Part shown: positions 1-64,000 of the stretch, one piece after another
Position numbering within the stretch: position 1 is the stretch's first letter
Layout: each line of letters opens with the position of its first letter
Source of the DNA: Candidatus Doudnabacteria bacterium
GTDB taxonomy: Bacteria; Patescibacteriota; JAQUNI01
Assembly: GCA_041644975.1 (NCBI GenBank)
Contig: JBAZQX010000007.1
Coordinates: forward strand, 1,906 to 65,905
Direction of reading: 5' to 3'
Length of the DNA: 64,000 nucleotides
Translations under genes and position numbers: made by a program
The notes under the pieces: generated by a model
What the model was told of the DNA's origin: nothing
The model's input: only the letters and a program-made list of their open reading frames with translations
Databases searched by the model: none

Positions 1-1
1 G

Positions 2-658
2 AAGGCTGGCTGTTTCCAGCCTTATTCCGCCGCTACGCTCAACCATCTGCTCATTAAAATCAAAAAGAGCGTGCCACCCTATGTTCGCATTATCCGTTTG
101 ATCCGCGATATTCCGAGCAACTCAATCATCGCGGGCAATAAAATCACGAATCTGCGCCAGATTTTAAAACAGAATAACGCGCAATGCCGTTGCATCCGCT
201 GCCGTGAAGCCAAAGACGCGCCCTTGGGCAAAATCTATCTGCACATATTAAAATATCCCGCCTCTTCCGGCACTGAATATTATTTAAGCTATGAAAATAA
301 AGACCAAACCACGCTTTACGCGCACCTCCGCTTGCGTTTTCCATCGCTCAAATCAACATTCCAAAACTGCGCCATTATCCGCGAGGTGCATACTTACGGT
401 CAAGTGGCGTCGCTTAAAACTCAAAATCAGTCTGCCACGCAACACCATGGTTTGGGCAAAAAATTAATCCAAAAAGCGGAAAATCTAGCCTCTCAAAATG
501 GGTATAAAAAAATAATGGTGATTTCAGGAGTCGGCGTGAGGGAATATTATTGGAAACTAGGGTATGGAATTGTTGGCTATGGGTATATGATGAAAAAATT
601 ACATCCCGATCGTCATTGCTTCGTCGTCCCTCGACAAGCTCGGGACTCCTCGCAATGA
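2..658 (+). CDS. ELP3-like radical SAM/GNAT protein (tRNA wobble-uridine modification family), 5'-truncated by the window edge; the last ~20 codons run into a palindromic repeat
   Basis: The frame is open from position 2. The C-terminal motif ISGVGVREYYWKLGYGIVGYGYMMKKL matches the conserved ELP3 GNAT C-terminus (ISGVGTRNYYRKIGY..PYMVKML). The extra tail overlaps repeat 611-660. Confidence 0.6.
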   Translation, partial: KAGCFQPYSAATLNHLLIKIKKSVPPYVRIIRLIRDIPSNSIIAGNKITNLRQILKQNNAQCRCIRCREAKDAPLGKIYLHILKYPASSGTEYYLSYENKDQTTLYAHLRLRFPSLKSTFQNCAIIREVHTYGQVASLKTQNQSATQHHGLGKKLIQKAENLASQNGYKKIMVISGVGVREYYWKLGYGIVGYGYMMKKLHPDRHCFVVPRQARDSSQ

Positions 659-663
659 CGGGA

Positions 664-1533
664 TTATCCGGATTTTTGAGTTTCTAACAACTTAATCCAA
701 TCCTTAACCGAAAGCTCCTGCGCCCTCGCCGTCCTTTTGACTCCCACGGCTTTAAGCCAAGAGGTTACCTCTTCATCCGTTAAAAGATAACCGTTTTTTA
801 AATTATTATGGATTTGCTTTCTGGGACTCGCGAAGCCAATTTTAATTAAACGAAAAAACTCCGCTTCTTTATTATCCATCTCCTCGGCAGTAACGCGCAA
901 AAACCCGCGGCGGTTATACCAGCGAAGCTCGCTGGCAAGCTCGGAGTGCGGATACATCCGAATCCTTAAAATCGCTGAATCTACCGCCGGCGGAGGCGAA
1001 AACTTATCGCGGCTTACATAATCCACGATTTCCGGGCTGCCAAAAGTCTGCACCGCGACCGTTAAAACACTCATTTTACCGGGGCGGGCGCAAACCCGTT
1101 TCGCCACTTCCTTTTGCACCAACAAGACCATCATTTTAGGTCTTTTTTTACTGGCGGTAAATTTTCTTAAAATCTTCCCCGTGATGTAAAAAGGGATATT
1201 GCCAATAACTTTATAATCGTTGGCAAACTTAAAATTGAAAATAGAAAACTTGATGATGTCATCCGGAATGATTACCACGGCGCGGAAAGGCTTGAATTTG
1301 CGTTCTAACTCGCGAGCCAAATCTCTATCTAATTCCACGGCGACAACTTTGCGCGCCCGCATCGCCAATTTTTGGGTAAGGTCGCCCTTGCCCGGACCAA
1401 TTTCCAAGATGACATCGCTCCGCCGCACTTCCCCCGCGTCCACGATTTTATTTAAAATCGTCTCGTCAAACAAAAAATGCTGACCGAGTTTTGGTTTGAT
1501 TGTTTTCTGTTTTCTAGACTGAAAATTTTTCAT
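664..1533 (-). CDS. rsmA: 16S rRNA (adenine1518/1519-N6)-dimethyltransferase RsmA/KsgA
   Basis: GQHFL, the EIGPGKGDLT SAM motif and the NIPFYIT motif. Length 289 aa. Confidence 0.9.
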   Translation of the reverse strand: MKNFQSRKQKTIKPKLGQHFLFDETILNKIVDAGEVRRSDVILEIGPGKGDLTQKLAMRARKVVAVELDRDLARELERKFKPFRAVVIIPDDIIKFSIFNFKFANDYKVIGNIPFYITGKILRKFTASKKRPKMMVLLVQKEVAKRVCARPGKMSVLTVAVQTFGSPEIVDYVSRDKFSPPPAVDSAILRIRMYPHSELASELRWYNRRGFLRVTAEEMDNKEAEFFRLIKIGFASPRKQIHNNLKNGYLLTDEEVTSWLKAVGVKRTARAQELSVKDWIKLLETQKSG

Positions 1534-1741
1534 AAAAATAATAATAAATTATCTATGTTTATACTAACAAAATCAGCTATTTCAAGCAAATAAAAAAGGT
1601 TTCAATGGATTAAATATTGAAACCTCCCAGTCCGGGGAAAGCCTTTTAAACATCTAATTTTTAAAAATCAAACATTTTTGTAATTTGGGTAAGTGATTGT
1701 AGCTTAGGCAGAAACTTTCTTGCGTTGTAAAACAAGGTTTT

Positions 1742-2347
1742 TCATTGTATTTTGTAGGCGCAAAAATAACCTTCCCCGCAAGGAACAGAGCCGCAACAAG
1801 CATAAAATCCCAAACCCTTGCAATCAGCATCATCATAAACTTCTGTTTTAGCATCCGGTAACCATAATAAATACGGACCCTTAGGATAAGAAGCGCCTGT
1901 GCAATGCCAGGCTACGCCATTCCATGTGCCGCTACTTGCGTCAAGATACAGATAAGCATTGCCCTTAGTGCGGCTTCCGGATAAAGGATCTAGCGGGATT
2001 TTTGATATATAAGGCGCCAGCGCGGAGTTCAGGCTGTCGCTGCCGGATACGCCGCCGTTCCAGCAAGTTGCCGCGCTTCCCATCCCTAAACATTTAGCCG
2101 CTCCTCCAGTAGAAAAAAAATCTCCGCCTTGTGAATCTGCCAACATATTTAAAGCAGTCGCGATTTGCTTTAAATCAGAAACTCTCCTCGCATCCCGCGC
2201 TTTTTGACGCGCGCTATTCACGCTCACCGCGACAATAGTTGCTAAAAGTCCAATTACCGCGATCACCACTAAAAGCTCAATTAAAGTAAACCCCATTAGA
2301 GAATCTCGTTCTCTAACCCCATTTAGAAATTTATGTTTCTTAAACAC
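1742..2347 (-). CDS. Type IV pilin / pseudopilin with prepilin N-terminal cleavage-methylation domain and a Cys-rich C-terminus
   Basis: G|FTLIELLVVIAVIGLLA signature after a basic leader. The C-terminus is CKGLGFYACCGSVPCGEGYFC. Confidence 0.8.
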   Translation of the reverse strand: MFKKHKFLNGVRERDSLMGFTLIELLVVIAVIGLLATIVAVSVNSARQKARDARRVSDLKQIATALNMLADSQGGDFFSTGGAAKCLGMGSAATCWNGGVSGSDSLNSALAPYISKIPLDPLSGSRTKGNAYLYLDASSGTWNGVAWHCTGASYPKGPYLLWLPDAKTEVYDDADCKGLGFYACCGSVPCGEGYFCAYKIQ

Positions 2348-2510
2348 GGTACTCCTTACTCCCCGTTATTTCTAAAGGGGGTAAATCCTTTATTTTTGAA
2401 ACGAATCATTTTTCGAAACTACAAATTACCAATTACTGAAATTTTTGCTAAAAAATTTCTGGTGCTCTATTCTAAAAATAGTTCGAACCCCAGTAGTAAA
2501 GCAGAGCTTA

Positions 2511-2849
2511 CTACGGGGCACGGCGCATTTCGCTCGCCTCGCTGAAGCTCCGGCGAAGCGGGCCGCCTGCTTGCCCGCTCACAAGCCTTGGCGACGGAGG
2601 GTGGTGGTGGCGAGAAGCCCCCAAAATTTGAGCGGCTTCCCCGCGATTCCAATATTCCTTTATGTATTCAGCGAGCACAGATATATTATCATCTACACCA
2701 TAAACTTTTCGCAGATGCTCTTTTTCCAACTTATGGTGACAAACATCATAAGCAGTATAATCAAAGCCAGATTCTCTTAGCTTATCAGCTATCATTGGAA
2801 ACATATCCAAATATCCATCTCTGGTATACCATGTAGTCTTATACATCAT
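2511..2849 (-). CDS. Hypothetical protein; C-terminal ~35 aa are translated from a GC-rich repeat
   Basis: The N-terminal 75 aa look protein-like. The tail ASRHHHPPSPRLVSGQAGGPLRR derives from repeat 2515-2625. Confidence 0.35.
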   Translation of the reverse strand: MMYKTTWYTRDGYLDMFPMIADKLRESGFDYTAYDVCHHKLEKEHLRKVYGVDDNISVLAEYIKEYWNRGEAAQILGASRHHHPPSPRLVSGQAGGPLRRSFSEASEMRRAP

Positions 2850-2986
2850 TAATCCTTTCCATAGGTTATTTTCGCCTACCTCTGATATACACTAACAATA
2901 ATTGCAATAGTTTTTTTCAACTCCGTAATGGCAGAAACAGTATTACTGACTTCTTGCCTTACTTGCATTATAAAAATATAATCATA

Positions 2987-3967
2987 TCAACATTTTTTTG
3001 TTGCAATAACAATTAGCCCATGACCTCTACTGAAAATACGACCCATCCAGTATATAATCGTTAAAATTAAATCGATCAAAAATCCATGCCGGCATTCGGC
3101 GTATTTAAAACGTTTCCATAAAAGGGAGTCGGGGAAAAAATTCAGAGCCTTAAAACCAGAGCTATCTAACATTTTAGTTAATGATTTTTTATTAAAAAAG
3201 AATCTATGATCCGCATGGTATAAATAAAACAGAGGAAATCGGAGCCTGCCAAACGATAATCTAAAAAGCAATATTGAAATCTTAAAAAATAAAGAGTCCG
3301 CATTTGGCGTGCGTATGATCATAACTTTCCCATATCCAACTGCAGAATTGAGCCGTTTTAAATCACTTAAAGGATCTTTGCAATGTTCAATAACATCCCA
3401 TGCTGTAATAATGTCGTATTTGCAGTCAGTTAGAACTTTCGAATCTGCAATTGAAGCATTTTCAATAAAGTCTGCTCCTAAATTCAATCTTTGCCTTGCA
3501 ATGCTACATGCATAGCTTGAGACATCTAATCCACTAACTTCATATCCCTCTTTTCTTGCTATCTCCATAAATATACCTGTCGAACAACCAACATCCAAAA
3601 GCCTTCCATGAGAAATATATTTTTTCACCATACGAATCCGTTTGTAAGACTGCTCTTCAACGCCGCTCTTTGCATCATTGCCTAATTTACCTGCCATCAT
3701 ATCGTGATATGTTTTACTATACAGCATATCATTTGTATTTATATTCGTTTCTCCTGAATCAACAAATTGTAATTCACAATGTTGGCACTTAAATATTTTT
3801 CGGCTTTCGAATGTTACACCCCAACTTGATTTAACATCGGCTTGGGGTTTTAAATCTAAAAACGAATTCACAGGCCCTTTACCACAGGCAAGGCATATAC
3901 GCCCCTGCCTGTCCCTTATTAACTCTGTGCGTTGTCTCTTTGGTTTATTGGTAGTCATAATATCCAC
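2987..3967 (-). CDS. Class I SAM-dependent methyltransferase with N-terminal Cys4 zinc ribbon
   Basis: LLDVGCSTGIF motif I. CLACG...CQHCE zinc ribbon. Confidence 0.75.
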   Translation of the reverse strand: MDIMTTNKPKRQRTELIRDRQGRICLACGKGPVNSFLDLKPQADVKSSWGVTFESRKIFKCQHCELQFVDSGETNINTNDMLYSKTYHDMMAGKLGNDAKSGVEEQSYKRIRMVKKYISHGRLLDVGCSTGIFMEIARKEGYEVSGLDVSSYACSIARQRLNLGADFIENASIADSKVLTDCKYDIITAWDVIEHCKDPLSDLKRLNSAVGYGKVMIIRTPNADSLFFKISILLFRLSFGRLRFPLFYLYHADHRFFFNKKSLTKMLDSSGFKALNFFPDSLLWKRFKYAECRHGFLIDLILTIIYWMGRIFSRGHGLIVIATKKC

Positions 3968-4279
3968 TATGAATCCAATTTCTGGGCAATTATATCAATA
4001 GACCCGTTAGAAATGGGAATTAAAATTTGTATTTTTTCAAAGCCAAAAGAAAAGGTTGATAACCACTTTGTCCAGGGATAAACATACGCCAGGCGGTCGA
4101 TGAGAAACGAGAGTGTTACCCAATTTCTGCTAATGACATCTCCTTTTCTTTATTTGCTTTTTGCCATACTCCGCACATCTTACATCTAAGGTTGCATCTT
4201 TCAGTCACATAAAAAATGTACATAGAATTGGGTTAAAAATAACCTTGACATTAGCAGACCTTTAGCAATTTTAAAAAAT

Positions 4280-5701
4280 TCATTTTTTGCCTTCCGGAAG
4301 TATGAAGTTTTTAATTATATTGAACATAAATTTAAGTTGATTTGAACGTATATGCCGCACGAAGTTGAAAAAATTAATGGGATTTAAATAGTAATAGATT
4401 AAAGCAAGTCTCTGTAAATTCTTTAAATCCTTGGCACTTAAATCCCCGGTTTCATACATTCCAGTATGGACTGTAAACCTGCTCCATTCCTTAATTGCTG
4501 AATTTGTTTTAATCCATTCATCATAGACTTCGCTTCCCGGAAATGGGCAAAGAATGTTAAATTGGGCAGTATGCAGCCCTGAGTTCCCAGCAAATTTTAT
4601 TGTTTGCATGACTGTTTTTTTTGTGTCTCCTGGAAAACCGATCATAAAGAAACCATGTGTGATTATGCCATGTTTTTTTATCATGGCTATCTTTTCCTTA
4701 ACTATTGAAAGATCGAGATTTTTTTTAGCTCTATTGAGGATATCTTGATTGCCTGATTCGATACCCAATGCTAAAAGATAGCAGCCCGATGCTTTCATTT
4801 TTGCTAAAAGCTCGTCATCAAGTTTGTCTATTCTCACCCCATTAGGACACTTCCAATCAATTTTTAATTTTCTTCTTATTATCTCATTACAAACCTCTAT
4901 TGTTTTTTCTTTTAACAATGTGAAATTATCGTCTTCAAAATGTATTTCTTTACAGCCATATTTTTTAACAAGAAGCTCGATTTCATCAACAATATTCTTA
5001 GCGCTTCTCTGTCTAAATTTATGGCGCCAGATTGCATTGGATGCACAAAAAGTGCAGAAATATGGGCAGCCTCTGGAACTCATTATCGGACCTACTGGAT
5101 GTGATTTTGTATAAATTCCATGAGGAGCAGGAGGATAAAAATTAGGGTTTATCTCTTCCCAATCTGGAAATGGCAGATAATCCAGGTTTTTTATTAATTC
5201 TCTTTTTTCGGTTAAGATTGTTTTTCCTTTCTTGTCTTTAAAACAAATGCCCTTAACTCTTTTAAAGTCAGTTTCGCCTTTTTCTAGTTTTTTAACAAGC
5301 TCTAGCACTGTTTCTTCCCCCTCCCCAACTATTATGAAGTCTACCCCTAACTCTGAAAGGGTTTCTTCCGGAATTGAGGTTGAGTGAGGTCCGCCAAGGC
5401 AAATTTTAGCTCTAGGAATAACTTTCCTAAGCATTCTTACAAGATTCTTAGCCTCTGGAATAAAGTCTGTTGTAGCATGAATTCCCACAAGATCTGGATT
5501 AAAACTTGAAATTTTTTTAACTGTTCCAGCCATTGAGAGGCGAGATTTCTGCAATGGGTCTACAATATGTGCGTTATAGCCCTCTTTTTTCATGTATGCA
5601 TTTAAATATCCTAAGCCTAGCAGCGGGGTTATAATGTAAGCATCATATGGCGGCCTACAGAACACTATGTTAAAATTATGCTGTGCATTATTTAAAGCCA
5701 T
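4280..5701 (-). CDS. B12-binding (class B) radical SAM protein
   Basis: An N-terminal cobalamin-binding-like domain followed by the SSRGCPYFCTFCAS radical SAM CxxxCxxC motif. Length 473 aa. Confidence 0.85.
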   Translation of the reverse strand: MALNNAQHNFNIVFCRPPYDAYIITPLLGLGYLNAYMKKEGYNAHIVDPLQKSRLSMAGTVKKISSFNPDLVGIHATTDFIPEAKNLVRMLRKVIPRAKICLGGPHSTSIPEETLSELGVDFIIVGEGEETVLELVKKLEKGETDFKRVKGICFKDKKGKTILTEKRELIKNLDYLPFPDWEEINPNFYPPAPHGIYTKSHPVGPIMSSRGCPYFCTFCASNAIWRHKFRQRSAKNIVDEIELLVKKYGCKEIHFEDDNFTLLKEKTIEVCNEIIRRKLKIDWKCPNGVRIDKLDDELLAKMKASGCYLLALGIESGNQDILNRAKKNLDLSIVKEKIAMIKKHGIITHGFFMIGFPGDTKKTVMQTIKFAGNSGLHTAQFNILCPFPGSEVYDEWIKTNSAIKEWSRFTVHTGMYETGDLSAKDLKNLQRLALIYYYLNPINFFNFVRHIRSNQLKFMFNIIKNFILPEGKK

Positions 5702-5758
5702 AGATTAAATGAAAAACTTGTGTTTATTAACATTATTGTCATAAAGCAGATATTAAAA

Positions 5759-6031
5759 TTATCTCACGAGCGAAGAGATATAAAACACGATTGGTTTTGA
5801 ACCCATTTCTGAAATTCTTTTTTTTCTTACGCCAAATATATAGTAAATTCTTTCTATTCTTGCTGAGTTTGGAAATTGTTTTAGAATATCAAATAAGACC
5901 TTATATCCACGCATTTCGAATTTACCCTCATTTTTCAAAAAATTTTTTGCAAAATTTGTTTTTCCTCCAAAAAATCCTGACATTAAATCTTCATGCTTAA
6001 ATCTGCTCAAAAGCAGGCGAATTTTTCCCAT
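5759..6031 (-). CDS. Hypothetical protein (possibly a gene remnant)
   Basis: ORF only; no recognisable motif. Confidence 0.3.
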   Translation of the reverse strand: MGKIRLLLSRFKHEDLMSGFFGGKTNFAKNFLKNEGKFEMRGYKVLFDILKQFPNSARIERIYYIFGVRKKRISEMGSKPIVFYISSLVR

Positions 6032-6123
6032 GTAAATTGCTATTTCAGAAATTATTCTTCAGTATATTGGCCAATCTGAAACAACACCTTACCTTGTTGC
6101 TATAACAAAGTCTGCCCCACCCC

Positions 6124-6273
6124 TCATTTTTGTCGCATAATATCTTTTAACAGAAGTATATGTGCGGGTTCTTGGGCGGCAAATTCTTTTAGCTCAACGA
6201 GTTGAGCTTCAATCGAAAGCACTTGTTGATCATCTTCCTCTGTAGATTTTCTTGCATAGATTAAGTATTTCAT
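6124..6273 (-). pseudogene. Truncated serine recombinase (resolvase/invertase N-terminal catalytic domain only, ~49 aa)
   Basis: MKYLIYARKSTEEDDQQVLSIEAQ matches the resolvase catalytic-serine motif (YxRxST..Q..SLxxQ). The ORF stops after ~49 aa. Confidence 0.5.
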
Positions 6274-6446
6274 ATTAATTTGATTAAAAAAATTCCTTTT
6301 CCCAGGACGAAACCGCTCATGGCTACGCCAGATCTTCAGACAACTGATTTTTTCGCCCAAAATCCCTTACAATTTAATCGCCGAGTCCGCCAATTCGGCG
6401 GATAAACTCCGCGAGGCGAACCCAAACTGCTTGCAAATTCCTTACT

Positions 6447-6466
6447 GGTGCCCGGGGCGGGACTCG
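6447..6466 (-). repeat. Partial duplicate of the tRNA-Leu 3' end (17 nt identical, followed by CCA): att-site-like direct repeat
   Basis: gtgcccggggcgggactcg here matches the tRNA-Leu 3' end at 6623-6640. In this copy the reverse complement ends ...CGAGTCCCGCCCCGGGCACCA. Confidence 0.55.
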
Positions 6467-6622
6467 CCCCGTCGCTAAAGCTCCTTGAAACCTTGCGGTT
6501 TCAATGCTTCCACATCGGGGAAACTACCGTTTCCCCGACCCCTTTCCCGGGTTCTCGTCCCTATTACTTTAAACCTTGTATTTTTGAAAAAAACAAACAG
6601 ACACAAAGCGATATCTTCTTTG

Positions 6623-6707
6623 TGCCCGGGGCGGGACTCGAACCCGCAAGGTCTCGCGACCACAAGATTTTAAGTCTTGCGTGTATACCAGTTCCACCAC
6701 CCGGGCA
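6623..6707 (-). tRNA. tRNA-Leu(TAA), class II with long variable arm
   Basis: The reverse complement folds as GCCCGGG acceptor, anticodon loop CTTAAAA, variable arm tggtcgcgagacc and T-arm GGGTTCGAGTCCC. CCA is not encoded. Confidence 0.85.
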
Positions 6708-6714
6708 AACCCTC

Positions 6715-6830
6715 CGTCGTTGCGAGGAGCGACCAAAAGGAGCGACGAAGCCCGCCCGCTCACAAGCTTCGCTTCAGGCGAGGCGGGCGGGCTTCGCTCG
6801 GGCTTTAAGGCCCGAGCTCGCAACGACAAA
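6715..6830. repeat. GC-rich palindromic repeat element (family B core CGCTTCAGGCGAGGCGGGCGGG inside a cgtcgttgcgagg...cctcgcaacgac inverted repeat)
   Basis: Inverted termini and a shared GC-rich core that recurs at six other sites in the window. Confidence 0.7.
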
Positions 6831-6867
6831 ATCATTTTGAGGCCAGGACGGGAATTGTCATGGCTTC

Positions 6868-6950
6868 GCCAGATCTGGCAGAGCCAGACACCCACGAATC
6901 ACGGTTTTGTCCCGCTACGCGGGATCTCGCGCAGCGAGACAGACCGTTAA
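6868..6950. repeat. Hairpin repeat (family D, TCCCGCTACGCGGGATCTCG) embedded in a partial duplicate of the tRNA-Cys anticodon/T-arm
   Basis: The minus strand reads ACGGTCTG[tctcgctgcgcgagatcccgcgtagcgggac]AAAACCGTGATTCGTGGGTG. This equals tRNA-Cys positions 27-53 with the hairpin inside the anticodon loop. Confidence 0.6.
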
Positions 6951-6957
6951 TCTTTTG

Positions 6958-7030
6958 AGGCCTAGGTGGGATTTGCACCCACGAATCACGGTTTTGCAGA
7001 CCGTTGCGTTAACTACTTCGCCACTAGGCC
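6958..7030 (-). tRNA. tRNA-Cys(GCA)
   Basis: GGCCTAG acceptor, anticodon loop CTGCAAA, T-arm GTGGGTGCAAATCCCAC. Length 73 nt. Confidence 0.85.
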
Positions 7031-7273
7031 ATATTCAATTTTCAGCAAATCCTTCTGTTGGTGAGTTTTATAGAATTTCTCCATTTCAATTGCCTCACTA
7101 CGGGTCGGAAATTCCTTATAACCTAACAACCGCCACGGACAATATGCTTTAGTTGATTTTACCTTACCGCTGTTATGTCGTTTAAATCTAACTTTCACAT
7201 TTTCCGTACTGCCTACATACAAATTATTATTTTTTAGGCTAAGTAAAAAATATACATAATACATAGAAATCAT
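7013..7273 (-). CDS. GIY-YIG nuclease family protein (small UPF0213/YhbQ-like)
   Basis: YYVYFLLSLKNNNLYVGST...RFKRHNSGKVKSTKAY...EAIEMEKFYK matches the GIY-YIG motifs. The 3' end overlaps the tRNA-Cys 5' end by 18 nt on the same strand. Confidence 0.8.
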   Translation of the reverse strand: MISMYYVYFLLSLKNNNLYVGSTENVKVRFKRHNSGKVKSTKAYCPWRLLGYKEFPTRSEAIEMEKFYKTHQQKDLLKIEYGLVAK

Positions 7274-7345
7274 GGTTTTATCCCGCTACGCGGGATCTCG
7301 TCATCAAGATCTGGCAAAGCCAGACAGAGCGAGACAGACTGTTGC
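7274..7345. repeat. Family D hairpin repeat, rearranged copy of the 6868-6950 modules
   Basis: Shares tcatgg, cccgctacgcgggatctcg, gatctggcaaagccagaca and gagcgagacagac with copy D1, in a different module order. Confidence 0.6.
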
Positions 7346-7486
7346 CTTACTACTTGCCTACCCGCCGAATAAAAAATAAAAGATGTCTCAAAGACATCTC
7401 CATTTTAGCATTTATACGGTTTTGGTCAAACGCGAAAATAGAATCATGAATCAAATTAAGAAGAATTAAGAATTCATTTCCCCTAA

Positions 7487-7547
7487 TTCTTAATTCCTGC
7501 CTGCCCGCCGAAGTCCGCCAAAGGCGGACGTAGGTGGGATTCCTAAT
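7487..7547. repeat. Family H palindromic element (ATTCCTGCCTGCCCGCCGAAG...CGTAGGTGGGATTC) flanked by gaattaagaatt-type AT-rich inverted arms
   Basis: Copies at 28150-28212 (inverted) and 49005-49090. Confidence 0.6.
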
Positions 7548-8124
7548 TCACATTTTCCAAGACCTCCACTTCCAATTTACGCGCTCCGAAAAATTTTGCC
7601 CTCAAATAACTGGAAAACCAAATATCAATGCGACCCCAATGTCTTCCCGCCATCCGATCCTGGACTTCAAAAACCTGATCACCGAAAAGGGATGGAATCT
7701 TAAACTTAGTGCCAAAGGGTAAAAAGTTCGCCGCCGCGATCCCTTCACGCACTCTTTCGCCGGAAGCGGTAATAAAAGGCGTGGCGTCGCATTGAGCCAC
7801 ACTAGACGAATAGCCAGTGACCACAATCGGATAGACGCCGGGACTAACGAGAGATTCTTTACTGTAAAAACGCCCTTTAATAATACTGTCTACTGTCTCT
7901 TTGTCAAAATAAAACCTGCCTTCCACGTCAATCGGCGTTAAAGGCTGGCGCTTTTGCGGTCTTAGAATTTCTCCTATTCGCGCCGCGTCTCTCCCGACCC
8001 ATCCTTGAACCATTCTGTCTATCTTTCGCGAAGATAAAAAAACCTTTTGGATATCTTGCTTGGGTATCCCTAAGAACAGTGTAAAAGCCAAAAAAACCAA
8101 AAGTGAAATGGCGTAATATTTCAT
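7543..8124 (-). CDS. 3D domain-containing protein (MltA-like/YabE-like cell-wall-binding or lytic fold), membrane-anchored
   Basis: N-terminal TM segment. C-terminal VTGYSSSVAQCDATPFITASG...FGTKFKIP...FEVQDRMAGRHWGRIDIWF 3D-domain signature. Confidence 0.7.
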   Translation of the reverse strand: MKYYAISLLVFLAFTLFLGIPKQDIQKVFLSSRKIDRMVQGWVGRDAARIGEILRPQKRQPLTPIDVEGRFYFDKETVDSIIKGRFYSKESLVSPGVYPIVVTGYSSSVAQCDATPFITASGERVREGIAAANFLPFGTKFKIPSLFGDQVFEVQDRMAGRHWGRIDIWFSSYLRAKFFGARKLEVEVLENVN

Positions 8125-8204
8125 TGATTTTTAAAGATTTTTGTTTTTATTTTAGGTTGCGCCCTTATCTTTGAAACCTATTTTTATTTTATCATATTTA
8201 ACAC

Positions 8205-8242
8205 AAAAAGTCAAAAAGAAAAACCCCAGTCAGTTGGGGCTT
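8205..8242 (-). terminator. Rho-independent terminator after the second 3D-domain gene
   Basis: Minus strand: gccccaactgactggggt hairpin followed by tttttctttttg, immediately after the stop at 8246. Confidence 0.55.
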
Positions 8243-8245
8243 TTC

Positions 8246-8767
8246 TTATAGAACTTCAATTTTTATCTGTTTTAAGCCGAACTTTATAGCTTCTCCGCGG
8301 CTCGGCATCCAGAAGTCAACGCGAGTGCTATACCGCGCGTTCATTCGGTCTTGCACCTCAAAGACCTTGTCGCCGTAAAGCTCCGGAACCTTCACTTTGG
8401 TCCCAAAAGGCAAGAAGTTAGTAGCGATAATACCATCGCGAACATACTGACCCGACGCCGTAATAAACGGGGTGGAGTCGCACTGATCCACGGTGGAAGA
8501 ATAAGCCGTGGCGGAAACAATATACGCGCCGGGCTTTGCTTCTCTCCTTGTTCGTTGCGGCGACTTGATAGAAATTATGTTTTTTGACTGATATTCGGCT
8601 AATTTCTGGTCCAATTCCTCTTTAGATAAATACGTCTTATCCTCTAAAGAAATATGGGTTAACGCGCCAGACGCAGGCTCTTCCTTATTCCAATCAAAAG
8701 GACCAAAACCGGCAGTGACTAAAAAGACTGGTAAAATGATGATGAGTCTTTTAAGAATAAACCTCAT
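8246..8767 (-). CDS. 3D domain-containing protein, tandem paralog of 7543-8124
   Basis: VSATAYSSTVDQCDSTPFITASGQYVRDG...FGTKVKVP...FEVQDRMNARYSTRVDFWM. Signal/TM N-terminus. Confidence 0.7.
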   Translation of the reverse strand: MRFILKRLIIILPVFLVTAGFGPFDWNKEEPASGALTHISLEDKTYLSKEELDQKLAEYQSKNIISIKSPQRTRREAKPGAYIVSATAYSSTVDQCDSTPFITASGQYVRDGIIATNFLPFGTKVKVPELYGDKVFEVQDRMNARYSTRVDFWMPSRGEAIKFGLKQIKIEVL

Positions 8768-9110
8768 TAGGCTTAAATTAATGAATCAACTCCCGCCTTA
8801 TAGCCGTAAAAAAGGCCTAGCAAAGCGAGATTTTAGCTAATCTTAGGCAATCCCAAGGAACCGATCCCTTAAGCGCCTAATTTCGCTAAAATAAGGTTAA
8901 ATCTTGTCTTGGATCTGATTAAATTTGGCTTAGATAAGCCAAAATAAAAAAATCCTTGACAGATTTAAGAAATTATTGTAGCATATCTTTTCTTAAAAGT
9001 CAAGGATTGAGCCCCATACAACAAGTTGCCGATTCCGAGGACAAAGTTCCAAGGGTCCAAAAGATCCAAGAAACAAAGTCTAAGAGCTAACCCTTCCTCC
9101 ATCAGGACTT

Positions 9111-9575
9111 TCAGCTTGCGAGCAACGCCGCGGGGTGGTCGTCGCCCCAGCCGCGGCCAAGCCAGCGGTAGCGCCAGGACCACTCGCCGCCAAAGAAATA
9201 GAGGCAACGGACACAGAGGTCGCCATCGGAGTAGCGGTAGATGGTTCCCCAAAAAAAGATATAAAGGATATTGCCATTATCATCTTTTTTCCACTCCTCG
9301 GGAATGAGATGGGGGTGAGTAAGGAGATAATCAAGGACATTAGCGTTCAGAACAGGCATATCCGCCAGTTCTTCGCGGAGTTTGTTGCCCTCAACATACT
9401 TGCCGTCTATCTGGTTTTCGGAAAGATAGAGCTTAACATTGGCAGAATCCCACGCAAACTGTCCACTACTTCCTTTGTCAGTGTAATGTTTCTCAACTTT
9501 CCAACCTGTGGGGAGGAAAGGATCGGCGTCGCAGTCAATAATGTGCTGATTCACATCGAGTATTAAATCACTCAT
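9111..9575 (-). CDS. Hypothetical protein (C-terminal region Trp/Gly/Arg-rich and encoded by a locally GC-rich stretch)
   Basis: ORF of 154 aa. No recognised motif. Confidence 0.45.
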   Translation of the reverse strand: MSDLILDVNQHIIDCDADPFLPTGWKVEKHYTDKGSSGQFAWDSANVKLYLSENQIDGKYVEGNKLREELADMPVLNANVLDYLLTHPHLIPEEWKKDDNGNILYIFFWGTIYRYSDGDLCVRCLYFFGGEWSWRYRWLGRGWGDDHPAALLAS

Positions 9576-9820
9576 TGTTCACTCCTTCTGATTGCAACAA
9601 TGTTCTTGCGAACGATGTTACGGGTTTTTGAACGCTGTTTCTCACCATAAGCAAGCTCAACCACATTGGTTTTGCCACAGTAGGAAAAAGCTCAAAAATG
9701 AGCTACTTTCTGCTATGGCAAATCGCAAATTCGTAAAATCAAGAAAAATACTTCAACCGCCAATTATACATCCAAAGCGACTTTTTGTCAAACACGATTG
9801 CTTAGCCTTCTGTTATCTGT

Positions 9821-10000
9821 TGGCTCCATACTCCCCAAGCGAAGCGAGGGGCTTTGGAGCCTTAAATGCGAAATAGGATTAAAGTTAAATAATATTTTGT
9901 TTTCACGGCTTGCATTATGGCCTGCCCGCCATTGGCTTCGCCAGCAGGCGATGGCAGGCGGGCTCCATAGTCCGCTCTTAGGGCGGAACTATGGAGCCAA
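9821..10000. repeat. Two family F palindromic hairpins (GGCTCCATAGT...ACTATGGAGCC) with an intervening GCCTGCCCGCCAT...GATGGCAGGCGGGC palindrome
   Basis: Copies at 9821-9861 and 9958-10000. A third copy lies at 19315-19350. Confidence 0.6.
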
Positions 10001-10079
10001 TAAACTTAAATAGCGTATTTTGCAAAGTAAAACCGCAAAGTTCCAAAACACGCCCCATTTAGGAGCGTGTTTTTAGTTG

Positions 10080-10151
10080 AGCGGGTGAGCGGAATTGAAC
10101 CGCCTTCTCATCCTTGGCAAGGATGTATAATAACCGTTATACGACACCCGC
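10080..10151 (-). tRNA. tRNA-Gly(GCC)
   Basis: GCGGGTG acceptor, anticodon loop TTGCCAA, T-arm GGCGGTTCAATTCCGCT, discriminator U. Confidence 0.85.
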
Positions 10152-10154
10152 AGG

Positions 10155-10823
10155 TTAGATTAATTTTTCTAATCCTAATATCCAACCTTTGATTTTATTA
10201 ATTAACTCCATGTGAGACACCGAGACCCTCAATGTGCCATAAGGCAGACGATTGATAGTGCGTTTCCCTTTACTAGATGGAGTAACGCGAGAATAAGTTT
10301 TTAAAAATTGATTCTTGGGAATACGAGTTATTTTGGACCAATAATTAACCGCTCCCTCTGCGGTAACATTCGGATGAATCTGCACTGCAGCGAAAAATCT
10401 ATCTTCTCGAACATGGCAAATCTCTCGAAAAAACCTCATCATTAACTTGATCATACCGGGATCAGCATTAGAGAAATCCACGCGCCATCTTGATCGTTTA
10501 TGCCCTTCTGCCCAGTATAAAGCCACGCCTACTAAAAATAGTTCTCTTTTGGACAACTTATGAATATCTTGAGAGGCTAGATATTGTATCTTTTCCGCTC
10601 TCTCCTGCGCAAGCATGGCCCTTTTCTTATTAAATTGCGTTATATTATATGCCCATTTTCTGCGCGTTTTATGCCAAAACTTCTTTTTAATCCCAACAGG
10701 CATCTCAACATCCTTTAACCAATAAGAAAGGGTGCTCTTGGGGACTCCCAAAATTTGATTTATTTCATTATAACTCTTACCCTGTTTTCGCAACAAAGTT
10801 GCGGAATATTGCTTTGCCTTCAT
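10155..10823 (-). CDS. HTH domain-containing protein of unknown function; stop codon 4 nt from the tRNA-Gly 5' end
   Basis: N-terminal SYNEINQILGVPKSTLSYWLK helix-turn-helix. The rest is unassigned. Confidence 0.55.
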   Translation of the reverse strand: MKAKQYSATLLRKQGKSYNEINQILGVPKSTLSYWLKDVEMPVGIKKKFWHKTRRKWAYNITQFNKKRAMLAQERAEKIQYLASQDIHKLSKRELFLVGVALYWAEGHKRSRWRVDFSNADPGMIKLMMRFFREICHVREDRFFAAVQIHPNVTAEGAVNYWSKITRIPKNQFLKTYSRVTPSSKGKRTINRLPYGTLRVSVSHMELINKIKGWILGLEKLI

Positions 10824-10895
10824 TATATTGAACCAATGACAATATAACTTTATTGTATCCCATTAGTTCAATACTGTAAAAAAACATATTGACGG

Positions 10896-11231
10896 TGCCG
10901 GGGGAGAGAATCGGACTCTCGACACGATGATTTTCCATTGCTCTCTCGGATTTCTCCGAGGATTGGACTATCTCTTCTCCTCACCTAGAAATAACAAATT
11001 CTCTTTAGGTGAGGGGCTGGGCGCTTAATGCAGGATTATTATTGGGATTCACCCGCTAGTCTCTACACCTTCTCCTCTAATTAAACCCATAAAGGAGCTT
11101 GGCTCGGGATTACCATATCCCTTTGAATAAAAGGATTTAGGCTTCCCCGAATTCACCCAGTTTGCGCTTCCATATCGCTATGAAAGGGACCGAAAATTCA
11201 GTCATCTGCTCTACCACTGAGCTACCCCGGC
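10896..11231 (-). tRNA. tRNA-Phe(GAA) interrupted in the anticodon loop by a ~264-nt group I intron
   Basis: 5' exon GCCGGGGTAGCTCAGTGGTAGAGCAGATGACT; 3' exon GAAAATCATCGTGTCGAGAGTCCGATTCTCTCCCCCGGCA. Joined, they give a canonical Phe tRNA with GATGA/TCATC anticodon stem, loop CTGAAAA and A73. Confidence 0.7.
10936..11199 (-). ncRNA. Group I intron within tRNA-Phe (boundaries +/-3 nt because of GAA repeats at both junctions)
   Basis: Contains an R-like element (gtagAGACTAgcgg) and an S-like element (aagAGATAGTCCaatcc) that can pair as P7. The 5' exon ends in U and the intron ends in G. Confidence 0.6.
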
Positions 11232-11236
11232 AAGTT

Positions 11237-11365
11237 GGTAATCAGTAATTAGTAATTGGTAATTAGGGTAAACCCCGCACCGTCCGCCTTTGGCGGACTG
11301 GTGCGTGGGTAAACTCGCCCTTTGGGCGAGAAATTCCTGATTACTAGTTACTGATTACCGATTAC
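11237..11365. repeat. Family G element: inverted arms of degenerate taat-cag/tag/tgg heptamer-like repeats around a GC hairpin (ccgcaccgtccgcctttggcggactggtgcg)
   Basis: ggtaatcagtaattagtaattggtaattag ... ctgattactagttactgattaccgattactaattac. The second copy is at 60340-60442. Confidence 0.65.
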
Positions 11366-13104
11366 TAATTACTATTTCCTAACCCATTAACATAAACATA
11401 ATATCCTAAACTACCCAGGTTGTAAACCTTTAAATTGTAGTATGCCCCTCCTTTTCCCCAATCTTTCATAAACCCCCAGCCATTCCAAGAAAGAACATTT
11501 AAATTTTGGGAGATTTTACTTTCAGGATGCTCGTATGTTCCTTCCAAAGCGACCAGTTCCGATTTCTGATCCTTATTGAAATCTCCCGCCTCAATCTCTA
11601 AAAGAGGTTTGTCTAAAATTGACGAGCCCCAGATTAAATCAAGCTTTTCTTTTTTCAAATTATATAAAAACAAGTGGCTTCCCCAATGCTCTTTGTTTTC
11701 CGCATTCGCGAGGGGCGAGTTCTCCGCGTAATCCCCCTTTTTCCATAGGGCTAAAGCAAGGTCGGGTTTAGCGTCGCCGTTAAAATCGCCAACCGTATAA
11801 TCATTAACCACCCAAGCGGGATCGCTTTCCCAAATCTTTGTTTCATTTTGAAAAACTTTAACCAAGCCTTGATCCAAAATAATCTTTTCTTCTTTAGTGT
11901 CCTGATCTAAATCTTGATTAAGGAGAGAAGGAATCCCCGCAAAGACGACCCCGCTTTTCAAGCCCAAACTTGTTTCTTCTTGGTACGCTCCATTTTGAAA
12001 AGAAAAGGAAGGCTGTTCGTCTAAAGCAATGCCCAACATTTTAAGGAGCCTATTCTGTTCGCTTGGAGAAACAAACTGGGGCTGACTGTAATCAAAAATT
12101 TTGACGGGTAAAAAATTCAGCTCTACTACGCCATCGCGGTCCAGATAGATGTCCGCGACCATCCCCTCCCGCGTCTCCTCGCTCCACATCTGGTCAAAAA
12201 CAAAATTGCCTAAAGAATAGATAATATACTTGCCTTTATATTTTTCCACGGTCTGAAACCAATGCGGATGATGGCCGATCACTAAATCCGCGCCCGCGTC
12301 AATCGCTTGGCGGGCAAAAGCGATTTGCCCCGCGTTGGGAGCGCGCTTATACTCTGTGCCCGCGTGCATAGAAATAATTACCAAATCCGCTTCTTTTTTC
12401 GCCTTTCCTAAATCACTTTTTAAATCCTCTGTGTTCATTATCGCCGCGCCGGCGTTATTCTCCTTGGCTTCGGTGTTGCCAGCGTAAGTATAAGCTAAGA
12501 AGGCAATTTTAAGATTATTTCTTTCCACTATTGCCGCTTGATGCGCCGTTTCGCGATTTAATCCAGCGCCAACGCCTTGAATGCCCTCTTGCTCCAATAA
12601 TTCCAAAGTTTTTTTAAGACCTTTATCCCCTTGGTTCATAATATGGTTATTGGCTAGGGATAAAACATCAAAACCGACCTTGGTCAGCGCTCCCGCGCAT
12701 TCCGGATCCGCGCGAAAAACCATACTGGGAGTACGCACGGGCTCACCAGCAAGGAGGGGCGACTCTAAATTGCCGAAAGTGATATCGGCATTTTGCAAAA
12801 ATTGCCCCATTTTCCGGAAAGGATATTGATAATCATTATATTCCACCATCTTTTGGCCTACATTGCGCGAAAGCATCATATCGCCCACTGCCACGAGATG
12901 GACCAAAGGCTTCGCGGGAACAGGAAGACTCGGCTTTTCTAACACTGCTTCACTTTCCTCTTTGACTTCCGCGGACAGAGGCAATCTTTTTCGGCTCTCT
13001 TTAAAGTAAGTGAACGGCTCGTTAATAGGCAAAATTCTAAAAAGCGCCACCCCAATGATGACAATAAGCGGAACTATAAACCAGAATAAAATTTTGGAAA
13101 ACAT
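11365..13104 (-). CDS. CapA family protein (poly-gamma-glutamate/capsule biosynthesis metallophosphatase domain) with C-terminal repeat domain
   Basis: N-terminal TM segment. VAVGDMM...LVIGHHPHWFQ metallophosphatase motifs. C-terminal FG-GAP-like GDFNGD repeats. Confidence 0.8.
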   Translation of the reverse strand: MFSKILFWFIVPLIVIIGVALFRILPINEPFTYFKESRKRLPLSAEVKEESEAVLEKPSLPVPAKPLVHLVAVGDMMLSRNVGQKMVEYNDYQYPFRKMGQFLQNADITFGNLESPLLAGEPVRTPSMVFRADPECAGALTKVGFDVLSLANNHIMNQGDKGLKKTLELLEQEGIQGVGAGLNRETAHQAAIVERNNLKIAFLAYTYAGNTEAKENNAGAAIMNTEDLKSDLGKAKKEADLVIISMHAGTEYKRAPNAGQIAFARQAIDAGADLVIGHHPHWFQTVEKYKGKYIIYSLGNFVFDQMWSEETREGMVADIYLDRDGVVELNFLPVKIFDYSQPQFVSPSEQNRLLKMLGIALDEQPSFSFQNGAYQEETSLGLKSGVVFAGIPSLLNQDLDQDTKEEKIILDQGLVKVFQNETKIWESDPAWVVNDYTVGDFNGDAKPDLALALWKKGDYAENSPLANAENKEHWGSHLFLYNLKKEKLDLIWGSSILDKPLLEIEAGDFNKDQKSELVALEGTYEHPESKISQNLNVLSWNGWGFMKDWGKGGAYYNLKVYNLGSLGYYVYVNGLGNSN

Positions 13105-13354
13105 AAAAAATAAATCAAAAATCAGATATCCCCGGCCCGCCCCGTAGTAGAGAATCTCACTACAGGGCCCGCCTCGCGTTAAATATAGTCTATCAATAAT
13201 TACTCATTTATATCTCTTGAAATAACATCAATTGGCAGACAAGTTAAAGGCGAGCGGGGCAGGCAAAATGCAAAATGACGGATTAAAATTCAAAAAGAAT
13301 TAAAATTTTTACATTTTACATTTTCATTTTGATTTTTGATTTTTACATTTTGAT

Positions 13355-15694
13355 TTATTCGGCAATAAAACTCTCCGTCCATTTCGGCAAACTCGGCATC
13401 TTCTGACTACTTTCGCCGGATAAAATCTTCCACCATTCTTCGTCTGTTAAACGATTAGATAAAGGCTGTAGAAATTCATAATGAGAATAAATCCCTCCCT
13501 TCGCGATTTTCAGTTTACCTTCCACGGGCGCCACCACATAGATAGGAAAAATATTACCCGTGGCTTCTTCCAGCACGACGCCGTTCGGGTCAGTGGCAAC
13601 ATCGGCGACAAGCGCTCCAGGATGATCATCTACCTCGCTCGCGCTTTGGACATTCATATCCTTCATCACAGAGAGCCAAAGATGCTCCAGCTCCCCGCCG
13701 TAAAAACGGATAAAATTATACTCTTCCTCGGACAAACCCTTGCCTTCCAATTCTTTTTCCGCGATAATTTTGAGTTGATCCGCGATTTCTTTTAACTTAT
13801 TAATACTCTCCCCCTGTTCCTCTGATAAAATCCCGCGCGTTTCCAGACCATCCGAAAGCATCTTGGCTAGACCAGCTAACCTTGCGTAGACCTCTGGTTC
13901 GGGCTCCACATAGCCGCGGTCGTCATACTCTTCCGGGGGCCCTGCGCCCATTTCGGCATAAACCTGCTTGGCATAAAGAATCGTATCATGCTTTAATTCT
14001 GTCCAAGACCCAAGATAGCCGTTCAAATTCTTCCTTGTCCAAGCTTCATTTTGCATAAACTTAGGGTACCCTTCTCCCTTAGCAAGTAATATTGGATTTA
14101 AGGAATAAAGCCAGCCCCAATAAAGATTCTGGGTCCAAATTTTTTGGTCAAGACCTGCTAAATATTCACGCATCTTGCGCATATTTTCAGGATAATTCTG
14201 GTAATCATCCGCTCCACCTGCTTTTAAAATGCTGTATGCCTCCTCGCTACCCAAAGCCGCTGGAATATCCAACCCCTCCGGCAGCATCCTTCGCTGACCC
14301 TTTTTGTTTTCCTTAACCTCGCGGTAAATCAGTCTTTGGAAAATAGAGGCGTCAATCGTAAATCGCTGACCCATCACACGGAAACCCTTAATCTCTTCCT
14401 CGCGATCCGGATTAATTGATTCATCAAAAATAGGCATTGAGTTAATCTGTGGCGGCGCTAGCTCCTTGGCTTGTCCCATAAAAATAATGAAGTTGTCTTG
14501 CGAGAGCAATTTATCCAGATTAATATCATCGCCATAAACCCGCTTTAAAATCTCTAAATATTGGTAAAAAGTGATGTCGTCCGATTTACCGACAAAGAAG
14601 TTAGTCGGCTCGTAAATCTTCTCCCAATTCGTGAAATTCGCTTCTTTTTGACCTAAGGCTAAACTTGCCAAAATCGCGGAGCGGGTTTCATCCTCGCTTT
14701 TTTGCCTGAAGGTCATCCGACCATACCACATCATTGTTTTAAAATATCTTTGCAAATCTTCGGACTTGGAGTAATGACCGCGCGGAATATATTGCGAATA
14801 ATCTTCCCTATAATCAGCGCTATCCTGACCCTTATTCATTAAGGGCGACTCTGTAATACCCTCGCGCTTCTCTATGAGATTTAGCTCCTCCCCCACCACA
14901 TCCGCAACCTCTCCCCCCACCGGCGCCGCGGGTTCTAATAGTTTCGTGGCAATCGTGAAAAAGGCAACGTTGCGCAAAGCCGCGCTTTCCCAAGCCGTCC
15001 CGCGCAAAGCCTCTAATTGCGTTTCCGAAGCAGCGAGCATTCCGGCATCAAGTTCCCGCAGGGCTTGAATCAGCTTCTCCTCCTCTAATTTTTTCAAACT
15101 ATAGTCAAAGAGAAGGTGAAAATTGTGCAAAACCGAATCCACGGTAATGAAATTGGGCACAGAATCGTAGCGGTTGTTTTCATAAATCTGAAAGAACTCC
15201 TTATAGCTCCCTTCTGTGACCGCAAAAGCATTCTTTTCCAATAAATTCTGCGCCGCCGCGGTTAATTCGCTAAACTGCTCTTTATTTTCCACATTTTCTA
15301 AATCCTTTTCTATTTTGTAAGAAGCCACTTTCGGCGTTACGCTTACTTTTTCCGCCTCAAAGCTCGCGAAATTCTGCGCCGCCGCGCCTTTCACCTGCAC
15401 CAAACTCCCAATATTACTCTTAAAATCAAGGGCAGTGGCTGGCTTTTTTTCTTCTCCTTTGGCTTTAAAATAGCGATTATAGGCAACATAGCCCCCAGCC
15501 GAAACCGCAGCTAAAAATACCACAGCCGCCGCAGCGATTGCCCACCAGAACCATCTTTTTTTCGGAGAAGGCTCTGCTGGCAAAAGAGAGCTTATCTTAA
15601 GAGGGCTCTCCGACTCATTCGGGCTATCGCTTGTGGATTCTTGCTTGATCAATTCTTCTTTAGGTTGTTCTAAGGGAGTTTTTGTTTGTTTCAT
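13355..15694 (-). CDS. Large membrane-anchored hypothetical protein (779 aa)
   Basis: N-terminal TM helix (WFWWAIAAAAVVFLAAV) followed by a large extracytoplasmic domain. Family unassigned. Confidence 0.6.
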   Translation of the reverse strand: MKQTKTPLEQPKEELIKQESTSDSPNESESPLKISSLLPAEPSPKKRWFWWAIAAAAVVFLAAVSAGGYVAYNRYFKAKGEEKKPATALDFKSNIGSLVQVKGAAAQNFASFEAEKVSVTPKVASYKIEKDLENVENKEQFSELTAAAQNLLEKNAFAVTEGSYKEFFQIYENNRYDSVPNFITVDSVLHNFHLLFDYSLKKLEEEKLIQALRELDAGMLAASETQLEALRGTAWESAALRNVAFFTIATKLLEPAAPVGGEVADVVGEELNLIEKREGITESPLMNKGQDSADYREDYSQYIPRGHYSKSEDLQRYFKTMMWYGRMTFRQKSEDETRSAILASLALGQKEANFTNWEKIYEPTNFFVGKSDDITFYQYLEILKRVYGDDINLDKLLSQDNFIIFMGQAKELAPPQINSMPIFDESINPDREEEIKGFRVMGQRFTIDASIFQRLIYREVKENKKGQRRMLPEGLDIPAALGSEEAYSILKAGGADDYQNYPENMRKMREYLAGLDQKIWTQNLYWGWLYSLNPILLAKGEGYPKFMQNEAWTRKNLNGYLGSWTELKHDTILYAKQVYAEMGAGPPEEYDDRGYVEPEPEVYARLAGLAKMLSDGLETRGILSEEQGESINKLKEIADQLKIIAEKELEGKGLSEEEYNFIRFYGGELEHLWLSVMKDMNVQSASEVDDHPGALVADVATDPNGVVLEEATGNIFPIYVVAPVEGKLKIAKGGIYSHYEFLQPLSNRLTDEEWWKILSGESSQKMPSLPKWTESFIAE

Positions 15695-15876
15695 ATTTTT
15701 TTTATTTTATTTAAAACATTTAATGCCGCGAAGCGTTGCAATGTAGAGACGTTGCGATGCAACGTCTCTACAATCATTATAATCTCTCTACCATTTAAAG
15801 GCAACGAAAAAGGGATTATTTAAAATTTTGATTTCCTCTCCCTTAAGAATTATGGTAGAATAATAATATCTTTACC

Positions 15877-16038
15877 TTGAATTACGAAATTAGAGCACAA
15901 GTAACCCACCCCCGCCCGCCTCGCCTGAAGCGAAGCTTGTGAGCGGGCAGGCCTTCCCTCCTCTTCAAGAGGCGAGGGGGCATTAATTCCCCCCTGACAA
16001 AGTGATTACATAATCTAATCGCACATTTCGTAATTCAA
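15877..16038. repeat. MITE-like element with GAATTACGAAAT / ATTTCGTAATTC terminal inverted repeats and a family B GC-rich core
   Basis: Termini at 15877-15890 and 16025-16038. The core is cccgcccgcctcgcctgaagcg. Confidence 0.7.
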
Positions 16039-16071
16039 GAATCTTTATATTATTTAAAGACAACAAAACAA

Positions 16072-16596
16072 ATGAAGTACAATCTCAAAACCATCTTGTT
16101 CTTTCTTTTGATGTCATCCGCTGTCATTTTAGTCTCCTCCCCTGTCGCCCAAGCCGTCTGCCCAGTCTGCACGATCGCGGTTTGCAGCGCCGTGGGCTTG
16201 TCGCGCTGGCTCAAAATTGATGATTCCATTACCGGCTTATGGATAGGCGGCTTAACCGTTTCTTTAATCGTTTGGACCGTAACTTGGCTCCGTAAAAAAA
16301 ATTGGCGATTTCCGGGTATGCCCATTGCGGTCGCTCTCATATATTATTTAACTGTTTGCTTGACCCTCTACTTTGCGAAATTTTTAGGTCAGCCCGCCAA
16401 TTGTTTCTGGGGCGTAGATAAGTTGTTATGGGGCATCATGATCGGCAGTATCTTTTTTTCTGCCGGCGCTTATTTTTATTCTTATCTGAAGAAAAAAAAT
16501 GGCGGCAAAGCCTATTTTCCTTTCCAGAAAGTGGTGATGCCGATTATTCCGCTTTTAATTTTAAGCGTAATTTTTTATCTTTTAACCAAAAAATAG
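16072..16596 (+). CDS. Hypothetical integral membrane protein with N-terminal CxxC pair
   Basis: Signal peptide, CPVCTIAVC and four predicted TM helices. Confidence 0.55.
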   Translation: MKYNLKTILFFLLMSSAVILVSSPVAQAVCPVCTIAVCSAVGLSRWLKIDDSITGLWIGGLTVSLIVWTVTWLRKKNWRFPGMPIAVALIYYLTVCLTLYFAKFLGQPANCFWGVDKLLWGIMIGSIFFSAGAYFYSYLKKKNGGKAYFPFQKVVMPIIPLLILSVIFYLLTKK

Positions 16597-16604
16597 GGTT
16601 TATT

Positions 16605-16747
16605 TGTCATTGCGAGCAGTTCCTTGCACTCCTCCTGCACTGAGCGGGAAGGCAAGAGGGGAAGGGAGTGGCCCTCCCCCTGCCCGAGAGGGAGATGGAG
16701 GGGGAGGGAGAAGAAAGACCCCGCCCCGCTTTGCTCGCAACGACGGT
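16605..16747. repeat. Family A-type palindromic element (GTCATTGCGAG...CTCGCAACGAC) with G/C-rich interior
   Basis: Inverted termini. The interior is ggaagggagtggccctccccc. Confidence 0.65.
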
Positions 16748-16754
16748 CATATCT

Positions 16755-17288
16755 ATGCCTACACCCGATATTGAAAAATTAAACCAATTTATTCAAAAAG
16801 TGGACCAGATGAAAAAACAGGAAAAGATGGATCTCTCATCGGATCAGGATTTAAGTTTGGCGATTATGAACTTGGTGAGTATTGAGGAGCATTTCTTCTT
16901 CACAGGCGCGAAAACAGGCAGAACCGAATATTATGACTTGATTTCCGAGGTAAGGGAAATGCGCAAGGAACTTTTAAAAAAAATCATCAAGGAATACGAG
17001 GGTGAAATCTGGTGCATTTCCAAGCATCTCCTCGCCGCTTCCATGCGTTTAATGGAGGTGGGAACAAAACAGCTCGGGATAGGACGCAAGGAAGAAGCTT
17101 ATGATTTATTTGATAAGGCTTACAAACTTTATTCCCTCTTTTGGGGCTTAAATATGAAATTGATGAAAACCGAGGATTTAAAAAAAATTGACGCGAACGC
17201 GCTCAACAAGCACGACAAAGAGAAAAAAGGATTCTTGGGCAAACTCGGAGATTTAGTTAAAAAAGTGGTTGATTGCTGTATTGAATAA
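16755..17288 (+). CDS. Hypothetical protein; the annotated ORF start at 16668 lies inside the repeat, so the real start is probably the Met at 16755
   Basis: The first 29 codons (MALPLPEREMEGEGEERPRP...) are repeat-derived. Confidence 0.5.
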   Translation: MPTPDIEKLNQFIQKVDQMKKQEKMDLSSDQDLSLAIMNLVSIEEHFFFTGAKTGRTEYYDLISEVREMRKELLKKIIKEYEGEIWCISKHLLAASMRLMEVGTKQLGIGRKEEAYDLFDKAYKLYSLFWGLNMKLMKTEDLKKIDANALNKHDKEKKGFLGKLGDLVKKVVDCCIE

Positions 17289-17318
17289 AAAAAACATCAT
17301 AAAGATTAACTAAAATCT

Positions 17319-17447
17319 ATGCCGAACACCCCAACCGAACCAACACCGCCAGGAAAATCACATCCTCGCTTTACTTACATTTTTTGGCGGTTAATTGTGC
17401 CAATCGTTGTCCTCGGTACCCTAGCCTTGATCTTTTGGTTGAAATAA
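17319..17447 (+). CDS. Possible small membrane protein (42 aa)
   Basis: MPNTPTEPTPPGKSHPRFTYIFWRLIVPIVVLGTLALIFWLK, followed by a terminator. Confidence 0.25.
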   Translation: MPNTPTEPTPPGKSHPRFTYIFWRLIVPIVVLGTLALIFWLK

Positions 17448-17469
17448 AGACTAAAATAGATCAAATAAA

Positions 17470-17507
17470 AACAGATTACTTATTTTCAAAGTAATCTGTT
17501 TTTTTGT
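17470..17507 (+). terminator. Rho-independent terminator
   Basis: cagattactt...aagtaatctg hairpin followed by ttttttt. Confidence 0.55.
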
Positions 17508-17735
17508 TGTCTTGCCCGTCTTTGGCAGTAAATTCTCTTCAGCTTCATCTAGATTTAGAAAAAAAGAAGGGCGGTTTTTAGATTTCTCTCGCCGCCCCCA
17601 GTATTGGAATGAACAAAGTCATTCTTCTATTTACCTTTCCTCTGAAATAGGAGGAAATTTTGGCTTGACTTCCAGCTTGTTCTATGGTACTCTACACAGT
17701 TGTTCTTTACTAACTATACGAAAGGGGTGTGCACC

Positions 17736-18263
17736 ATGTTTATCCATCTTCTGGCTGGCAGTTTGGTATTTTTGTTTCTCGGAAAAGTTCTTGGGCTTGA
17801 GATTACCAGAACGTATCTGGTAGTCGGAGCTTTTTGGGGTATTGTTCCTGACCCAATCAGCTACATTCTGTCATGGGCGGTGAAATTTAACAAATGGGCT
17901 CATACGCACAGGGATAATTTTTCCCACTCGGTTTTTATGCCTATCATTGTGTTGGCACTTGCAATTCTTTTTGATTCCAAAATGGCAATCGTTGCGAGCA
18001 TAGCCATACTAATACATCCATTTCTTGATCTCTTCGGAATTGGATGGGGCGTCAAACTGTTCTATCCGCTTAGTAAAAAGACTTTCAAAATGTTTTACAA
18101 AAGGCGGATTCTAACAGTTTGGAATCAAAAAGAAGTCGATACCGAGGCGGAAAAATTCGGAGACAATGATTGGGTCAGGAACATATATTTTAGACCTAAT
18201 ATTGTCGGGGCGTCAGAATGGCTATCACTCGCAGGATTTTTGCTTTTGGTAGTAGCGAACTAA
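17736..18263 (+). CDS. Membrane-bound metal-dependent hydrolase-like protein (DUF457/YdjM-like)
   Basis: Multi-TM protein with HTHRDNFSHS and HPFLD His-rich motifs. Start chosen at the internal Met. Confidence 0.5.
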   Translation: MFIHLLAGSLVFLFLGKVLGLEITRTYLVVGAFWGIVPDPISYILSWAVKFNKWAHTHRDNFSHSVFMPIIVLALAILFDSKMAIVASIAILIHPFLDLFGIGWGVKLFYPLSKKTFKMFYKRRILTVWNQKEVDTEAEKFGDNDWVRNIYFRPNIVGASEWLSLAGFLLLVVAN

Positions 18264-18424
18264 ACTCAAGTCGTCAGTGGACTCAACGAGCACCACGGGC
18301 TTTTTTTGAAAAAATTAAAAAGGACCCAAATTTAAAATAAAAAAATTATAAAAAATTTCTTTCTGGCGGAGCCAGATACGCCTTGCTAGACGATATTGCG
18401 ACCTAAGAAGCAATTTCTCCTGTT

Positions 18425-18525
18425 GGTTCAATTCTCCCTGCCCACTCAAGCGCTTCGCCCGCCCGCAACGACTGCGTCTTGCGCTGTCGGGCGAGGCTTC
18501 AGGCGAGGCGGGCGGGTTGAATTGA
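18425..18525. repeat. Family B GC-rich repeat copy
   Basis: gcttcgcccgcccgcaacg...gcttcaggcgaggcgggcggg. Confidence 0.6.
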
Positions 18526-18583
18526 ACTAGATATTTCTGCAAAAAATTTTGGTTCAGGTTAGGAGACCTGAATCAACGAAAGG

Positions 18584-18931
18584 CTAAATCTTAATTTCTT
18601 CACCACAGCCTACCAATTTAGCCTCTCCATTTCTGACAAGAATTGCCTGTTCATCTGTAAGTATTTTAACCGGATACTTTGAAGTTGAAATTTTCCGCTT
18701 AAGAACTGGGGCATATTCTGGCTTAAAATGTACTGACAGCAGAAAGGGCACTAAGTTTAAAGCTCTCAAATCGGTTAATCCGAATGTATTTCTATCTGGA
18801 TGTTTCCAATACGCCATTTCTATGGTGGGGCAAGCGATACAACTTCCCGCGCTGGCGCCAATATAAATAACACCTTTTAAAATAAGCTCCTTCACAACCT
18901 TATCAAAGCCGCTCTCTCTAACGCATTTCAA
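18584..18931 (-). pseudogene. Peptidase E (S51 dipeptidase) C-terminal portion, separated from its N-terminal part by a palindromic element insertion
   Basis: In the upstream frame, DIIYVQGGNTFYLLK...VIYIGASAGSCIACPT matches PepE IVGGGNTFQLLK...GWSAGANLACPT. Confidence 0.6.
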
Positions 18932-18987
18932 TAAATAAAAAGTATTTCCGCCTTGGACATAAATAATATCCTTATCGCCAAGCAGCC

Positions 18988-19022
18988 TCCTTAAGGATGT
19001 CGTTCGCGAACGACATCCTTAA
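18988..19022. repeat. 35-bp perfect palindrome TCCTTAAGGATGTCGTTCGCGAACGACATCCTTAA (family E), copy 1, inside the peptidase E gene
   Basis: Exact palindrome; identical copy at 19195-19229. Confidence 0.85.
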
Positions 19023-19194
19023 TTCATCCTCGTTCTTGCCCTCAATATCAATTTCTTGCACATGGAATCCAACATCAGCCATTATTTGGCTGTCTTTTTT
19101 AACATAAGAAATGTCATCCTCGGCTTTTGAAGCAGTAGTAATATGGGCGAGTTTTATTTGATTAGCTGGTCTAGGGAGAAGTTTCAAAATTTCT

Positions 19195-19229
19195 TCCTTA
19201 AGGATGTCGTTCGCGAACGACATCCTTAA
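19195..19229. repeat. 35-bp perfect palindrome (family E), copy 2, read through in frame
   Basis: Identical to copy 1. Confidence 0.85.
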
Positions 19230-19381
19230 CATTTTCATACCAGCAGAGGTTAACAGTAGTGTTTTCATAATCTAATGCGAAACTATTTTTCAAAATATTA
19301 ATTGGCTTGCATTGAGGCTCCACAGGGCTATCGCCACTATGGAGCCAACAAATTTAGCTAAGTATGAAGCTGGTGCGCCGG

Positions 19382-20803
19382 CTAATACTTTGTATTTACA
19401 TAATATCCATGTCTACCTCCGCACCTATAGCCATTTTTATCTTTGTGTTCTCGAATACTACTATCGTGTTTAGTCTTGGTAAATTTTCTTCCACAATAAC
19501 TACATTGATAAATATATTTTGGCCCAAACGACGAAGCTCGCGAAATTCGACTAGACGATCTCATTATACCAGAATTTCTTCGGGAACGTGGGGCGGGTGT
19601 TGGTCTATTCGGGTCAAAAAGATAAGGATTCTCAGGTGTTTCTCCTGCTTTTGATAATTCTATCGGATATTGTGGTGCAAATTTTTCTTCTGTATTTTCT
19701 ATAGATTCAATTCTTTCCGCAATAAAACATCTAACGCCGGGCTTATTTTCTCCACCGCTTCGGTTATAAACATAAAAATATTCTCGCTCTACTCCGTCTT
19801 TGCGTTGAAGATATTTCAAGGAATATGGCTCAACTATTCTATCTGCCCCTTTGTAACGAATTTTTAAGAGCGTCTGTTTTCTGCCAGCTTCCATAATAGG
19901 CACTCTCAGTTCTGGACCAAAATATGCAAACTGCATAAATCCATTATCAGGATAAATTCCAAATAAACTTTCAATATCAGAAAGAAAAATAGTTATAGCT
20001 TCATCTACTCCAAATATAAACTCTTTAGCGCAAACAACTGTCTTATCCCAATATTTTTTAAAATAATCGAATGGTGTCTTGTGTAAAATATTTTTTAGTA
20101 CATGGGGATTTCTCCCGAAAATTGTCTTTTGTACAAAAGCTTTAACGACTTCCTCTTTGTTTAGCTCTCCACCTAAAAGCTTAACGGAATAGACATAATC
20201 AAATAAATCGGGCGGGTGTTGTCGCTGTAAAAGGCATTTGAGTTTTGTGGCGATAATTTCTTCAAGTTTCATACATCGTATTTCGCACGCTACTTCATTA
20301 GCGTCCGAATACGGATGAATTAACCTAACTGTTTGTAACGGTAATAGGACTTTATCAAAACGGGTGATGTCCATTGAAATTCTGATTTTTATATAATCAG
20401 ATCTTCCATAAAAGTCTTTGAAATAAATTCGAGCTTCATAAACACGCAAGTCAGGTATCGGGGCTTCAGAAGCTAAAAATTTTTCTTCAATTTTATTATC
20501 GTCTTTTACAAAAGACACACCCGCTTTTTCTTGAATAAAATCACAAACTTTGTTGATTTCATCAAGTAAAACATTTTTTTCTATATCATTGGGAATACCA
20601 AAGTCTAAGTCAGATGAGAAGCGAGTATTTTTGAAATACCCCTTACGTAACGCATTCCCGCCTTTCAAAAAAATGGTTTCCTTGAGGTTGCTTGTTGTAA
20701 AAATTCCAAAAATTAGCCAACCAAAAACATAATCACGCTCGACATTGGCTTCGTGGATTTCAAATTCTTTTGCTTTTGATTCAATTTCATCTTTTTGAAT
20801 CAT
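19382..20803 (-). CDS. AbiEii/AbiGii-type nucleotidyltransferase (DUF1814-like) fused to a WYL-like domain and a C-terminal Cys/His zinc-finger-like tail
   Basis: N-terminal FLKGGNALRKGY...SSDLDF nucleotidyltransferase motifs. LLKIRYKGADRIVEPYSLKY...EYFYVYNRSG...GVRCFIAERIES has a WYL-like pattern. The tail is YQCSYCGRKFTKTKHDSSIREH. The start overlaps the upstream gene's stop (ATGA). Confidence 0.7.
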   Translation of the reverse strand: MIQKDEIESKAKEFEIHEANVERDYVFGWLIFGIFTTSNLKETIFLKGGNALRKGYFKNTRFSSDLDFGIPNDIEKNVLLDEINKVCDFIQEKAGVSFVKDDNKIEEKFLASEAPIPDLRVYEARIYFKDFYGRSDYIKIRISMDITRFDKVLLPLQTVRLIHPYSDANEVACEIRCMKLEEIIATKLKCLLQRQHPPDLFDYVYSVKLLGGELNKEEVVKAFVQKTIFGRNPHVLKNILHKTPFDYFKKYWDKTVVCAKEFIFGVDEAITIFLSDIESLFGIYPDNGFMQFAYFGPELRVPIMEAGRKQTLLKIRYKGADRIVEPYSLKYLQRKDGVEREYFYVYNRSGGENKPGVRCFIAERIESIENTEEKFAPQYPIELSKAGETPENPYLFDPNRPTPAPRSRRNSGIMRSSSRISRASSFGPKYIYQCSYCGRKFTKTKHDSSIREHKDKNGYRCGGRHGYYVNTKY

Positions 20804-22200
20804 TGACTTTGCTGATTAGCTTCATTGGCTTTGGCTATGGCCTGTATGTAATATAAAAGACGTAAGTTATACAACTCGGCTGCTTTTTCATTGATTTCAC
20901 CCCAATTATCAAATAAATCACCGACTGGCCTTTGGTCTTTTCCTGGATTATCTTCAAATTTTTTCGAATAATCAATTCTAATCTTTAAGGCTGGATGAGA
21001 ATCATAAACGTTGTGTATTTGACTCCTTGAAAGAATATTATTTTGAAATTCTTCAATATCTTTTTTATTTAAACTCTTGAAAACGACCTCCATGAATTTC
21101 GAAAAATTTGAAATAGTTTTTTCTTCTTTCAATAATCCTGGTACATATTTTGACTGAATTATTTCACTAAATATTGTATCGTTCATAGCAATTTTTAATA
21201 ATCCATTTCCGAATGCTTTACCGCCATACATTTGCATCGCCATTATATCAGCCATAACTTCTCTAATTCTTGAAAAACCATTTGTTATTTTAAAATATAG
21301 CTTTACGTACAAAAGTAAAAGCCAATAGGCAGGATTAAGCATCATCATAAAGCGAACCAAGCCGCCCTTTTCTTTTTCATCTTGTGATGGACCGGGCATA
21401 GAATGCAAAGTATTTATTAAGGAATTGCCCATCAAATATGTATAAGAACTCCACGAGGTATCACGGTTACTAAAATGTCCATATTCATGGGCAAGTATCG
21501 CTCTAAATTCATCAACTGTTAAATCATATAAAGAAGATAAGCCGATTTCTAAAACCCTTTCACCACCACCGAAAATTGTTGAAAACAAATTACCCTGCAA
21601 ATAAACACCTATTCCAGGGTCAGGAGTAATGATTATTTTATCAATCGGCTTTGCCTTAATTTCTTTGGCAATTTCTTTTGTTAAATTCCAAAGCTCTTTC
21701 TGTTCATTTTCGATAATAGTAATCCCGGAGGTTTTTCGTTTGGGTGGAAAAAATAAATAATAAAAACCGATTAAAATAGCGATACCCGTTCCAATTGCTA
21801 CAACGGCAAGACCAATTAAAATCCCTATGGGTACACGCTCCAAATTAGAAATAAGCATCAAACCATAAAGCGCGAAATCAATTGCGGCAAAAAGTGCTAA
21901 AACTAAAAGATAAAAAAGAAAAGGAAGTAAAGTGATTAGCAAAAGACCAAAGGTTCGAAGTAGCCCTTTGTCGTCAAATAACTCTTTCTTTTTCCCGTCC
22001 AGAAAATTTTGTACAGAATTATTAAATTTTTTATCTAAAGAGCCACCGACCGCTCTGACAATAAGATAAATAATTAAGGCAACAACAATATAGAGTAAAA
22101 GGTCTTGATAATTAAAAGATATGGAGGTGAAATTAGAAAGTATCAAAAATCCAAATACAATGGTTAGAAATAGTGAAAATAATAAGGCGATGGTTTTCAT
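20800..22200 (-). CDS. Membrane-anchored M48 family zinc metalloprotease (HExxH)
   Basis: Four to five N-terminal TM helices and the AHEYGHF zinc-binding motif. Translationally coupled to the downstream nucleotidyltransferase gene. Confidence 0.8.
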   Translation of the reverse strand: MKTIALLFSLFLTIVFGFLILSNFTSISFNYQDLLLYIVVALIIYLIVRAVGGSLDKKFNNSVQNFLDGKKKELFDDKGLLRTFGLLLITLLPFLFYLLVLALFAAIDFALYGLMLISNLERVPIGILIGLAVVAIGTGIAILIGFYYLFFPPKRKTSGITIIENEQKELWNLTKEIAKEIKAKPIDKIIITPDPGIGVYLQGNLFSTIFGGGERVLEIGLSSLYDLTVDEFRAILAHEYGHFSNRDTSWSSYTYLMGNSLINTLHSMPGPSQDEKEKGGLVRFMMMLNPAYWLLLLYVKLYFKITNGFSRIREVMADIMAMQMYGGKAFGNGLLKIAMNDTIFSEIIQSKYVPGLLKEEKTISNFSKFMEVVFKSLNKKDIEEFQNNILSRSQIHNVYDSHPALKIRIDYSKKFEDNPGKDQRPVGDLFDNWGEINEKAAELYNLRLLYYIQAIAKANEANQQSQ

Positions 22201-22240
22201 AAATTATTTTCGGTTATGTAATTTTTATTACACATTAATA

Positions 22241-22654
22241 CTATTTGAATGGATCTGGCATCCCAGATTCATCTACAAAGAGTTTGTGAACTTGTTTTTG
22301 TAGCTTCCGATGAATGTCTGCCTTAATAGTGGGGTCATTATAACCCTTAACCACTACACTCATCTTTTCTGCAACCTCATCCATGTTTTTGCAAGGTAAA
22401 ATATAGCGTACAACAGCTTCTAGAAGAGAACCGTTAATACCAATTTGTTCAATACGCACACAGAAAAAATCAAGAAACTCACTCATATCGTGTTTGAAAA
22501 TATTTCCCGTAGGTATCATTCCTCCAAAAGTAAGTTTAAGAATAGCTATCTCGGTTTGCGTAAAGGAAACGAGGATGCGCTTGCCGTCATCCAATCGGAT
22601 TTGAGAAAATGTTCCGCTCGGTTTTCTATCTGAAAAATTGATTATCTTGCTCAT
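22241..22654 (-). CDS. Hypothetical protein (137 aa), first gene of the M48 / NTase-WYL operon
   Basis: ORF on the same strand, 40 nt upstream of the M48 gene. Confidence 0.5.
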   Translation of the reverse strand: MSKIINFSDRKPSGTFSQIRLDDGKRILVSFTQTEIAILKLTFGGMIPTGNIFKHDMSEFLDFFCVRIEQIGINGSLLEAVVRYILPCKNMDEVAEKMSVVVKGYNDPTIKADIHRKLQKQVHKLFVDESGMPDPFK

Positions 22655-22810
22655 AGTTTTATTTAATTAAATCATCAACCTTAACATCTAACGCTTTGGC
22701 GATTTTGTAAAATTCCTGCTGGTCCACCCCGTTAGAAAATTTATAAAATCTTCAACGGGTTTTTATAATATCAAAAAATAAAAATTATTCTTATGCCTTT
22801 ATTTGATTTT

Positions 22811-22882
22811 TCTAACGGGGTGGACCGAGTGGGAATTGAACCCACGACCTCCTCATTGCAAATGAGGCGTTCTACCACTGAA
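22811..22882 (-). tRNA. tRNA-Ala(TGC)
   Basis: GGGCCGG acceptor with the G3:U70 identity pair, anticodon loop TTTGCAA and T-arm GTGGGTTCAATTCCCAC. Confidence 0.85.
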
Positions 22883-22916
22883 CTACCGGCCCTTGGGATT
22901 TATTCTTGATAATTTT

Positions 22917-22985
22917 ATTAAAATCATTGTCTCGCTTTGCGAGATCCCGCGTAGCGGGACAAATGCGGCACTCTAGCCAACTGAG
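22917..22985 (-). pseudogene. tRNA-Ala-like 5' half (acceptor, D-arm, anticodon 5' stem and TTTG) fused to a family D hairpin element; no 3' half
   Basis: GGGCCGTTAGCTCAGTTGGCTAGAGTGCCGCATTTG, then tcccgctacgcgggatctcgcaaagcgaga, then CAATGA. Confidence 0.4.
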
Positions 22986-23039
22986 CTAACGGCCCAAATG
23001 TAAATTACAAATGTAGATACAAAAGAAAATAACAAATTT

Positions 23040-23089
23040 TGGTGAGGGGTTGCACGCCTGTGGCGCTCTACCAGCTAAGCTACGGGCCC
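23040..23089 (-). other. Atypical 50-nt tRNA-like sequence at the position expected for tRNA-Ile in a 16S-Ile-Ala arrangement (5' acceptor and D-arm, then a non-canonical remainder ending CCCTCACCA)
   Basis: GGGCCCGTAGCTTAGCTGGTAGAGCGCC, then ACAGGCGTGCAACCCCTCACCA. Acceptor halves do not pair. Confidence 0.3.
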
Positions 23090-23477
23090 GTTTATAAAAT
23101 TAAACACTCTGTCGCGCTCTCGCACGACCTCCTTGTGTCAAGCTTTCGCTTGACCTCCTTAATTCATTTCAAAATTCTTTGCTGTTATTATAACTAAAAA
23201 AGACCCTTTAAACAAGGTTCTTTTTTTATCCGCAAAGGAGCTTTCCTTTGGCAATTAAACAGTGATAGGAAACATCTTAGAATTTAAAACACATTTTGTT
23301 TTAAAACGCCGTGTTTTAAGTTAACCACTACCGTGTGGCTTTTTTAGCGTTTGTTTGATAACAGTATCCCTTGCGAGATACCGCGACAATATTTTTCTCC
23401 CTAGAAAGGAGGTGATCCATCGACAGCTTCCGCTACCGATGCCTTGTTACGACTTCGTCCTAATTACCGATCCTACC

Positions 23478-23945
23478 GTGGATCCACCAAAAGGCGGAAC
23501 TTCGGGTATTACCGGCTCTTCTGACGTGACGGGCGATTATCTTCTTATAAACGTAAGAATTGATGTTCCCACCCAGCGAGCGGATTTCCCGCACTAGGCG
23601 AGTTCTAATGCATTTTCTTCTTCATTAGAATGGCTCCTTTCCCCATACTCGGGGTATTATGAGCCAGCTGACTTCTGACGCTGCGTTAGTTTTATTATAT
23701 AACTCGATTGAGTTAAACCGCAACATCAGATCTCCCGGGGTCAGTTTAAAAACTTTTCCTAACATCCCAAAGAAGCTTTTATATAATTTTCCCTATGCTC
23801 ACCACCCTACCATAGGTCAATTAACTTCTTTAATTTTTGGGCTGCTATTTGTTTCCGGATCCTCTGCTAACATCCTCGCGGATGTTAACTATCCTTCAAC
23901 TACGCTCTAAACGAGATTAGAGGGACGGATTTTAACCGTCTGGTT
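23478..23945 (-). other. ~430-470-nt insertion in the 16S rRNA between the GTAC(A)C 1395 block and the CGCCCGTCA 1400 block
   Basis: The conserved blocks are ~490 nt apart here versus fewer than 100 in canonical 16S. No sense-strand ORF of 60 aa or more. Confidence 0.6.
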
Positions 23946-24443
23946 TTTAAACCTGCCCGGCGCAGATTTTGTGAGTACAAGACCTGGGAACGTATTCACC
24001 GCGACATGGCTGATTCGCGGTTACTAGCGATTCCGGCTTCATGAGGTCGAGTTGCAGACCTCAATCCGAACTGGGGGTGCTTTTGATGGGATTAGCTATA
24101 GCGTTACCGCGTCGCGTCCCATTGTTACACCCATTGTAGCACGTGTGTCGCCCAGGGCATCAAAGGCCATGCTGACTTGACGTCGTCCCCACCTTCCTCC
24201 GACTATCTGCCGGCAGTCTCGCGTGACATAGTAACACGCGACAGGGGTTGCGTTCATTCCCGGACTTAACCGAACATCTCACGACATGAACTGACGACAG
24301 CCATGCAGCACCTGATCCCAAGGTTCCCCCCATAAAAAATCCAATTTTTAATTTTAAATTTTTAATTGAATTCCTTATGGGGGCACATCTCAGTTTCCTA
24401 AGATCTCCTTGAGCGTCTTGCCCTGGTAAGGTTCCTCGCTTAC

Positions 24444-24477
<34 letters not shown>

Positions 24478-24489
24478 AGGTCCCCGTCT

Positions 24490-24521
<32 letters not shown>

Positions 24522-24954
24522 TCCCAGGCGGGGCACTTAACGCGTTAGCTTACGACACTGAAGGGGTCGAGCCTCCAATGCCTAGTGCCCATCGTTTACA
24601 GCGTGGACTACTGGGATATCTAACCCCATTCGCTCCCCACGCTTTCGTCCTATGAGCGTCAGAATCGTTCTAGTAAGCTGCCTTCGCTATTGGTGTTCCT
24701 GCCGATATTAACGCATATCACTACTACACCGGCAGTTCCGCTTACTTCTCCCGACCTCTAGTCTTGAAAGTATCCAACCCTTTCCCTTGGTTAAGCCAAG
24801 GTCTTTAAGGTTAGACTTTTCAGACCGCCTAGGGACGCTTTACGCCCAATAAATCCGGATAACGCTTGGACCACTCGAATTACCGCGACTGCTGGCACGA
24901 GTTTAGTCGGTCCTTATTCGTAGGGTACCTTCAAACGTGCCTCGCTACCGCTCG

Positions 24955-25200
24955 GCACTAAATATAAATTTACAATTTTTAATTTTAAATTTTAATTCAA
25001 ATCCAAATTTTAAAATTGATTAAAAATTTCCGCCTGAAGAGCGGATCGGCTCTTCGACTCTGAAGACTCATTAGAGTTCGTTCAGAGCCTGAACAACCTA
25101 AACGACCTAGGGCTGAAAAAATTTAGAATTAAAAATTTACAGAGTGCTGAACGTAAGTGAAGCACGTCTTATTCCCCTATAAAAGCAGTTTACACTGAAG
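24955..25200 (-). other. ~240-nt AT-rich insertion in the 16S rRNA between the 357 and 515 conserved blocks (V3 region)
   Basis: Spacing of ~400 nt versus ~160 nt in canonical 16S. Confidence 0.5.
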
Positions 25201-25743
25201 AACAGCTTCTTCCTGCACGCGGCGTCGCTCCTTCACCCTTTTGGGGCATTGAGGAAGATTCTCGACTGCAGCCTCCCGTAGGAGTCAGGGCAGTGTTTCA
25301 GTCCCCGTGTGCGAGGGCATCCTCTTAGACCTCGTAACCGTCATAGCCTTGGTGAGCCTTTACCCCACCAACTAGCTGATAGTCCGCAGGCCCTTCTTGA
25401 AGCGATAAATCATTTACCATAACTAATGAATAGCTATGGCACATCGGGAATTAGTCCGCCTTTCGGCGAATTATGCCCGTCTTCAAGGTAGGTTACCAAC
25501 GTGTTACTCACCCGTTTGCCACTGTCCGCCTAACTTTTCTTGCGAAAAGTTTGGCGGACCGTTGACTTGCATGCCTTATCCACGCCGCCAGCGTTCATCC
25601 TGAGCTAGGATCAAACTCTCAAAAAAGATAATCAGCAATTAGCTCATAAAAGCTAGATTACTAATTATATAAATAGACGTTCCTATCACTATTTAATTGT
25701 CAAAGTTCAAAAATATTTTTGCTCTTAAACTAGAGCATAATTT

Positions 25744-25772
25744 ATATTAGTCTATGGATAATGGTTTGTCAA
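25744..25772 (-). promoter_or_regulatory. Candidate sigma70-type promoter for the 16S rRNA (TTGACA-17-TAATAT)
   Basis: Minus strand reads ttgacaaaccattatccatagacTAATAT. It lies ~125 nt upstream of the 16S 5' end. Confidence 0.4.
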
Positions 25773-25880
25773 GTTTTGGAACAGGGCTCATTTTAGCCCA
25801 AAATCCAAGCCTTAAATTTAGTCTTAAAAACATTGACAAAAATATTAAAATGTGCTAAGATTGAAGTATCAAAATTTGAT

Positions 25881-25936
25881 GTCATTACGAGGGATCCCCC
25901 GCCTTTTATAAAAGGTAAGGGGCTCCTCGCAATGAC
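25881..25936. repeat. Short family A palindromic element (GTCATTACGAGGG...CCTCGCAATGAC)
   Basis: Inverted termini around ccttttataaaagg. Confidence 0.6.
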
Positions 25937-25984
25937 GGAATGTTCTTTGTTTGCAATTTTTAGAATAACAAGGAGGGATTAAGG

Positions 25985-26248
25985 ATGAATTTGCCGGATT
26001 ACCGCAAACTTCAGAAATCACAGTGGAAAACCGAGAAGCCGATGGTTTGGCCTATTGTGCTTCTTATAGTTTGCTTGATGATTTTTTTCGCGATTGGGGC
26101 AGGAGTCTGGGTCCATAGCGGCGCGAAAGACGCAGGGCTCGGAAAGGATATCCTCATTTCCGAAGCCATTGGCTTTGTCCTGTGGCTTATAATCTTCCGC
26201 ATCAAAAGAGGAGCGGAGAAAGCGGAATTTTACAAAAAATTCCGTTAA
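25985..26248 (+). CDS. Hypothetical small membrane protein
   Basis: ORF of 87 aa with two hydrophobic segments. Confidence 0.3.
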   Translation: MNLPDYRKLQKSQWKTEKPMVWPIVLLIVCLMIFFAIGAGVWVHSGAKDAGLGKDILISEAIGFVLWLIIFRIKRGAEKAEFYKKFR

Positions 26249-26305
26249 ATCTTTTCTCCTCAATCAGCCGTGTTCTCACAAACGGCTGTTTTTTTCTATT
26301 TAACC

Positions 26306-27295
26306 TTACACTCGTGGTGTTTGAATATCACGATTCTCTATACCCTTCCTCCTTGCTTTTTTGACAATTTTAACAATAATCCAAACAATAATACCGATAG
26401 GTAAGAAAAAGCCAACTAAAAAGACTAAAATCCAAATTAAACGATCAACAGTCTTTTGACCAACACCAATTAAGGTTTTAAAAGCTTGCTTTAAAGTTTC
26501 ATAGGGTTTCCATTTCTCCACGCCGCTTCCTACCCGCGTTTCTTCAGACAATTCCAAGGTCAGCGTGGACATATCCGTCATATTCACAAGATACTGCAAC
26601 TGGCCTTGCAGTCTTTCAATCTTTTCCCGCACTATAGAAAGCGCGGAAGCCACTTTTAAAATATCCTCCACTTCTGTCGCCTTTTTCATAATTTCCAAGT
26701 ACTGCTGTTCTTCGGCTTGGGCGTTTTTAAGCTGCGCCTGCAAATCCACATATTCTTCGGTTACATCTTGGCCCGAGACTTGCTCGCGACTGACCACTCT
26801 GGCTAAATCCTTAACTTCATCCAGAATAGTGTCAAATTTAGCCGCTGGCACTTTAATCACTACGGTGCCGCTTTTCATGCCTGTCTCGCTCTCATAAACG
26901 TAAGAGCTTTGGACAAAGCCTTGCGAGCGCGAGGCAATACTCGTTAAATCGGCTACGGCGCTGTCCACACTGCCCACTGTTATTTCAAGATTGCCTGTTT
27001 TAATAATTTTCTTCTCGGTAAGATTGGCTGCGTCACCGGCGCTGCCGCTTTCCGTAGGAGCAGCGCTTGGGGGCATTGCGTTTTCCGCCAACTCGGAATC
27101 GCTTGATCTTCCAGACTTAGAAAGCCCACTCGCGCTTGGTAGCGCGCTAACACTGGAGAAGCGCGTATCCGCGCTTTCCTCGTTTTGTGTTCCGCCCATA
27201 AGCAGAGAGAATGCAACGCCGCCAACAATCAGAATGATTAACAAACCGACAAAGCCCAAGCTAATACCTAGAATAATTTTTGCTTTTCGCGACAT
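26306..27295 (-). CDS. DUF4349-like membrane-anchored protein
   Basis: N-terminal TM segment, low-complexity linker, coiled-coil region and C-terminal TM segment. Confidence 0.55.
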   Translation of the reverse strand: MSRKAKIILGISLGFVGLLIILIVGGVAFSLLMGGTQNEESADTRFSSVSALPSASGLSKSGRSSDSELAENAMPPSAAPTESGSAGDAANLTEKKIIKTGNLEITVGSVDSAVADLTSIASRSQGFVQSSYVYESETGMKSGTVVIKVPAAKFDTILDEVKDLARVVSREQVSGQDVTEEYVDLQAQLKNAQAEEQQYLEIMKKATEVEDILKVASALSIVREKIERLQGQLQYLVNMTDMSTLTLELSEETRVGSGVEKWKPYETLKQAFKTLIGVGQKTVDRLIWILVFLVGFFLPIGIIVWIIVKIVKKARRKGIENRDIQTPRV

Positions 27296-27460
27296 AAATT
27301 TTGTTTTTGTTAATTTTATATTTGTTAATTTTATAAAAGAAAACGCCCCGCAGAAGATGTTCTCCTTTGCAGATTCACTACTTCTATTTTACTTCTTTCT
27401 TATTTTTTTACCAATCATCAAGAATGACCTCGCATAATATAATTCCAGGACGGCTGTTTT

Positions 27461-28135
27461 TTATTTTTTATTTTTCTCCCTCCACTCTTTTATCTTCTGA
27501 TGATTACCGGACAAAAGCACCTTTGGAACTTTCAAGCCTTGAAAATTATCGGGGCGGGTGTAATGAGGGTATTCAATATTATTTTCGGGCAGAGAAAATG
27601 ATTCCTCATTTAAGGATTCCTCGTTGCCTAAAACTCCTGGAATGAGCCGGCTCACCGCGTCCACAATCACCATAGCGGGAAGCTCGCCGCCGGTTAAAAC
27701 AAAGTTGCCAATGGATATCTCTTCATCCGCAAAATAATCCGCCACTCTTTGATCCACGCCTTCATAATGCCCGCAAATTAAAACCAATTTTTTAAAATGG
27801 CTAAGATCGCGAGCCATTTTCTGATCAAAAGTCTTGCCGCGCGCGGAAAGCAAAATTACGCGCGCGGAAGAATTATCGCGGGAGATGCCCTCGGAACTAA
27901 TTCTCGAGGGGAGAATTTTTTTTAAAGCACGATGGATAGGCTCAATTTTCATCACCATCCCAGCGCCGCCTCCATAGGGCACATCATCCGTGGTTTTATG
28001 TTTGTCGCGCGTGTAATCCCGCAAATTATGAATATTGATTTTGACCAATCCTTTATTTTGGGCGCGGCCTAAAATACTCCCGCTAAAATAGGAGTCAAAA
28101 ATTTTGGGGAAGATTGTGAGAATATCAAAAAACAT
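27461..28135 (-). CDS. trmD: tRNA (guanine37-N1)-methyltransferase TrmD
   Basis: MFFDILTIFP...YGGGAGMVMK...LICGHYEGVDQRV...GNFVLTGGELPAMV. Confidence 0.95.
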   Translation of the reverse strand: MFFDILTIFPKIFDSYFSGSILGRAQNKGLVKINIHNLRDYTRDKHKTTDDVPYGGGAGMVMKIEPIHRALKKILPSRISSEGISRDNSSARVILLSARGKTFDQKMARDLSHFKKLVLICGHYEGVDQRVADYFADEEISIGNFVLTGGELPAMVIVDAVSRLIPGVLGNEESLNEESFSLPENNIEYPHYTRPDNFQGLKVPKVLLSGNHQKIKEWREKNKK

Positions 28136-28149
28136 ATAAAAATGGAATA

Positions 28150-28212
28150 ATGAATTTTGAATCCCACCTACGCCCTTCGGGCTTCGGCGGGCAGGCAGGA
28201 ATCAGGAAGTTT
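28150..28212. repeat. Family H palindromic element, inverted copy
   Basis: gaatcccacctacgcccttcgggcttcggcgggcaggcaggaat. Confidence 0.6.
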
Positions 28213-28319
28213 TATTAAAAGATTCTTCCTTATTCCTGATTCAGTTCTATTTTAACCAAAACCGCCTCTTTAATCAAGGCGGTCTCGGTGTATTGAAAGC
28301 TTGAATTAAAAGCTTATCT

Positions 28320-28646
28320 TTACAGTTTCAGATCATCAACTACGTCAGTAGCTTGATCTTTCGGAGCTTCACTTCTGCCACGGCCTCGGGTAGAACCCTC
28401 GGGCTCAATAATCTTGAGGTTTACACGGGCATTGTTTTTTGCTCCGACCACTCTTAAAAGAGTTCGGATTGAAGATGCAGTCTGGCCGTTGCGTCCGATA
28501 ACTTGACCCATATCCGCGGGGTCAACCTCTAAAGTGATTAGCACTCCCATTTCATCAACGGTGCGATTAGCTTTCACTTTATCCGGATTATCAACTAGCA
28601 TCTGCACTACATACTCCAGGAACTCTAAATCCTTTTCTTTAGCCAT
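28320..28646 (-). CDS. KH domain RNA-binding protein (YlqC/UPF0109 family)
   Basis: VIGRNGQTASSIRTLL KH motif. Typical neighbour of trmD. Confidence 0.85.
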   Translation of the reverse strand: MAKEKDLEFLEYVVQMLVDNPDKVKANRTVDEMGVLITLEVDPADMGQVIGRNGQTASSIRTLLRVVGAKNNARVNLKIIEPEGSTRGRGRSEAPKDQATDVVDDLKL

Positions 28647-28767
28647 ACTTCTTTTTGGACTTACTTAACTTATTATTTCAATAAATAAAGTGAAGGTCGA
28701 CCTAAAAAGCTTTCACTTTATTCACTGTTAATAAAATACACTATTTTTTCAATTTTGTCAAGGAAAA

Positions 28768-30177
28768 CTACCTCATCACATTTAAAGGATTAACTGCTCC
28801 TTTACTCGTTCTAATCTCAAAATGTAAATGAGGACCTGTGGACCAGCCGGTAGAACCTACATAACCGATTAGTTCTCCAGCCTGAACTTTTCCGACCGTC
28901 CTTTTGTAACTGGATAAATGGGCATAAACTGTCTCACTGCCACTGGGATGAGAAATTACGATGCTTTTACCATAACCGCCCCGCCAACCGGAAAAAATAA
29001 TAGAACCGCCGGCAGCGGCATAAATGGGCGAACCTGTGTCCCCGTCAATATCCACCCCATGATGACGATAACTGTAATACTGGTTGATTTTATGTGAACT
29101 CGTAGGCCAAATCCAACCCCCTTTACCTTTCGCGGGAATGGAAGGAGATTCCTCTTCCTCATTTTGAGGCTCATAAACCAAAGCGCGGGAAGATTCCTCA
29201 CTCGGTGCATACTTCGGAGGAAGCGGGATCTTCCCGCCCGGAATCATTAAACTTTGACCAATCTGAATATTCGCCTCACTCCCTAAATTATTATATTCAA
29301 TAATCTTCTGGATATCTCCCTCGTAAACCTTGGCGATTTCAGAAAGAGTGTCGCCGGCTTTGACCGTATACAAAACACCAGAAACGGGGGGAATCTTCAG
29401 AATATCGCCTGGGCGGATGTAAGACGTTTCCGAAAGGTTGTTCGCAGAGAGAATAGTGACTACACTCAACCCATATTGCAGAGCAATGGAACTTACTGAT
29501 TCTCCGGGGGTCACGGTGTGCTGCACCACCTCTGTGCGCGCTTCTTCTACGGGTCCGGCTTTCACCTCTTGTTCCAAAAGAGGCAAAGGAATCAGGGCAT
29601 TACCTTGCACTGTCGGGAGAGCCATAGGATCGGATGTGAATCCTCCTCTCTCCTCGTTGTTATCCGCCGCAGCCAAAACGGTAGCTGACATTTCCGAGGT
29701 AAAACCGCCTATGCCATGAGGGAGAGCTTCTGGATCATTGCGACTTTCCACCAAACGTTCCTCATCACTTTTTAAAATACCGCTAAATAAAATACTCGTG
29801 CCCTGTCTTTCCTCGCCTTGGTTTTGATCCTTGCGACCCTCTATATTATTCCAAACCACCAATAAAGCAATCAGAATGACCATTAAATGCACAGTGTAAG
29901 AAGGCGCAAAAGGGGAAAAATTTTTAGGAGACCTTTGTAAAGAGCTCCATTTAATATGATTTTTGAAAAAAATAAAAGACCTTTCTGCTTTCTTTACTAA
30001 ACTACCTGAAAGATGAACCTTATTTATCGTGAGATCGGCCTGCGCCCGAGAAAGGGTTTTGTCTAATTTTTGATTAAATTGTTTGCCTGTTTCCTCTATT
30101 TCTTCTGGATTTGTCTGATATCGTTTCCTTCTTTCCCTTGCCGTCCAATTCAAGAAAGAAATTATATTTTGAGACAA
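28768..30177 (-). CDS. M23 family peptidase with LysM domains
   Basis: Two LysM repeats (GDTLSEIAKVY). C-terminal HHGVDIDGDTGSPIYAAAGG...GPHLHFEIR M23 signature. Confidence 0.85.
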   Translation of the reverse strand: MSQNIISFLNWTARERRKRYQTNPEEIEETGKQFNQKLDKTLSRAQADLTINKVHLSGSLVKKAERSFIFFKNHIKWSSLQRSPKNFSPFAPSYTVHLMVILIALLVVWNNIEGRKDQNQGEERQGTSILFSGILKSDEERLVESRNDPEALPHGIGGFTSEMSATVLAAADNNEERGGFTSDPMALPTVQGNALIPLPLLEQEVKAGPVEEARTEVVQHTVTPGESVSSIALQYGLSVVTILSANNLSETSYIRPGDILKIPPVSGVLYTVKAGDTLSEIAKVYEGDIQKIIEYNNLGSEANIQIGQSLMIPGGKIPLPPKYAPSEESSRALVYEPQNEEEESPSIPAKGKGGWIWPTSSHKINQYYSYRHHGVDIDGDTGSPIYAAAGGSIIFSGWRGGYGKSIVISHPSGSETVYAHLSSYKRTVGKVQAGELIGYVGSTGWSTGPHLHFEIRTSKGAVNPLNVMR

Positions 30178-30448
30178 TATAACTCACTCCTCTTTAAGCG
30201 AATTAGATATCCTTAAAAATGCATCCGAAACTGCTAATTTATAGCTTAGCATAGGGATTAAACACTGTCAAAAGATTTATCCCCACTCTTTTGATGGCCA
30301 TTGTTCGACTGTTCTATTGCTCAATTGTTAATAGGATAACCATGGCAAATCCACGAACGATAACAATCGAACAATTGAATAATGAACCCCGTTAGACCCC
30401 GTTTAGAAATTTATTTCTAACGGGATGAACTTTCTCTAACGGGGTAAA

Positions 30449-31741
30449 TTATTCAGGACACAACATCTTGATTACCTTTTTATTCCGAATTAGACTCTGA
30501 ATGTAGTCGCGATAGACGGGACTCTCAAACTTATCTTTCATCTCTGTGTTGTTTGGATAAAGCTTCAATATTTGATCTATTTCCGCTTCCGTCTCTTTTT
30601 CCGCGACCTGGACTTTCTCGCGCCGCGCGATTTCCCGCAGTACCAAGCTTGTTTTAATCCTTTTCTCCGCAGCCTTGTCCCAAGCCTGTAACAGATCGGC
30701 GCGGCTTTTTTTGATGCTTTTTAAATAATCCTCAAGCCTGCCCCCTTGACTCTCTATATCTTTCTTTAGTTCCTGCATCATCCTTTCTTTTTCCGCATCT
30801 AATAAAACCGGGGGGATTTCTACTTTTACCGAAGCGCATACCTTGTCTAAAACTTTGAGTTCATATTTTTCCCGCATCCTCGTTTCTGCCTCGGTTTGAA
30901 GGTTTGCTCGCAGTTTCTTTTTTAAGACCATTAAAGAAGTAAAACGCGGGCTTAAACTCTGCGCAAATTCGTCGCTCACTTCAGGTATTTTTACCTCTTG
31001 CACCAGATTCATTTTGACCTGAAAGCGCGCCAAACGACCGGCAAGATGCTGATGCAAATATTCTCGCGGAAATCTTAAATTAAACGCCTTTTCATCACCC
31101 TTCTTCATCCCTAGAATTTGATCCTCAAAGCCTGGCACAAATTGTCCTTGCCCTAAAATTAAGGGGTGGTTTTGGCTTACTCCCCCCTCAATAAGGTTGT
31201 TTTTAAGATAACATTTGAAATCAATTTCTACCCTGTCTCTCTTTCGCGCTTCGCGAGAAACAGTAATATACGCGGCGCGCGTCTCCTGTAACTTCTTCAC
31301 CAAGGCCTCTGTGTCTTTTATTGTCACTTTTTTTACTTTCGGCTTAGCAACTTTTACGTTCTTGTAACTGCCCAAAATTACTTCTGGCATCACGGCCGCT
31401 ACTACTTTAAAAAGTAAAGGATTGTCCGGCGCTATTTTTAAAATACTTATTTGGGGTTTACCCAAAACATCCATCTTCTTTTCGATAAATACCCTCTTCA
31501 GAAAAGAAGGTAAGCCTAGCTTCACGGCTTCTTCCCAAAGCTGCGCCCTGCCCACCTGTCTTTCCACTAATTCTCTAGGGGCAGCGCCGGGCCGAAATCC
31601 GTTGATTTTGATTCCCCGCGCAATCTCCCGTGCGGCAGATTCTAAAAAAGGCTTAATTTCCTCCGTGTCCACTTCCACATTTAATTCCACTTGCGATTGG
31701 GGTAATTTTTTGAATTCAATTTTCATTCTGTTTAATTTCAA
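30449..31741 (-). CDS. tig: Trigger factor
   Basis: N-terminal MKIEFKKLPQSQVELNVEVD and domain layout. Length 430 aa. Confidence 0.9.
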   Translation of the reverse strand: MKLNRMKIEFKKLPQSQVELNVEVDTEEIKPFLESAAREIARGIKINGFRPGAAPRELVERQVGRAQLWEEAVKLGLPSFLKRVFIEKKMDVLGKPQISILKIAPDNPLLFKVVAAVMPEVILGSYKNVKVAKPKVKKVTIKDTEALVKKLQETRAAYITVSREARKRDRVEIDFKCYLKNNLIEGGVSQNHPLILGQGQFVPGFEDQILGMKKGDEKAFNLRFPREYLHQHLAGRLARFQVKMNLVQEVKIPEVSDEFAQSLSPRFTSLMVLKKKLRANLQTEAETRMREKYELKVLDKVCASVKVEIPPVLLDAEKERMMQELKKDIESQGGRLEDYLKSIKKSRADLLQAWDKAAEKRIKTSLVLREIARREKVQVAEKETEAEIDQILKLYPNNTEMKDKFESPVYRDYIQSLIRNKKVIKMLCPE

Positions 31742-31841
31742 TCCCCTCTACTTGATCTGAAAAAATAAAAAAGGAGTGAAAGCCCCTTTTTTACTCGAGG
31801 GCGGGGTTCCCTCCAAAAAAAGCTTTTTGGGGGGGGATTAT

Positions 31842-33830
31842 TTAATGAATCATTTTAACAAGTAAGGGAGCAATAAGTAAAGAAACAATAGCCAGCAGTT
31901 TAATTAAAATATTTAAGGCGGGACCGGAAGTGTCCTTAAAGGGATCGCCAACCGTATCACCCACCACGGCTGCTTTATGACTATCAGAACCCTTGCCGCC
32001 TAAATGGCCTTTTTCAATGTATTTCTTGGCATTATCCCAAGCCCCGCCGGCGTTAGCCATCATCACGGCTAACAAAAATCCAGTCACTGTCGCGCCCGCC
32101 AGAAGACCGCCTAAGGCGGCAGGTCCCATCACAAAACCCACCAAAAGCGGCGCGCCAATAGTGACAATGCTGGGTAAAACCATCTTTTTGAGAGCCGCGC
32201 TGGTGGATATAGAGACACAACGACTGTAATCTGGTTTTGCTTTGCCTTCCATTAAGCCCTCAATCTCCCGAAATTGGCGGCGCACCTCTGTCACCATTTC
32301 CATTGCCGCGTCACCGACTGCCCGCATGCTCAAAGCCGAAAAAAAGAAAGGAAGCGCCCCCCCAATAAACATTCCTGCCATCACTCTGGGATCGCTAATA
32401 TCAATAAATTGAAGACCAATGCTTTCAGTATAGCTTGCGAATAAAGCTAGAGCGGTTAAAGCAGCGGATCCAATGGCGAATCCTTTACCCATAGCGGCGG
32501 TAGTGTTGCCCACAGCGTCTAAACTCTCGGTGCGCTCTCTTACCTCCCCGCCCATCCCTGCCATTTCCGCAATGCCGGCGGCATTATCCGCGACGGGACC
32601 ATAGGTATCCGCCGCGAGCGTAATCCCTAAAGTAGAAAGCATACCCACAGCGGCAATGGCAACGCCATACAGGCCAAACAAGGCATAGCTTGCCCAGATG
32701 CCTAAAGCGACCACCAAAACTGGAATAATCGTGCTTAACATCCCTAAAGAAAGTCCTTGAATAATGTTTGTAGCCGCTCCCGTCTCCGAACTCTCTGCGA
32801 TTTTTTGGGTGGGCTTATTATTATCCGAAGTGTAATATTCGGTCACATAACCAATAATTACGCCCGCCATCACCCCCACTAAAGTGGCGTAAAAAATTTT
32901 GATGTCGTCAACAATGTGAAAAACCTCTACCACCAAATAAGATCCGACAATCATCAAGAGAGCGGCGCCATAAATGCCGCGATTTAAAATACTGCTCACT
33001 TTTTTGGCTCCGCGGGAGACCTGAACAATAATGTTTCCAAAAAGGGAAGCTAAAATACCTACTGCGGACAAAAGCAAAGGCAAAGCTACGGCATCACCCT
33101 GTAAAGTCGCCGGAAAGACCAAAACGCCGATCGCCATCGCCGCAATGATAGAGTCCACATAAGATTCAAAAAGATCAGCGCCCATACCCGCCACATCACC
33201 CACATTATCACCCACATTATCTGCGATCACGGCGGGATTGCGCGGATCATCCTCGGGAATGCCTTTTTCTATTTTACCGACCAAATCCGCTCCCACATCC
33301 GCGGCCTTGGTGTAAATTCCGCCTCCTACTCTCGCAAACAAGGCGATGGAAGAAGCGCCAAAGCCAAAACCATAAATAATCCTAGGGTCGCGCACGAGCC
33401 AGTATAGTAAAGCTACGCCCAAAAGCCCCACAGAAACCACGGATAGTCCCATCACCGAACCCGAGGAAAAAGCAAGCAACAGGCCTTTTTGCACGCTTTG
33501 CGCTGCAGCCTGGGCAGTCCGCACATTGGCGCGCGTCGCAATCCGCATGCCAATATTACCTACCAGCGCCGAAAAAATCGCTCCCAATAAAAAAGCTCCG
33601 GCGGTTTTGTAACCCAACACGATATACAGCACAAAACCAAAAACTAAAACAAAAACGGCGAGGATTTTATACTCTTTATGCAAAAAAGCCATCGCTCCCT
33701 CATGAATTGCCGCAGAGATCTCGCGCATTTTTTCCGTGCCTGCATCCTGACGCAAAATTTTCACAGCCAAAAAGAGAGCAAACAAAAGACCCAAAAAAGC
33801 AATAATAACGGAGAAGATAATAGCAGACAT
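31842..33830 (-). CDS. hppA: Membrane-bound proton/sodium-translocating pyrophosphatase
   Basis: [40 protein letters not shown]. Multi-TM protein of 662 aa. Confidence 0.95.
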
Positions 33831-33980
33831 AATTTTTACCAGTAAACCCCGTTAGCCCAGTTAGAAATAAATTTCTAAACGGGATCAGAGAACCTCGTTC
33901 TTTAATGGGGTAAATTTTAATTGATATTTGATTAAAAATTATAGTTTCTCGTTAGAAAAAAGTCAACCCAAAAAAATATA

Positions 33981-35168
33981 TTACTCATCCTTAGCACTTT
34001 TCTTCTTTTTATCGTCTCCCTCCTTGCCCTGTTTCTTTTTGGATTTCACTTTTTCTTCACCTTTCTTCTCTGCCTCCTTTTCTGGTTCTTTTGCCTTTGT
34101 TTCTTCCACACTTTCCTTCTCTACGGCTTTCACGTCTATCTTCCAATCTGTGAGTTTGGCGGCGAGGCGCACATTTTGTCCTTCTTTGCCAATTGCCAAA
34201 GATAATTGATCAGATGCGACAAAAACGCGAGCCAGCCTTTCTCTTTCATTTAATTGGACATGAGACACCTTAGCCGGAGCAAGGGCATTGGTCACAAAAC
34301 GCGCCGGATCTTCGCTCCATTCAATAATATCAATTTTTTCACCATTAATTTCATTAATCACGGCTTGCACCCTGGACCCGCGCTGGCCTACGCAAGCGCC
34401 GATAGGATCCACCTCTCTGTCGCTACTTACGACCGCAACTTTACTGCGCAAACCCGCTTCTCTAGCCACGATTTTAATCTTCACTACTCCCGAATTCACC
34501 TCTGGCACTTCCAAACCAAAAAGGATCTTAATAATTTCCGGACTGGTGCGCGATAGAATAATCTCTGGCCCCTTCGCTCCCTCCCGCACTTCGGTAATAT
34601 AGACTTTAAGCCTCTGGTTCACCTGGTAACGCTCGTTACGCACCTGCTCCGAAGGCGGAACAAAACCGGTAGTCTGCCCTAAATCCACAAAAATCGTGCT
34701 CCCTTCCACTCTTTGGATCACTCCATTCATAAGCTCGCCCTCCCGCCCCTTGAAGGCGCAAAACAGCGCTTCGCGCTCGGCTTCGCGAATCCTTTGAATA
34801 ATTACCTGTTTCGCGGTCTGGGCTGCCACCCGACCATAATCGCCAGGAGGTTCTATGGGAGTGACAAGCTCATCGCCCACTTTTATTTTTTTCTTCTTTT
34901 GCTTGGCCTCCGAAAGAATAATCTCTTTCCGCGGATCTTTGATTTCGGCATCGTCTGCCACCACCTCTTTCACGTCAAAAAGGTCAAAATTGCCGGTTTT
35001 AGGATTATATTTGGCTCTGGTATTTTCATTGGGTTTTCCATAATCCTTGCGGTAAGCCGCGGCGAGCGCCGCCTCCACGGTTCCAAAAACAACATCGCGG
35101 CTAATCCCCTTTTCATCACAGATTTGATTAATTGCCGCATCAAATTCTTTGTTGATAAAATTGTTCAT
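33981..35168 (-). CDS. nusA: Transcription termination/antitermination factor NusA with Lys/Glu-rich C-terminal tail
   Basis: N-terminal domain, S1 and two KH domains. Confidence 0.95.
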   Translation of the reverse strand: MNNFINKEFDAAINQICDEKGISRDVVFGTVEAALAAAYRKDYGKPNENTRAKYNPKTGNFDLFDVKEVVADDAEIKDPRKEIILSEAKQKKKKIKVGDELVTPIEPPGDYGRVAAQTAKQVIIQRIREAEREALFCAFKGREGELMNGVIQRVEGSTIFVDLGQTTGFVPPSEQVRNERYQVNQRLKVYITEVREGAKGPEIILSRTSPEIIKILFGLEVPEVNSGVVKIKIVAREAGLRSKVAVVSSDREVDPIGACVGQRGSRVQAVINEINGEKIDIIEWSEDPARFVTNALAPAKVSHVQLNERERLARVFVASDQLSLAIGKEGQNVRLAAKLTDWKIDVKAVEKESVEETKAKEPEKEAEKKGEEKVKSKKKQGKEGDDKKKKSAKDE

Positions 35169-35304
35169 AAAGACATTTTAATTTTTAGAATGTTTTAAAA
35201 AATAATTTTATAAAAATATCCTGTCCGAAACAGGATTCACTGACCGTTCACAATCTCACTGTTTTAAGTATAGCATAGGGTTTTAAAAAGGCAACTATTC
35301 CGAT

Positions 35305-35673
35305 TTATTCTTCCACCGCATTCTTAAAATGCTCCAAGTGCGCCGACCTTCTCGGATAATCCAAAGTAATGCCGACCACATCAACGCGAAAATCCTGTTC
35401 TATACCTTTCTCATTTAGATAGGCGTAAGCGGTTCTTAATAATTTTCTTTGTTTAAAAAAATCAACCGCTTCCTGCGGTTCGCCAAAATCCCCGCTCGTT
35501 CTTGTCTTGACCTCCACAAAAACCAACATCTTGGCTTTCTTGTCTAAAGCTAAAATGTCAATCTCTCCCTCCCTCTTTTGAAAATTGCGCTCCAAAATTT
35601 TGTAACCCTTCTTCTTTAGATAACGACAAGCCAAATTCTCGCCTAGCCTCCCCACTCTTTGCTTCCTCATCAT
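35305..35673 (-). CDS. yraN: YraN family (UPF0102) endonuclease-like protein
   Basis: GRLGENLACRYLKKKGYKILERNFQKREGEIDILA...VFVEVKTR. Start chosen at the internal MMRKQ to avoid overlap. Confidence 0.8.
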   Translation of the reverse strand: MMRKQRVGRLGENLACRYLKKKGYKILERNFQKREGEIDILALDKKAKMLVFVEVKTRTSGDFGEPQEAVDFFKQRKLLRTAYAYLNEKGIEQDFRVDVVGITLDYPRRSAHLEHFKNAVEE

Positions 35674-35683
35674 AATCCTAAAA

Positions 35684-36226
35684 TTATTTTTTGTAGACCA
35701 ACGCGTAATGATAAGGGCTCGGATCCCAAGAATCAAGCAAATCTAAACCCAAATCTTGGGCAAGCTCCTTCACCTTGTGTTCTGAAATTCTATTGTCCGG
35801 CAAAGGCCCAAAAGGCAAATCCTGAAGTTTCCAATCAATAATTAAAATCTTGCCATCTCCCTTGGTGATCCGTTTCGCCTCTTTGAAAATTTCCTGCGGC
35901 TTATCGTTTTGGAACAAAACATCAACCAACATAGCCAAGTCCAAAGTGTTATCGGGCAATTTTGTGCTTTGATAAACCTCCAAGTCCGCCCAAACCATTT
36001 TTATAATATCATCCAAACCCTCCATATGCGCCTTATCTTCCACCCCCGATAAAGCAGACTGCTGAATATCAATAGCATAAGCCACCCCTTTCTCGCCCAC
36101 AATCTTTGCCGCCGGCAGGATGAAAAAACCCGCCCCGCAGCCTAAATCCGCGGTTTTCATTCCTTGTTTTAAACCCACGCGGTCTAAAACTTCTTCTGGT
36201 TTAATAAAACCTTCAATTCTAGGCAT
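35684..36226 (-). CDS. Small class I SAM-dependent methyltransferase
   Basis: ADLGCGAGFF motif I. Confidence 0.75.
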   Translation of the reverse strand: MPRIEGFIKPEEVLDRVGLKQGMKTADLGCGAGFFILPAAKIVGEKGVAYAIDIQQSALSGVEDKAHMEGLDDIIKMVWADLEVYQSTKLPDNTLDLAMLVDVLFQNDKPQEIFKEAKRITKGDGKILIIDWKLQDLPFGPLPDNRISEHKVKELAQDLGLDLLDSWDPSPYHYALVYKK

Positions 36227-36295
36227 AATATTAATGTAAAATGAAAAATGAAAAAATTAAAATGACAGTTTAAAATGTTAAAATGAAAAAATTTT

Positions 36296-36550
36296 AATTT
36301 TGAATTACCTTAACATATCGTCATTGCGAGGGAGGCACCTTAGTGCCGACCAAAGCCCGCCCGCCTCGCCTGAAGCCGCGCCCGCCATGCTAGCCGCAAG
36401 GCGTTGCGGGCGGGCGAAGCGATGGCGGGCAGGCAATCTCATAAATCTGTATAAATACAGCTCGATGAGATTGCGGAGCCTGTCCCGAGCGGAAGCGAGG
36501 GATCGGGCTTGACGCCCTCCTCGCAATGACAAAATGAATATCGAAAATTA
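36296..36550. repeat. Composite MITE-like element: family A termini (CGTCATTGCGAGG...CCTCGCAATGAC) enclosing a family B GC-rich module
   Basis: The ORFs called inside it on both strands (36300-36512 and 36305-36532) are repeat artefacts. Confidence 0.75.
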
Positions 36551-37183
36551 TTTTTTCAAAAATCCATACACTGGTCTAAAGCTCCGCCTATGAATCGCGC
36601 ACGGTCCGAACTGCGCCAACTTTTCTCTATGTTCTATTGTACCATAACCTTTATGAGAATCAAAGCCGTATTGGGGATATTTTTGGTGGAGGGCAAACAT
36701 AATCCGGTCCCGCGTCACCTTGGCAATAATTGAAGCGGCGGCGATTAAACGTTCTGAACCGTCTCCTTTCACAATCGGCTTTTGGGCATAAAGAAGAGCG
36801 GGAATTTTAAGATTGCCGTCCACTAAAACGCAATCAACTTTTTTGCGAAGCCCTAAAACCAAATTTTGCACTGCTATTCTCATTGCCCGAAAAGTGGCGC
36901 CCAAGATATTCAGTTCGTCAATTAAATATGGGCTCGCCGCCCCTAAGCCATATTGGCCTTCAGCCGCGATTAGTCTAAAAAGTTCCTCCCGCTTTTCCGG
37001 GTTGATTTTTTTAGAATCAGTAATTTCTTTCAAAAAAAGATTACCCTGCGCGTTATGAGGCAACCAGACCGCCGCCGCGATGACCGGCCCGGCCCAAGGA
37101 CCTCTGCCCGCTTCATCAACGCCAATGATGATTTTATGACCGTCATTGATTAATTTTTTTTCGATTTTGGAGAGTAAGGACAT
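36548..37183 (-). CDS. rnhB: Ribonuclease HII
   Basis: GVDEAGRGPWAGPVIAAAV catalytic motif. Confidence 0.95.
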   Translation of the reverse strand: MSLLSKIEKKLINDGHKIIIGVDEAGRGPWAGPVIAAAVWLPHNAQGNLFLKEITDSKKINPEKREELFRLIAAEGQYGLGAASPYLIDELNILGATFRAMRIAVQNLVLGLRKKVDCVLVDGNLKIPALLYAQKPIVKGDGSERLIAAASIIAKVTRDRIMFALHQKYPQYGFDSHKGYGTIEHREKLAQFGPCAIHRRSFRPVYGFLKK

Positions 37184-37193
37184 TTTATTACCC

Positions 37194-37400
37194 TGAATTA
37201 CGAAATGTGCGATTAGATTCTAACCCTTTTTTTTTATCAGGGGGGAAAATTTAACCCCTCTCTAATCTCCCCTTGTCCTCCTACTTCCGCCCGGGGCGGA
37301 CTTCGGCGGGACACGGTCCTCCTTCGCCCCTCACTTGCCAAACAAGTAAGGGGCTTCGGCAGGACACGGTCAGGGGAGGTTTATCTACACTAAATATACC
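37194..37400. repeat. MITE-like element with GAATTACGAAAT terminus carrying the family C module (AACCCCTCTCTAATCTCCCCTTGTC) and direct repeats of gggcggacttcggcgggacacggtcc / gggcttcggcaggacacggtc
   Basis: Terminus at 37194-37208 and the family C motif at 37250. Confidence 0.65.
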
Positions 37401-37425
37401 AATTTATTTTCATTTTGACCATTTT

Positions 37426-37458
37426 GGAAAATAAAAAAGAGCTGAATTTGTTCAGCTC
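37426..37458 (-). terminator. Rho-independent terminator downstream of purC
   Basis: Minus strand reads gagctgaacaaattcagctc followed by ttttttatttt. Confidence 0.5.
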
Positions 37459-37476
37459 CAATAATTAAAGTGCAAA

Positions 37477-38493
37477 CTAAGAAATCTCCATCATGTTTTT
37501 CTGAAAATCTTCTAAATTCATACCTATCAAACGTTTGAAAATTTCACGATAACGTCTTGTTGTATAGACAATGACTTCCTCTGGCACTTGGACATTGCCG
37601 ACAAAAGCAACGTGTTCGGAATTTTCAGGATCAAGATTGTTAATCCCCTGACCCCAAGGCGTCTCAATTGTCTTCCCCCACTGGCGCACGGGTTCTTTGT
37701 CATAACCCGATGGCGCTTCTCCTCTTTGAGCGGCATCCTGCCACTCTGTTTTATCCCAAAACCGGGAAGAGTCTGGAGTCAAAACCTCATCAGCGAGCGT
37801 TAAAGGATGGTCTTTACTTAATCTGCCAAATTCAAACTTGGTATCGGCGATGATAACGCTCTTCCCCCGGGTATAAGCCGCGCATTGCTCATAGATCTTC
37901 AAGGACAGATCTTCTAACTTGGGACCATATTTTTGACTTACATCTCTGGCAGTAAGGGGCTTATCGTGCCCTGATTCTGCTTTGGTAGTGGGCGTGAATA
38001 ATGGTTGCGGCAACATGGATCCATCATGAAGAAACGGGCCTGGCTTATAACCATAAACCGAGCCATCTTTTTGATAAGATTTCCAGGCTCCCCCCGTGAG
38101 GTATCCCCTTACCACACATTCCACTGGCTCCATATTCAGTCGCCGGACTATAATACTCCGCGCTTGTAACTCGGCATTATTACGCAATTCTCCTATGCGA
38201 GGGAGGTAATAATCAATACCTTTGCCATAAGCTACTAAATGATGTTTAATGCCTTTCAGTATTTGGGTTAACCAAAATACAGTCAACCCCGTCAGGATTG
38301 CGCCCTTTTGGGGAACCAGGCAATTAAGCACAAAATCGAAAATACTCACTCTATCAGTGGCGACCACCAAAAGATAATTGGGTAGTCTATATGTATCCCG
38401 CACTTTACCTTGATAGACCTCACTAAACCCTTCATCTTCTAAAAGACGACTCAAACCGGTTTCTCTAACCGCTTCCGGAATTTTTGCGCTCAT
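37477..38493 (-). CDS. purC: Phosphoribosylaminoimidazole-succinocarboxamide synthase (long form)
   Basis: KVRDTY..., DTKFEFG, SAICAR synthetase motifs. Confidence 0.9.
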   Translation of the reverse strand: MSAKIPEAVRETGLSRLLEDEGFSEVYQGKVRDTYRLPNYLLVVATDRVSIFDFVLNCLVPQKGAILTGLTVFWLTQILKGIKHHLVAYGKGIDYYLPRIGELRNNAELQARSIIVRRLNMEPVECVVRGYLTGGAWKSYQKDGSVYGYKPGPFLHDGSMLPQPLFTPTTKAESGHDKPLTARDVSQKYGPKLEDLSLKIYEQCAAYTRGKSVIIADTKFEFGRLSKDHPLTLADEVLTPDSSRFWDKTEWQDAAQRGEAPSGYDKEPVRQWGKTIETPWGQGINNLDPENSEHVAFVGNVQVPEEVIVYTTRRYREIFKRLIGMNLEDFQKNMMEIS

Positions 38494-38525
38494 TTTCTAC
38501 TCCTTTCCAAATTGCTTTCTATGTT

Positions 38526-39953
38526 TCACATTTCCTTAACTTTTTGCTCTGCGAGCAGAGCTATCTCCAATGCTTTTTCTTGAGCATCCCCAGTATATTC
38601 TTCCGGATAATGGAGAAGCTGCCAAATGTCGTCCGGAATCCTCTGCACCACTTCACCTAAAGTTTCGTCTTGTTCAGCGAGCTTTTCAAGCGCGTCAAGT
38701 AAACTAATCTTTTCTTCAGTAGCGAGCGGCACTAACTTTCTGTTCACAAGCTCGTGAGCATCCTCTATATAACCTGCCATTTGCAAGGCAATATAAAGGG
38801 GCTCGGCCAAGACAAGGTCAGCGCTTGCGTCAAAGTTGCGTTGACATGCTTCCTCGTCTATCCTTATCTTCTCTAAAAAAGAGATTGCGTTCTCGTCTTT
38901 TCTTAGTAGTGTATTAAGCTGGTGCATTACATTGATAAGGATAATGGGAAAATCTCTAGCCACTGAACTGCCAACTAAATCCCGCTGGTGCTCACTGATT
39001 AATGTGTCCAGCACCTTGCCGAATTCATTTTTAGTTCTGATCCACATTCCCACTAGGTTTTCAAAATTGATGGGATTTCTTTTTTGCGCCATTGTAGAAG
39101 AGCCAACCGCTCCTGCCGCATAAAACTCAATTACCTCTGCGATTTCGCTCCGCATCAGATTGCGGCAATCTTGACCGAACTGCGCTAGGCTAGCCGATAG
39201 CATACAGAGTGAGAATAGAAAATACCCCAGGGGTTCGGGCGGTAAAATCTGCGTGCTGATCGGCGCCGCCTTCAAGTCCAATTTTTCTAAAACCCTTTGT
39301 TCAAAGCTTCTGTCACCGCAAAGTTTGGCAAACCCTAAACCTATTTGAGCATTATGCGCACCAACCGCTCCACCAATCTTCCCGCATAATCCCTTTGAGT
39401 AAAGCTCCACTTGACTGGCATTATAAATAACGCGGTATAAAGTGGTAGCGAGCCAAAAACCCACCGTAATCGGTAAGGCATGTTGGCCATGAGTGCGGCC
39501 GATCTGGATCTGATCCGCGAATTGGCGCACCAGCTTCGCGAAGATACTCATCAACTCTTGAATGGACGGCTTAAGGGCAAAGCAATAGGCGCGGTGAAAC
39601 TGGAGCATACGCCCAGTGTCCAAAGGATCATAACTCGTGAGCGGAATATGCACCCATCTGGCTAAACGCTCTCCAATAATTTCTTGCGCTATTCTAACCC
39701 AAGCTCGGATGTCGTGATGCGTGATTTCCCTCTCCACCTTATCTACTTCAGTCGTTGGAATATTCAAAACCGCTTCAATGATTTCAGGAGTTAATTCCTC
39801 CATTTCTTCCGGAGGGATAACCCCAATCTCTCCTAAAACTTGTAGGGTCGCGAGTTCTACTTCAGCCACAGTTTTATAGAGATTATCATAACCAAAATAC
39901 GGTATAAGCTGTTTCGGCTGGTAACGCGGATTGCCTGGCATTATTAAATTCAT
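38526..39953 (-). CDS. purB: Adenylosuccinate lyase
   Basis: HGQHALPITVGFW and fumarate-lyase family signature. Length 475 aa. Confidence 0.9.
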   Translation of the reverse strand: MNLIMPGNPRYQPKQLIPYFGYDNLYKTVAEVELATLQVLGEIGVIPPEEMEELTPEIIEAVLNIPTTEVDKVEREITHHDIRAWVRIAQEIIGERLARWVHIPLTSYDPLDTGRMLQFHRAYCFALKPSIQELMSIFAKLVRQFADQIQIGRTHGQHALPITVGFWLATTLYRVIYNASQVELYSKGLCGKIGGAVGAHNAQIGLGFAKLCGDRSFEQRVLEKLDLKAAPISTQILPPEPLGYFLFSLCMLSASLAQFGQDCRNLMRSEIAEVIEFYAAGAVGSSTMAQKRNPINFENLVGMWIRTKNEFGKVLDTLISEHQRDLVGSSVARDFPIILINVMHQLNTLLRKDENAISFLEKIRIDEEACQRNFDASADLVLAEPLYIALQMAGYIEDAHELVNRKLVPLATEEKISLLDALEKLAEQDETLGEVVQRIPDDIWQLLHYPEEYTGDAQEKALEIALLAEQKVKEM

Positions 39954-40175
39954 ATCTCTTTCTCCTTCCTGACATTTCCTTAATGAGTCTGTTGTATTCT
40001 TATTGCAATGAACAAATCCAACTAAATTCTTTCACCTCCTATGATTTAGTTGCGGGATTTAATCTAACATAGACCTTAAACACGGCATAAAAAAGTATTA
40101 GTCTATTATAAAGGAAATTCATCTAAAAATCCATATTAGGCCAAACAAAAAATTATATAGGACTTTCACGTTTGA

Positions 40176-40247
40176 TGTCATCCCCGACCTGATCGGGGAT
40201 CCAGGTCGAATACACTAGTCCTGGATTCCCGCTTTCGCGGGAATGAC
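40176..40247. repeat. 71-nt palindromic element with GTCAT...ATGAC termini and three internal hairpins (cloverleaf-like)
   Basis: tccccga..cgggga, atccagg..cctggat and tcccgc..gcggga hairpins inside gtcat/atgac. Confidence 0.5.
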
Positions 40248-40332
40248 AATAAATATTTAAACTTAATTATTACAAAATGCGAAAGTCATTTTATAAAAAA
40301 CTCCTTGGATTTTTTCGCAAGGAGCAATAGGA

Positions 40333-40968
40333 TTAACGAACTCGGAGTTCGTTTTCCGCCTCTTCCCTAAAGAGCTTCATTTCGCCCGCGCCCAGACGGT
40401 TCACTTTAAAGATCAACTTCCTCCCTCCTCTTTGATCTTCACAAGTGAGCAGCCCCTCATATTTTTCGTTCGGCGTTTCAGAGGAAAGAATTTTAAGCTC
40501 ATTGCCTGTCTTGACAATGGCTAAGATTTTTACGATTTGCCAAGGATTATAAGCGGGCTGATCCGTATTCCATATCTGCTGGTCTATAATCATCCCATCG
40601 CCAGCCGTGATTTCCAGCCCTCTTCCCTTTGCATACAACACCACTAATAAATGGACTTTGGAATGCGACTTGAGATTAGGAGCGGTTAGAACTTTCTCCC
40701 CACCTTTCTGTTTTTTGAGATCAACATATCTGATCACATTTTTCACTGTTTTTTTTGAAAACCAAGGCACAATCGGCTTACGCACGACTTTTATTTCCAG
40801 AAGATCTTCTATGCAATCTTCTTTGATGGGAATGAATGTCTCCCCCACCTGAATTCCAGGCGGGTATCGGTCTAAGGGAATTTCAATCCCACCCATTATG
40901 TTGACTTCTTGCAGAGTTAGTTCATTAAAAGGCTGAAACCAATACACCGTGACGCAACGCAAATTCAT
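40333..40968 (-). CDS. Hypothetical protein
   Basis: ORF of 211 aa. No recognised motif. Confidence 0.5.
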   Translation of the reverse strand: MNLRCVTVYWFQPFNELTLQEVNIMGGIEIPLDRYPPGIQVGETFIPIKEDCIEDLLEIKVVRKPIVPWFSKKTVKNVIRYVDLKKQKGGEKVLTAPNLKSHSKVHLLVVLYAKGRGLEITAGDGMIIDQQIWNTDQPAYNPWQIVKILAIVKTGNELKILSSETPNEKYEGLLTCEDQRGGRKLIFKVNRLGAGEMKLFREEAENELRVR

Positions 40969-41207
40969 TATTGACCTCCTCTCATAAGATTATTTTCACT
41001 CAAAGGACAAAACAAAGTTGTAAGTCTTCAAGGAGCAAAGCTCTCTCTATAAAAACTTATCAGATTTTGTCTTTAACGGCAAATTTTTTGAGCTCTTTCA
41101 TAAAAAGAAAAAAGCGGCTTCGTTTTTTTTATGACGGGTGCCGCTAGACCTATTGTTGTTCATCTTGCTTTCTTGCGAGCCAGATACTCCCTGCCCTTGC
41201 CAACGTC

Positions 41208-41465
41208 TCAGTAGCCGGGAATTTCGGTGACAAAATCTTTTGCCAAAACTGCTAACCTAATGTCCCACAGAACGAACCGGCCTTGGGTGGCCAGGTAGCC
41301 GACCTGCTGGCGAGGTTGTGGTGGTTCTTCAAGATAGAAATCCACACCCCCGTCACATATCTTCTCACATGTTACCTTTTTGTTTGATGTGGAAAGCGAT
41401 GTGGAAAGCCGAGAAGCAATCTCGTCTACTTCCATAGATCCGCACTTAAAAACTGCTTGGCTCAT
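41208..41465 (-). CDS. Hypothetical small protein
   Basis: ORF of 85 aa in a locally GC-richer stretch. Confidence 0.3.
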   Translation of the reverse strand: MSQAVFKCGSMEVDEIASRLSTSLSTSNKKVTCEKICDGGVDFYLEEPPQPRQQVGYLATQGRFVLWDIRLAVLAKDFVTEIPGY

Positions 41466-41620
41466 TTTTTTACCCCCTTTCTACAGTGTTTGGTTTTCGA
41501 GGTACAAATTGAGTCAAGCACCAGCTTGACCCTCCTCTATCGTATGATACAACAAAACAAGGAAAAAGCAAGATTAAAAACAAAAAACAGTCCGCCTTTG
41601 GCGAGACTACAACGAATAGC

Positions 41621-41640
41621 ATGAAAAAATTTTCTTTTAC
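41621..41640 (+). repeat. 20-bp direct repeat ATGAAAAAATTTTCTTTTAC, left copy flanking purD
   Basis: Exact second copy at 43227-43246. Confidence 0.7.
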
Positions 41641-41840
41641 AAGATGTGATTTGAGCCGATATTTTTATCAGGTTCTTTGGCAGTTTTTTACCTCTTGAAA
41701 AGAGGCAATAATTTCAAGTTTTTTATGAGTTAATCATAACTCATTACAGTAAATTCCTCAAGAAAAATGAGCTTGAAAAATTCACTGCTTTGGCGGCAAA
41801 TTCTTTTCGGAAAATAAAGGGGGTTCAATCCCCGAAGGAA

Positions 41841-43169
41841 TTAGAACCCCATAGCAATGGCTTTAGCACCAATATCTTTTCGATACTGCATGCCCTTGAA
41901 CTTAATTTGGTGAACTGCTTCGTACGCCCGATCAAGAGCTTCTTGAAGAGTTTTACCGACTGCTGTGACTCCGAGAACGCGTCCGCCAGAAGTCCGAAGT
42001 TGGTCGCTACACATTGTGCCAGCGTGGAAAACGACAATGCCCGGGACTTTCTCTGCTTCGCTGATTCCAAATATCGGAATTCCCTTTTTGTACTTTCCCG
42101 GATATCCACCAGAAGCAAGAACAACGCAAACGGCGAAACCGAAATTCCATTCAACTGCAAGGTCGGCGAGTTTGCCGTCAACGCATGCGTCTAAAACATC
42201 AAGCAAATCTGTTTTTAGGAGTCGCATGTAGCTTTGCGTTTCGGGGTCGCCGAATCTTGCGTTGAATTCAAGCACTTTCGGCCCCTCGTCTGTCATCTTG
42301 AGTCCGGGGTACAAACAGCCAGTAAACGGCTTTCCTTTCTTCGCAAGCGCTTGCAAAGTCGGACGAACGATTTGCTCGTTTACTTCTCGCAAGGTCTGAT
42401 CCGTAACCCACGGCACAGGTGCGATTGTCCCCATACCGCCAGTATTCTTGCCCTTATCGCCGTCGAAAATCGGCTTGTGGTCTTGCGCGGTAGGTAATAG
42501 GATTGAGGTTTTGCCGTCACAGAGAGCGTGAATAGAAACCTCTTGTCCATTCAGAAACTCCTCGACGATAACTTCATTGCCTGCTTGTTTGTAAGCGTGC
42601 TCAAGCATGATTTCTGCCAGAGCTTTCACGGCTTTAGCAAGCGTCTTACAGGGATATGCGCCTTTGCCAAGAGCCAATCCGCTTGCTTTCACGACAATCG
42701 GCGCCCCATGTTTGCGGACATATTCTAAAGCACTTTCATACTTTCGAAATATCCGAAATGGCGCAGTCGGGATATCACTATCGTGCATAAGTCGTTTGGC
42801 AAACGCTTTAGACGCTTCAATCTGTGCTGCGGCACGAGTGGGTCCGAAAATGCGTAAGCCATGAGATTGAAAAACATCAACTATACCAAGCGCAAGCGGG
42901 TCGTCAGGACCGACTACTGTCAGATGAATTGAATTCTTTTCAGCAAAACGATCCAAACCTCTGGCGTCTGTGGCTTCAATCGCAATATTTTCAGCAATAT
43001 CACAAGTGCCGCCATTTCCAGGTGCAACATACAACTTGCCAATGCGTGATGATTGAGCGAGTTTCCATGCGAGCGCATGCTCTCTTCCGCCACCACCGAT
43101 AATTAAGACATTGCTGATCATAGTTTTCTCTCCTTTCTTGCTAATGTGCAGTTTATCTATTTTAGCCAT
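41841..43169 (-). CDS. purD: Phosphoribosylamine--glycine ligase; likely true start at the internal Met (MISNVLIIGGGGREHA, ~43121)
   Basis: GGGGREHA, ATP-grasp domain. By eye the GC content is higher than in neighbouring genes. Confidence 0.9.
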   Translation of the reverse strand: MAKIDKLHISKKGEKTMISNVLIIGGGGREHALAWKLAQSSRIGKLYVAPGNGGTCDIAENIAIEATDARGLDRFAEKNSIHLTVVGPDDPLALGIVDVFQSHGLRIFGPTRAAAQIEASKAFAKRLMHDSDIPTAPFRIFRKYESALEYVRKHGAPIVVKASGLALGKGAYPCKTLAKAVKALAEIMLEHAYKQAGNEVIVEEFLNGQEVSIHALCDGKTSILLPTAQDHKPIFDGDKGKNTGGMGTIAPVPWVTDQTLREVNEQIVRPTLQALAKKGKPFTGCLYPGLKMTDEGPKVLEFNARFGDPETQSYMRLLKTDLLDVLDACVDGKLADLAVEWNFGFAVCVVLASGGYPGKYKKGIPIFGISEAEKVPGIVVFHAGTMCSDQLRTSGGRVLGVTAVGKTLQEALDRAYEAVHQIKFKGMQYRKDIGAKAIAMGF

Positions 43170-43226
43170 ATCTATCTAAAATATAGCTCAAAAATAAAAA
43201 AACCGAAACTAAATTCGGAATCAGAT

Positions 43227-43246
43227 ATGAAAAAATTTTCTTTTAC
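43227..43246 (+). repeat. 20-bp direct repeat ATGAAAAAATTTTCTTTTAC, right copy flanking purD
   Basis: Identical to 41621-41640. Confidence 0.7.
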
Positions 43247-43319
43247 TTTGAATTCAATTCAAAAAACGAAACCGCCGATTGATTTTTTAGGCCAACCCGC
43301 CTGCTCACAAGCCTGTGCC

Positions 43320-43418
43320 CCTGAGAAGAATCGAACTTCTATCTAGGGCTTAGGCCCTGCACCAGAGCAAAGCTCGGTACAGGGTAAAAGTCCCTTGTTC
43401 CCCGCCCGCCTGACTCGT
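43320..43418 (-). pseudogene. Degenerate tRNA-like sequence, partial duplicate of tRNA-Arg
   Basis: The minus strand has CAGGGCCTAAGCCCTAGATAGAAGTTCGATTCTTCTCAGGGGCA with a shortened anticodon loop (relative to tRNA-Arg) and an unpaired 5' acceptor. Confidence 0.3.
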
Positions 43419-43419
43419 C

Positions 43420-43494
43420 TGGTGCCCTCATCTGGAATCGGACCAGAATCTAGGGCTTAGGAGTCCCTTGTTCTATCCATTGAACTATGAGGGC
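43420..43494 (-). tRNA. tRNA-Arg(CCT), CCA encoded
   Basis: GCCCTCA/TGAGGGC acceptor, A73, anticodon loop CTCCTAA, T-arm TCTGGTCCGATTCCAGA. Confidence 0.85.
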
Positions 43495-43652
43495 GTCAGG
43501 CGAGTCGGGCGGGTATCCGCTTAAGCTACAGGGGCAAAAACAAATTAAAAATAAAAAATTTAAAATTACAAATATATACAAATTATATTCTTTAATTCAT
43601 TGCTTGTAAATTTTTCTGATGCTAGAATGAGTGGAATTACTAAAAATAGAAA

Positions 43653-45149
43653 ATGAAAATTAAGATTAAAAATAGCATCACTTTTTTAAAATATTTTTTC
43701 TTTTTTCTTTTTGTCTTCTCTATCCCCTTTCAGAAACGGCATATTTTTTCTGATTACCCTATTGCGGGAGAATTTAATGAATGGACGGCAATCAGTATTT
43801 ATGTTTCAGATATTCTTTTATTCTTAAGTTTGATCTTTTGGCTTGGCGAACTTGTTATTTCTAGAAATCATTTAAGATTACGGAATATTATAACCCCTCT
43901 TAATCTCCCCTTGTCAGGGGAGAAATATACCCCCCTGATAAGGGGGGTTAGGGGGGTTTTAAATTATTTCCGTGAGGGCATACTAAATCTTAAAAAGAAA
44001 AATAAATTATTGATTATTGGTTACTGGCTGCTGGTTACCCTGCTCGCCATTGCTTTTTTTTCCTTAATTAATGCCCAAAATTTAAACATTGCCCTCTTCC
44101 GTCTATTAAAATTAGGGGAGGTAATTCTCTTATTTATTTTTGTTGTCTTCAACTTTGGCTCAAAAAAATTACGGCTACTTTTGTATTTATTTTTACTGAC
44201 TAGCGGAATAGTTCAAGGAATGATCGCAGTAGGACAGTATTTTCACCAGCATTCTCTGGGTCTCAAAATTTTAGGCGAGAATGATCTTGCCCCTAACATA
44301 ATTGGCGTGGCAAAGATAGTCGTCAACGGCGACAAAATCATCCGTGCTTACGGCGCCTTCCCCCACCCCAACATTTTAGGCGGCTTTTCAATCGCCGCTA
44401 TTTTATTTTGTTTTTACCTATGGACCAAAATACCAAAGGTAAAATGGGACAAATCTCTAAAAATCATCCTCCTTATCATTCTTTCTCTCTTTACCATCAC
44501 CATCACCATCACCTTTTCCCGCACGGCTTGGCTAGGACTCATCATCGCTTTATTGGGCTTGCTCATCATTAACCTCCACAAAATCAAAAACTACGTTCCC
44601 GTTTTCGGCGTGATTATTATCACCGCTTTGATTCTATTTTATTTCCTCCAGCCCCAAATTTTAACTCGCCAAACGATTAGTGATTCTTCAGGGGATTTCG
44701 CTCTCACAAACCGCGCGTTTTTAAACCAAATTGCCTTGCTCATAATTGCCAAACACCCTCTTTTAGGGGTCGGAATAGGTAATTTCGTGCCTAGCATCCC
44801 TGACTTTACCCCGTTAGATAGTAAACATCTAACGGGGTTTACTAAAATGAACCTTCCTGCTTGGCGCTATCAGCCAAGCCACAATCTCTATTTGGCTATG
44901 GCTTCAGAGACAGGTCTCCCTAGTTTATTGATCTTTCTAACCTTTTTATACTTAACCATTGCTCACGCTCTCGGGCAGATTCGGAACGACCCTGAAATCG
45001 GAATTCTGTTTTGGATTTTAATTGCTTACCTCTTTATTAGCTGCTTGGACCACTACTTTTATGATCTCCAACAAGGAATCCTATTATTTTGGCTTATCTT
45101 GGGGATAATTTGGGTAATTATTTTACAAAAATCTAAAAATGTTGCATAA
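43653..45149 (+). CDS. O-antigen ligase / O-antigen polymerase family membrane protein carrying an in-frame family C repeat insertion
   Basis: Multi-TM protein with the SHNLYLAMASETGLPSLLIF ligase motif. Codons for ITPLNLPLSGEKYTPLIRGVRGV are encoded by the repeat at 43890-43960. Confidence 0.75.
   Translation: MKIKIKNSITFLKYFFFFLFVFSIPFQKRHIFSDYPIAGEFNEWTAISIYVSDILLFLSLIFWLGELVISRNHLRLRNIITPLNLPLSGEKYTPLIRGVRGVLNYFREGILNLKKKNKLLIIGYWLLVTLLAIAFFSLINAQNLNIALFRLLKLGEVILLFIFVVFNFGSKKLRLLLYLFLLTSGIVQGMIAVGQYFHQHSLGLKILGENDLAPNIIGVAKIVVNGDKIIRAYGAFPHPNILGGFSIAAILFCFYLWTKIPKVKWDKSLKIILLIILSLFTITITITFSRTAWLGLIIALLGLLIINLHKIKNYVPVFGVIIITALILFYFLQPQILTRQTISDSSGDFALTNRAFLNQIALLIIAKHPLLGVGIGNFVPSIPDFTPLDSKHLTGFTKMNLPAWRYQPSHNLYLAMASETGLPSLLIFLTFLYLTIAHALGQIRNDPEIGILFWILIAYLFISCLDHYFYDLQQGILLFWLILGIIWVIILQKSKNVA
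43890..43960. repeat. Family C palindromic element (AACCCCTCTTAATCTCCCCTTGTCAGGGGAG...CCCCCCTGATAAGGGGGGTTAGGGGGG) inside the ligase CDS
   Basis: Near-identical motif at 37250, 45528 and 47398. Confidence 0.75.
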
Positions 45150-45305
45150 TCAGATTTTTTTCTGCATCTCATTTTTCTAATAGTTTGACCTGTGGATAAC
45201 TCCATCTACTTATTCACATACTACTTATTTTATTTAATACAAGCCAAAATATATAGATTGACAAATACATAGAAGATGTTACTATCCGATATGTAAAAAA
45301 ATATT

Positions 45306-45600
45306 AAAAATGTTCCACGTGGAACATTTTTAATTTCCTTAAATTACGAAACTCCCTCCCCTTGCCTCCCGCGGAGTAATCTAACTCCCTCCCTGACAAG
45401 GGAGGGGAAGGCCTGCCCGCCATCGCTTCGCCTGCCCGCAACGCCTTGCGGCTAGCATGGCGGGCGTGGCTTCAGGCGAGGCGGGCGGGGGAGGGTTAAA
45501 AGGATTTATTCTCTCTCTTACCTGAATTAAACCCCTCTCTAATCTCCCCTTGTCAGGGGAGAAGTTTACCCTCCTCTAGGTAAGGGGGAATATATTGGAA
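45306..45600. repeat. Left flanking composite repeat of the TrmB cassette: 16-bp palindrome TGTTCCACGTGGAACA, then a MITE-like element with ATTACGAAACTCCC terminus, CTCCCTCCCTGACAAGGGAGGG and family C modules, and a nested family B insertion (45415-45495)
   Basis: Direct-repeat partner at 47285-47551. The nested GC-rich segment is absent from the partner. Confidence 0.7.
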
Positions 45601-45611
45601 TGAATCCTTGC

Positions 45612-46346
45612 TTATTGTACACCCAAACTCCATAAAAGCTTAAATTTTTGTTCCTCCATCTTTGCCAGATCAGGACTCCGCGTGACCACACCTATTAATT
45701 CTTTAATTGAGGATATAAGGGCTATTTTATCCTGAAAAATAAACATAGAACTGGGGAAAAAATAACCATCAGGCAAGAATCTAGTCTCCCGTAAATTCTC
45801 CTTGGCTGTCTTTTTTAAAAGCAATGCGTCTTTATCAAAAAAAACTAAGGCTTTAAATTTGATATCTTTCTTTAAACGGGCCGGAATATAATACTCATAA
45901 TCATATTCTCGGCTAATAATCTTATAAATATCTTTCACAGAGCCAATATACATAATTTCGCTATGCGGCTTCTCTAATGTTTGTTCCAAAATGCTAAAGC
46001 ACCCCTCTCTGCCCTCATAAAAACGCACTTCCGGCCTTGGTTCTTCCAAATTTTTCGCTAATGCTTGCAATTGCGGCATTATCTGTCTTAAAGCGCTTTG
46101 TCTCTCTTTAAGAATAAAATTCAATTTTTGCGGTTCCTCCGCGATAAATTTCTTGGTATTCTTTGATTGATAATAACTCATCAGCCCTTTTTGGATTAAA
46201 GAATCAACCACTACGTAAACAGTGGTTCTTTTAATTTTGGACTTACGGGCAATATCGGGAATTTTTGAGGGACCGAGTTCTAGGTTCGCCAAATATATCC
46301 TGGCTTCTTTCTCGGACAAACCTATTTTTTGAAGATGCTTTAACAT
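45612..46346 (-). CDS. TrmB family transcriptional regulator
   Basis: N-terminal LKHLQKIGLSEKEARIYLANLELGPSKIPDIARKSKIKRTTVYVVVDSLIQKGL winged HTH of the TrmB type. Confidence 0.7.
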   Translation of the reverse strand: MLKHLQKIGLSEKEARIYLANLELGPSKIPDIARKSKIKRTTVYVVVDSLIQKGLMSYYQSKNTKKFIAEEPQKLNFILKERQSALRQIMPQLQALAKNLEEPRPEVRFYEGREGCFSILEQTLEKPHSEIMYIGSVKDIYKIISREYDYEYYIPARLKKDIKFKALVFFDKDALLLKKTAKENLRETRFLPDGYFFPSSMFIFQDKIALISSIKELIGVVTRSPDLAKMEEQKFKLLWSLGVQ

Positions 46347-46519
46347 TCTTATTTGTCAATAATGTTGTCAACTTAGTTTTATGTTATCATAAGCAAAATA
46401 TAGTGTCAATATATAAAACTTGACAAAAGTATTGACAAAACTTTTAAGGTCATATAAACTAACCAGTTACTAATATAGACCGTTCTTTTTACACAATCAA
46501 TACAAAAGGAGGTTGTATT

Positions 46520-47194
46520 ATGAAGCTTAATGTTGTTCTCTTAAGTATAGGTACGGTATCTTTTATTTTCTTTTTAGTAGTCAATTTGGGAGGTTTTGGT
46601 GTTATTACCCCTCTTCAGATGGCAATTCTGAATTCATCTTCCATTATTGCTATAATGCTTTGTTGCTTAATTTGGGGGGTCTGCCGCTCATTAGAATGGC
46701 TCAATACTAAATTACAACAGGATATAGATAAATATCCGATAAGGAAAATAACCATGAAAGACCAGGCAAAAAACGCTGAAAAGGATTCAGATAAGGATCC
46801 AGCAGGAGAAATTGGTGTGGGGCGAGAACCCAGCAATCAACAAATAGAAAAGCCTCAGATGGAGGAGGATCTGAAGGAAGAAATTCAAACGCAATCAATG
46901 AATGTGGCTAAGATTAGAGAAAAGTATCTTTCTGCTTATTGCCTTTTAACCTGGGATGTTGGTAACGGGGAAAGGGTTGTCCTCGGCTATGCAGGAAAGA
47001 TATATAAGGAACTGAATGATGCCTTTACTGAACTGGCTGAAATTATGGCAAAGGAAACAGGGCGCGACATAATGGAACTTTGGGAATGGCCAGATGATTT
47101 GACTTTTTCATCGCCTGAATTTTTGCCTTGTTTAGAAAGATGTTTGGAAATTGTCCAAAGAGTACCCCGATATGTATCAAGATCCGGTTCCTAA
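46520..47194 (+). CDS. Hypothetical membrane protein with acidic central region
   Basis: Two N-terminal TM helices. Divergent from the TrmB gene across an AT-rich ~170-bp region with TTGACA-like boxes. Confidence 0.5.
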   Translation: MKLNVVLLSIGTVSFIFFLVVNLGGFGVITPLQMAILNSSSIIAIMLCCLIWGVCRSLEWLNTKLQQDIDKYPIRKITMKDQAKNAEKDSDKDPAGEIGVGREPSNQQIEKPQMEEDLKEEIQTQSMNVAKIREKYLSAYCLLTWDVGNGERVVLGYAGKIYKELNDAFTELAEIMAKETGRDIMELWEWPDDLTFSSPEFLPCLERCLEIVQRVPRYVSRSGS

Positions 47195-47284
47195 TTTCTA
47201 GATAAAAAATTGCCTGAAAATGGGGTTTTAAAAAATATGACCATCATCAAAACTAGATGATGGTTTTTTATTGTAATAATGACC

Positions 47285-47551
47285 TTATATTACGAAACTC
47301 ACTCCCCCCGCCTCCCGCGGGGAAATCTAACTCCCTCCCTGACAAGGGAGGGAAGGGGAGGGTTAAAAGAATTTATTCTTTCTCTTACTTGAATTAAACC
47401 CCTCTCTAATCTCCCCTTGTCAGGGGAGAGGTTTTCCCCTCCCTTGGCGAAGTAATAATCCCAATAATACTTATAAAAAGAGTAGAGACAGGTTTTAAAC
47501 CTGTCTCTACTCTTTAAAAACGATTTAAATGTTCCACGTGGAACATTTTTT
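47285..47551. repeat. Right flanking composite repeat of the TrmB cassette (same modules as 45306-45600, lacking the nested family B insert; the 16-bp palindrome TGTTCCACGTGGAACA sits at the distal end)
   Basis: tattacgaaactcactcc...ctaactccctccctgacaagggaggg...aaacccctctctaatctccccttgtcaggggag...aaatgttccacgtggaacatttttt. Confidence 0.7.
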
Positions 47552-47732
47552 GTAAAAATTTATGTAATCGGATTATATAATACTTTTATACTTTCGTCAA
47601 TCTATCTTATTGAGGCATACTTTAGCCAAGAAATGGCGCAAGGATAAGAAATATAGAACAATCAAGCTATTTTTCCCCACGATGTTTTGTAAATAATTTC
47701 ATTTCTGATTGCACAATTAGCTTTTGGTTTTG

Positions 47733-48116
47733 TCAAAAACGCATTACGCGATATAAATAGTCCACTCCCAATGTAAAAAGATTGGTCTTCAATTTAAAAA
47801 CATACAAAACAATCAAAAAGACGGTAAATCCCAAGGAAAGATACATTGCTTGGCGCAAATCTTGAAGCGAGGAACGTAAAGAAACAGGGTTAGCGATTTT
47901 CTTCTCCGGCTCAGATTTTCCCCGCGGCTCTTGGTGAATCCCTGGTTGCCCTTCCTCTCCAGGCTTCAATAATTCGTCTATTCGCGTTTCCTCCCGCGCC
48001 TCCTCAATTTCAGGCTCAAAAATTTTTTCATTTTGGATCGCGGGCGCGCTAAGCAGATGATGCGCCTTGCGAAACTTGCGGCTTTTGTTTTTATGAAAAC
48101 GATTTTTATGGCTCAT
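47733..48116 (-). CDS. Hypothetical protein with basic N-terminus and C-terminal TM segment
   Basis: ORF of 127 aa. Confidence 0.4.
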   Translation of the reverse strand: MSHKNRFHKNKSRKFRKAHHLLSAPAIQNEKIFEPEIEEAREETRIDELLKPGEEGQPGIHQEPRGKSEPEKKIANPVSLRSSLQDLRQAMYLSLGFTVFLIVLYVFKLKTNLFTLGVDYLYRVMRF

Positions 48117-48215
48117 TTGATTACTTTTTTATTTCTGTATTTAAATATAGCATAATCAAGAAGCAAAAACAATAAAAAAAACGTTACCAAAGTTTTGGTA
48201 ACGCAAGAGAATGGA

Positions 48216-48617
48216 CTATGACCATCCATAATAGTCTGAAAGTGAGTATGGGCTCTCTAACTCAAATAGGTAGCCGCTGGGGTCAATGCAAATCTCCTCA
48301 TAATAATGGAGATCATAACTATAATTCCCCTTCTTAGCCTTCGCTAAGTAGGTGACATTGATATAGGTATCAGCCTTTGGCTCCACGGTCACGCTTTCAG
48401 TATAGCCAACCGTAAATTCCGCAGAACTATAATGCCGGCCATTGTAATAAAAGTCCCCCTGAATCCTGATGGTAATATTTTCCACACCATAAGTCTCATT
48501 CTTAACGTTCAGCTCAAACCCGGATTCATCCACGGGCGAGAGCCCAACGTAACAACCTGCCCATACACATATACTAACCAATATTACCAATATTAAAGCC
48601 ATCTTTTGCATTTCCAT
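48216..48617 (-). CDS. Hypothetical secreted/lipoprotein-like protein
   Basis: Signal peptide followed by a Cys. Tyr-rich beta-type composition. Confidence 0.5.
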   Translation of the reverse strand: MEMQKMALILVILVSICVWAGCYVGLSPVDESGFELNVKNETYGVENITIRIQGDFYYNGRHYSSAEFTVGYTESVTVEPKADTYINVTYLAKAKKGNYSYDLHYYEEICIDPSGYLFELESPYSLSDYYGWS

Positions 48618-48744
48618 TACCTCCTGATTGATTAAACACTATAATCAAAGTACCACTCTCAATTTTTAAAGAGAGAATTAAGTATAGCATAAATATCGTA
48701 AAATGTCAAATAAATGTAGCAACTCAATATCCTGAAAACACTTT

Positions 48745-48952
48745 GTACCTTAACATTTTGTCATTGCGAGGAGGGCTTATAGTCAGATCCCTCGCTTCCG
48801 CTCGGGACAGGCTCCGCAATCTCATCGAGCTGTTATTCATACAGATTTAGGAGATTGCCTGCCCGCCATCGCTTCGCTTCAGGCGAGGCGGGCGGGCTTC
48901 GGTCGGCATTAGATGCCTCCCTCGCAATGACGATACATTTCGTAATTCAAGG
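48745..48952. repeat. Composite family A element (GTCATTGCGAGGAGGGC...CCTCGCAATGACGATACATTTCGTAATTCAAGG) with a nested family B core
   Basis: More than 90% identical over ~100 nt to the copies at 55858-55990 and 63590-63730. Confidence 0.75.
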
Positions 48953-49004
48953 CTTTGTAAGTATTTCATAAGAAGTTTAAGATTCACCCTTACCTCTTGA
49001 TTCT

Positions 49005-49090
49005 TGCTTGCCCGCCGACTTGTCCTTCGTAGTCCGCCTCGGGCGGACGAAGTAGGAAGCCCAAAGGGGCGCAGGCGGGATTCCAGCTTC
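49005..49090. repeat. Family H-like palindromic element
   Basis: cttgcttgcccgccgac...gtccgcctcgggcggac...gcaggcgggattcc. Confidence 0.5.
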
Positions 49091-49179
49091 TATTCTTTAA
49101 ATTGACAAACAAGCCCAACTGAAGATATAATAAATGGGAAACCACGTGAGGTATCCCAATTATGAGCTAGAAATTAATC

Positions 49180-49644
49180 TTGAAATCAATGGTTTGGATT
49201 TTGATCCCGCTTATTTTAATTTTTTTATTGGCGATCTGGATTTTCTATCTGCATCACCATCTTTTTAAAATCCGCAACGCGAATAGAGAACTACTCAAAC
49301 AAGCCAAGGGGAGTAACCTGGAAGAGATCTTAAATCTGCAGAATCAGCATCTCAAGAAACATTCTGAAGAATTAAAGGATCTGCAGAATTTTACCAGCGA
49401 ACTGGAAAAAAATCTAGGCTTCACCATTCAAAAAGCCAATATCGTCCGATTTAACGCCTTTCCCGGCGAAGGCGGCGACCAAAGTTTCAGCGTCGCCCTC
49501 TTAGACCAACACCAAAACGGCGTGGTAATCTCTAATCTCCGAAACAGCAATAATGACCGCGCCTACGCCAAACCAGTCAAAAACGGCCAATCGCCATATC
49601 ATTTAACCAAAGAAGAATTAGAAGCTATTAACCCAAGGAAATAG
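49180..49644 (+). CDS. DUF4446-like protein with N-terminal TM helix
   Basis: TM helix plus coiled-coil; a conserved family layout of unknown function. Confidence 0.5.
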   Translation: MKSMVWILIPLILIFLLAIWIFYLHHHLFKIRNANRELLKQAKGSNLEEILNLQNQHLKKHSEELKDLQNFTSELEKNLGFTIQKANIVRFNAFPGEGGDQSFSVALLDQHQNGVVISNLRNSNNDRAYAKPVKNGQSPYHLTKEELEAINPRK

Positions 49645-49692
49645 GAAGACTCGCTTTTTTTAAAGTCTTCCGAAAATCCTTCTAAAATCTTT

Positions 49693-50079
49693 ATGAGTGA
49701 AAAAAATCACGAAGAAACTCAAGCGGAAACCATTGTGGGGCCTTCGGTTAAAGTAGAAGGGGAGTTGTCCTCCGAGGGCAATGTTCGGATCGACGGACAA
49801 GTGGCAGGCAATGTGCGAACCAGCCAAAATTTAGCTGTGGGGGAACAGGCTGTTATTTCCGCAAACGTGAAAGCCTTGAACGCGGTAATCGCGGGCAAAA
49901 TTAAAGGTAATATTACTGTAGAGGAAGCTTTGGAGATTACTGAAACTGGCCAAGTGGAAGGTGACATCACAGCCAAGATTATTTCCATTTCTCCGGGCGC
50001 TATCTTCCAAGGTCAATGCCAAATGCCTCTTCCCACCAACCAAGAAACGGAAATTGAAGTGGAAGAGGTAATGGAGTGA
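49693..50079 (+). CDS. Bactofilin (polymer-forming cytoskeletal protein)
   Basis: Repetitive beta-helix-type sequence EGNVRIDGQVAGNVRTSQNLAVGEQAVISANVKALNAVIAGKIKGNITV. Confidence 0.8.
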   Translation: MSEKNHEETQAETIVGPSVKVEGELSSEGNVRIDGQVAGNVRTSQNLAVGEQAVISANVKALNAVIAGKIKGNITVEEALEITETGQVEGDITAKIISISPGAIFQGQCQMPLPTNQETEIEVEEVME

Positions 50080-50246
50080 ATAATCTCAAATCTTAAAACT
50101 CAAAAGGCAAAACCACAACTCAAAACTCAAAACTAGAAAAATCGTCTTTAAAAAGAGAAACAACTAAAGGATCCTTTGGGGCAAGCCGCAAAATTCCTTG
50201 CTAACACGCGGGAGACAGTGGAATTATCAGTTTTGAATTTTGACAT

Positions 50247-51137
50247 TTGAGTTTTGAGTTTAATCCAATGTATTACTATATCTACGATTCCTTTCTAGAA
50301 AATCCAAAATATCGTAAAATCCTGGACCGGATTGAAATTAGACTGTCCGATCTTGCCATTGCGGGCGAAGCAAGCCATGTCCGTCCTTTAAGAAACCTAG
50401 AAGAAATTGTTTTAGAAGGACTCATACAAGGGAAACGCACGATTATCGCCGTAGGCAATGATTACACATTCAAAAAAATCGCGCATACTATTTTAAACCA
50501 GAGTGAAACCCCTCTCTCTGAAATCACGATTGGTATTATCCCAGTCGGGCAGCCAAACTTTATCAGTCAAGGACTTGGAGTGCCTATAAACGAGCTGGCT
50601 TGCGAAGTTATTTCCGGGCGGATTATTAAAATTATTGACGTCGGGAAGGTGAATTCCGAATATTTTCTCACCCAAGCGGTTTGCGGTTTCGGGGGAAGGA
50701 ATGAGGACCGCAATAAAAAAGGGAATCTATCTTATCTTCAATCCCTGCGTTATCGGTCCCAGGATGTCATTCTTAAAATTAACGATAAATTTCAAGTCCG
50801 CTTGGACTTATTTCACCTTGCCTTGGTAAATTTATCTTTAAAAAGAGAAGCCTTACCTCTTGCCAATCCTTGCGACGGAATTTTGAATGTGTTTGTGACC
50901 GCGAATCTTTCCCGCTTCTCTCTTTTAAAAAAACTAAAGCTCATGGAATCGGAAAGATATTCTCTGCTTCCCAAAACTTCTGTCTTTAAAGCGAGTAAAA
51001 TTGAAATCCTGTCGCCGCGCCAAGAGCAAATTGATATCTTGGGCGATTTGCAAAAAATAGGCCGCACGCCGGCGACCATTACAATTTTGCCCCGCAAATT
51101 AAGAGTGATTGTGGGGAAAGAAAGAGCATTTAATTAA
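50247..51137 (+). CDS. Diacylglycerol/lipid kinase catalytic domain (DAGK_cat/YegS-like) protein
   Basis: TIIAVGNDYTFKKIAH...IGIIPVGQPNFISQGLG matches the DAGK_cat nucleotide-binding pattern. Confidence 0.6.
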   Translation: MSFEFNPMYYYIYDSFLENPKYRKILDRIEIRLSDLAIAGEASHVRPLRNLEEIVLEGLIQGKRTIIAVGNDYTFKKIAHTILNQSETPLSEITIGIIPVGQPNFISQGLGVPINELACEVISGRIIKIIDVGKVNSEYFLTQAVCGFGGRNEDRNKKGNLSYLQSLRYRSQDVILKINDKFQVRLDLFHLALVNLSLKREALPLANPCDGILNVFVTANLSRFSLLKKLKLMESERYSLLPKTSVFKASKIEILSPRQEQIDILGDLQKIGRTPATITILPRKLRVIVGKERAFN

Positions 51138-51316
51138 TTTTCTATGCCTTATAGACCTTTTGCAAAATAACCTTTTCTACTGCAATTGCCAGATTTCGGC
51201 TGCAAATGTTTCAGGGCTCGTTGCCGTATTTTAGCCAAATACGGCTTCCTCGCCCTTCAACATTTTCGCTCGAAATCTGTCAATTTCGTAACGAAAAATT
51301 ATTTCACAAAAGGTCT

Positions 51317-51562
51317 ATGAGTAAACACCGCCAAAATATTAAAAAATATTTTAAAGAACCATTTTATAATATCTCGGGTATTTTTGCGGATTATCTGCCA
51401 GTGCCTGTGCGCTGGCTCATCGGTCTTGTAATCGCGGGATTAATCTTGGTTTTTACCGGCTTCTGGGGCTTGGTTAAATTTATTTTAGGCCTCTTTTGGA
51501 TCAGCGCTGTTTTTTTAATTGCGGCTTTGATTTATCAAATTATTAAGAATAAGAAGAAATAA
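51317..51562 (+). CDS. Hypothetical small membrane protein
   Basis: Two TM helices. The ORF start at 51206 lies in the AT-rich upstream region, so the internal Met was chosen. Confidence 0.35.
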   Translation: MSKHRQNIKKYFKEPFYNISGIFADYLPVPVRWLIGLVIAGLILVFTGFWGLVKFILGLFWISAVFLIAALIYQIIKNKKK

Positions 51563-51651
51563 ATTCCATTGTTCAATTGTTATAAAAAGCAAATTTTCCT
51601 TTATTTAACAATGGAATAATTGAACCGCAAAAAAAATTCACAGCGAAAATT

Positions 51652-53397
51652 ATGGATGCAAATAAAACTCCTAAGACAGTGGAAATTCCCAGTATGGTCA
51701 GGGTCAAAGACTTGGCTTCTGTTTTGAATTTGCCTGCCGCGCGGGTGATGCAAGAACTCATTAAAAACAATATTTACACCACCATCAACGAAGAGCTTGA
51801 TTATGAAACCGCCGCCATCATTGCCGAAGATTTAGGGTATCAAGTAGCGCCTCAAGGCAAAGCAGAGAAAAACCTCGAAGAGCCGGCCGGAGCAAAGGTT
51901 TCCAATAAAGAGACCCTAAAACTTTCGATACGGCCGCCAGTAGTAGCAGTGATGGGGCATGTAGACCACGGCAAAACCACTCTTTTGGATTACATTCGCA
52001 AAACTAATGTGGCAGAGGGAGAGGTAGGAGGGATTACCCAAAATATTGGCGCTTACCAAATTCAATATAAAAAACATCGGATCACCTTTATTGATACCCC
52101 CGGACACGAGGCCTTTCAAAGTATGCGGGCGCGAGGAGCGCGCCTCACTGATCTTGCTATTTTGGTTGTCGCCGCGGATGACGGGGTGAAGCCGCAAACC
52201 AAAGAAGCAATTACTCATATCCGAAACGCTAAAATCCCGATGATCGTAGCGATTAATAAAATAGATAAGCAAGATGCCAGGGTGGACAAGGTGAAACAAG
52301 AACTGGCTCAAGAAGGCGCGCAAATTGAAGAATGGGGAGGCAATGTGCCTCTTGTAGAAATCTCGGCGAAAACCGGTCAAGGCGTAGAGGAACTTCTAGA
52401 AACTATTATCGTCGTTGCGGAAATGGAGGAACTAAAAGCTCCTACTTCCGGCCCGGCTCTAGGCACAATCATTGAGTCTCATCTTTCTCCTCGGCAGGGA
52501 CCAGAAGCCTCGGTTCTGGTGCAATCCGGCACTTTTAAAATAGGGGATATAATCACTGCGGCGTCCGCGCAAGGAAAAATCAAAATGATGGAGGACTACC
52601 GCGGTCAAATAATCCAAAAAGCGGGACCTTCCGAGCCGGTCAAGATTGTTGGGTTTAAGGAAGTGCCAGAGGTCGGCAGTATCGTGCAGAACGGGGAGGA
52701 ATCCTTAAATAATCGCGAGAAATTCACCCCCCAAGAAAAGAAAATCCTGACGCTCATCAACCAAAAAGCATCGAACCCCAAAATCAAAAAATTAAATCTC
52801 ATTATCAAGGCCGGCAGCCAAGGATCTAAAGAGGCAATTCTGGAAAGTTTGGCTAAGGTGCAATCTTCCGAGGTCGCGCCCTATATCATTCAAGAAGGGG
52901 TGGGCAATATCACAGAATCAGATGTCTTGAAAAGCCACATCACCAACGCCAAACTCATTGGTTTCGAGGTGAAGACCACTACCGTGGCCAAAAAATTGGC
53001 TAGGCAACTCGAACTGAAAATTAATATTTATGAGATTATCTATGAACTCATTGACGCCGTAAAAGAAGGTCTGGAAGAAATACTTGAACCGGAGGAGGAG
53101 ACAATGGAATTGGGCAAGTTAGAGATACTCGCCATCTTTCACACCGAAAAGGGCAAGATGATCGTAGGCGGTAAAGTCACGCAAGGAACCATCCAGAGAG
53201 AGAGCCGTATCCGCGTTCAAAGAAAAGGTCAAATAATTGGAGAGGGAACTATAGTGGAGTTGCAAAGCAGCAAGCAAAAAGTAAAAGAGGTGAAAAATGG
53301 TCAAGAATGCGGCATTAAATTCCTAGGCGACGTGAAGATTGAAATTGGAGATATTTTGGAATTTTATAAAATAGAAAAGAAAAAGAAAACGTTATAA
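51652..53397 (+). CDS. infB: Translation initiation factor IF-2
   Basis: AVMGHVDHGKTTLLD G1 motif, DTPGHEAF and NKID. Length 581 aa. Confidence 0.95.
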   Translation: MDANKTPKTVEIPSMVRVKDLASVLNLPAARVMQELIKNNIYTTINEELDYETAAIIAEDLGYQVAPQGKAEKNLEEPAGAKVSNKETLKLSIRPPVVAVMGHVDHGKTTLLDYIRKTNVAEGEVGGITQNIGAYQIQYKKHRITFIDTPGHEAFQSMRARGARLTDLAILVVAADDGVKPQTKEAITHIRNAKIPMIVAINKIDKQDARVDKVKQELAQEGAQIEEWGGNVPLVEISAKTGQGVEELLETIIVVAEMEELKAPTSGPALGTIIESHLSPRQGPEASVLVQSGTFKIGDIITAASAQGKIKMMEDYRGQIIQKAGPSEPVKIVGFKEVPEVGSIVQNGEESLNNREKFTPQEKKILTLINQKASNPKIKKLNLIIKAGSQGSKEAILESLAKVQSSEVAPYIIQEGVGNITESDVLKSHITNAKLIGFEVKTTTVAKKLARQLELKINIYEIIYELIDAVKEGLEEILEPEEETMELGKLEILAIFHTEKGKMIVGGKVTQGTIQRESRIRVQRKGQIIGEGTIVELQSSKQKVKEVKNGQECGIKFLGDVKIEIGDILEFYKIEKKKKTL

Positions 53398-53642
53398 ATT
53401 CAAAAATTAAAATGTTAAAATTTTATTCTGGGAACCCGCCAAAATTTTCAGAGGAAACTTAGGCGGGGAATTCAGGATTCTCGCCCGCTAGCGCGCTTTT
53501 AGCGCAAGCGCGGGAAGCGAGCGTGTATCCTTTTCACTATTTTCCAGTGACCACCCGTTAGGGTGGCAAAACCCTATAAAAAACCTCGGTTTTAAAACCA
53601 TAAACGGTAAATTCCCAAAAATGTAATTCATTTTAAAATTTT

Positions 53643-53685
53643 ACACTGTCTCGCTTCGCGAGATCTCGTAAAGCGATGATCATTT
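53643..53685. repeat. Family D-like hairpin (tgtctcgcttcgcgagatctcg)
   Basis: Resembles tgtctcgctgcgcgagatcccg of copies D1-D3. Confidence 0.45.
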
Positions 53686-53817
53686 TGCATTTTGCCTGCC
53701 CCGCTCGCCTTTAACTTGTCTAGTAATTGATGTTATTTAATAGATATAAATAAGTAATTATTGGTAGACTATATTTAACGCGAGGCGGGCCGGGGATTTT
53801 TACATTTTACATTTTCT

Positions 53818-54162
53818 ATGTCCCACCGCGTTCTTCAATTGAATAGCTTAATCCAACAAGAACTGAGCCGCGCTTTTTTAACGGAAGTCTCTTTGAACCA
53901 TCACGCGTTAACCACTATTACCAAGGTGGAGACTTCTCGCGACTTAAATCACGCGAAAATCTGGGTCTCCGTCTTACCCCTTGAAAAAGGCCAAAGCATT
54001 CTCAAGACTTTACAAAAAAACGCGGGCAGGCTACAATCCTTTCTCAACGCAAGGTTAGTCTTGAGAAAAATACCCCGCCTTAAATTTGTCTTAGACGCGA
54101 CTGAACTAAAAGCAGACCGGATCAACAGACTTCTTGACGCGGAATTTCCCAAAGAGGCTTAA
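53818..54162 (+). CDS. rbfA: Ribosome-binding factor A
   Basis: RVLQLNSLIQQELSRAF...ITKVETSRDLNHAKIWVS. Separated from infB by ~420 bp of repeats. Confidence 0.9.
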   Translation: MSHRVLQLNSLIQQELSRAFLTEVSLNHHALTTITKVETSRDLNHAKIWVSVLPLEKGQSILKTLQKNAGRLQSFLNARLVLRKIPRLKFVLDATELKADRINRLLDAEFPKEA

Positions 54163-54218
54163 TTTATTAAATCTGAACAAGCGGGCTTCAAATAAGTCAC
54201 GCCCTCCATAAAAATATA

Positions 54219-55169
54219 ATGCACAGAAAAGATTTTAATTTAGTGATTAAAGCCTTAAAAAGATATAATACTTTTCTCGTTGCGAGTCATGAAAATCCCG
54301 ATGGAGATTCTGTGGGTTCAATTTTGGCTCTCTGTATGGCTTTAGAAAAGATGAAGAAGGAAGTTTTGCTCTTTACCCCAGACCCTATCCCGGAAAATTT
54401 ACAGTTTCTGCCCCAAAGCGCTAGAATCATCAGCTCTTCTCCAAAAAAAAACTTTGATGTCGTGATCGCTCTGGACGCGAGCGATGTTAAACGTCTACAT
54501 TTAAAATGGTCCGATATCAAGTATCAAATTCTTGTTGATATTGATCATCATCCGCAAAAAAAACCCTTTGGCGATCTGAATTTAATCGCCCCCCTTGCCT
54601 CCTCCACCTCGGAAATTGTTTATTTAATAATCAAAGCCCTCAAAAGCGTAGACGCTAAAATTGCCACTTGTCTTTTAACGGGAATATTTACGGATACGGG
54701 CAGCTTCCAACACGCCAATACCTCTCCTTATACCATGGAGATTGCCGCCCACCTAATGAAAAAAGGGGCAAACTTAAATAAAATCGCGCGCGCTACCTAT
54801 CAAAGCAAGTCTCTCTCCGCGCTCAAGGTGTGGGGGCTGGCTCTCGCCCGCATCAAACAGGATCGCAAAAAGGGCGTGACCCTTTCCGCGATTACCCAGA
54901 AAGACCTCAAAGAATTAGGCGCTAAACCAGAAGATCTGGAAGGCGTCGTAAATATAATTAATACGGCTCGAGGAACCAAATACGCCATGCTCTTAATGGA
55001 ACAGAAAGGGAATAAAATTCGCGCCAGTCTTCGCTCGGAACTAGGCAGGGGAGTGAACGTGGCGCGGATCGCGGAACGTTACGGCGGCGGCGGGCATCCC
55101 CTGGCTTCAGGGTTTACCATTAAAGGCAAGCTGATGAAAAGGAAGGGGAAGTGGGTGATTAAGAAATGA
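54219..55169 (+). CDS. nrnA: DHH family phosphoesterase NrnA (oligoribonuclease / pAp phosphatase)
   Basis: [12 protein letters not shown] and DIDHH motifs, C-terminal DHHA1 with GGGH. Confidence 0.85.
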
Positions 55170-55245
55170 ATTAGGAATAAGGAATAATATTATATCTATT
55201 TTCTCCATTCCCGATTCCTGCTTCCTAATTCCTAATTCCAAAATT

Positions 55246-55824
55246 ATGCAACTTATCCCTACTGTGATTGAAAAAACGCATTACGGCGAGCGGGCTTTTG
55301 ATATCTATTCGCGGCTTTTAAAGGAACGGATTATCTTTTTAGGAAGCTCAATTAACGACGCGGTCGCCAATACTGTGATTGCCCAGCTCTTGTTTTTGAA
55401 TTCTGAAGATCCAGATAAGGATATCCAGCTTTTTATTAATTCGCCCGGCGGTTCAGTCACGGCTGGCCTCGCAATCTACGACACAATGCAGTATGTGAAG
55501 CCTGAAATCTCCACAATTTGCATCGGTATGGCGGCGTCAATGGCAGCGACTCTGCTTGCCGCGGGCGAGAGGGGTAAACGTTTTACTCTGCCCAACAGCG
55601 AAATCTTGCTGCATCAAATTATGGGCGGGGCAGAGGGCCAAGCGAGCGATGTCGCCATTCGCGCGGGTCAAATCTTGAAAGTGAAAGACCGCTTGAATAA
55701 AATATTAGCCAAACACACCAGCCAACCCTTATCTAAAATTGAAAAAGACACGGACCGCGACTTCTATATGACTAGCGAGGAAGCGGTCAAATACGGGATT
55801 GCGGATAAGGTGATTCGGAAATAA
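55246..55824 (+). CDS. clpP: ATP-dependent Clp protease proteolytic subunit
   Basis: [20 protein letters not shown]...GMAASMAA catalytic Ser and His context. Confidence 0.95.
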
Positions 55825-55840
55825 TTTAAAAAGTATGATT

Positions 55841-56016
55841 TTGAATTACGAAATGCGTCGTCATTGCGAGGAGGGCTTTTAGTCAGATCCCTCGCTTCCG
55901 CTCGGGACAGGCTCCGCAATCTCATCGAGCTGTATTTATATAGATTTAGGAGATTGCTTCGGTCGGCATCAGATGCCTCCCTCGCTCATAGACAAAATGA
56001 ATTTCGTAATTCGAGG
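55841..56016. repeat. Complete family A MITE-like element with TGAATTACGAAAT / ATTTCGTAATTCGA terminal inverted repeats
   Basis: ttgaattacgaaatgcgtcgtcattgcgaggagggc...gcctccctcgctcatagacaaaatgaatttcgtaattcgagg. ORF 55864-56136 is a repeat artefact. Confidence 0.8.
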
Positions 56017-56535
56017 AAGAAAGAAGAGATTAAACGAAAGATTGGATTCAAGAATCTATTGCAACATTACAGTAAGATAGAAAGGAGGTTGATAATAGCA
56101 CTGGATAATAAGAGACAGAGATGGAAATCCGATTGACCCAGAACAATTTAAAAGAGATTGGGAAAATCTAAATATATCCAAAGGCGTTCTTTTTGAGCAG
56201 GACGGTTTCAATCCGATTACCGCAGTAAGAGTATATATTTACGAAGATAGAAAAAAGGACTTGATTCGTCAAGAAATCACGGAAGCTATACCCCTTCTAA
56301 CAGGGTATGGTTATAAAGTGGAAAGTATAGAATAAAAGGCAAACGGAGAAATTGATCTCCATTTTTTATTAAAAATAAGCAGAAGTAGAAATAATTTTCC
56401 TCTTGATGAGACCCACCACCACTTTTTACAAAAGGTGGGGGACTCCTCGCTAATAGACGGCACAATGATAAAACCCAAAAACAAGCCCTTACAATGGCTT
56501 GTTTTTTAATCCACACTTTTTACTTTTTACTTTTT

Positions 56536-58971
56536 TTAAACCCAAGTCACACTCGCGACCTTGTCCTCGTTTTTGAACCGCATCAGGGTTACGCCTTGGG
56601 TGGCGCGGGATTGTTTGGAAATGCTGTTAATCAGCATCCGAATGACCTGACCGCGCGCGGATATTAGAATCAAGTCCTGCTCTTCTTTGCCTAAAATCTT
56701 CATCGCCACTAAATTGCCGTTTTTCGCCGTAATCTTCGCGGTTTTAATCCCTTTACCGCCCCGCTTTTGGACTTTGTATAGATTCAAAGGCGTGCGTTTG
56801 CCATAGCCTTTTTCCGTCACCACTAACACTTGAAATCCCGTAATCGCGTATTGGCGCGGAATAATCTCCATAGCGATTACAGCGCCATCTTGTTCCAGAG
56901 TAATGCCTTTGACCCCTGCCGCGGTCCGACCCATCGGTCTAATATCCGCCTCGCGAAAACGAATAGATTGGCCTCGGCGGGTAGCAAGCATCACTTCATC
57001 CGAGCCGGTGGAGGCTTCCGCCCATTCCAGGATGTCGCCTTTGCGCAAATGAATCGCTACTAGACCGCTACGGCGGACATTGGCGTATTCAGAGAGTTTG
57101 GTCTTTTTCACCACTCCTTGCTGGGTCGCCATCATCAAATATTTAAATTTGTGTTCTTTGGGAATCGCGACCATCGCGGTAACTTTTTCCTCTGCCGCCA
57201 CTTGGATAAAATTCACAAGGAGCTGACCCTTAGCGGCGCGGCCTGATTCTGGAATCTCGTAAGCCTTGAGCTGAAAAACGCGGCCGCGATCCGTGAAAAA
57301 ATATAAATCCGAATGAGTGGTGGTTACAAAACAACAGCGCATCACGTCTTCTTCCTTAACCTTCTGGCCGGCGACGCCCTTGCCTCCTCGGCTCTGCGCC
57401 CGATAAACATCAGGCTTCATCCGCTTAATGTAGCCGCCGCGCGTCAGGCTAAGAATAGTTTCCTCATCGGCAATCAAATCTTCATCGGAAAATTCGCCTA
57501 CTTTTTTCTTTAAGACGCGCGTCCTGCGTTCATCGCCATATTTTTCTTTAAGCATCTTCAATTCTTCCTTGACCACGCCCCAAATCCTTTTCTCGGAAGC
57601 GAGCATACTTTCCAATTCAGCGATGAGTGTCTGCTTTTCCTTTAATTCATCTAGAATCTTCTTCCGCTCCAAACCCGCCAATGAGGACAAGCGCATTTCC
57701 AAAATCGCGCTCGTCTGCTCCTCTGTAAACTTAAATTTCATCATTAAATTGCGATGCGCCAATTCCTTGGTTTTGCTCTCCCGAATGGTGGTGATCACAA
57801 GGTCTAATTTATCCAAAGCCCTCTTTAAGCCTTCCAAGATATGCTCGCGCGCTTTCGCTTCCGTCAAATCAAAACGGGTGCGGCGGGTCACCACCTCCTT
57901 GCGATGATCCAAATAATATTCTAAAATATTTTCTAAGGGCAAAACCCGCGGTTGAATACCGTCCACGAGCGCGAGCATATTCACATGAAAAGTGGACTGC
58001 AGGGAGGTGAGAACAAAAAGACGATTCAAAACCTTCTGGGGATAGGCTTCTTTTTTCAAAAAAATCACGAGCCGTATCCCTTCGCGGTCTGATTCGTCGC
58101 GGATATCGCGGATGCCTTGGATCTTTTTGTTCTTCACAAGCTCCGCGATTTTTTCAATGAGTAAGGTTTTATTTACTTGGTAGGGAAGTTCAGTAATAAC
58201 AATATCAAAACCGCCCTTCTTGGTTTCCACAATCTGTGTTTTCGCGCGCATCACAATTGATCCTCGCCCCAGAGCGTATGCTTGACGAATAGCGCTATAA
58301 TCGTAAATCTGACCTCCTGTCGGAAAATCCGGACCTTTAATATATTGCATTAAATCCTCAACGGTGGCGCTTTCGCGGTGGTCAATTAAATAAGTAAGAG
58401 CGTCTATAACCTCGCCTAAATTATGCGGAGGGATATTAGTTGCCATCCCCACCGCGATCCCGATTGTTCCGTTTAAAATGAGTTCCGGAAAAAGGCCGGG
58501 CAAAACAGAGGGTTCTCTGCGCGTGCCATCATAGTTATCCCGCCAAGTAACCGTCGCTTTGTTTAAATCGCGCATCATCTCCTCGGCAAAAGTCTTCATC
58601 CGCGCCTCGGTATAGCGCATCGCCGCCGGAGGGTCGCCATCTATGGAGCCAAAATTTCCTTGGCTGTCAATTAAGGGATAACGCATCTTGAATTGCTGCG
58701 CCAGATGCACCATAGAAGGGTAAACAATCATTTCACCGTGGGGATGATAATTACCCGAAACGTCGCCGCAGATCTTAGCGCTCTTCCTAAAACGTCCGCG
58801 CGGGGAGAGCCCTAAGTCGTTCAAGGTCACTAGAATCCGCCGTTGGACCGGTTTTAAACCATCGCGCACATCAGGGAGCGCCCGATCAATAATGACGCTC
58901 ATTGCGTAATCCAAATAAGATTCCTCCATTTCTTCTGTAATCTGACGCGATTTAATATAGCCAAGTTCCAT
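56536..58971 (-). CDS. gyrA: DNA gyrase subunit A
   Basis: EESYLDYAMSVIIDRALPDVRDGLKPVQRRIL, an active-site Tyr region, and a C-terminal beta-pinwheel. Length 811 aa. Confidence 0.95.
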   Translation of the reverse strand: MELGYIKSRQITEEMEESYLDYAMSVIIDRALPDVRDGLKPVQRRILVTLNDLGLSPRGRFRKSAKICGDVSGNYHPHGEMIVYPSMVHLAQQFKMRYPLIDSQGNFGSIDGDPPAAMRYTEARMKTFAEEMMRDLNKATVTWRDNYDGTRREPSVLPGLFPELILNGTIGIAVGMATNIPPHNLGEVIDALTYLIDHRESATVEDLMQYIKGPDFPTGGQIYDYSAIRQAYALGRGSIVMRAKTQIVETKKGGFDIVITELPYQVNKTLLIEKIAELVKNKKIQGIRDIRDESDREGIRLVIFLKKEAYPQKVLNRLFVLTSLQSTFHVNMLALVDGIQPRVLPLENILEYYLDHRKEVVTRRTRFDLTEAKAREHILEGLKRALDKLDLVITTIRESKTKELAHRNLMMKFKFTEEQTSAILEMRLSSLAGLERKKILDELKEKQTLIAELESMLASEKRIWGVVKEELKMLKEKYGDERRTRVLKKKVGEFSDEDLIADEETILSLTRGGYIKRMKPDVYRAQSRGGKGVAGQKVKEEDVMRCCFVTTTHSDLYFFTDRGRVFQLKAYEIPESGRAAKGQLLVNFIQVAAEEKVTAMVAIPKEHKFKYLMMATQQGVVKKTKLSEYANVRRSGLVAIHLRKGDILEWAEASTGSDEVMLATRRGQSIRFREADIRPMGRTAAGVKGITLEQDGAVIAMEIIPRQYAITGFQVLVVTEKGYGKRTPLNLYKVQKRGGKGIKTAKITAKNGNLVAMKILGKEEQDLILISARGQVIRMLINSISKQSRATQGVTLMRFKNEDKVASVTWV

Positions 58972-59030
58972 AAATTTGGAATCAGGAATAAGGAATTATG
59001 AATTAAGAATAAAGAAATCTTTCCGTTTTA

Positions 59031-59681
59031 CTATTCCTGATTCATGATTCCCGATTCATTATTCCCACTGATTTTAAACACAAAATTAAACTGCTCTCTC
59101 GCTCCTTCACTTCGGACGCCCATAATGGATAAAGTGAAAGGCTTTTGAGGCTCTAGGGCTGGAAAATGCAAGGCGCCACTTACTTCGTTTTTAGCCGCGA
59201 CCAAATCCGGCAGAGGGTAATCTACTACTTTTTCTCTTTCTAATTCTGAAAATTCTTTTTCCTCCTGAATAATCTTGATTTTACTCTCTCCGGAAGGGCG
59301 CAATAAAACCCGCTCCTCCCCTGTATTACTAACAAATACATAGACCCAGGCTATCTTCTCCTTAAAAACTATATTCACAAGCGTAATTTCCACATTTCCC
59401 TTGTTCTGGGTTTGGTTTACCTCTTTGCGGAGCAAAACAGAGCCGCTGTCTTCGCTTTGAAACTGCTCCTTCGCGCTCCCCAGTCCTGAATCTAATTTCA
59501 TCCCTTCCTTGCCCTTCTCTAATATCTCTCTCAACCCTCCTAGGTTCTGGCTTACTTTCTGACTATTGATTCTGAAATTAAAAGTCTGCAACCAAAAGAC
59601 ACCAATACCGACCGCGCAAACAGCCACCAATAAAAAAACCACTTTTTGTTTGAAAGCAACTGATTTATTCTGCAAACTCAC
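59031..59681 (-). CDS. Hypothetical secreted/membrane-anchored protein
   Basis: N-terminal TM/signal segment. Overlaps the upstream gene's stop by 4 nt. Confidence 0.5.
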   Translation of the reverse strand: MSLQNKSVAFKQKVVFLLVAVCAVGIGVFWLQTFNFRINSQKVSQNLGGLREILEKGKEGMKLDSGLGSAKEQFQSEDSGSVLLRKEVNQTQNKGNVEITLVNIVFKEKIAWVYVFVSNTGEERVLLRPSGESKIKIIQEEKEFSELEREKVVDYPLPDLVAAKNEVSGALHFPALEPQKPFTLSIMGVRSEGAREQFNFVFKISGNNESGIMNQE

Positions 59682-60322
59682 TGTTTTTTTAATATTTTAA
59701 TCTCGGTTTCCTCGCTAGTAAGATCTTTTTTTCTAATCTTCAATTTATCCAGTTGCGACTCGGGCGATGTTCCCATTTCCTCGCAGAATTTACTCAAAGG
59801 TTCAAGATTTCTTTCTTTTTTTGCTCCAGGTATATCATAATGCATAGGAATCACCAAGCGCGGTTCAATCTGGCTGACGAGTTCGGGGATTTTGTCGCTA
59901 GACAGGGCATTTTTACTCCCCGCAGAAACAAAAAGAATATCCACATCACCCAAGGCGTCAACCATTTCCTCGGAAAGAAGATGCCCTAAATCACCAAGGT
60001 GCACCAGAACCATACCTTCCACAATATAGCGGTAGATAATATTACCGCCGCGCTCTTTACCCTCCTCACCGTCATGAAAGGCGGGTAAACCTATAATATA
60101 GACATCTTTCACCTCATATTCACCCGGGCTATCAATAATAAAAGGCTCGCCAATAATCCCTGAAACGTAATTATGGTCAGAATGATTATGGCTCACCGTC
60201 ACAATATCAGCCTTGATTTTTATGCCCCTTAAACCCGTTCCAGAACCAAAAGGATCTGTTAAAAGAATCAGGTCTTTGATTTGAATTTTGAAACAAGAAA
60301 ATCCAAGCCAAGAGATAATCAT
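59678..60322 (-). CDS. MBL-fold metal-dependent hydrolase (UPF0173-like)
   Basis: TDPFGSGTG...VTVSHNHSDHNYV metallo-beta-lactamase His motif. Confidence 0.8.
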   Translation of the reverse strand: MIISWLGFSCFKIQIKDLILLTDPFGSGTGLRGIKIKADIVTVSHNHSDHNYVSGIIGEPFIIDSPGEYEVKDVYIIGLPAFHDGEEGKERGGNIIYRYIVEGMVLVHLGDLGHLLSEEMVDALGDVDILFVSAGSKNALSSDKIPELVSQIEPRLVIPMHYDIPGAKKERNLEPLSKFCEEMGTSPESQLDKLKIRKKDLTSEETEIKILKKQ

Positions 60323-60339
60323 ATTTCTTTCAGTAATCA

Positions 60340-60442
60340 GTAATTAGTAATTGGTAATTGGTAATTTTGGCACCTCGAGCCAATAATTTCCTGATTACTG
60401 ATTACTGATTACCGATTACCGATTACTTACAGATTACTAATT
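60340..60442. repeat. Family G element (inverted taatcag/taattag/taattgg-type arms around ggcacctcgagcc), upstream of rpsA
   Basis: cagtaatcagtaattagtaattggtaattggtaatt...cctgattactgattactgattaccgattaccgattac. Confidence 0.65.
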
Positions 60443-60547
60443 TATTTTAGCATAATGTATTTGGTTTGACAACAATCATCTTTACGGATATAATGGGCAA
60501 TAGAATGAACATTTAAGAGGCGATATCCATTTTGCCTATCATTTTTT

Positions 60548-61801
60548 ATGAAAAAAATCGGGGATAAAAAATCCAAGAAAACTGAATTAAAATCACCAAG
60601 GAAAAATTCTTTAGGCGCTTTTTTAGCGAAAAAAGAAAAGAATAAAGAAGACTCAACAATGCACAAATTGCTCAAAGAGAAAACGAACCTCTTTAAGATA
60701 CCTCAAGTGGGAGAAATCATTAAGGGTAAAGTGATGCGCCAAGCGAAGAATGAGATAGAAGTAGACGTGGAAGGCATTGGCGTGGGTGTTATTCGCGGTC
60801 CCGAACTTTATCAAAATCCTGATCAAGAAATGAAAATCGGGGATCAAATCGCCGCCACTATTCTAGAGGTGGAAAATGAGGACGGCAGAATGGAGCTCTC
60901 TTCAAAAAGAGCCTACCGCGACGCCGCTTGGGAGGAAATTAATAAAATTATTGAAAATCACGAAACCATTGAGGTCAGAATCACCCAGGCGAATAAAGGC
61001 GGACTCTTAACCCAAGTGAAGGGGATCGCGGCCTTCCTGCCAGTTTCCCAACTGCATCACGAACACTACCCGAGGGTGGAAGACGCGGATCGCAATAAAA
61101 TCCTCACCAAATTGAACAAACTCGTAAATCAAACCTTGAAGGTCAAAATTATTGACGCCAACGCAGAGGAAGATCGTCTGATCATCTCGGAAAAACAAGC
61201 TACCTCCGAGGAGCAGAAGGATATTTTGGATAAACTCAAAGCCGGTGATATCGTAGAAGGGGAAATTACGGGCGTGGTTAACTTCGGCGCCTTTATGCGT
61301 TTTGATGATCTGGAAGGGTTGATCCACATCTCGGAATTAGCCTGGCAACGCATTGAGAATCCCGAAGACATTGTTAAAGTCGGTGACAAGGTCAAAGCTA
61401 AAATCATCAGCATTGACGCTAATCGCATATCTCTTTCCTTAAAATCCCTGCAAAAAGATCCTTGGGAGAAAAAAATTAAAAAATATAAAGTCGGCAATAC
61501 CGTAGAGGGAGAAATTACCAAATTATCTCCTTTCGGCGCCTTTGTGCAACTGGATGAGGATATTCATGGTCTCGCGCATATCTCCGAAATAACAGACGAT
61601 CCATCGCAGTTGGAGAATATGGTCAAGATAGGGGAAAAAAGAAAATTTAAAATTCTTTCCATTGAACCTCAAGAACACCGCCTGGGTTTATCTATGAAGG
61701 CTTTAACCGAGGAAAAACCCCAAAAGGAAACTAAAACTCCCAAAGCAGCAAAGAAAAAAACGGCTAAAAAAAAGAAGGTATCCGCTAAAGCTAAAAAATA
61801 A
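60548..61801 (+). CDS. rpsA: 30S ribosomal protein S1 (four S1 domains, Lys-rich N- and C-terminal tails)
   Basis: Repeated S1 OB-fold motifs (GEIIKGKV, GDIVEGEITGVVNFGAFMRF, GNTVEGEITKLSPFGAFVQL...HISE). Confidence 0.85.
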   Translation: MKKIGDKKSKKTELKSPRKNSLGAFLAKKEKNKEDSTMHKLLKEKTNLFKIPQVGEIIKGKVMRQAKNEIEVDVEGIGVGVIRGPELYQNPDQEMKIGDQIAATILEVENEDGRMELSSKRAYRDAAWEEINKIIENHETIEVRITQANKGGLLTQVKGIAAFLPVSQLHHEHYPRVEDADRNKILTKLNKLVNQTLKVKIIDANAEEDRLIISEKQATSEEQKDILDKLKAGDIVEGEITGVVNFGAFMRFDDLEGLIHISELAWQRIENPEDIVKVGDKVKAKIISIDANRISLSLKSLQKDPWEKKIKKYKVGNTVEGEITKLSPFGAFVQLDEDIHGLAHISEITDDPSQLENMVKIGEKRKFKILSIEPQEHRLGLSMKALTEEKPQKETKTPKAAKKKTAKKKKVSAKAKK

Positions 61802-62064
61802 TTTTCGCCGTATTTTTTCTTTTTTTTAAGAGTTATCTCCGAGCAGAATCAAGCTCGGATTTATAATAAACGTAAAATTTAAAAATCAAAATGCAAAATG
61901 ACCCGCCCGCCTTGACTTCGCCCCTAGTTAAAAATGTTAAATCTTACTAAAATGACTAGACTTTTATCAAGGAATTATCCTGAATGTTAGTCAAGGCGAA
62001 GTCGGGCGCGGCAAATCAAAATGTTAAAATGATTTCGGGAATTATACTTTCTCCTTTCACTTCT

Positions 62065-62215
62065 AAGAATTATTCTAATTGTTCTAATTGACCTAATTAA
62101 CCTAAGGAATGACCAATAACCAAATCCCAATGACTAAATTTCATTTTTAGGTATTGGTCATTAGGTATTGGGGTTTATTTAGAATAATTAGAACAATTAG
62201 GTTAAGTAGAATAAT
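62065..62215. repeat. ~150-bp AT-rich imperfect palindrome (ttctaattgttctaattgacctaattaacctaa ... ttagaataattagaacaattaggttaag) with a palindromic centre, upstream of tilS
   Basis: Inverted arms and a centre of aatgaccaataacc...ggtattggtcatt. Confidence 0.55.
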
Positions 62216-62314
62216 TTTAAATGAAATCTTACCGCGCCCCTTCACGAGCTACACTTGATGTGGCGGGCGGGAAAGGTAAATTCCCATTTTTAAATTTTAC
62301 ATTGCTCTAAAAAT

Positions 62315-63253
62315 ATGTTAGAAAAAGTTAACCAAATAATTAAACAAAATTGCCTTATTAAAGAAGGCGACACTGTAATCGTCGCTCTTTCCGGCGGTCC
62401 GGATTCGGTTTGCCTGACCCATATCTTATGGCAACTGCAAAAAAAGCTGGGATTCAAAATCATTCTGGCGCATTTAAACCACAACTTACGCGGAAAAGAA
62501 AGTGATAGCGATAGCCGTTTTGTCCAAAGATTAGCAAAAAAACTAAACCTGCCTTTGGAAAATAAAAAGTTGCGGAAAAAGCCGAAAAACGAAGCGACCG
62601 CAAGAGAAGCCCGTTATGCTTTTCTGGAACGAGTAAGAAAAAAACACGAGGGGCGGGGCATCGCGGCAGCGCACACGGCTGACGACCAAGTAGAAACTAT
62701 TCTTTTAAACTTCTTGCGCGGGGCGGGGCTCGCTGGACTCTCGGGTATGCAGCCTAAAAACAACTTCCTGATCCGTCCGCTTTTAGAATGCGGGCGCGGA
62801 GAAATTCTCGGCTATCTTAAAAAGAATCATCTCACTTATCGCAACGACTCGTCAAATTTTGATTTAAAATATACCCGCAATAAAATCCGACACAAGCTCT
62901 TGCCTCTTTTGGAAAAAGAATACAATCCGCAAATCAGGAAAAATCTCCTCAAACTCGGAGAAGTGAGCCACGCCGCAGAAGAGTATATTAGCGAGGAGGC
63001 TAAAAATTTTATCCGCCGCAATCCCCATCCTCTTCCCCTAAAATCTTGGCAAACCCTGCCTCCTATTTTAAAAACAGAAACCTTAAAGCAGATGATCGGC
63101 TCTATCTCGGGTGAAGTCAAAGATATTTACGCCGTCCATCTAAAAGAGATGGTAAAAATGCTGGAAAGCCCCCGCGGCAATAAAAAAAAGAACCTGCCGC
63201 ATGGGTTGCAGATTCTCAAGAAAGATGGTAGAATTTTGGTGTTCAAAGCTTAG
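62315..63253 (+). CDS. tilS: tRNA(Ile)-lysidine synthetase
   Basis: VIVALSGGPDSVCL PP-loop. Length 312 aa. Confidence 0.9.
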   Translation: MLEKVNQIIKQNCLIKEGDTVIVALSGGPDSVCLTHILWQLQKKLGFKIILAHLNHNLRGKESDSDSRFVQRLAKKLNLPLENKKLRKKPKNEATAREARYAFLERVRKKHEGRGIAAAHTADDQVETILLNFLRGAGLAGLSGMQPKNNFLIRPLLECGRGEILGYLKKNHLTYRNDSSNFDLKYTRNKIRHKLLPLLEKEYNPQIRKNLLKLGEVSHAAEEYISEEAKNFIRRNPHPLPLKSWQTLPPILKTETLKQMIGSISGEVKDIYAVHLKEMVKMLESPRGNKKKNLPHGLQILKKDGRILVFKA

Positions 63254-63515
63254 CAAGCGCTTTTATCCTTTTTAATAACTCATAAGACTTAACGGCATCT
63301 CCTATTAAGACCCATTCATTCGAAATGTCATCTAGCTTACCCCCTGATATAGGATCGGAATCGTGGCAGAGATCGGATTTTAGGTTTCCCACTCCTTCCC
63401 TCAAGTCACATTCCATTCGTGTCGCCTGCGGATCATTTTGAATCTCATCTAAACGATTAATCTCTCTTTCCGCTTGAACGATAAGTTCCCGCGCCTCTTT
63501 CATTGTAATACTCAT
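63243..63515 (-). CDS. Hypothetical protein
   Basis: ORF of 90 aa. Overlaps the tilS 3' end by 11 nt on the opposite strand. Confidence 0.35.
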   Translation of the reverse strand: MSITMKEARELIVQAEREINRLDEIQNDPQATRMECDLREGVGNLKSDLCHDSDPISGGKLDDISNEWVLIGDAVKSYELLKRIKALAKL

Positions 63516-63569
63516 GGGTTCCCTCCTTTGAAAACACGGTTAGTAAGAAAGAGCCATTTTATAACCTTA

Positions 63570-63743
63570 CCTCGAATTCGAAATTCGTTTTGTCATTGCG
63601 AGGAGGGCGTCAAGCCCGATCCCTCGCTTCCGCTCGGGACAGGCTCCGCAATCTCATCGAGCTGTTATTCATACAGATTTAGGAGATTGCTTCGGTCGGC
63701 ATCAAATGCCTCCCTCGCAATGACGATACATTCCGTAATTCAC
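63570..63743. repeat. Complete family A MITE-like element (CGAATTCGAAATTCG...TTCCGTAATTCAC termini, GTCATTGCGAGGAGGGC...CCTCGCAATGACG inner inverted repeat)
   Basis: Near-identical to 48745-48952 and 55841-56016. ORF 63474-63782 is partly an artefact. Confidence 0.8.
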
Positions 63744-63810
63744 AGAACCTTAAAATCCTGCGATGTGAATTATTTATCATAATAGACAATTTTATTTTTG
63801 TCAACAAAAT

Positions 63811-64000
63811 ATGAAAAATATGAAAAACGTTGTTAAAAATTTATTAATCGCCTTTGTGGTTTTTCTGTTTATTGCGGGCTTTTTTTCTCTCTATAACGCT
63901 CCCGGCTTTGAGCAACGCAAACAGGTCTCTTTAACCACTTTAGCCCAAGAGATTAAAGGTGGCGAGGTGAAAACCATTGAAATTCAAGAAGACAAATTAA
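63811..64000 (+). CDS. ftsH: ATP-dependent zinc metalloprotease FtsH, N-terminal fragment (3'-truncated by the window edge)
   Basis: MKNMKNVVKNLLIAFVVFLFIAGFFSLY TM helix, then ...QVSLTTLAQEIKGGEVKTIEIQ, which matches the FtsH N-terminal extracytoplasmic domain start. Confidence 0.55.
   Translation, partial: MKNMKNVVKNLLIAFVVFLFIAGFFSLYNAPGFEQRKQVSLTTLAQEIKGGEVKTIEIQEDKL

Follow-up and report, generated by a model that had tools for sequence, protein, structure and literature searches.

A recurrent tRNA-Cys, GIY-YIG nuclease and double-hairpin cassette in Patescibacteria, suggestive of a selfish element of tRNA anticodon loops

Organization of the tRNA-Cys locus

The window (the whole stretch of 64,000 nucleotides analyzed, from a Candidatus Doudnabacteria bacterium) contains a tRNA-Cys gene that is accompanied by broken tRNA-Cys copies, hairpins and a small nuclease gene (Table 1). 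All features of this locus are on the minus strand, in the order decayed tRNA-Cys 5' half (copy A), GIY-YIG gene, intact tRNA-Cys, 5'-truncated tRNA-Cys (copy B, 6947..6841) and tRNA-Leu(TAA). As the preliminary description had stated, the GIY-YIG open reading frame (ORF) overlaps the 5' end of the tRNA-Cys by exactly 18 nt.

Table 1. Positions of the tRNA genes, tRNA fragments, hairpins and other features in the window
Feature	Position	Strand	Remarks
Promoter-like site (TTGACC, 16 nt, TG-TAAAAT)	7402..7429	minus	Upstream of orphan tRNA half; consensus match only, 2 in region vs 1.4 expected
Terminator-like hairpin	7401..7379	minus	3' of promoter-like site
Copy A, orphan decayed tRNA-Cys 5' half	7335..7366	minus	Acceptor strand, D arm, anticodon-stem 5' strand; ends ...ACAGTCTG at G34; from sequence and alignment
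Hairpin modules in copy A anticodon loop	7281..7334	minus	Outer pair TCTCG...CGAGA + TCCCGCGTAGCGGGA, copy B-like
Remnant of tRNA positions 35-48 (TAAAACCATGATT)	7268..7280	minus	After copy A hairpins; holds first ATG of GIY-YIG ORF
GIY-YIG gene, UPF0213/Slx1 type, 86 aa	7013..7273	minus	Last six codons (GLVAK and stop) are tRNA-Cys positions 1-18
Intact tRNA-Cys(GCA)	6957..7030	minus	Window's only one; ARAGORN; Rfam 65 bits
Copy B, tRNA positions 27-34 (ACGGTCTG)	6940..6947	minus	About 9-11 nt past intact tRNA 3' end
Copy B 30-nt double hairpin	6910..6939	minus	TCTCGCTGCGCGAGA + TCCCGCGTAGCGGGA; between G34 and C35
Copy B, tRNA positions 35-55	6889..6909	minus	21/21 bases same as intact tRNA-Cys
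Copy B T-loop 31-nt double hairpin	6858..6888	minus	TCTGGCTCTGCCAGA + TCTGGCGAAGCCATGA; inserted between GTG and CAA
Copy B, tRNA positions 56-73 (CAATTCCCGTCCTGGCC), then trailer (TCAAAATGATTTT)	6828..6857	minus	Family D3; 3' acceptor strand 6857..6841
tRNA-Leu(TAA)	6622..6706	minus	Downstream neighbor of cassette, kept in most related loci
Orphan tRNA-Ala-like 5' half	22960..22995	minus	Ends ...CATTTG; sequence unlike intact tRNA-Ala
Double hairpin (22930-22959), then CAATGATTTTAAT	22917..22959	minus	CAATGATTTTAAT resembles GIY-YIG ORF start; about 24 nt upstream of intact tRNA-Ala
Intact tRNA-Ala	22892..22819	minus	Downstream of Ala relic
Solo double hairpin, same family	53649..53679	plus	5' flank ...CACTG, then hairpin; no tRNA context
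Solo single module TCTGGCGGAGCCAGA	18362..18376	plus	AT-rich intergenic DNA

Copy B had been described as a repeat of tRNA-Cys positions 27-53 in which a 31-nt double hairpin replaces the anticodon C. The repeat is present, but it extends further, past a second double hairpin that sits in the T-loop, and reaches the 3' acceptor strand; the anticodon-loop double hairpin is 30 nt long and replaces no base. As single-stranded DNA, this element has a folding energy of -13.7 kcal/mol (z = -4.4). The trailer TCAAAA(T)GATT is common to copy B and the intact tRNA-Cys. The second hairpin copy reported at 7274-7345 is likewise real, although it is not free-standing and occupies the anticodon loop of the decayed 5' half that constitutes copy A. 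The loop of its first module has an extra module, TCTGGCTTTGCCAGA, nested behind a TG, and 33 nt of the copy A region are 94% identical to 6897-6929 in copy B (family D1). The upstream orphan half itself had been missed. Elsewhere in the window, the fusion of hairpins to a tRNA-Ala 5' half placed at 22917-22985 holds and extends to 22995, and the related hairpin placed at 53643-53685 was located at 53649-53679.

It was considered that copies A and B are the two halves of one displaced gene. Their acceptor strands are complementary in one related locus (L116) but not in the window or in two others (L008, L020), and the window copies are therefore not simply halves of one old gene. Of the anticodon stem, the orphan copies keep no more than the two inner pairs, so that the orphan is not preserved as an anticodon arm able to fold. 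Searches of the hairpins and pseudo-copies against Rfam, at the gathering threshold and at E ≤ 10, returned intact tRNAs and noise only. It is highly improbable that the hairpin-bearing copies function as split or intron-containing tRNA genes, with their inserts removed from the RNA. The inserts do lie in loops (D, anticodon, T), like the non-canonical archaeal tRNA introns, and the flanking tRNA segments are up to 100% conserved. Nevertheless, every copy is incomplete (A is without the T arm or 3' acceptor strand, B without positions 1-26), the copies are recognized neither by ARAGORN nor by Rfam (even at E ≤ 10), the locus contains no group I intron fold, and an intact tRNA-Cys lies alongside.

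The GIY-YIG protein

A profile search matched residues 4-74 of the protein to PF01541 (E = 1.7e-18; 67 bits vs a cut-off of 22.6). The ORF encodes 83 aa if started at the second ATG (7264), where the homologues, which are 80-86 aa long, begin. Seven residues (Y8, Y19, G21, R29, H33, N34 and E65) are invariant across 28 homologues; the Tyr, Tyr, Arg, His and Glu among them presumably have catalytic roles, which we assign from general knowledge of the GIY-YIG fold, and the protein looks active. A profile search against PDB sequences retrieved 1ywl (UPF0213 EF2693, 3e-9), 1zg2 (BH0048, 4e-9), SLX1 7cq2 (4e-6) and I-TevI (6e-4); among proteins of known structure, its nearest relatives by sequence are members of UPF0213 and the nuclease domain of SLX1. 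No extended DNA-binding domain of the I-TevI or Seg style is present, and the catalytic domain accounts for the whole 86 aa. The C-termini of the homologues, ...YGLVAK(W), are the translated 5' end of the tRNA.

In these comparisons, similarity among the proteins does not follow host lineage. Within named lineages, identity averages 0.61, vs 0.57 between them, and in 1 of 28 cases the nearest neighbor shares the named lineage, the protein being short and the lineage names being the submitters' own. Relatives of the nuclease were not found in the viral contigs of IMG/VR, and a phage vector for the cassette was rejected on that basis.

The double hairpin

The hairpins are composed of 15-nt modules, TCNNGC-N3-GCNNGA, of which the window has 14 where shuffles give 0.3. 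The form of the module is fixed (15 nt, TC-stem-N3-stem-GA, in head-to-head pairs), and the loops of the double hairpin show two-fold DNA symmetry, with TNC in loop 1 and GNA in loop 2. Across the 39 loci with a perfect double hairpin, the stems co-vary, and 9 of 12 pairs have changed on both sides. G-U pairs are missing from all 444 cells of the stem comparison, a set chosen for perfect pairing in which C-G to G-C swaps dominate, so that their lack is weak evidence against an RNA-level role. Insertion points follow TG: CTG/CAAA in the Cys anticodon loop, GTG/CAAAT in the Cys T-loop and TTTG/CAAT in the Ala anticodon loop (the slash marks the junction). Modules are also nested after TG in the loops of other modules, in copy A of the window and in L012, and the hairpin modules are apparently themselves inserting units.

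A hairpin-first scan matched at least 118 metagenome stretches with one subtype alone. Among the matches listed, 92 of 112 non-redundant copies lie outside tRNA contexts and ~18% of the copies in tRNA-Cys loops beside the nuclease gene. The flank preference in the same matches is TTG/(C or A)AA, with aaTTTG/(a or c)AAatt as the consensus of the non-tRNA copies; an exact 7-nt flank repeat accompanies 10 of the 92 non-tRNA copies and none of the tRNA copies. The double hairpin is, to judge from its distribution, a dispersed palindromic repeat. Since the hairpins are not tRNA-specific, the tRNA-Cys, tRNA-Ala and tRNA-Ser loops look like chance matches to a stem-loop preference of the TG/CAA type. 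The proposal that the hairpins target tRNA anticodon loops, and the expected co-occurrence with tRNA genes, accordingly stand only in part: the TG sites within tRNA loops are precise, but most of the listed copies are elsewhere.

This distribution also fits a reading in which hairpins and gene are independent. A MITE- or REP-like repeat moved by some other enzyme would then pile up in dead tRNA copies at TG/CAA loops, and the GIY-YIG gene would merely sit beside a hotspot of tRNA duplication. The preponderance of listed copies away from tRNAs and the nuclease gene, with a flank consensus of their own, favors such a reading; moreover, insertions into functional tRNAs would be purged, leaving survivors necessarily in pseudo-copies, and the neighboring tRNA-Leu in the window has an ordinary integration scar with a resolvase (recombinase) fragment at 6124-6360. 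We nevertheless regard it as unlikely. The hairpin is linked to the ATG in most of the related loci, an orphan half without hairpin was not seen upstream of the nuclease gene in about 60 lineages, and integrase scars offer no explanation for orphans that are 5' halves with their break precisely at the position of the hairpin. The conserved unit holds no transposase or other candidate enzyme.

Recurrence of the arrangement

The comparison set comprises 80 loci encoding relatives of the nuclease, one genome per species. The loci came from protein- or hairpin-seeded searches and hence represent occupied sites only; no cassette-free allele was retrieved among close relatives. The nuclease gene is intact in every one of the 80. 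In 65, the start of tRNA-Cys falls at about the gene's end, with both on one strand, the overlap being exactly 18 or 21 nt in 30 of those 65. Of 70 loci, 40 show an orphan tRNA 5' half before the ATG, whereas the control windows show none; its break is always after G34, and some orphans match the resident tRNA at 33-34 of 34 positions. By strict criteria, 41 of the 80 independent genomes have the double hairpin just 5' of the GIY-YIG start codon, as against 0 of 73 control windows, and a perfect 15+15 double hairpin marks the orphan break in 39 loci. The link between hairpin and GIY-YIG gene, which had earlier been called speculative, is thus the strongest result of the analysis. Some loci (L029, L043, L077) have gene and tRNA without any orphan half.

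Chance or artefact is ruled out by the shuffles, by exact repeats and by recurrence in independent assemblies; with matches of at least 21 exact bases, the tRNA-like segments are not the chance similarities that the preliminary description had allowed for. We also note that the partial tRNA duplication and the gene overlap, taken earlier as a local rearrangement, belong to one recurrent cassette.

The arrangement is not confined to tRNA-Cys. Cassettes occur at tRNA-Ser(GCT) in four loci (L012, L056, L063, L065), at tRNA-Ile(GAT) in L068 and, in Bacteroidota and Chlorobiota, at tRNA-Ser(TGA) (L076, L078), and by their layout these Ser and Ile tRNAs are targeted in the same way as tRNA-Cys. Two loci (L116, L130) contain stacked cassettes in the order gene 1, tRNA 1-34, hairpin, gene 2, tRNA; judged by eye, about three-quarters of the residues are shared by the two proteins, and the orphan and functional halves are not identical. 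L084 has lost all of the ORF but its first and last codons. The tRNA-Ala fragment of the window, in which 36 nt of the 5' half are followed by TTTG, two modules and CAATGATTT, looks like a parallel relic without its gene. Stacked cassettes, gene-less relics (L084 and the tRNA-Ala of the window) and a decayed orphan (copy A) together represent all the stages of a putative selfish life cycle. Cassette pairs with at least 85% DNA identity all share flanks as well, and identical cassettes in unrelated flanks were not encountered. A hitch-hiking test, in which the tRNA 5' half, the 3' half and tRNA-Leu were each compared with protein distances, gave no correlation because the tRNAs are too short and saturated.

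The uniformly intact genes and the wide occurrence of the arrangement would also suit a useful gene under vertical inheritance. A small structure-specific nuclease could have shared a transcript with tRNA-Cys and tRNA-Leu from early in the history of Patescibacteria, with the orphan half and hairpin as a conserved regulatory or stabilizing 5' leader and the tRNA debris as the outcome of ancient duplications kept similar by gene conversion. Consistent with such a domesticated operon are the conserved order with tRNA-Cys and tRNA-Leu(TAA) and the fixed distance of the hairpin from the start codon; gene conversion could make orphan and functional halves identical, and hairpins 5' of endonuclease genes regulate translation in phage T4 (PMC2988022). 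Protein similarity is, however, incongruent with host lineage, stacked diverged cassettes and gene-less relics are unexpected for a stable operon, and tRNA-Ser, tRNA-Ile and tRNA-Ala loci are built in the same way. The two-fold DNA symmetry of the hairpin loops and the ~90 unrelated sites among the matches listed favor a DNA-level mobile element over an RNA leader. We consider the operon rather improbable.

The recurrence of this layout across dozens of further Patescibacteria suggests an undescribed selfish element in tRNA anticodon loops. Our preferred explanation, to which we give an even chance, is that the locus is a selfish homing-type cassette in the anticodon loop of tRNA-Cys that lets the cell keep its tRNA.

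Proposed mechanism

In the selfish-cassette explanation, the mobile unit would consist of the 30-nt double hairpin, a short CAAAAC leader, the GIY-YIG nuclease gene and a copy of tRNA positions 1-34, with tRNA positions 1-18/21 encoding the last codons and stop codon of the gene. Insertion between G34 and C35 would join the tRNA 5' half of the cassette to the resident 3' half and yield an intact tRNA, while the resident 5' half would be displaced, left upstream as an orphan and then decay. Copy B, a further hairpin-disrupted tRNA-Cys copy, would be resident sequence that was displaced or else a scar of repair, and the tRNA-Ala fragment may be an old cassette that lost its gene. Orphan, hairpin, gene and tRNA would be carried on a single transcript from the old tRNA promoter; RNase P cleavage at the tRNA 5' end would strip the stop codon from the gene, and expression of the nuclease would stay low.

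What the 86-aa nuclease reads is probably not a long sequence but DNA structure (a stem-loop or cruciform with TG/C in the loop). Break repair off the cassette-bearing copy would then spread the unit, and the double hairpin, which has the same TG/CAA preference, may be mobilized by the same nuclease. Since the rebuilt tRNA keeps CTG/CAAA, a nuclease cutting this sequence would also hit the gene in which its cassette resides, unless the target is set by some further feature. A more far-reaching version, advanced here only tentatively, is that an Slx1-like enzyme without a DNA-binding domain cuts stem-loops at TG/C and drives both the spread of hairpins and its own homing into anticodon loops, where the built-in tRNA 5' half makes it harmless, the whole being a new kind of bacterial mobile system.

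Patescibacteria have tiny genomes. If the selfish-cassette explanation is true, a selfish element resides in an essential single-copy tRNA gene of hundreds of species and persists under extreme streamlining by carrying a spare 5' half of its target. The widespread, uncharacterized UPF0213 GIY-YIG clade, bacterial relatives of Slx1, would gain its first biological context, and a new palindromic repeat family would be recognized as shaping Patescibacteria genomes. The cassette would also account for annotation oddities such as genes overlapping tRNAs, '...GLVAK' protein tails and the many short contigs at the locus. Tool builders could also take an interest in a minimal nuclease that is guided by structure and has a defined site of insertion.

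Comparison with known systems

A search of the openly accessible literature found no published description of the tRNA, GIY-YIG and hairpin arrangement. The Seg proteins of T4 are roughly 200 aa or more and carry a DNA-binding domain, whereas the cassette protein is an 86-aa catalytic domain alone and belongs to the Slx1/UPF0213 clade. T4-like phages contain free-standing GIY-YIG homing endonuclease genes, of which segB is located between tRNA genes (PMC2988022). Like segB, the gene of the cassette is wedged among tRNA genes outside introns. The seg genes are thought to spread with their flanks by break repair, with expression damped by RNA structure and processing, and the cassette may be likened to them in these respects. 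However, segB sits between genes of a phage, whereas the cassette sits inside an anticodon loop, duplicates the tRNA 5' half and has a cellular host (Patescibacteria), without viral relatives in IMG/VR.

A second parallel comes from fungal mitochondria, in which a mobile endonuclease gene brings along a replacement for part of its target; the target continues to work and the displaced piece becomes a pseudogene. The cassette resembles these ORFs in carrying a replacement piece, and short two-hairpin mobile elements are present in the same genomes. Such mobile endonuclease ORFs, which create 'gene hybrids', and the Allomyces double-hairpin elements are both cited in PMC3787672. The fungal ORFs carry the 3' end of protein-coding genes in organelles, in contrast to the tRNA 5' half carried in bacteria, and the two hairpin families are likened by form.

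With REP/BIME elements and MITEs, the hairpins share the features of short, GC-rich imperfect palindromes that are dispersed, many-copy, modular and nesting, with a preferred flank. They differ in the fixed 15-nt head-to-head module form, in the precise sites in tRNA loops and in being without a RAYT or IS200-type transposase, the sole linked enzyme being the GIY-YIG nuclease. Integrase-borne tRNA islands likewise target a tRNA gene, supply a replacement segment and leave the displaced segment as a direct repeat. Those islands duplicate the 3' end of the tRNA and carry a tyrosine or serine recombinase, whereas the cassette duplicates the 5' half (positions 1-34), measures only about 0.35 kb and has no recombinase.

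Architecture of the tRNA-Cys locus

All features of the tRNA-Cys locus lie on the minus strand (Table). The overlap of 18 nt between the GIY-YIG gene and the tRNA-Cys 5' end, claimed in the preliminary description, is confirmed for an 86-aa ORF: tRNA positions 1-18 form the final 18 nt of the ORF, and the peptide terminates with GLVAK-stop. Copy B, a 5'-truncated tRNA-Cys, starts about 9-11 nt 3' of the intact gene. The same description had it as a repeat of positions 27-53 with a 31-nt double hairpin replacing the anticodon C; the copy is real, while the anticodon-loop insert measures 30 nt, sits exactly between G34 and C35, and the copy extends to positions 56-73. The supposed second, module-shuffled element at 7274-7345 is likewise present, but belongs to copy A, which had been overlooked and which consists of a decayed tRNA-Cys 5' half (7366..7335), hairpin modules and tRNA positions 35-48; a 33-nt stretch of this array is 94% identical to copy B. 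The window contains 14 modules of the TCNNGC-N3-GCNNGA form, where shuffled sequence predicts 0.3.

Features of the tRNA-Cys and tRNA-Ala loci
Feature	Coordinates	Strand	Evidence
Promoter-like site	7429..7402	-	weak
Copy A, decayed tRNA-Cys 5' half, upstream of ORF	7366..7335	-	
Copy A hairpin modules, after CTG	7334..7281	-	
Copy A TAAAACCATGATT (tRNA positions 35-48), including the ATG of the ORF	7280..7268	-	
GIY-YIG ORF, 86 aa	7273..7013	-	PF01541, E=1.7e-18
tRNA-Cys(GCA), intact	7030..6957	-	ARAGORN, Rfam
Copy B, tRNA positions 27-34	6947..6940	-	
Copy B insert 1, 30 nt, two 15-nt hairpin modules, between G34 and C35	6939..6910	-	
Copy B, tRNA positions 35-55, identical to intact tRNA-Cys	6909..6889	-	
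Copy B insert 2, 31 nt, two modules, in T-loop at GTG/CAA	6888..6858	-	
Copy B, tRNA positions 56-73 and trailer resembling that of intact tRNA-Cys	6857..6828	-	
tRNA-Leu(TAA)	6706..6622	-	ARAGORN, Rfam
Orphan tRNA-Ala 5' half	22995..22960	-	
TTTG, two modules, CAATGATTT	22959..22917	-	
tRNA-Ala, intact, about 24 nt past hairpin segment	22892..22819	-	

Upstream of copy A, tRNA-Cys-like debris (7489-7545) comprises a second GGCGGG(C/T)AGGCA... fragment (83% identity with 7346-7369) and AATCCCACCTA; the latter is similar to the tRNA-Cys T-arm and 3' acceptor and adjoins a TCCGCCAAAGGCGGA hairpin. Between tRNA-Leu and copy B (6707-6830) lies a dense cluster of nested GC-rich hairpins, with an outer stem GTCGTTGCGAG...CTCGCAACGAC around a perfect 14-bp inverted repeat; this family is distinct from the TC...GA modules, and related TCCGCC-N3-GGCGGA hairpins are found at 7514, 11283, 37286 and 49033. 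We also note that a 26-nt copy of the tRNA-Leu(TAA) 3' end (88% identical) is present downstream at 6441-6466, and that a 78-aa ORF (6124-6360) weakly matches Pfam's resolvase N-terminal domain, at E=0.0012 and short of the cut-off. The segment 6124-6470 resembles a scar left when a serine-recombinase element integrated at tRNA-Leu. Downstream copies of the tRNA-Leu 3' end also occur in related loci L045, L059, L062, L070, L073 and L077.

Recurrence of the gene-tRNA overlap

The architecture recurs. One genome per species was scanned for relatives; at least 566 were confirmed and the best 80 analysed, the retrieved sites being occupied ones, as the searches were seeded by protein or hairpin. 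In 65 of these best 80, tRNA-Cys(GCA) begins, on the same strand, at about the point where the nuclease gene ends; 30 of these loci show an overlap of exactly 18 or 21 nt, and tRNA-Leu(TAA) usually follows. By our estimate, a randomly chosen gene in a genome of ~1 Mb with ~45 tRNAs would have a tRNA on its own strand at most 25 nt from its stop codon in ~0.1% of cases. Most homologues at 57-75% identity terminate in YGLVAK(W), the translated tRNA-Cys 5' end.

Several tRNAs are targets. The nuclease gene precedes tRNA-Ser(GCT) in the same manner in 4 loci, and in L068 it is flanked on one side by an intact tRNA-Cys and on the other by a pseudo tRNA-Ile with hairpins, after which comes an intact tRNA-Ile. 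In loci from non-Patescibacteria MAGs (L074, L075, L076, L078) the gene is 50-70 nt after a tRNA. In two of these, from MAGs labelled Chlorobiota and Bacteroidetes, a pseudo tRNA-Ser(TGA) stands ahead of the intact tRNA-Ser, and a terminator-like hairpin and a relative of the GIY-YIG gene come after it (L076, 1-220; L078, 2590-2800). The pseudogene carries ~20-nt hairpin inserts of a different type between positions 21 and 22 and between 36 and 37, in the D and anticodon loops. The nuclease/tRNA-debris link thus reaches beyond Patescibacteria.

The double hairpin beside the gene

Comparison of the tRNA of each locus with its own flanks revealed orphan copies of tRNA positions 1-33/34, some 100% identical to the resident tRNA, 35-50 nt 5' of the ATG. 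By strict criteria, 40 of 70 loci possess an orphan half (17 near-perfect); control windows placed 1 kb farther upstream gave none. The break point is exact: the element known from the window, two 15-nt TC-stem-N3-stem-GA modules joined GA/TC, comes directly after G34 and is followed by CAAAAC and the ATG. In 16 of 70 loci there is also a type B copy downstream, with breaks between 34 and 35 and between 55 and 56 and a variable 5' end.

Two perfect modules are present in 39 loci. The stems co-vary: both sides change in 9 of 12 pairs, and slid controls collapse. The 100% pairing of stems is by construction, the locus set having been chosen for pairing. With TNC or TNT in loop 1 and mostly GNA in loop 2, the element has two-fold symmetry as DNA, which speaks for a role at the DNA level; the copies in L002 and L007 are perfect 30-nt palindromes. 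The double hairpin is computed to fold strongly as single-stranded DNA.

The tRNA-Ala locus repeats the tRNA-Cys layout without the gene, which bears out the reported joining of a hairpin to a tRNA-Ala 5' half (22995..22917). Upstream of this relic, a tRNA-like 5' fragment (GGGCCCGTAGCTTAGCTGGTAGAGCGCC...; 23041-23089, minus strand) is called by neither ARAGORN nor Rfam. The tRNA-Ala 3' end and trailer (GGTCCACCCCGTTAGAAAA; within 22718-22830) have an inverted copy ~100 nt downstream, the pair forming a long AT-rich palindrome. The 16S rRNA match (within 23405-25626) spans 1708 nt against a 1533-position model, so insertions are present. Just past its 3' end are a separate weak match to the SSU 3' half (23405-23900) and a sub-threshold match to a group II intron domain (23634-23706). 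Elsewhere, 10944-11209 is called as a group I intron.

Dispersal of the hairpin

Starting from the hairpin, we searched metagenome contigs for a single subtype, TCTCGC-N3-GCGAGA-TCCCGC-N3-GCGGGA, and found at least 118 matching stretches. The census of hairpins and tRNAs suggested in the preliminary description upholds the association in part: among the matches listed, 20 of 112 non-redundant copies occupy tRNA-Cys loops beside the nuclease gene, flanked by GGTCTG and CAAAAC, and 92 lie elsewhere, with a flank consensus of aaTTTG and (a/c)AAatt that is itself an inverted repeat. Some copies apparently lie within GC-rich, coding-like sequence. One such 30-nt double hairpin (L089, 343-372) would contribute ten in-frame codons, a likeness to Rickettsia palindromic elements, which are known for this. 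Modules are also nested after TG in the loops of other modules (copy A; L012). Dispersed copies, flank consensus and nested modules together identify the hairpin as a putatively insertion-competent, dispersed palindromic repeat preferring TG/CAA-type sites within stem-loops. Three tRNA loops fit this preference: the anticodon loop (CTGCAAA) and T-loop (GTGCAAA) of tRNA-Cys, and the tRNA-Ala anticodon loop (TTTGCAA).

The nuclease

Profile searches place UPF0213 proteins first (1ywl, 3e-9; 1zg2, 4e-9), followed by the SLX1 nuclease domain (4e-6); the match to I-TevI is only weak. Tyr8, Tyr19, Arg29, His33 and Glu65 are invariant among homologues, and at 86 aa the protein leaves no space to accommodate a DNA-binding domain. 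Slx1 enzymes act structure-specifically, in keeping with a target that a DNA stem-loop would define.

Stacked and decayed forms and a proposed mechanism

Stacked and decayed forms both exist. In L116 and L130 the order is gene 1, tRNA 1-34, hairpin, CAAAAC leader, gene 2, intact tRNA, copy B and tRNA-Leu; judged by eye, their two proteins share roughly three-quarters of their residues, and the functional 5' half differs from the orphan half. In L084 the gene is reduced to its first and last few codons, with orphan, hairpin and intact tRNA still in place, the same stage as the tRNA-Ala relic. Mean protein identity is 0.61 within named host lineages versus 0.57 across them; in 1 of 28 cases the closest protein comes from the same named lineage. 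Stacked units, relics and lineage-independent similarity favour repeated invasion over simple vertical descent. Locus pairs with near-identical cassettes share their flanks too.

We propose that a unit of hairpin, leader, gene and tRNA 1-34 goes in between G34 and C35 and rebuilds the tRNA, copying being triggered by a break that the nuclease would make. Orphan, hairpin, gene and tRNA may form a single transcript, for which the promoter-like site is weak evidence, and cleavage by RNase P would take the stop codon away, limiting expression. We put the odds of this mechanism at about even. The original observation stands and is extended, and the reading of the hairpins as targeting anticodon loops is supported in part.

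Comparison with known systems

No published account of the cassette arrangement was found in the literature searched. The locus is best read as a homing-type selfish DNA variant coupled to a new palindromic repeat family. Nearest in kind are free-standing homing genes of the GIY-YIG type, for example T4 segB, located between tRNA genes (PMC2988022). Mitochondrial endonuclease ORFs that bring a replacement piece of their own target and, with them, the double-hairpin elements of Allomyces (cited in PMC3787672) are close as well. In contrast to segB and the mitochondrial ORFs, the cassette encodes a minimal Slx1-type enzyme, duplicates a tRNA 5' half, inserts within the anticodon loop and is distributed Patescibacteria-wide.

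Follow-up and report, generated by a model that had tools for sequence, protein, structure and literature searches.

Gene layout and host tRNA

The window, the whole 64 kb stretch of DNA analysed here, contains on its minus strand a tRNA-Phe gene that is interrupted in the anticodon loop and followed by an open reading frame (ORF) and a tRNA-Gly(GCC) gene (Table 1). The order Phe-ORF-Gly(GCC) recurs in relatives, both in those with and in those without the intron. The preliminary description had divided the locus into a 32-nt and a 40-nt exon and a 264-nt intron in the anticodon loop, which was borne out on the minus strand. It had also identified the joined exons as tRNA-Phe(GAA), and ARAGORN made the same call, tRNA-Phe(gaa) with a 264-nt intron, from the joined exons or from the gene with introns allowed. 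In its default mode ARAGORN did not detect the split gene. Once joined, the exons form a tRNA of 72 nt, counted to A73, with the anticodon GAA, a standard cloverleaf and every stem fully paired by ARAGORN. The remainder of the 3' exon consists of the variable loop GTGTC, the T-arm, the acceptor strand and A73, and CCA is not encoded in the gene. The intron begins with GAAUUUUCGG and ends with CAAUG.

There is a G on either side of the exon junction and the cut site is therefore ambiguous between U33/G34 and the position one base later, G34/A35, where ARAGORN made its cut. The mature tRNA is identical for both cuts, and only the U33/G34 cut gives a U·G wobble in P1. U at position 55 of the T-loop is near-universal in tRNAs. 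Here the T-loop reads TCCGATT, and its C55 (10914) departs from the canonical T54/U55/C56. The same T-loop is found in four relatives (L031, L040, L049 and L093), so that C55 is probably tolerated, and it looks like a lineage variant and not like decay.

Another assembled contig, Logan SRR8449827, contains the 336-nt precursor sequence with 100% identity. No second tRNA-Phe gene and no further split tRNA or intron was found in the 64-kb window. A 222-nt insertion in the 16S rRNA was considered as a second intron and rejected, having no Rfam intron match (E up to 1). In the list of Nakagawa et al. 2026 every Patescibacteria genome has a single tRNA-Phe gene (PMC13011429). The GIY-YIG gene at 7013-7273 (86 aa), whose domain was confirmed by Pfam (E = 1.7e-18), lies 3.6 kb from the intron and overlaps a tRNA-Cys gene by 18 nt. 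No link between this gene and the intron was found, and it is not consistently near tRNA-Phe in the relatives.

Secondary structure of the intron

The intron is a group I intron with a conserved core of P3-P8 and P4-P6 domains and a P3/P7 pseudoknot. The Rfam model RF00028 (Intron_gpI) matched with 92.9 bits (E = 1.4e-22; gathering score 50), over 11209-10944 on the minus strand and over the full model (1-253 of 253), a match far beyond chance. The P1-P9 model with the pseudoknot comprises 74 pairs and was compared with two alignments. Alignment A1 contains 30 relatives selected by intron pattern, while the 22 relatives in alignment A3 were drawn independently via the neighbouring protein, with no intron pattern used. 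The proportion of paired cells was 86.4% in A1 (n=30) and 88.8% in A3 (n=22), compared to 32-49% and 32-50%, respectively, when the 3' partners were slid. Changes on both sides were found for 47 pairs in A1, and for 47-48 across A1 and A3. The observed A1 values were reached in 0/500 shuffles, but because both alignments contain related sequences the shuffle controls overstate significance, and the slid partners provide a fairer control.

Table 1. Positions of the split tRNA-Phe gene, the structural elements of its intron and the adjacent genes.
Feature	Position	Strand	Description
tRNA-Phe 5' exon	11231-11200	minus	32 nt; GCCGGGGTAGCTCAGTGGTAGAGCAGATGACT; acceptor strand, D-arm, anticodon stem 5' strand, C32, U33
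Group I intron	11199-10936	minus	264 nt; between U33 and G34; no protein encoded; Rfam RF00028 and covariation in A1/A3
P1	11203-11188	minus	exon GACU and intron GA pair with the internal guide UCGGUC; Rfam alignment
P2 hairpin	11186-11167	minus	8 bp, GCGA (GNRA) loop; 8/8 pairs changed on both sides
P3 5' strand	11160-11154	minus	CUGGGUG; pairs with 11023-11017
P4-P6 domain	11150-11067	minus	covariation in A1/A3
P4	11150-11145 with 11109-11104	minus	
P5/P5a	11142-11112	minus	CCUAAA...UAUGG motif
P6/P6a	11103-11067	minus	GGG in loop
R element	11064-11057	minus	AGAGACTA
P7 5' strand	11063-11057	minus	G-A-GACUA, R element, bulged A; pairs with 10970-10965
P7.1 hairpin	11056-11030	minus	GCGGG/CCUGC, 17-nt loop UGAAUCCCAAUAAUAAU; between P7 and P3 3' strand
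P3 3' strand	11023-11017	minus	CGCCCAG; between both P7 strands, giving the P3/P7 pseudoknot
P8 hairpin	11014-10979	minus	9 bp and extension; 8-9/9 pairs changed on both sides
S element	10973-10965	minus	AGATAGTCC
P7 3' strand	10970-10965	minus	UAGUCC, S element
P9 hairpin	10960-10945	minus	6 bp, GAAA loop; 6/6 pairs covary
Terminal G (omega-G)	10936	minus	last intron base; from the sequence
tRNA-Phe 3' exon	10935-10896	minus	40 nt; GAAAATCATCGTGTCGAGAGTCCGATTCTCTCCCCCGGCA; G34 A35 A36 A37 A38, anticodon stem 3' strand
Neighbouring ORF	10155-10823	minus	222 aa; N-terminal HTH and single LAGLIDADG-like domain; motif VALYWAEG
tRNA-Gly(GCC)	10079-10151	minus	next gene in the array Phe-ORF-Gly

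The preliminary description had asked for the Rfam search and for a P1-P9 folding, and in the latter both the pseudoknot and the pairing of the guide with the 5' exon form. Its claim that the R and S elements pair as P7 agrees with the Rfam covariance model and with A1 and A3. [quoted passage not shown] Both are present, and the splice-site wobble, U33(11200)·G(11191), is kept in 30/30 sequences of A1 and 22/22 of A3. The terminal G is found in 29/29 intron-bearing genes from the protein-selected loci, for which the extraction had searched for a G at this position. Positions -4, -3 and +1 of P1 covary with the guide in both alignments; the pairs with exon positions -4 and -3 are G-C/C-G and A-U/C-G/G-C. 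The UUC of the guide (11194-11192) is complementary to G34 A35 A36 of the 3' exon and is, from the sequence, a candidate for P10.

In P3, 98.5-100% of the cells are paired and two pairs alternate between U-A and C-G (A1 and A3). P7 is the guanosine-binding helix of group I introns. With its bulged A it is essentially invariant here, all cells being paired in A3 and all but one in A1; this invariance gives no covariation evidence, and the helix matches the Rfam consensus. The distal part of P8 is in poor register in the MAFFT alignment. The P9 hairpin is missing in some relatives. The P5/P5a motif presumably resembles the 11-nt GAAA-tetraloop receptor. The GGG of L6a (11088-11086) and a CCC in the P7.1 loop (11046-11044) are candidates for a tertiary contact.

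Introns of subgroup IA are recognised by an additional element that follows P7 and precedes the 3' strand of P3. The P7.1 hairpin at this place is paired in 93-100% of the cells, with 4-5/5 pairs changed on both sides (A1 and A3). The intron has the P7.1 typical of subgroup IA and probably belongs to it, judged by the presence of this hairpin and the statement that none of the Patescibacteria tRNA introns are assigned to IC and nearly all to IA (PMC13011429). One relative, L020, is without P7.1 and has an IC3-like look at the same insertion site.

Distribution of the tRNA-Phe introns and comparison with other introns

The tRNA-Phe 33/34 introns are a widespread class in Patescibacteria, of which the window intron is one more member. 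At least 57 distinct examples were found in addition to the one already listed, a tRNA-Phe(GAA) intron at 33/34 in the Doudnabacteria genome GCA_016699995.1 (Nakagawa et al. 2026, mSystems, PMC13011429, Table 1), so that tRNA-Phe can no longer be called an unusual host, as the preliminary description had it. The class is represented in at least 29 species-representative genomes and about 30 metagenome loci. Its median intron length is about 238 nt, and the window intron aligns over its full length with 29 members from genomes and about 29 from metagenomes. Nucleotide identity between the window intron and all relatives is 64-73%, and placement by nucleotide identity is therefore uninformative.

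The intron in GCA_016699995.1 (PMC13011429, Tables 1, S3) has the same host tRNA, insertion site (U33/G34) and phylum as the window intron, and the two are 73.5% identical over 204 aligned bases. In both, P1 is built from GAAUYUUCGG and then a guide that matches the anticodon stem, and they also have the P7.1 loop (GUGAGCCCAACAAUAAUC) and the GGG of the P6a loop in common. The window intron is longer, 264 nt compared to 211 nt, with a longer P5a and P8 and with a P9 hairpin with GAAA loop that is absent from the other. A compensating difference separates the anticodon stem and guide of the two, GACU/GGUC in the window and GCCU/GGGC in GCA_016699995.1.

[quoted passage not shown] P2, the P5 receptor-like motif, the GGG of L6a, the P7.1 loop and the GAAA loop of P9 are in the same places in the Asn intron. 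These introns differ in their host tRNA and in a site two bases further 3'. Most of them are protein-less like the window intron, but a gene for an HNH endonuclease, absent from the window intron, is present in some Asn introns. The tRNA-Asn 35/36 intron self-splices in vitro, and splicing was tested by Nakagawa et al. for the Asn and Asp introns only (PMC13011429).

The better known tRNA introns share with the window intron the insertion in the anticodon loop, a P1 formed from the anticodon stem, similar P4-P6 and P3-P7-P8 cores and a small size (200-250 nt). The classical bacterial tRNA introns (Leu, fMet, Ile and Arg) belong to subgroup IC3. In the IC3 introns P7 is followed directly by the 3' strand of P3, whereas a P7.1 hairpin of 27 nt intervenes in the window intron. 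The site 33/34 is common to the tRNA-fMet intron and the window intron, and identity to the Nostoc Leu intron is about 73% over 196 alignable bases. The hosts and sites described for the classical introns are the cyanobacterial tRNA-Leu(UAA) at 34/35, tRNA-fMet at 33/34, the Azoarcus tRNA-Ile and the Agrobacterium tRNA-Arg (PMC13011429; Williams 2020, bioRxiv 10.1101/2020.01.27.920355).

The neighbouring ORF

The ORF lies outside the intron. Along the sequence it follows tRNA-Phe at a distance of 72 nt and precedes tRNA-Gly by 3 nt. The N-terminal HTH for which it was first described as an HTH gene is present. The protein also appears to be LAGLIDADG-like, and its family flanks tRNA-Phe regardless of the intron. 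The family comprises at least 782 unannotated proteins. Throughout the phylum their genes almost always adjoin a tRNA gene, and they are placed almost exclusively in between tRNA genes. In the motif GxALYWAEG, E106 and G107 are invariant in 31 diverse members; the likeness to LAGLIDADG was judged by eye. Sequence searches in Pfam, NCBIfam, PHROGs and PDB matched only the N-terminal HTH and no curated LAGLIDADG or endonuclease model, and a Foldseek search gave no match.

From its apparently LAGLIDADG-like fold and its motif the ORF looks like a stand-alone homing-endonuclease-type protein. As in the one-domain homing endonucleases I-CeuI, I-MsoI and I-CvuI, ALYWAEG is found at the end of the first helix with an invariant acidic residue. 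The combination of a LAGLIDADG-like domain with an HTH is shared with the transcription factor WhiA, but in WhiA the HTH is C-terminal and accompanied by two degenerate LAGLIDADG domains, while the ORF has an N-terminal HTH and one domain. Another difference is that this gene stands alone between tRNA genes and not inside an intron or intein.

Among 30 intron-bearing tRNA-Phe loci a full-length ORF homologue was found within 155 bp in 17 and remnants in three, while ten were without. An independent sample of 78 distinct loci, chosen via the protein alone, contained about 31 intron-bearing tRNA-Phe, 27 intron-less tRNA-Phe and 11 tRNA-Glu genes. The idea that the ORF is tied to the intron, suggested by the 17/30 loci, was therefore rejected: the protein-chosen loci flank tRNA-Phe with and without intron about equally, and since 27 ORFs flank an intron-less tRNA-Phe and 11 a tRNA-Glu the ORF does not need the intron. 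Mapped on the ORF tree, the intron state requires six parsimony changes compared to about 21 at random. The intron state thus follows the ORF clades, and common ancestry can account for a large part of their co-occurrence.

A looser partnership between the two was also considered, in which the ORF is a homing endonuclease that cuts tRNA-Phe genes without this ORF and the intron is either co-converted or protective. Such collaborative homing was reportedly described by Zeng, Bonocora and Shub in 2009, the partners being the psbA intron of a cyanophage and an endonuclease encoded nearby. Consistent with a mobile gene, the ORF is a clean insertion or deletion of ~700 nt between L017 and L041, in arrays that are otherwise 87-97% identical. 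It lies on either side of tRNA-Phe depending on lineage, and remnants of it are found in L048 and L069. The invariant Glu-Gly in the motif and the proximity of the ORF to most of the 30 intron-bearing genes point in the same direction. About half of the ORF-flanked tRNA-Phe genes have the intron, compared to 1/95 complete genomes (PMC13011429), a contrast that mixes different samples. Against the partnership stand the intron-less and tRNA-Glu neighbours among the protein-chosen loci, the third of the intron-bearing loci that have no ORF, the clustering of intron state by ORF clade and the failure of the Pfam, NCBIfam and PHROGs endonuclease models to match. We consider the partnership unlikely, and likewise its fuller form, namely that the family consists of undescribed stand-alone LAGLIDADG-type homing endonucleases targeting Patescibacteria tRNA genes, with clades at tRNA-Phe or tRNA-Glu, and drives the spread or retention of the protein-less tRNA-Phe intron via co-conversion or target-site disruption.

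Some LAGLIDADG proteins of fungal mitochondria are maturases of group I introns. A similar role for the adjacent protein, as a helper for folding or splicing of the intron in the cell, would fit its apparently LAGLIDADG-like fold, its position next to tRNA-Phe on the same strand and the strongly conserved length and motifs of the family, which suggest a selected function. This role is nevertheless improbable, and clearly more so than the partnership, because half of the family is found beside intron-less tRNA-Phe or tRNA-Glu genes and a third of the intron-bearing genes have no ORF. In addition, the core of the intron is complete, its L9 GAAA (GNRA) loop and the receptor-like P5 motif could stabilise the fold unaided, and close relatives splice protein-free in vitro (PMC13011429).

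Least probable is that the cell uses another tRNA-Phe gene while the split one decays as a pseudogene or its intron is a dead relic, as the unusual C55 and a view limited to 64 kb of the genome might allow, since the cloverleaf stems are all perfect, the core helices, U·G pair, terminal G and P7 site are intact and match at least 50 relatives under clear structural constraint, the listed Patescibacteria genomes have a single tRNA-Phe gene (PMC13011429) and the window has no second one.

Splicing and significance

The locus is thus, with high probability, a real Patescibacteria tRNA-Phe(GAA) gene split at U33/G34 by a protein-less 264-nt group I intron. Transcription of the gene would give the 336-nt precursor. 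In it the guide UCGGUC would pair with the terminal GACU of the exon and with the start of the intron, forming P1 and setting U33 in the U·G wobble. A free guanosine bound in P7 would attack after U33. The terminal G (10936) would then occupy the guanosine site while the UUC of the guide and G34 A35 A36 form P10, and the 3'-OH of U33 would join G34, restoring the anticodon loop CUGAAAA. By analogy with the introns that splice in vitro, to which it is 69-73% identical, we infer that the window intron probably self-splices without help from a protein. Splicing is presumably essential, given the single tRNA-Phe gene of each listed Patescibacteria genome and the lack of a second copy in the window.

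The class, which had been published from one genome only, is now shown to be common in Patescibacteria, and a secondary structure supported by covariation is supplied for the tRNA-Phe 33/34 introns. In such genomes the one tRNA-Phe gene that is visible escapes tRNA finders run with default settings, which affects estimates of gene content and completeness in CPR genomes. The ORF family is a more useful lead than the intron itself. If its members are endonucleases, they would bear directly on the mobility or persistence of protein-less tRNA introns in very small genomes, and a role in driving the tRNA-Phe intron, if true, would overturn the published view of these introns as largely immobile for want of endonuclease genes.

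The split tRNA-Phe gene

The anticodon loop of the tRNA-Phe(GAA) gene is interrupted by a 264-nt group I intron, in agreement with the preliminary description, which had proposed this from the sequence. The precursor (see table) reads GCCGGGGTAGCTCAGTGGTAGAGCAGATGACT, followed by 264 nt and then GAAAATCATCGTGTCGAGAGTCCGATTCTCTCCCCCGGCA. In its default mode ARAGORN found five tRNAs in the window, tRNA-Phe not among them; the intron-aware search and the Rfam covariance search suggested in that description were both positive. With joined exons, or with introns allowed in the gene, ARAGORN called tRNA-Phe(gaa) with a 264-nt intron, and the Rfam group I model matched 11209-10944 (-) over its whole length (92.9 bits, gathering score 50, E = 1.4e-22). 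No further group I match was found with Rfam in the 64-kb window. The R and S elements previously pointed out are both present, and the identical 336 bases recur in a second assembled contig.

Because there is a G on each side of the junction, the cut can be written between U33 and G34 or, as ARAGORN does, between G34 and A35. The guide UCGGUC pairs with GACU of the exon and GA of the intron, with U33 facing a G in the Rfam alignment. Of the two, only the cut between U33 and G34 yields the U·G wobble characteristic of 5' splice sites in group I introns. The last base of the intron is a G (10936). The guide bases UUC pair with the first intron bases before step one and, by complementarity, can later pair with G34 A35 A36 of the 3' exon as a putative P10.

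The T-loop is TCCGATT with a C at position 55, where nearly all tRNAs have U. The same T-loop is found in L031, L040, L049 and L093 (L numbers denote loci of relatives found by genome or metagenome scans), the other relatives having TTCGATT or TTCAATT.

Positions of features in the window
Feature	Position	Strand	Remark
tRNA-Phe precursor	11231-10896	-	336 nt
5' exon	11231-11200	-	
Group I intron	11199-10936	-	264 nt
3' exon	10935-10896	-	
Guide bases UUC	11194-11192		
P6a GGG loop	11088-11086		
R element	11064-11057		
CCC of P7.1 loop	11046-11044		
S element	10973-10965		
T-loop	10915-10909	-	C55 at 10914
222-aa ORF	10155-10823	-	72 nt downstream of tRNA-Phe, few bases upstream of tRNA-Gly(GCC)
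GIY-YIG gene	7013-7273	-	86 aa
tRNA-Cys	6957-7030	-	
GTAATYR inverted repeats	11234-11383		upstream of tRNA-Phe gene, downstream of PGA_cap gene
GTAATYR inverted repeats	60333-60426		
GTAATYR, weaker match	2418-2436		two mismatches
16S rRNA gene	23919-25626		
16S insertion	~24930-25160	-	222 nt, A+T-rich

Fold of the intron

The manual P1-P9 folding that had also been suggested could be built on the window sequence. The elements drawn are P1, P2 (loop GCGA), P3, P4, P5/P5a, P6/P6a, P7 (bulged A), P7.1, P8 and P9 (GAAA loop). P5/P5a contains the motif CCUAAA...UAUGG, similar to the 11-nt GAAA-tetraloop receptor, and P7.1 is a hairpin located after P7 and before the 3' strand of P3. P3 and P7 interleave as the pseudoknot that the preliminary description had required.

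Relatives were obtained by searching the GTDB species, each represented by a single genome, for the tRNA-Phe 5' exon end followed by the start of the intron. This genome scan gave at least 29 additional tRNA-Phe(GAA) genes in which an intron of 202-283 nt occupies the same site, the names of their sources being mostly those of Patescibacteria or CPR lineages and in a few cases of Gammaproteobacteria or Bdellovibrionales. These relatives were aligned by MAFFT with the window and the Doudnabacteria sequence from the literature (A1). In A1 86.4% of the cells pair, compared with 32-49% after sliding the 3' partners by 1-3 columns, and both sides have changed at 47 of the 74 pairs. The observed values were reached by none of 500 shuffles, a control that overstates significance since the sequences are related; sliding the partners is the fairer control, and its outcome is clear. 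As the search pattern had fixed part of P1, the test was repeated with the window and 21 introns that had been located by way of the neighbouring protein (A3). Here 88.8% of the cells pair (32-50% when slid), the U·G pair is retained in all 22 sequences, and the guide covaries with positions -4 and -3 of the exon and +1 of the intron. All cells (100%) pair in P3 and P7.1, where U-A alternates with C-G and G-C with A-U. P7 shows essentially no variation, a single cell of A1 being unpaired.

In both alignments the P6a GGG loop tends to co-occur with the P7.1 loop GUGAGYCCCAACAAUAAUC, and introns with a different, two-hairpin insert at the P7.1 position mostly lack GGG in P6a (crude count 36/7/3/9, odds ratio 15, Fisher p = 2.5e-4). 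The two loops may form a loop-loop tertiary contact. The intron of L020 (Saccharimonadales; 42-348, -; tRNA-Phe 33/34) has no P7.1, P7 leading directly to the 3' strand of P3. This layout is like that of subgroup IC3, while the 5' half still matches IA-like members of A1. The distinction between IA and IC3 may be fluid within this single insertion-site lineage.

Relation to published introns

In 95 complete Patescibacteria genomes 22 tRNA genes with group I introns have been described (Nakagawa et al., mSystems 2026, PMC13011429), one of them Phe(GAA) 33/34 in Doudnabacteria GCA_016699995.1, the sequence of which is given in the supplement. That intron starts with gaatcttcgggcc where the window intron has gaattttcggtcc, and the two are 73.5% identical over 204 bases. 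The Asn intron tested in the same study is 69% identical to the window intron and has a common layout, including the P7.1 loop GUGAGCCCAACAAUAAUC. None of the Patescibacteria tRNA introns was placed in subgroup IC and nearly all in IA; endonuclease genes were present in only 12 of 333 bacterial tRNA introns, from which limited horizontal transfer was argued (PMC13011429). An increase from 4 to 21 tRNA-intron classes is given by Williams (bioRxiv 2020, 10.1101/2020.01.27.920355).

The view that tRNA-Phe is an unusual host was reasonable by the older literature and has been overtaken, such introns now being in print (PMC13011429) and common in the scans. At least 58 distinct tRNA-Phe introns were found in all (202-451 nt, median about 238 nt). 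Two of them, of 451 nt in L134 (tRNA-Phe 183-707) and 440 nt in L169 (2520-3034), have about 200 extra bases within the P4-P6 region according to nhmmer coordinates. The intron-bearing contigs L017, L052, L068, L079, L093 and L100, some with the ORF, carry Gammaproteobacteria or Bdellovibrionales MAG names and are probably mis-binned or mis-labelled. The window intron belongs to a class first published in January 2026 and is therefore, taken alone, of modest interest.

The neighbouring ORF family

For the protein of the 222-aa ORF itself, the HTH matches were weak and below threshold, and there were no others. Its homologues number at least 782, nearly all of about 222 aa; almost all of those that bear a name are called hypothetical or HTH proteins, from lineages of Patescibacteria. 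Aligned, 31 members share the invariant motif GxALYWAEG and also FxNSDP, QIHPN and LPYGT, and the AlphaFold model made from this alignment has a mean pLDDT of 88.9. Curated sequence models matched the HTH in the family and nothing else, and a Foldseek search of the model against the PDB gave no convincing match. On the basis of fold and motif rather than sequence models, the protein is read as an N-terminal HTH followed by one LAGLIDADG-like domain.

Of 30 tRNA-Phe loci with the intron, counting the window, 17 have a full-length homologue at most 155 bp away (11 downstream and 6 upstream, all but one on the strand of the tRNA). C-terminal fragments are found at three more, in one of which (L109) the locus end may simply cut the ORF. 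When metagenomes were instead scanned with the alignment of the protein, 78 distinct loci were obtained. About 31 of these ORFs flank an intron-bearing tRNA-Phe, 27 a tRNA-Phe without intron and 11 a tRNA-Glu, often with a 6-8 nt overlap with its 5' end; nearly all others are truncated at a contig end or stand beside other tRNAs. By these counts the family is associated with tRNA genes, tRNA-Phe in particular, rather than with the intron. This unannotated family is almost confined to positions between tRNA genes in Patescibacteria (window; L011-L117, L123-L202).

On a neighbour-joining tree of the protein, intron state can be explained by 6 changes, about 21 (minimum 14) being required with shuffled labels, and intron and ORF are thus largely inherited together within clades. 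The window, L123 and L125, all with the intron, are placed among relatives that lack it and share the order Phe-ORF-Gly, which on this tree without support values hints at intron gain in the window lineage. The otherwise near-identical arrays Val-Phe[intron]-Met-Gly of L017 and Val-Phe[intron]-ORF-Met-Gly of L041 differ by insertion or deletion of the ORF of about 700 nt. The side of tRNA-Phe occupied by the ORF differs among lineages, and decayed copies exist among relatives. All this is typical of a stand-alone gene that is mobile or often lost. The ORF is a candidate endonuclease, and a partnership between it and the intron, with a role in the intron's spread, is improbable. As far as literature searches show, this stand-alone LAGLIDADG-like family flanking tRNA genes is undescribed.

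Other features of the window

The GIY-YIG identity assigned earlier to a second gene is confirmed by Pfam (E = 1.7e-18). The gene encodes the GIY-YIG domain only and shares 18 nt with the 5' end of tRNA-Cys. No link was found between this small gene and the intron, from which it is separated by 3.6 kb. Long imperfect inverted repeats, built from runs of the heptad GTAATYR, flank two G+C-rich hairpins beside the tRNA-Phe gene, and there is another copy of the element at about 60.3 kb. The pattern has 15 matches where 0.01 are expected. It could act as a terminator or represent a small repetitive element. The insertion in the 16S rRNA gene follows Rfam model position ~458 and did not match the Rfam intron families, even at E up to 1. 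Expansion segments are common in CPR 16S genes, and the insertion is probably one of this type.

Proposed splicing

The interpretation as a genuine group I intron at U33/G34 of tRNA-Phe(GAA) was right: sequence, fold, constraint on the fold and homology to self-splicing introns are established, and the intron itself is probably self-splicing. The precursor would fold with P1 forming at the expense of the anticodon stem, and a guanosine bound in P7 would attack after U33. The terminal G would then take the place of the guanosine while P10 aligns the 3' exon, and ligation of the exons would restore CUGAAAA. Among the Patescibacteria genomes listed from the tRNA-count table of PMC13011429, each has one tRNA-Phe gene, and no second one was found within the 64-kb window by ARAGORN, either by default or with introns allowed; splicing of this tRNA-Phe would therefore probably be essential.

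Follow-up and report, generated by a model that had tools for sequence, protein, structure and literature searches.

The RPE-1 palindromic element of Rickettsia is a repeat of about 100-150 bp. As summarised in PMC3733652 from its references 13 and 14, copies of RPE-1 are found as in-frame inserts in open reading frames (ORFs). Two further Rickettsia repeats, RPE-4 and RPE-6, belong together with Neisseria dRS3 to the superfamily of CGTC-tagged REPs (Di Nocera et al. 2013, PMC3733652). REP and REPIN repeats are associated with the RayT (RAYT) HUH tyrosine transposases, and elements of the IS200/IS605 type move by "peel and paste" (PMC3116915, PMC6006769). In Nostoc and its relatives, the repeats SDR4-6 are described as mobile and only 21-27 nt long (Elhai et al. 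2008, as reported in PMC3116915 and PMC5861425).

Here we present a palindromic element found in a 64-kb stretch of DNA (64,000 nucleotides, the window) from a Candidatus Doudnabacteria bacterium. Our main reading, to which we assign a probability of roughly 0.7, is that a tiny non-autonomous mobile element has recently entered a functional pepE gene in a CPR genome on two occasions, copy 1 being rescued and copy 2 truncating the gene. To our knowledge, SDR4-6 are the only comparably small mobile DNA known.

Results

The interrupted gene occupies 18584..19268 on the minus strand and, by Pfam and by its homologues, encodes an S51 / PepE-type (type 1 glutamine amidotransferase-like) peptidase. 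Homologues (n = 1080) are typically 208 aa long and come predominantly from Patescibacteria. Without insertions of 30 and 28 bp the gene measures 627 nt, identical in length to its orthologs, and once the 28 bp of copy 2 are removed, the product matches the S51 profile over its full length (Pfam PF03575, Peptidase_S51, positions 2-205/206, E 1.9e-35). In the assembly consensus sequence, from which the frame and the insertion lengths are taken, no single intact frame encodes a complete PepE enzyme, the frame being broken at copy 2. The N-terminal part is a minus-strand ORF of 98 aa (18972-19268) that reads MKTLLLTSAGMKM-LRMSFANDILKE-...-LRMSFANDILKE-AAWR and ends at a premature TAA stop (18972..18974, minus strand) four codons past copy 2 (…LKEAAWR). 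The C-terminal two thirds lie in another frame (18584..19018, minus strand), which is open from about 19018, reads RRLLGDKDIIYVQGGNTF... and has ORF 18584-18931 as its tail. This piece carries the conserved GGNTF and GxSAGS blocks, both invariant columns in the PepE protein alignment (A1), and is represented at NCBI by a protein of 133 aa (P0086, named Candidatus Doudnabacteria) that is 99% identical. Judged from its reading frames, pepE has become a pseudogene, or is at most a split gene, its predicted product truncated by copy 2 after 98 residues.

The 35-mer TCCTTAAGGATGTCGTTCGCGAACGACATCCTTAA occurs exactly twice in this gene, at 18988-19022 and 19195-19229 in plus-strand coordinates, 207 bp from start to start, and shuffling the sequence 100 times gave no such match. 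The first-pass annotation had this repeat and its spacing right but called all 35 bp a perfect palindrome. Perfect symmetry covers the 32-mer TTAAGGATGTCGTTCGCGAACGACATCCTTAA, flanked on one side by TCC, and 26 bp in the wider family. The inserted unit is 28 bp, made of a 20-bp palindromic core, ATGTCGTTCGCGAACGACAT, and 8 bp that repeat or invert the target TTAAGG. Copy 1 is an insertion at 19196..19223 (minus strand, one of several equivalent placements, defined by the empty site in orthologs), with its core at 19204-19223 followed by CC and the repeated TTAAGG, and its 32-bp palindrome at 19198-19229. Copy 2, at 18989..19016 (minus strand, from DNA alignments with orthologs), has the same layout, with its core at 18997-19016 and its palindrome at 18991-19022. 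The window holds no other copy of the core.

Since 28 is not divisible by three, the pepE frame shifts with each insertion, and the earlier description of two in-frame copies had to be given up. Copy 1 is in frame because of a separate change beside it: a run of four A's at 19232..19235 (minus strand) has only two A's in all three orthologs (GAAT becoming GAAAAT, DNA alignments A2 and A3), and this +2 change, 8 nt upstream of copy 1, brings the total to 30 bp, or 10 codons. In the protein alignment copy 1 is a net insertion of 10 residues, translated within ...GMKMLRMSFANDILKEEILK...; the AlphaFold model of the reconstructed PepE had a mean pLDDT of 65, too low for placing the insert. Copy 2 is uncompensated, a plain +1 frameshift, and its removal restores ...NEDELRRLLGDKDIIYVQGGNTF.

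Both sites are empty in three close orthologs of about 95% nucleotide identity. The copy 1 site reads GGTATGAATGTTAAGGAAGAA in all three, and the copy 2 site reads GAATTAAGGAGGCTG in L021 and L064, against which the window is exactly 28 bp longer. The ortholog proteins run through without an insert, as GMN-VKEEILK at the copy 1 site and NENELRRLLGDKD at the copy 2 site, and in none of the 14 orthologs aligned are there additional residues at these points. These 14 protein and 3 DNA orthologs rule out that the palindromic segments are native, and because the sites are empty in the three close relatives, both palindromes are recent and derived insertions. The reconstructed gene differs from that of L021 by 21 synonymous and 7 non-synonymous codon differences. 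The first-pass proposal that the palindromes are insertions in a PepE/S51 gene was borne out by alignment to intact orthologs, all of which lack the segments, and its account of the frames also stood: copy 1 is read through, copy 2 leaves only four more open codons before TAA, and PepE continues in another frame that includes ORF 18584-18931. Its choice between a protein tolerating peptide insertions and a recently inactivated gene proved to be no choice at all, the former applying to copy 1 and the latter to copy 2.

Beyond the window the core turned up at about 40 further sites, chiefly in metagenomes and in CPR/Patescibacteria genomes. Matches to the 20-mer were found at 20 genome loci and 37 metagenome loci, where about one genome match is expected by chance; about 15 of the genome matches are non-chance, all but two of them labelled CPR or unclassified "bacterium", and there were no cyanobacterial matches among the core loci. 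The core is a perfect palindrome in every case and comes in eight variants, all perfectly symmetric, with no decayed copies among those found. Across 43 distinct copies the symmetry continues into the flanks for at least 2 bp in 39 (about 2.7 expected) and at least 3 bp in 34, but for at least 4 bp in just 7, so the palindromic unit is usually 26 bp. Copies are few, two in the window and a handful in each of the other genomes, and tandem pairs of elements 8-9 nt apart occur at L019 and L055.

Several copies lie in frame within long ORFs, among them those for Mfd, a histidine kinase and Elp3. In the Saccharibacteria Elp3 gene (L008, protein P0121) the arrangement is [GGCAAG]CC-core-AT-[GGCAAG], in which 28 + 2 = 30 nt keep the frame, and the encoded insert PCRSRTTYGK is absent from 11 orthologs. 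Four independent insertions sit exactly after the CC of a tRNA 3' CCA, where the A of the core completes the CCA. Like the tandem pairs and the in-frame copies, these insertions speak for mobility.

Other matches were rejected. Those in Actinobacteria and Bacteroidia (L004, L013, L015, L018, L023, L039, L047, L052, L057 and others) are chance matches to the native ...HVMSFANDIYTEEGG... coding stretch of one conserved gene, and L011 and L025 are likewise chance matches in native coding sequence. A degenerate pattern found only five matches in 2.9 M viral contigs, four of them asymmetric, which we read as chance, and a viral origin was set aside. An Rfam search (gathering; E<=1) over 18200-19400 for a known RNA family gave sub-threshold chance matches only. 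The core sequence was absent from the literature searched, which described no such repeats for CPR.

The 8-nt tail beside the core follows a rule: read in reverse complement, its first 2-3 bases give the 2-3 bases that end the target, and the remaining 5-6 repeat the target. The same layout can be described as a palindrome of 24-26 bp between the two copies of a duplicated target of 2-4 bp. The rule holds at 8/8 positions in 12 copies and at 7/8 in 9, where mismatched-flank controls gave 1.7% and 4.5%. The start of the tail pairs with the final 2-3 bases of the target in 39 of 43 copies, and sites with perfect repeats fit a duplication equally well. Identical tails recur at unrelated loci with different left flanks, namely GGCTGGCC (L032, L022), GGCTTGCC (L008, L033) and GGCCTGCC (L017, L026, L029). 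Mismatches are present in the direct repeats of 34 of the 43 copies but in no core, which argues that they date from insertion rather than from later decay. Counter-examples to a target-derived outer dinucleotide are L055:381 ([CTCCG]AT-core-AT[CTCCG]CC), L030 and L053:6643, which are better fitted by a plain 24-bp element with a 4-5-bp duplication. Elements of the IS200/IS605 type are biased towards the lagging-strand template; here the gene-rich strand was the "top" strand of the element at 14 of 19 loci, and GC skew was inconsistent.

A Pfam scan of 34 window ORFs (31 of the 53 ORFs of at least 120 aa, plus two pepE products) detected no transposase, recombinase or reverse transcriptase. 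Local phmmer searches used IS200 TnpA and E. coli RayT as queries; the former recovered a true IS200 TnpA at an unrelated locus, so the search works. They found a RayT-like HUH gene 0.5 kb from one copy (L006) and none in the window or in the other loci. One such gene near about 35 independent loci compares with about 0.3 expected by chance, and the palindrome was absent from five further contigs with RayT homologues. Against its relative L066, the intergenic DNA around the L006 copy was too diverged for the insertion to be defined. A half-site search for a full-length parent insertion sequence (IS) with the ends of the element gave nothing convincing in 472 kb of loci and the window, and no half-sites there bounded a transposase gene; the half-site at L009 lies in native coding sequence.

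Discussion

The element would be mobilised in trans by an enzyme encoded elsewhere. As the mechanism we prefer, tentatively and at less than even odds, movement as a single-strand hairpin by "peel and paste" as in REP/RayT or IS200/IS605 systems. The element would then be the core plus the 8-nt tail carried along with it; it would insert on the 3' side of a short target, guided by pairing between the start of the tail and the target's final 2-3 bases, and its own 3' end would repeat the target. Among the candidate mechanisms, a RayT/IS200-like hairpin fits the flanks best. In pepE, copy 1 probably came first and was compensated under selection, a 2-nt expansion of the adjoining A run restoring the frame and giving a product with 10 extra residues, predicted to lie between strand beta-1 and helix alpha-1. 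Copy 2 may have arrived later by the same route, or may have been copied from copy 1, 207 bp away, through TTAAGGA microhomology.

That last route implies a single transposition, with the second copy made locally by template switching or short-homology gene conversion via TTAAGGA, and we consider it possible without favouring it. The copies are identical over 35 nt, including the flanking TTAAGGA, and have the same orientation at a distance of 207 bp. The 24 other TTAAGGA sites in the window carry no palindrome, both occupied ones being in one gene, and a second random insertion in the same gene would have a chance of about 4%. However, a homology of seven bases is very short, and target preference combined with chance, or a transposase that hops locally, would look identical. 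Moreover, double insertions in one ORF are reported for other short palindromic repeat families (PMC3733652).

It is rather unlikely that the element is instead a minimal MITE, that is, 24-26 bp formed by two abutted TIRs and moved by cut-and-paste by a DDE-type or other double-strand transposase with a 2-4-bp stagger. Both window sites can be written TTAA/GG-core-CC/TTAA, where 28 bp is 24 + 4, and the duplication would be TTAA, compare the IS5 group or piggyBac. TIRs and target-site duplications, which mark a MITE, are indeed present (TTAA in the window; CCTG, TTTA, CTGG and others elsewhere), and L055:381, L030 and L053:6643 have clean 4-5-bp duplications around a 24-bp palindrome despite differing next bases. 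Yet the element, at 28 bp, is outside the MITE range of about 50-500 bp; the searches of the 472 kb of loci and the window yielded no parent IS or other full-length element sharing its ends, and isolated half-sites were not above chance in the loci. Variation is greatest in the outer 2-3 bp, where the transposon tips would be, and conservation greatest in the interior, the opposite of normal TIRs. The base pair or pairs after the duplication match the end of the element in about 12 of 22 clean cases, where 1/16 is expected, and they do so on a single side, an asymmetry not expected from a symmetric transpososome. A duplex of 24 bp would probably also be very short for a synaptic complex.

An improbable alternative is that the palindrome arises anew at each site by target-primed, hairpin-primed synthesis: the 3' end of a nicked target would be extended by about 10-13 nt on a short RNA or DNA template, snap back on the self-complementary TCGCGA, copy itself and 2-3 nt of flank, and rejoin. 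Although this would explain the perfect symmetry of all 43 copies, eight variants included, and the symmetry reaching 2-3 bp into unrelated flanking DNA, neither a reverse transcriptase nor a candidate template was seen, the fixed total of 28 bp and the recurring 8-nt tails have no natural explanation under it, and the idea is purely inferential.

Could pepE be fully functional all the same, by ribosomal bypass or frameshifting over copy 2 in the style of T4 gene 60 or Magnusiomyces byp? Such a bypass would use matched TTA...TTA codons and a strong hairpin. The take-off and landing codons do match (GAA TTA [28 nt] AGG AGG), the stem of the RNA hairpin is 14 bp long (MFE -26.2 kcal/mol, z -3.6), and bypass of this kind corrects short inserts in mitochondrial genes (PMC5009743). 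Copy 1, however, has the same matched codons and hairpin and was nevertheless fixed by a +2 change in the DNA, and skipping it with that change in place would run into a stop (ATG TTA/AGG AAG AAA TTT TGA), from which it follows that the element is decoded linearly in this organism. Neither a stop nor a rare codon follows the take-off site, and we hold bypass to be very improbable.

Least probable of all is an artefact of adapter or linker contamination or of assembly, since even though perfect palindromes centred on a blunt-cutter site (TCG/CGA) can come from ligated linkers and a MAG consensus can carry indels, the same core appears in assemblies from many unrelated projects and is nearly confined to CPR, with lineage-specific symmetric variants, target-related flanks, tRNA CCA ends and in-frame copies in called proteins, and in pepE the sequence to either side of the insertions agrees with the orthologs base by base, with exactly 28 and 30 bases extra.

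The mobile-element reading makes this locus a concrete and datable case of 28-bp selfish DNA moving within and between the smallest known bacterial genomes. Because 28 bp is not a multiple of three, both outcomes are visible in one gene: one insertion was rescued by a 2-nt slip that left a 10-residue insert, and the other killed the gene. The identical 20-bp core in distant CPR phyla points to recent horizontal spread or to a shared enzyme, and the flank rule yields testable predictions about the mobilising enzyme. For the annotation of CPR MAGs, such insertions produce split or mis-called genes; here NCBI calls only the 133-aa fragment. More speculatively, the element may represent an undescribed class of minimal mobile DNA (28 nt), specific to CPR/Patescibacteria and shared horizontally, whose perfect palindrome is regenerated at each event by a hairpin-templated or single-strand mechanism and whose insertions, routinely in coding sequence, are rescued by a characteristic +2 slippage; if so, it would rank with the smallest transposing units known and could serve to trace how CPR lineages have recently exchanged DNA.

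Comparison with known systems

The first-pass annotation had likened the palindromes to Rickettsia RPEs. Its general idea, selfish palindromic DNA landing inside coding sequence, holds, and the likeness extends to translation as an extra peptide, to occurrence sometimes twice per ORF and to a reduced-genome bacterial host. It is an analogy only, drawn from behaviour rather than sequence: RPE-1 is about 100-150 bp and keeps the frame, whereas the CPR unit is 28 bp, shifts the frame and needs a second mutation, its host is a CPR bacterium rather than Rickettsia, and it has no one-sided unpaired CGTC tag. By its size, its effect on the frame and its host, the element is not a Rickettsia RPE.

With the CGTC-tagged REPs, whose stems of 8-9 bp begin with A-T pairs and close loops of 4-5 nt, it shares units of 20-40 nt, a CGTC/TGTC motif (AYGTC...) and an adjoining CC(A), as well as intragenic copies and the lack of any known dedicated transposase. 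If the core is folded as a hairpin, it would have an 8-bp stem that starts A-T/T-A (core variants start AC...GT) and a 4-nt loop. Their units, however, have an unpaired tag at one end and a CCA tail at the other (PMC3733652). In the CPR element AYGTC...GACRT stands on both arms, fully base-paired, in 43 of 43 copies, and no one-sided unpaired CGTC/TGTC/CCTC tag was seen. CC lies 5' of the core in the commonest subclass, the core's A completing CCA, with GG after the core by symmetry, and a one-sided, CCA-like unpaired tail of 3 nt is absent at the core copies. The core can be drawn as ATGTCGTT/AACGACAT with a loop CGCG, the 4-nt loop belonging to the RNA fold, whereas the DNA is a loop-less palindrome.

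The RayT and IS200/IS605 systems resemble it in their short hairpin DNA, in the single-strand movement proposed, in the few base pairs beside the hairpin foot that recognise the target or cleavage site, and in insertion 3' of a short sequence. Their hairpins are imperfect or bulged with a one-sided tag, whereas the CPR palindromes are perfect and symmetric; no GTAG tag adjoins the cores, and among the loci examined no RayT gene is flanked by cognate repeats (a REPtron). REPs are also mainly extragenic and high-copy, unlike this low-copy and often genic element. The byp elements and the T4 gene 60 coding gap are likewise short non-triplet blocks in coding sequence (PMC5009743), but those are skipped by the ribosome, while the +2 change at copy 1 shows linear decoding here. 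Nostoc SDR4-6, as the sources cited above describe them, are likewise hairpin-forming, non-autonomous and inserted at specific short targets; the likeness is one of description, for they belong to a cyanobacterial phylum and have other sequences. We read the CPR element as belonging to the same broad REP/RPE/SDR class.

Palindromic insertions in pepE

The first-pass annotation had described a 35-bp perfect palindrome occurring twice, 207 bp apart, inside a peptidase E gene (pepE, family S51; 18584-19268, minus strand). Exact search and a repeat finder confirmed the pair: the identical 35-mer TCCTTAAGGATGTCGTTCGCGAACGACATCCTTAA lies at 18988-19022 and 19195-19229, at a spacing of 207 bp, and has no counterpart in 100 shuffles. 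The 35-mer is not itself palindromic, however; the perfect part in the window is the 32-mer TTAAGGATGTCGTTCGCGAACGACATCCTTAA. The N-terminal ORF (18972-19268, minus strand) reads MKTLLLTSAGMKM[LRMSFANDILKE]EILK...NEDE[LRMSFANDILKE]AAWR and then a stop, while the gene continues in a second frame, on the same strand, down to 18584, reading RRLLGDKDIIYVQGGNTF... Once 28 bp are taken out at the second copy, the two frames join and the product covers the full length of Pfam Peptidase_S51 (positions 2-205 of 206, E 1.9e-35).

A search of 5.8 billion proteins returned 1080 PepE homologues, typically 208 aa long and carrying mostly Patescibacteria/CPR names. None of 14 aligned orthologs has residues at either palindrome site, where they read GM(N/D)-VKEEILK and NENELR.LL.DKD. 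We also compared the DNA of the three closest relatives, loci L021 (aligned across the whole gene, ~95% identity), L064 and L065. All three carry GG(T/C)ATGAATGTTAAGGAAGAA at the N-terminal site, where the window reads GGTATGAA-AA-TGTTAAGG-ATGTCGTTCGCGAACGACAT-CC-TTAAGG-AAGAA; for the second site the sequence is GAATTAAGGAGGCTG in L021 and L064 and GAATTAAGG-core-CC-TTAAGG-AGGCTG in the window, the core being the 20-bp centre of the palindrome. Both sites are thus empty in protein orthologs and in relatives' DNA, which bears out the proposal that the palindromic segments are insertions. Copy 2 (18989-19016) is a surplus of exactly 28 bp over L021 and L064, and copy 1 (19196-19223) is the same 28 bp, to which two further A's, in a run lying 8 nt upstream, are added, making 30 bp (10 codons) in all. 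Without both insertions the gene is 627 nt, the exact ortholog length, and differs from L021 by 21 synonymous and 7 non-synonymous codons, so that it was under purifying selection until very recently.

An insertion of 28 bp shifts the reading frame. The slippage-type +2 change directly beside copy 1 puts the frame right again there and, the gene being otherwise intact, is most simply taken as compensation favoured by selection. Nothing compensates copy 2: the N-terminal frame ends four codons on, and the GGNTF and GxSAGS blocks, invariant columns in the 14-ortholog alignment, fall out of frame, so pepE is now a pseudogene or split gene. A 133-aa NCBI entry (P0086; 99% identical, labelled Candidatus Doudnabacteria) is evidently the C-terminal fragment as called on the source genome itself. 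It is formally conceivable that ribosomes bypass the hairpin of copy 2 (14-bp stem, -26.2 kcal/mol), since TTA codons stand on both sides of the 28 nt; yet the identical geometry at copy 1 was mended by a change in the DNA, and bypassing there would now run into a stop, so linear decoding is the rule at pepE.

Distribution and symmetry of the element

The core was found at 20 loci in a collection of one genome per species (596 Gb), against about one expected by chance. Five, in Actinobacteria or Bacteroidia, are a native coding stretch and not elements. The remaining 15, with MAG labels taken as deposited, belong to Kerfeldbacteria (4, on contigs of one MAG), Saccharibacteria (2), Peribacteria (2), Buchananbacteria (1), Wirthbacteria (1), a 'Patescibacteria group' member (1), unclassified 'bacterium' MAGs (2) and Gammaproteobacteria-labelled MAGs (2). 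JGI and ENA metagenomes added 37 core loci; these scans took exact matches to one 20-mer and therefore under-sample variant copies. The palindromic element is a family, mainly of CPR bacteria, and its core sequence appears in no paper of the literature searched.

After removal of duplicates and chance matches, 43 distinct copies remained, including eight core variants (such as ACGTCATTCGCGAATGACGT, ACGTCACTCGCGAGTGACGT and ATGTCGGTCGCGACCGACAT; ACGTCGTTCTAGAACGACGT differs at the centre). The palindrome is perfect in every one, and a search tolerating five mismatches turned up neither asymmetric nor decayed members. Of the 43, 39 stay symmetric for at least 2 bp beyond the core and 34 for at least 3 bp, but just 7 for 4 bp or more, so that the symmetric unit measures 26 bp and its three outermost pairs vary. 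On a Wirthbacteria contig (L009:1071-1124) the core is the centre of a perfect palindrome of 54 bp, CCTCCCCCATCAAAGGC-core-GCCTTTGATGGGGGAGG, where 26 bp is usual; either the element landed in the loop of a pre-existing hairpin or the palindrome grew. Isolated half-sites and shorter relatives such as CCATGTCATTCGACATGG (7-bp stem, ATTC loop) adjoin full copies at two further loci (L035 near 1255, minus strand, and ~440-460; L022:117-148); these may be internally deleted remnants, which suggests that the element decays via deletion and not substitution.

Structure of the inserted sequence

The layout [X1..X6]-core-[reverse complement of X5X6]-[X1..X6], which amounts to 28 inserted bases, is shared by the window and the seven cleanest loci (L006, L007, L017, L029, L032, L043, L044). 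We scored the 8 nt after the core as an inverted copy of the last k flank bases plus a direct copy of the last 8-k; 12 of 45 copies scored 8/8 and 9 scored 7/8 (mismatched-flank controls, 1.7% and 4.5%), with k mostly 2-3. The same layout can be stated as a 24-26-bp palindrome plus a 2-4-bp target duplication, and plain duplication fits better at L055:381, L030 and L053:6643. The element may bring its own 8-nt tail, a reading favoured by two observations: identical tails occur at unrelated loci with differing left flanks (GGCTGGCC at L032 and L022; GGCTTGCC at L008 and L033; GGCCTGCC at L017, L026 and L029), and 34 of 43 copies have an imperfect direct repeat although none of the cores has drifted.

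Target sites and possible mechanism

The places where copies sit are consistent with mobility. Four copies, independent of one another, directly follow the CC at the 3' end of a tRNA (Gln, Lys, Ser-UGA, Ser-GGA), the core's first A completing CCA. Tandem pairs of two different palindrome variants, 8-9 nt from core to core, occur at L019:3379-3432 and L055:349-403, the latter directly after a tRNA-Ser gene with a third copy 280 nt upstream; such pairs are to be expected if every insertion restores its target. Several loci carry in-frame copies within long ORFs, which by the look of their translations may encode an Mfd-like helicase (L034), a histidine kinase (L020) and a membrane protein (L037). 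The sole host assignment with database support is the Elp3 radical-SAM enzyme of the Saccharibacteria locus L008, where the coding strand runs [GGCAAG]CC-core-AT-[GGCAAG] and a duplicated AT brings the canonical 28 to 30 nt. Its product (P0121, a called protein of 528 aa) contains PCRSRTTYGK, missing from the 11 nearest orthologs, and is a second, independent case of '28 + 2' rescue.

Near-universally, the target end pairs over 2-3 bp with the start of the tail, like the guide/cleavage-site pairing of IS200/IS605 and REP-RayT systems (PMC6006769, PMC3116915). The recurrent tail, the tandem arrays and a weak strand bias (14 of 19 loci; orientation and strand samples are small and partly non-independent) point toward a mechanism of that type. 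No transposase, recombinase or reverse transcriptase was detected among 34 window ORFs scanned (31 of the 53 of at least 120 aa, plus the two pepE products). In Buchananbacteria (L006) one copy lies 0.5 kb from a RayT-like HUH protein (VVMPNHVHGII...QRYYDHIVRNE). A tie between this protein and palindrome movement is unproven, because the other palindrome loci have no RayT-like gene and five contigs with its homologues have no palindrome. The ORF (L006:3038-4033; also L027 and L049) joins a RayT-like HUH tyrosine-transposase domain to a UPF0102/YraN (PD-(D/E)xK) nuclease domain, a fusion kept in a 66%-identical relative (L066:1033-2001).

Copy 2 may have been copied locally from copy 1, as both sit at TTAAGGA and 24 other TTAAGGA sites in the window are empty. 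Two other models are somewhat less probable than the single-strand one: a minimal MITE moved as double-stranded DNA and, with a lower probability, snap-back synthesis, from which perfect symmetry would follow by construction.

Other features of the window

The neighbours of pepE encode an AbiEii-family protein, an M48 peptidase and a YdjM-like membrane protein. The AbiEii-family nucleotidyltransferase ORF (473 aa, Cys/His-rich C-terminal tail) and the upstream M48-peptidase-domain ORF (466 aa) overlap by 4 nt (19382-22200, minus strand), an atypical pairing, as the AbiE toxin usually comes after an AbiEi antitoxin. The otherwise AT-rich spacer directly downstream of pepE holds, at 18426-18527, a long but imperfect hairpin rich in GC (arms GTTCAATTCTCCCTGCCC / GGGCGGGTTGAATTGAAC, inner pair CCCGCCCGC / GCGGGCGGG), which matches nothing in Rfam and is missing downstream of pepE in L021.

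An Rfam group I intron (10944-11209, 92.9 bits; region 10893-11231, minus strand) appears to split the anticodon loop of a tRNA-Phe(GAA) gene (5' half GCCGGGGTAGCTCAGTGGTAGAGCAGATGACTGAA; 3' half ...AAAATCATCG...CCCCGGCACC), for which ARAGORN gave no call. A 222-aa ORF (10155-10823) with no Pfam match comes next, and directly upstream of the intron-containing tRNA (11232-11370, minus strand) there are short TAATYAGTAA-like repeats together with two small GC hairpins, CTCGCCCAAAGGGCGAG and GCACCAGTCCGCCAAAGGCGGACGGTGC (one unpaired base in the stem). The 16S rRNA (23919-25626, minus strand) is 1708 nt against a 1533-nt model, indicating ~175 nt of insertions, and is followed by tRNA-Ala (22819-22892, minus strand). 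The 64 kb hold no 23S rRNA match, so the rRNA genes appear unlinked or the 23S unrecognisable.

Comparison with known elements

The first-pass comparison to Rickettsia palindromic elements (RPEs) holds for palindromic selfish DNA read through within genes and fails for identity, as classical RPEs are several-fold larger than the 28-bp unit. The short RPE-4 and RPE-6 are CGTC-tagged REPs, a group defined by a tag that is unpaired and confined to one end, with a CCA tail at the opposite end (PMC3733652). In our element, by contrast, a YGTC motif stands on both arms and is paired. At least one defining feature of GTAG REPs and of MITEs is likewise missing, and apparently one of IS200/IS605 too. 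Closest in size are the small dispersed repeats of Nostoc (Elhai, 2008), reportedly 21-27 nt long. We place the element among the miniature palindromic mobile repeats, where it is unusual in its strict perfect symmetry, its non-triplet 28-bp unit, its low copy number, its identical core across CPR phyla and its recurrent +2 rescue in coding sequence.
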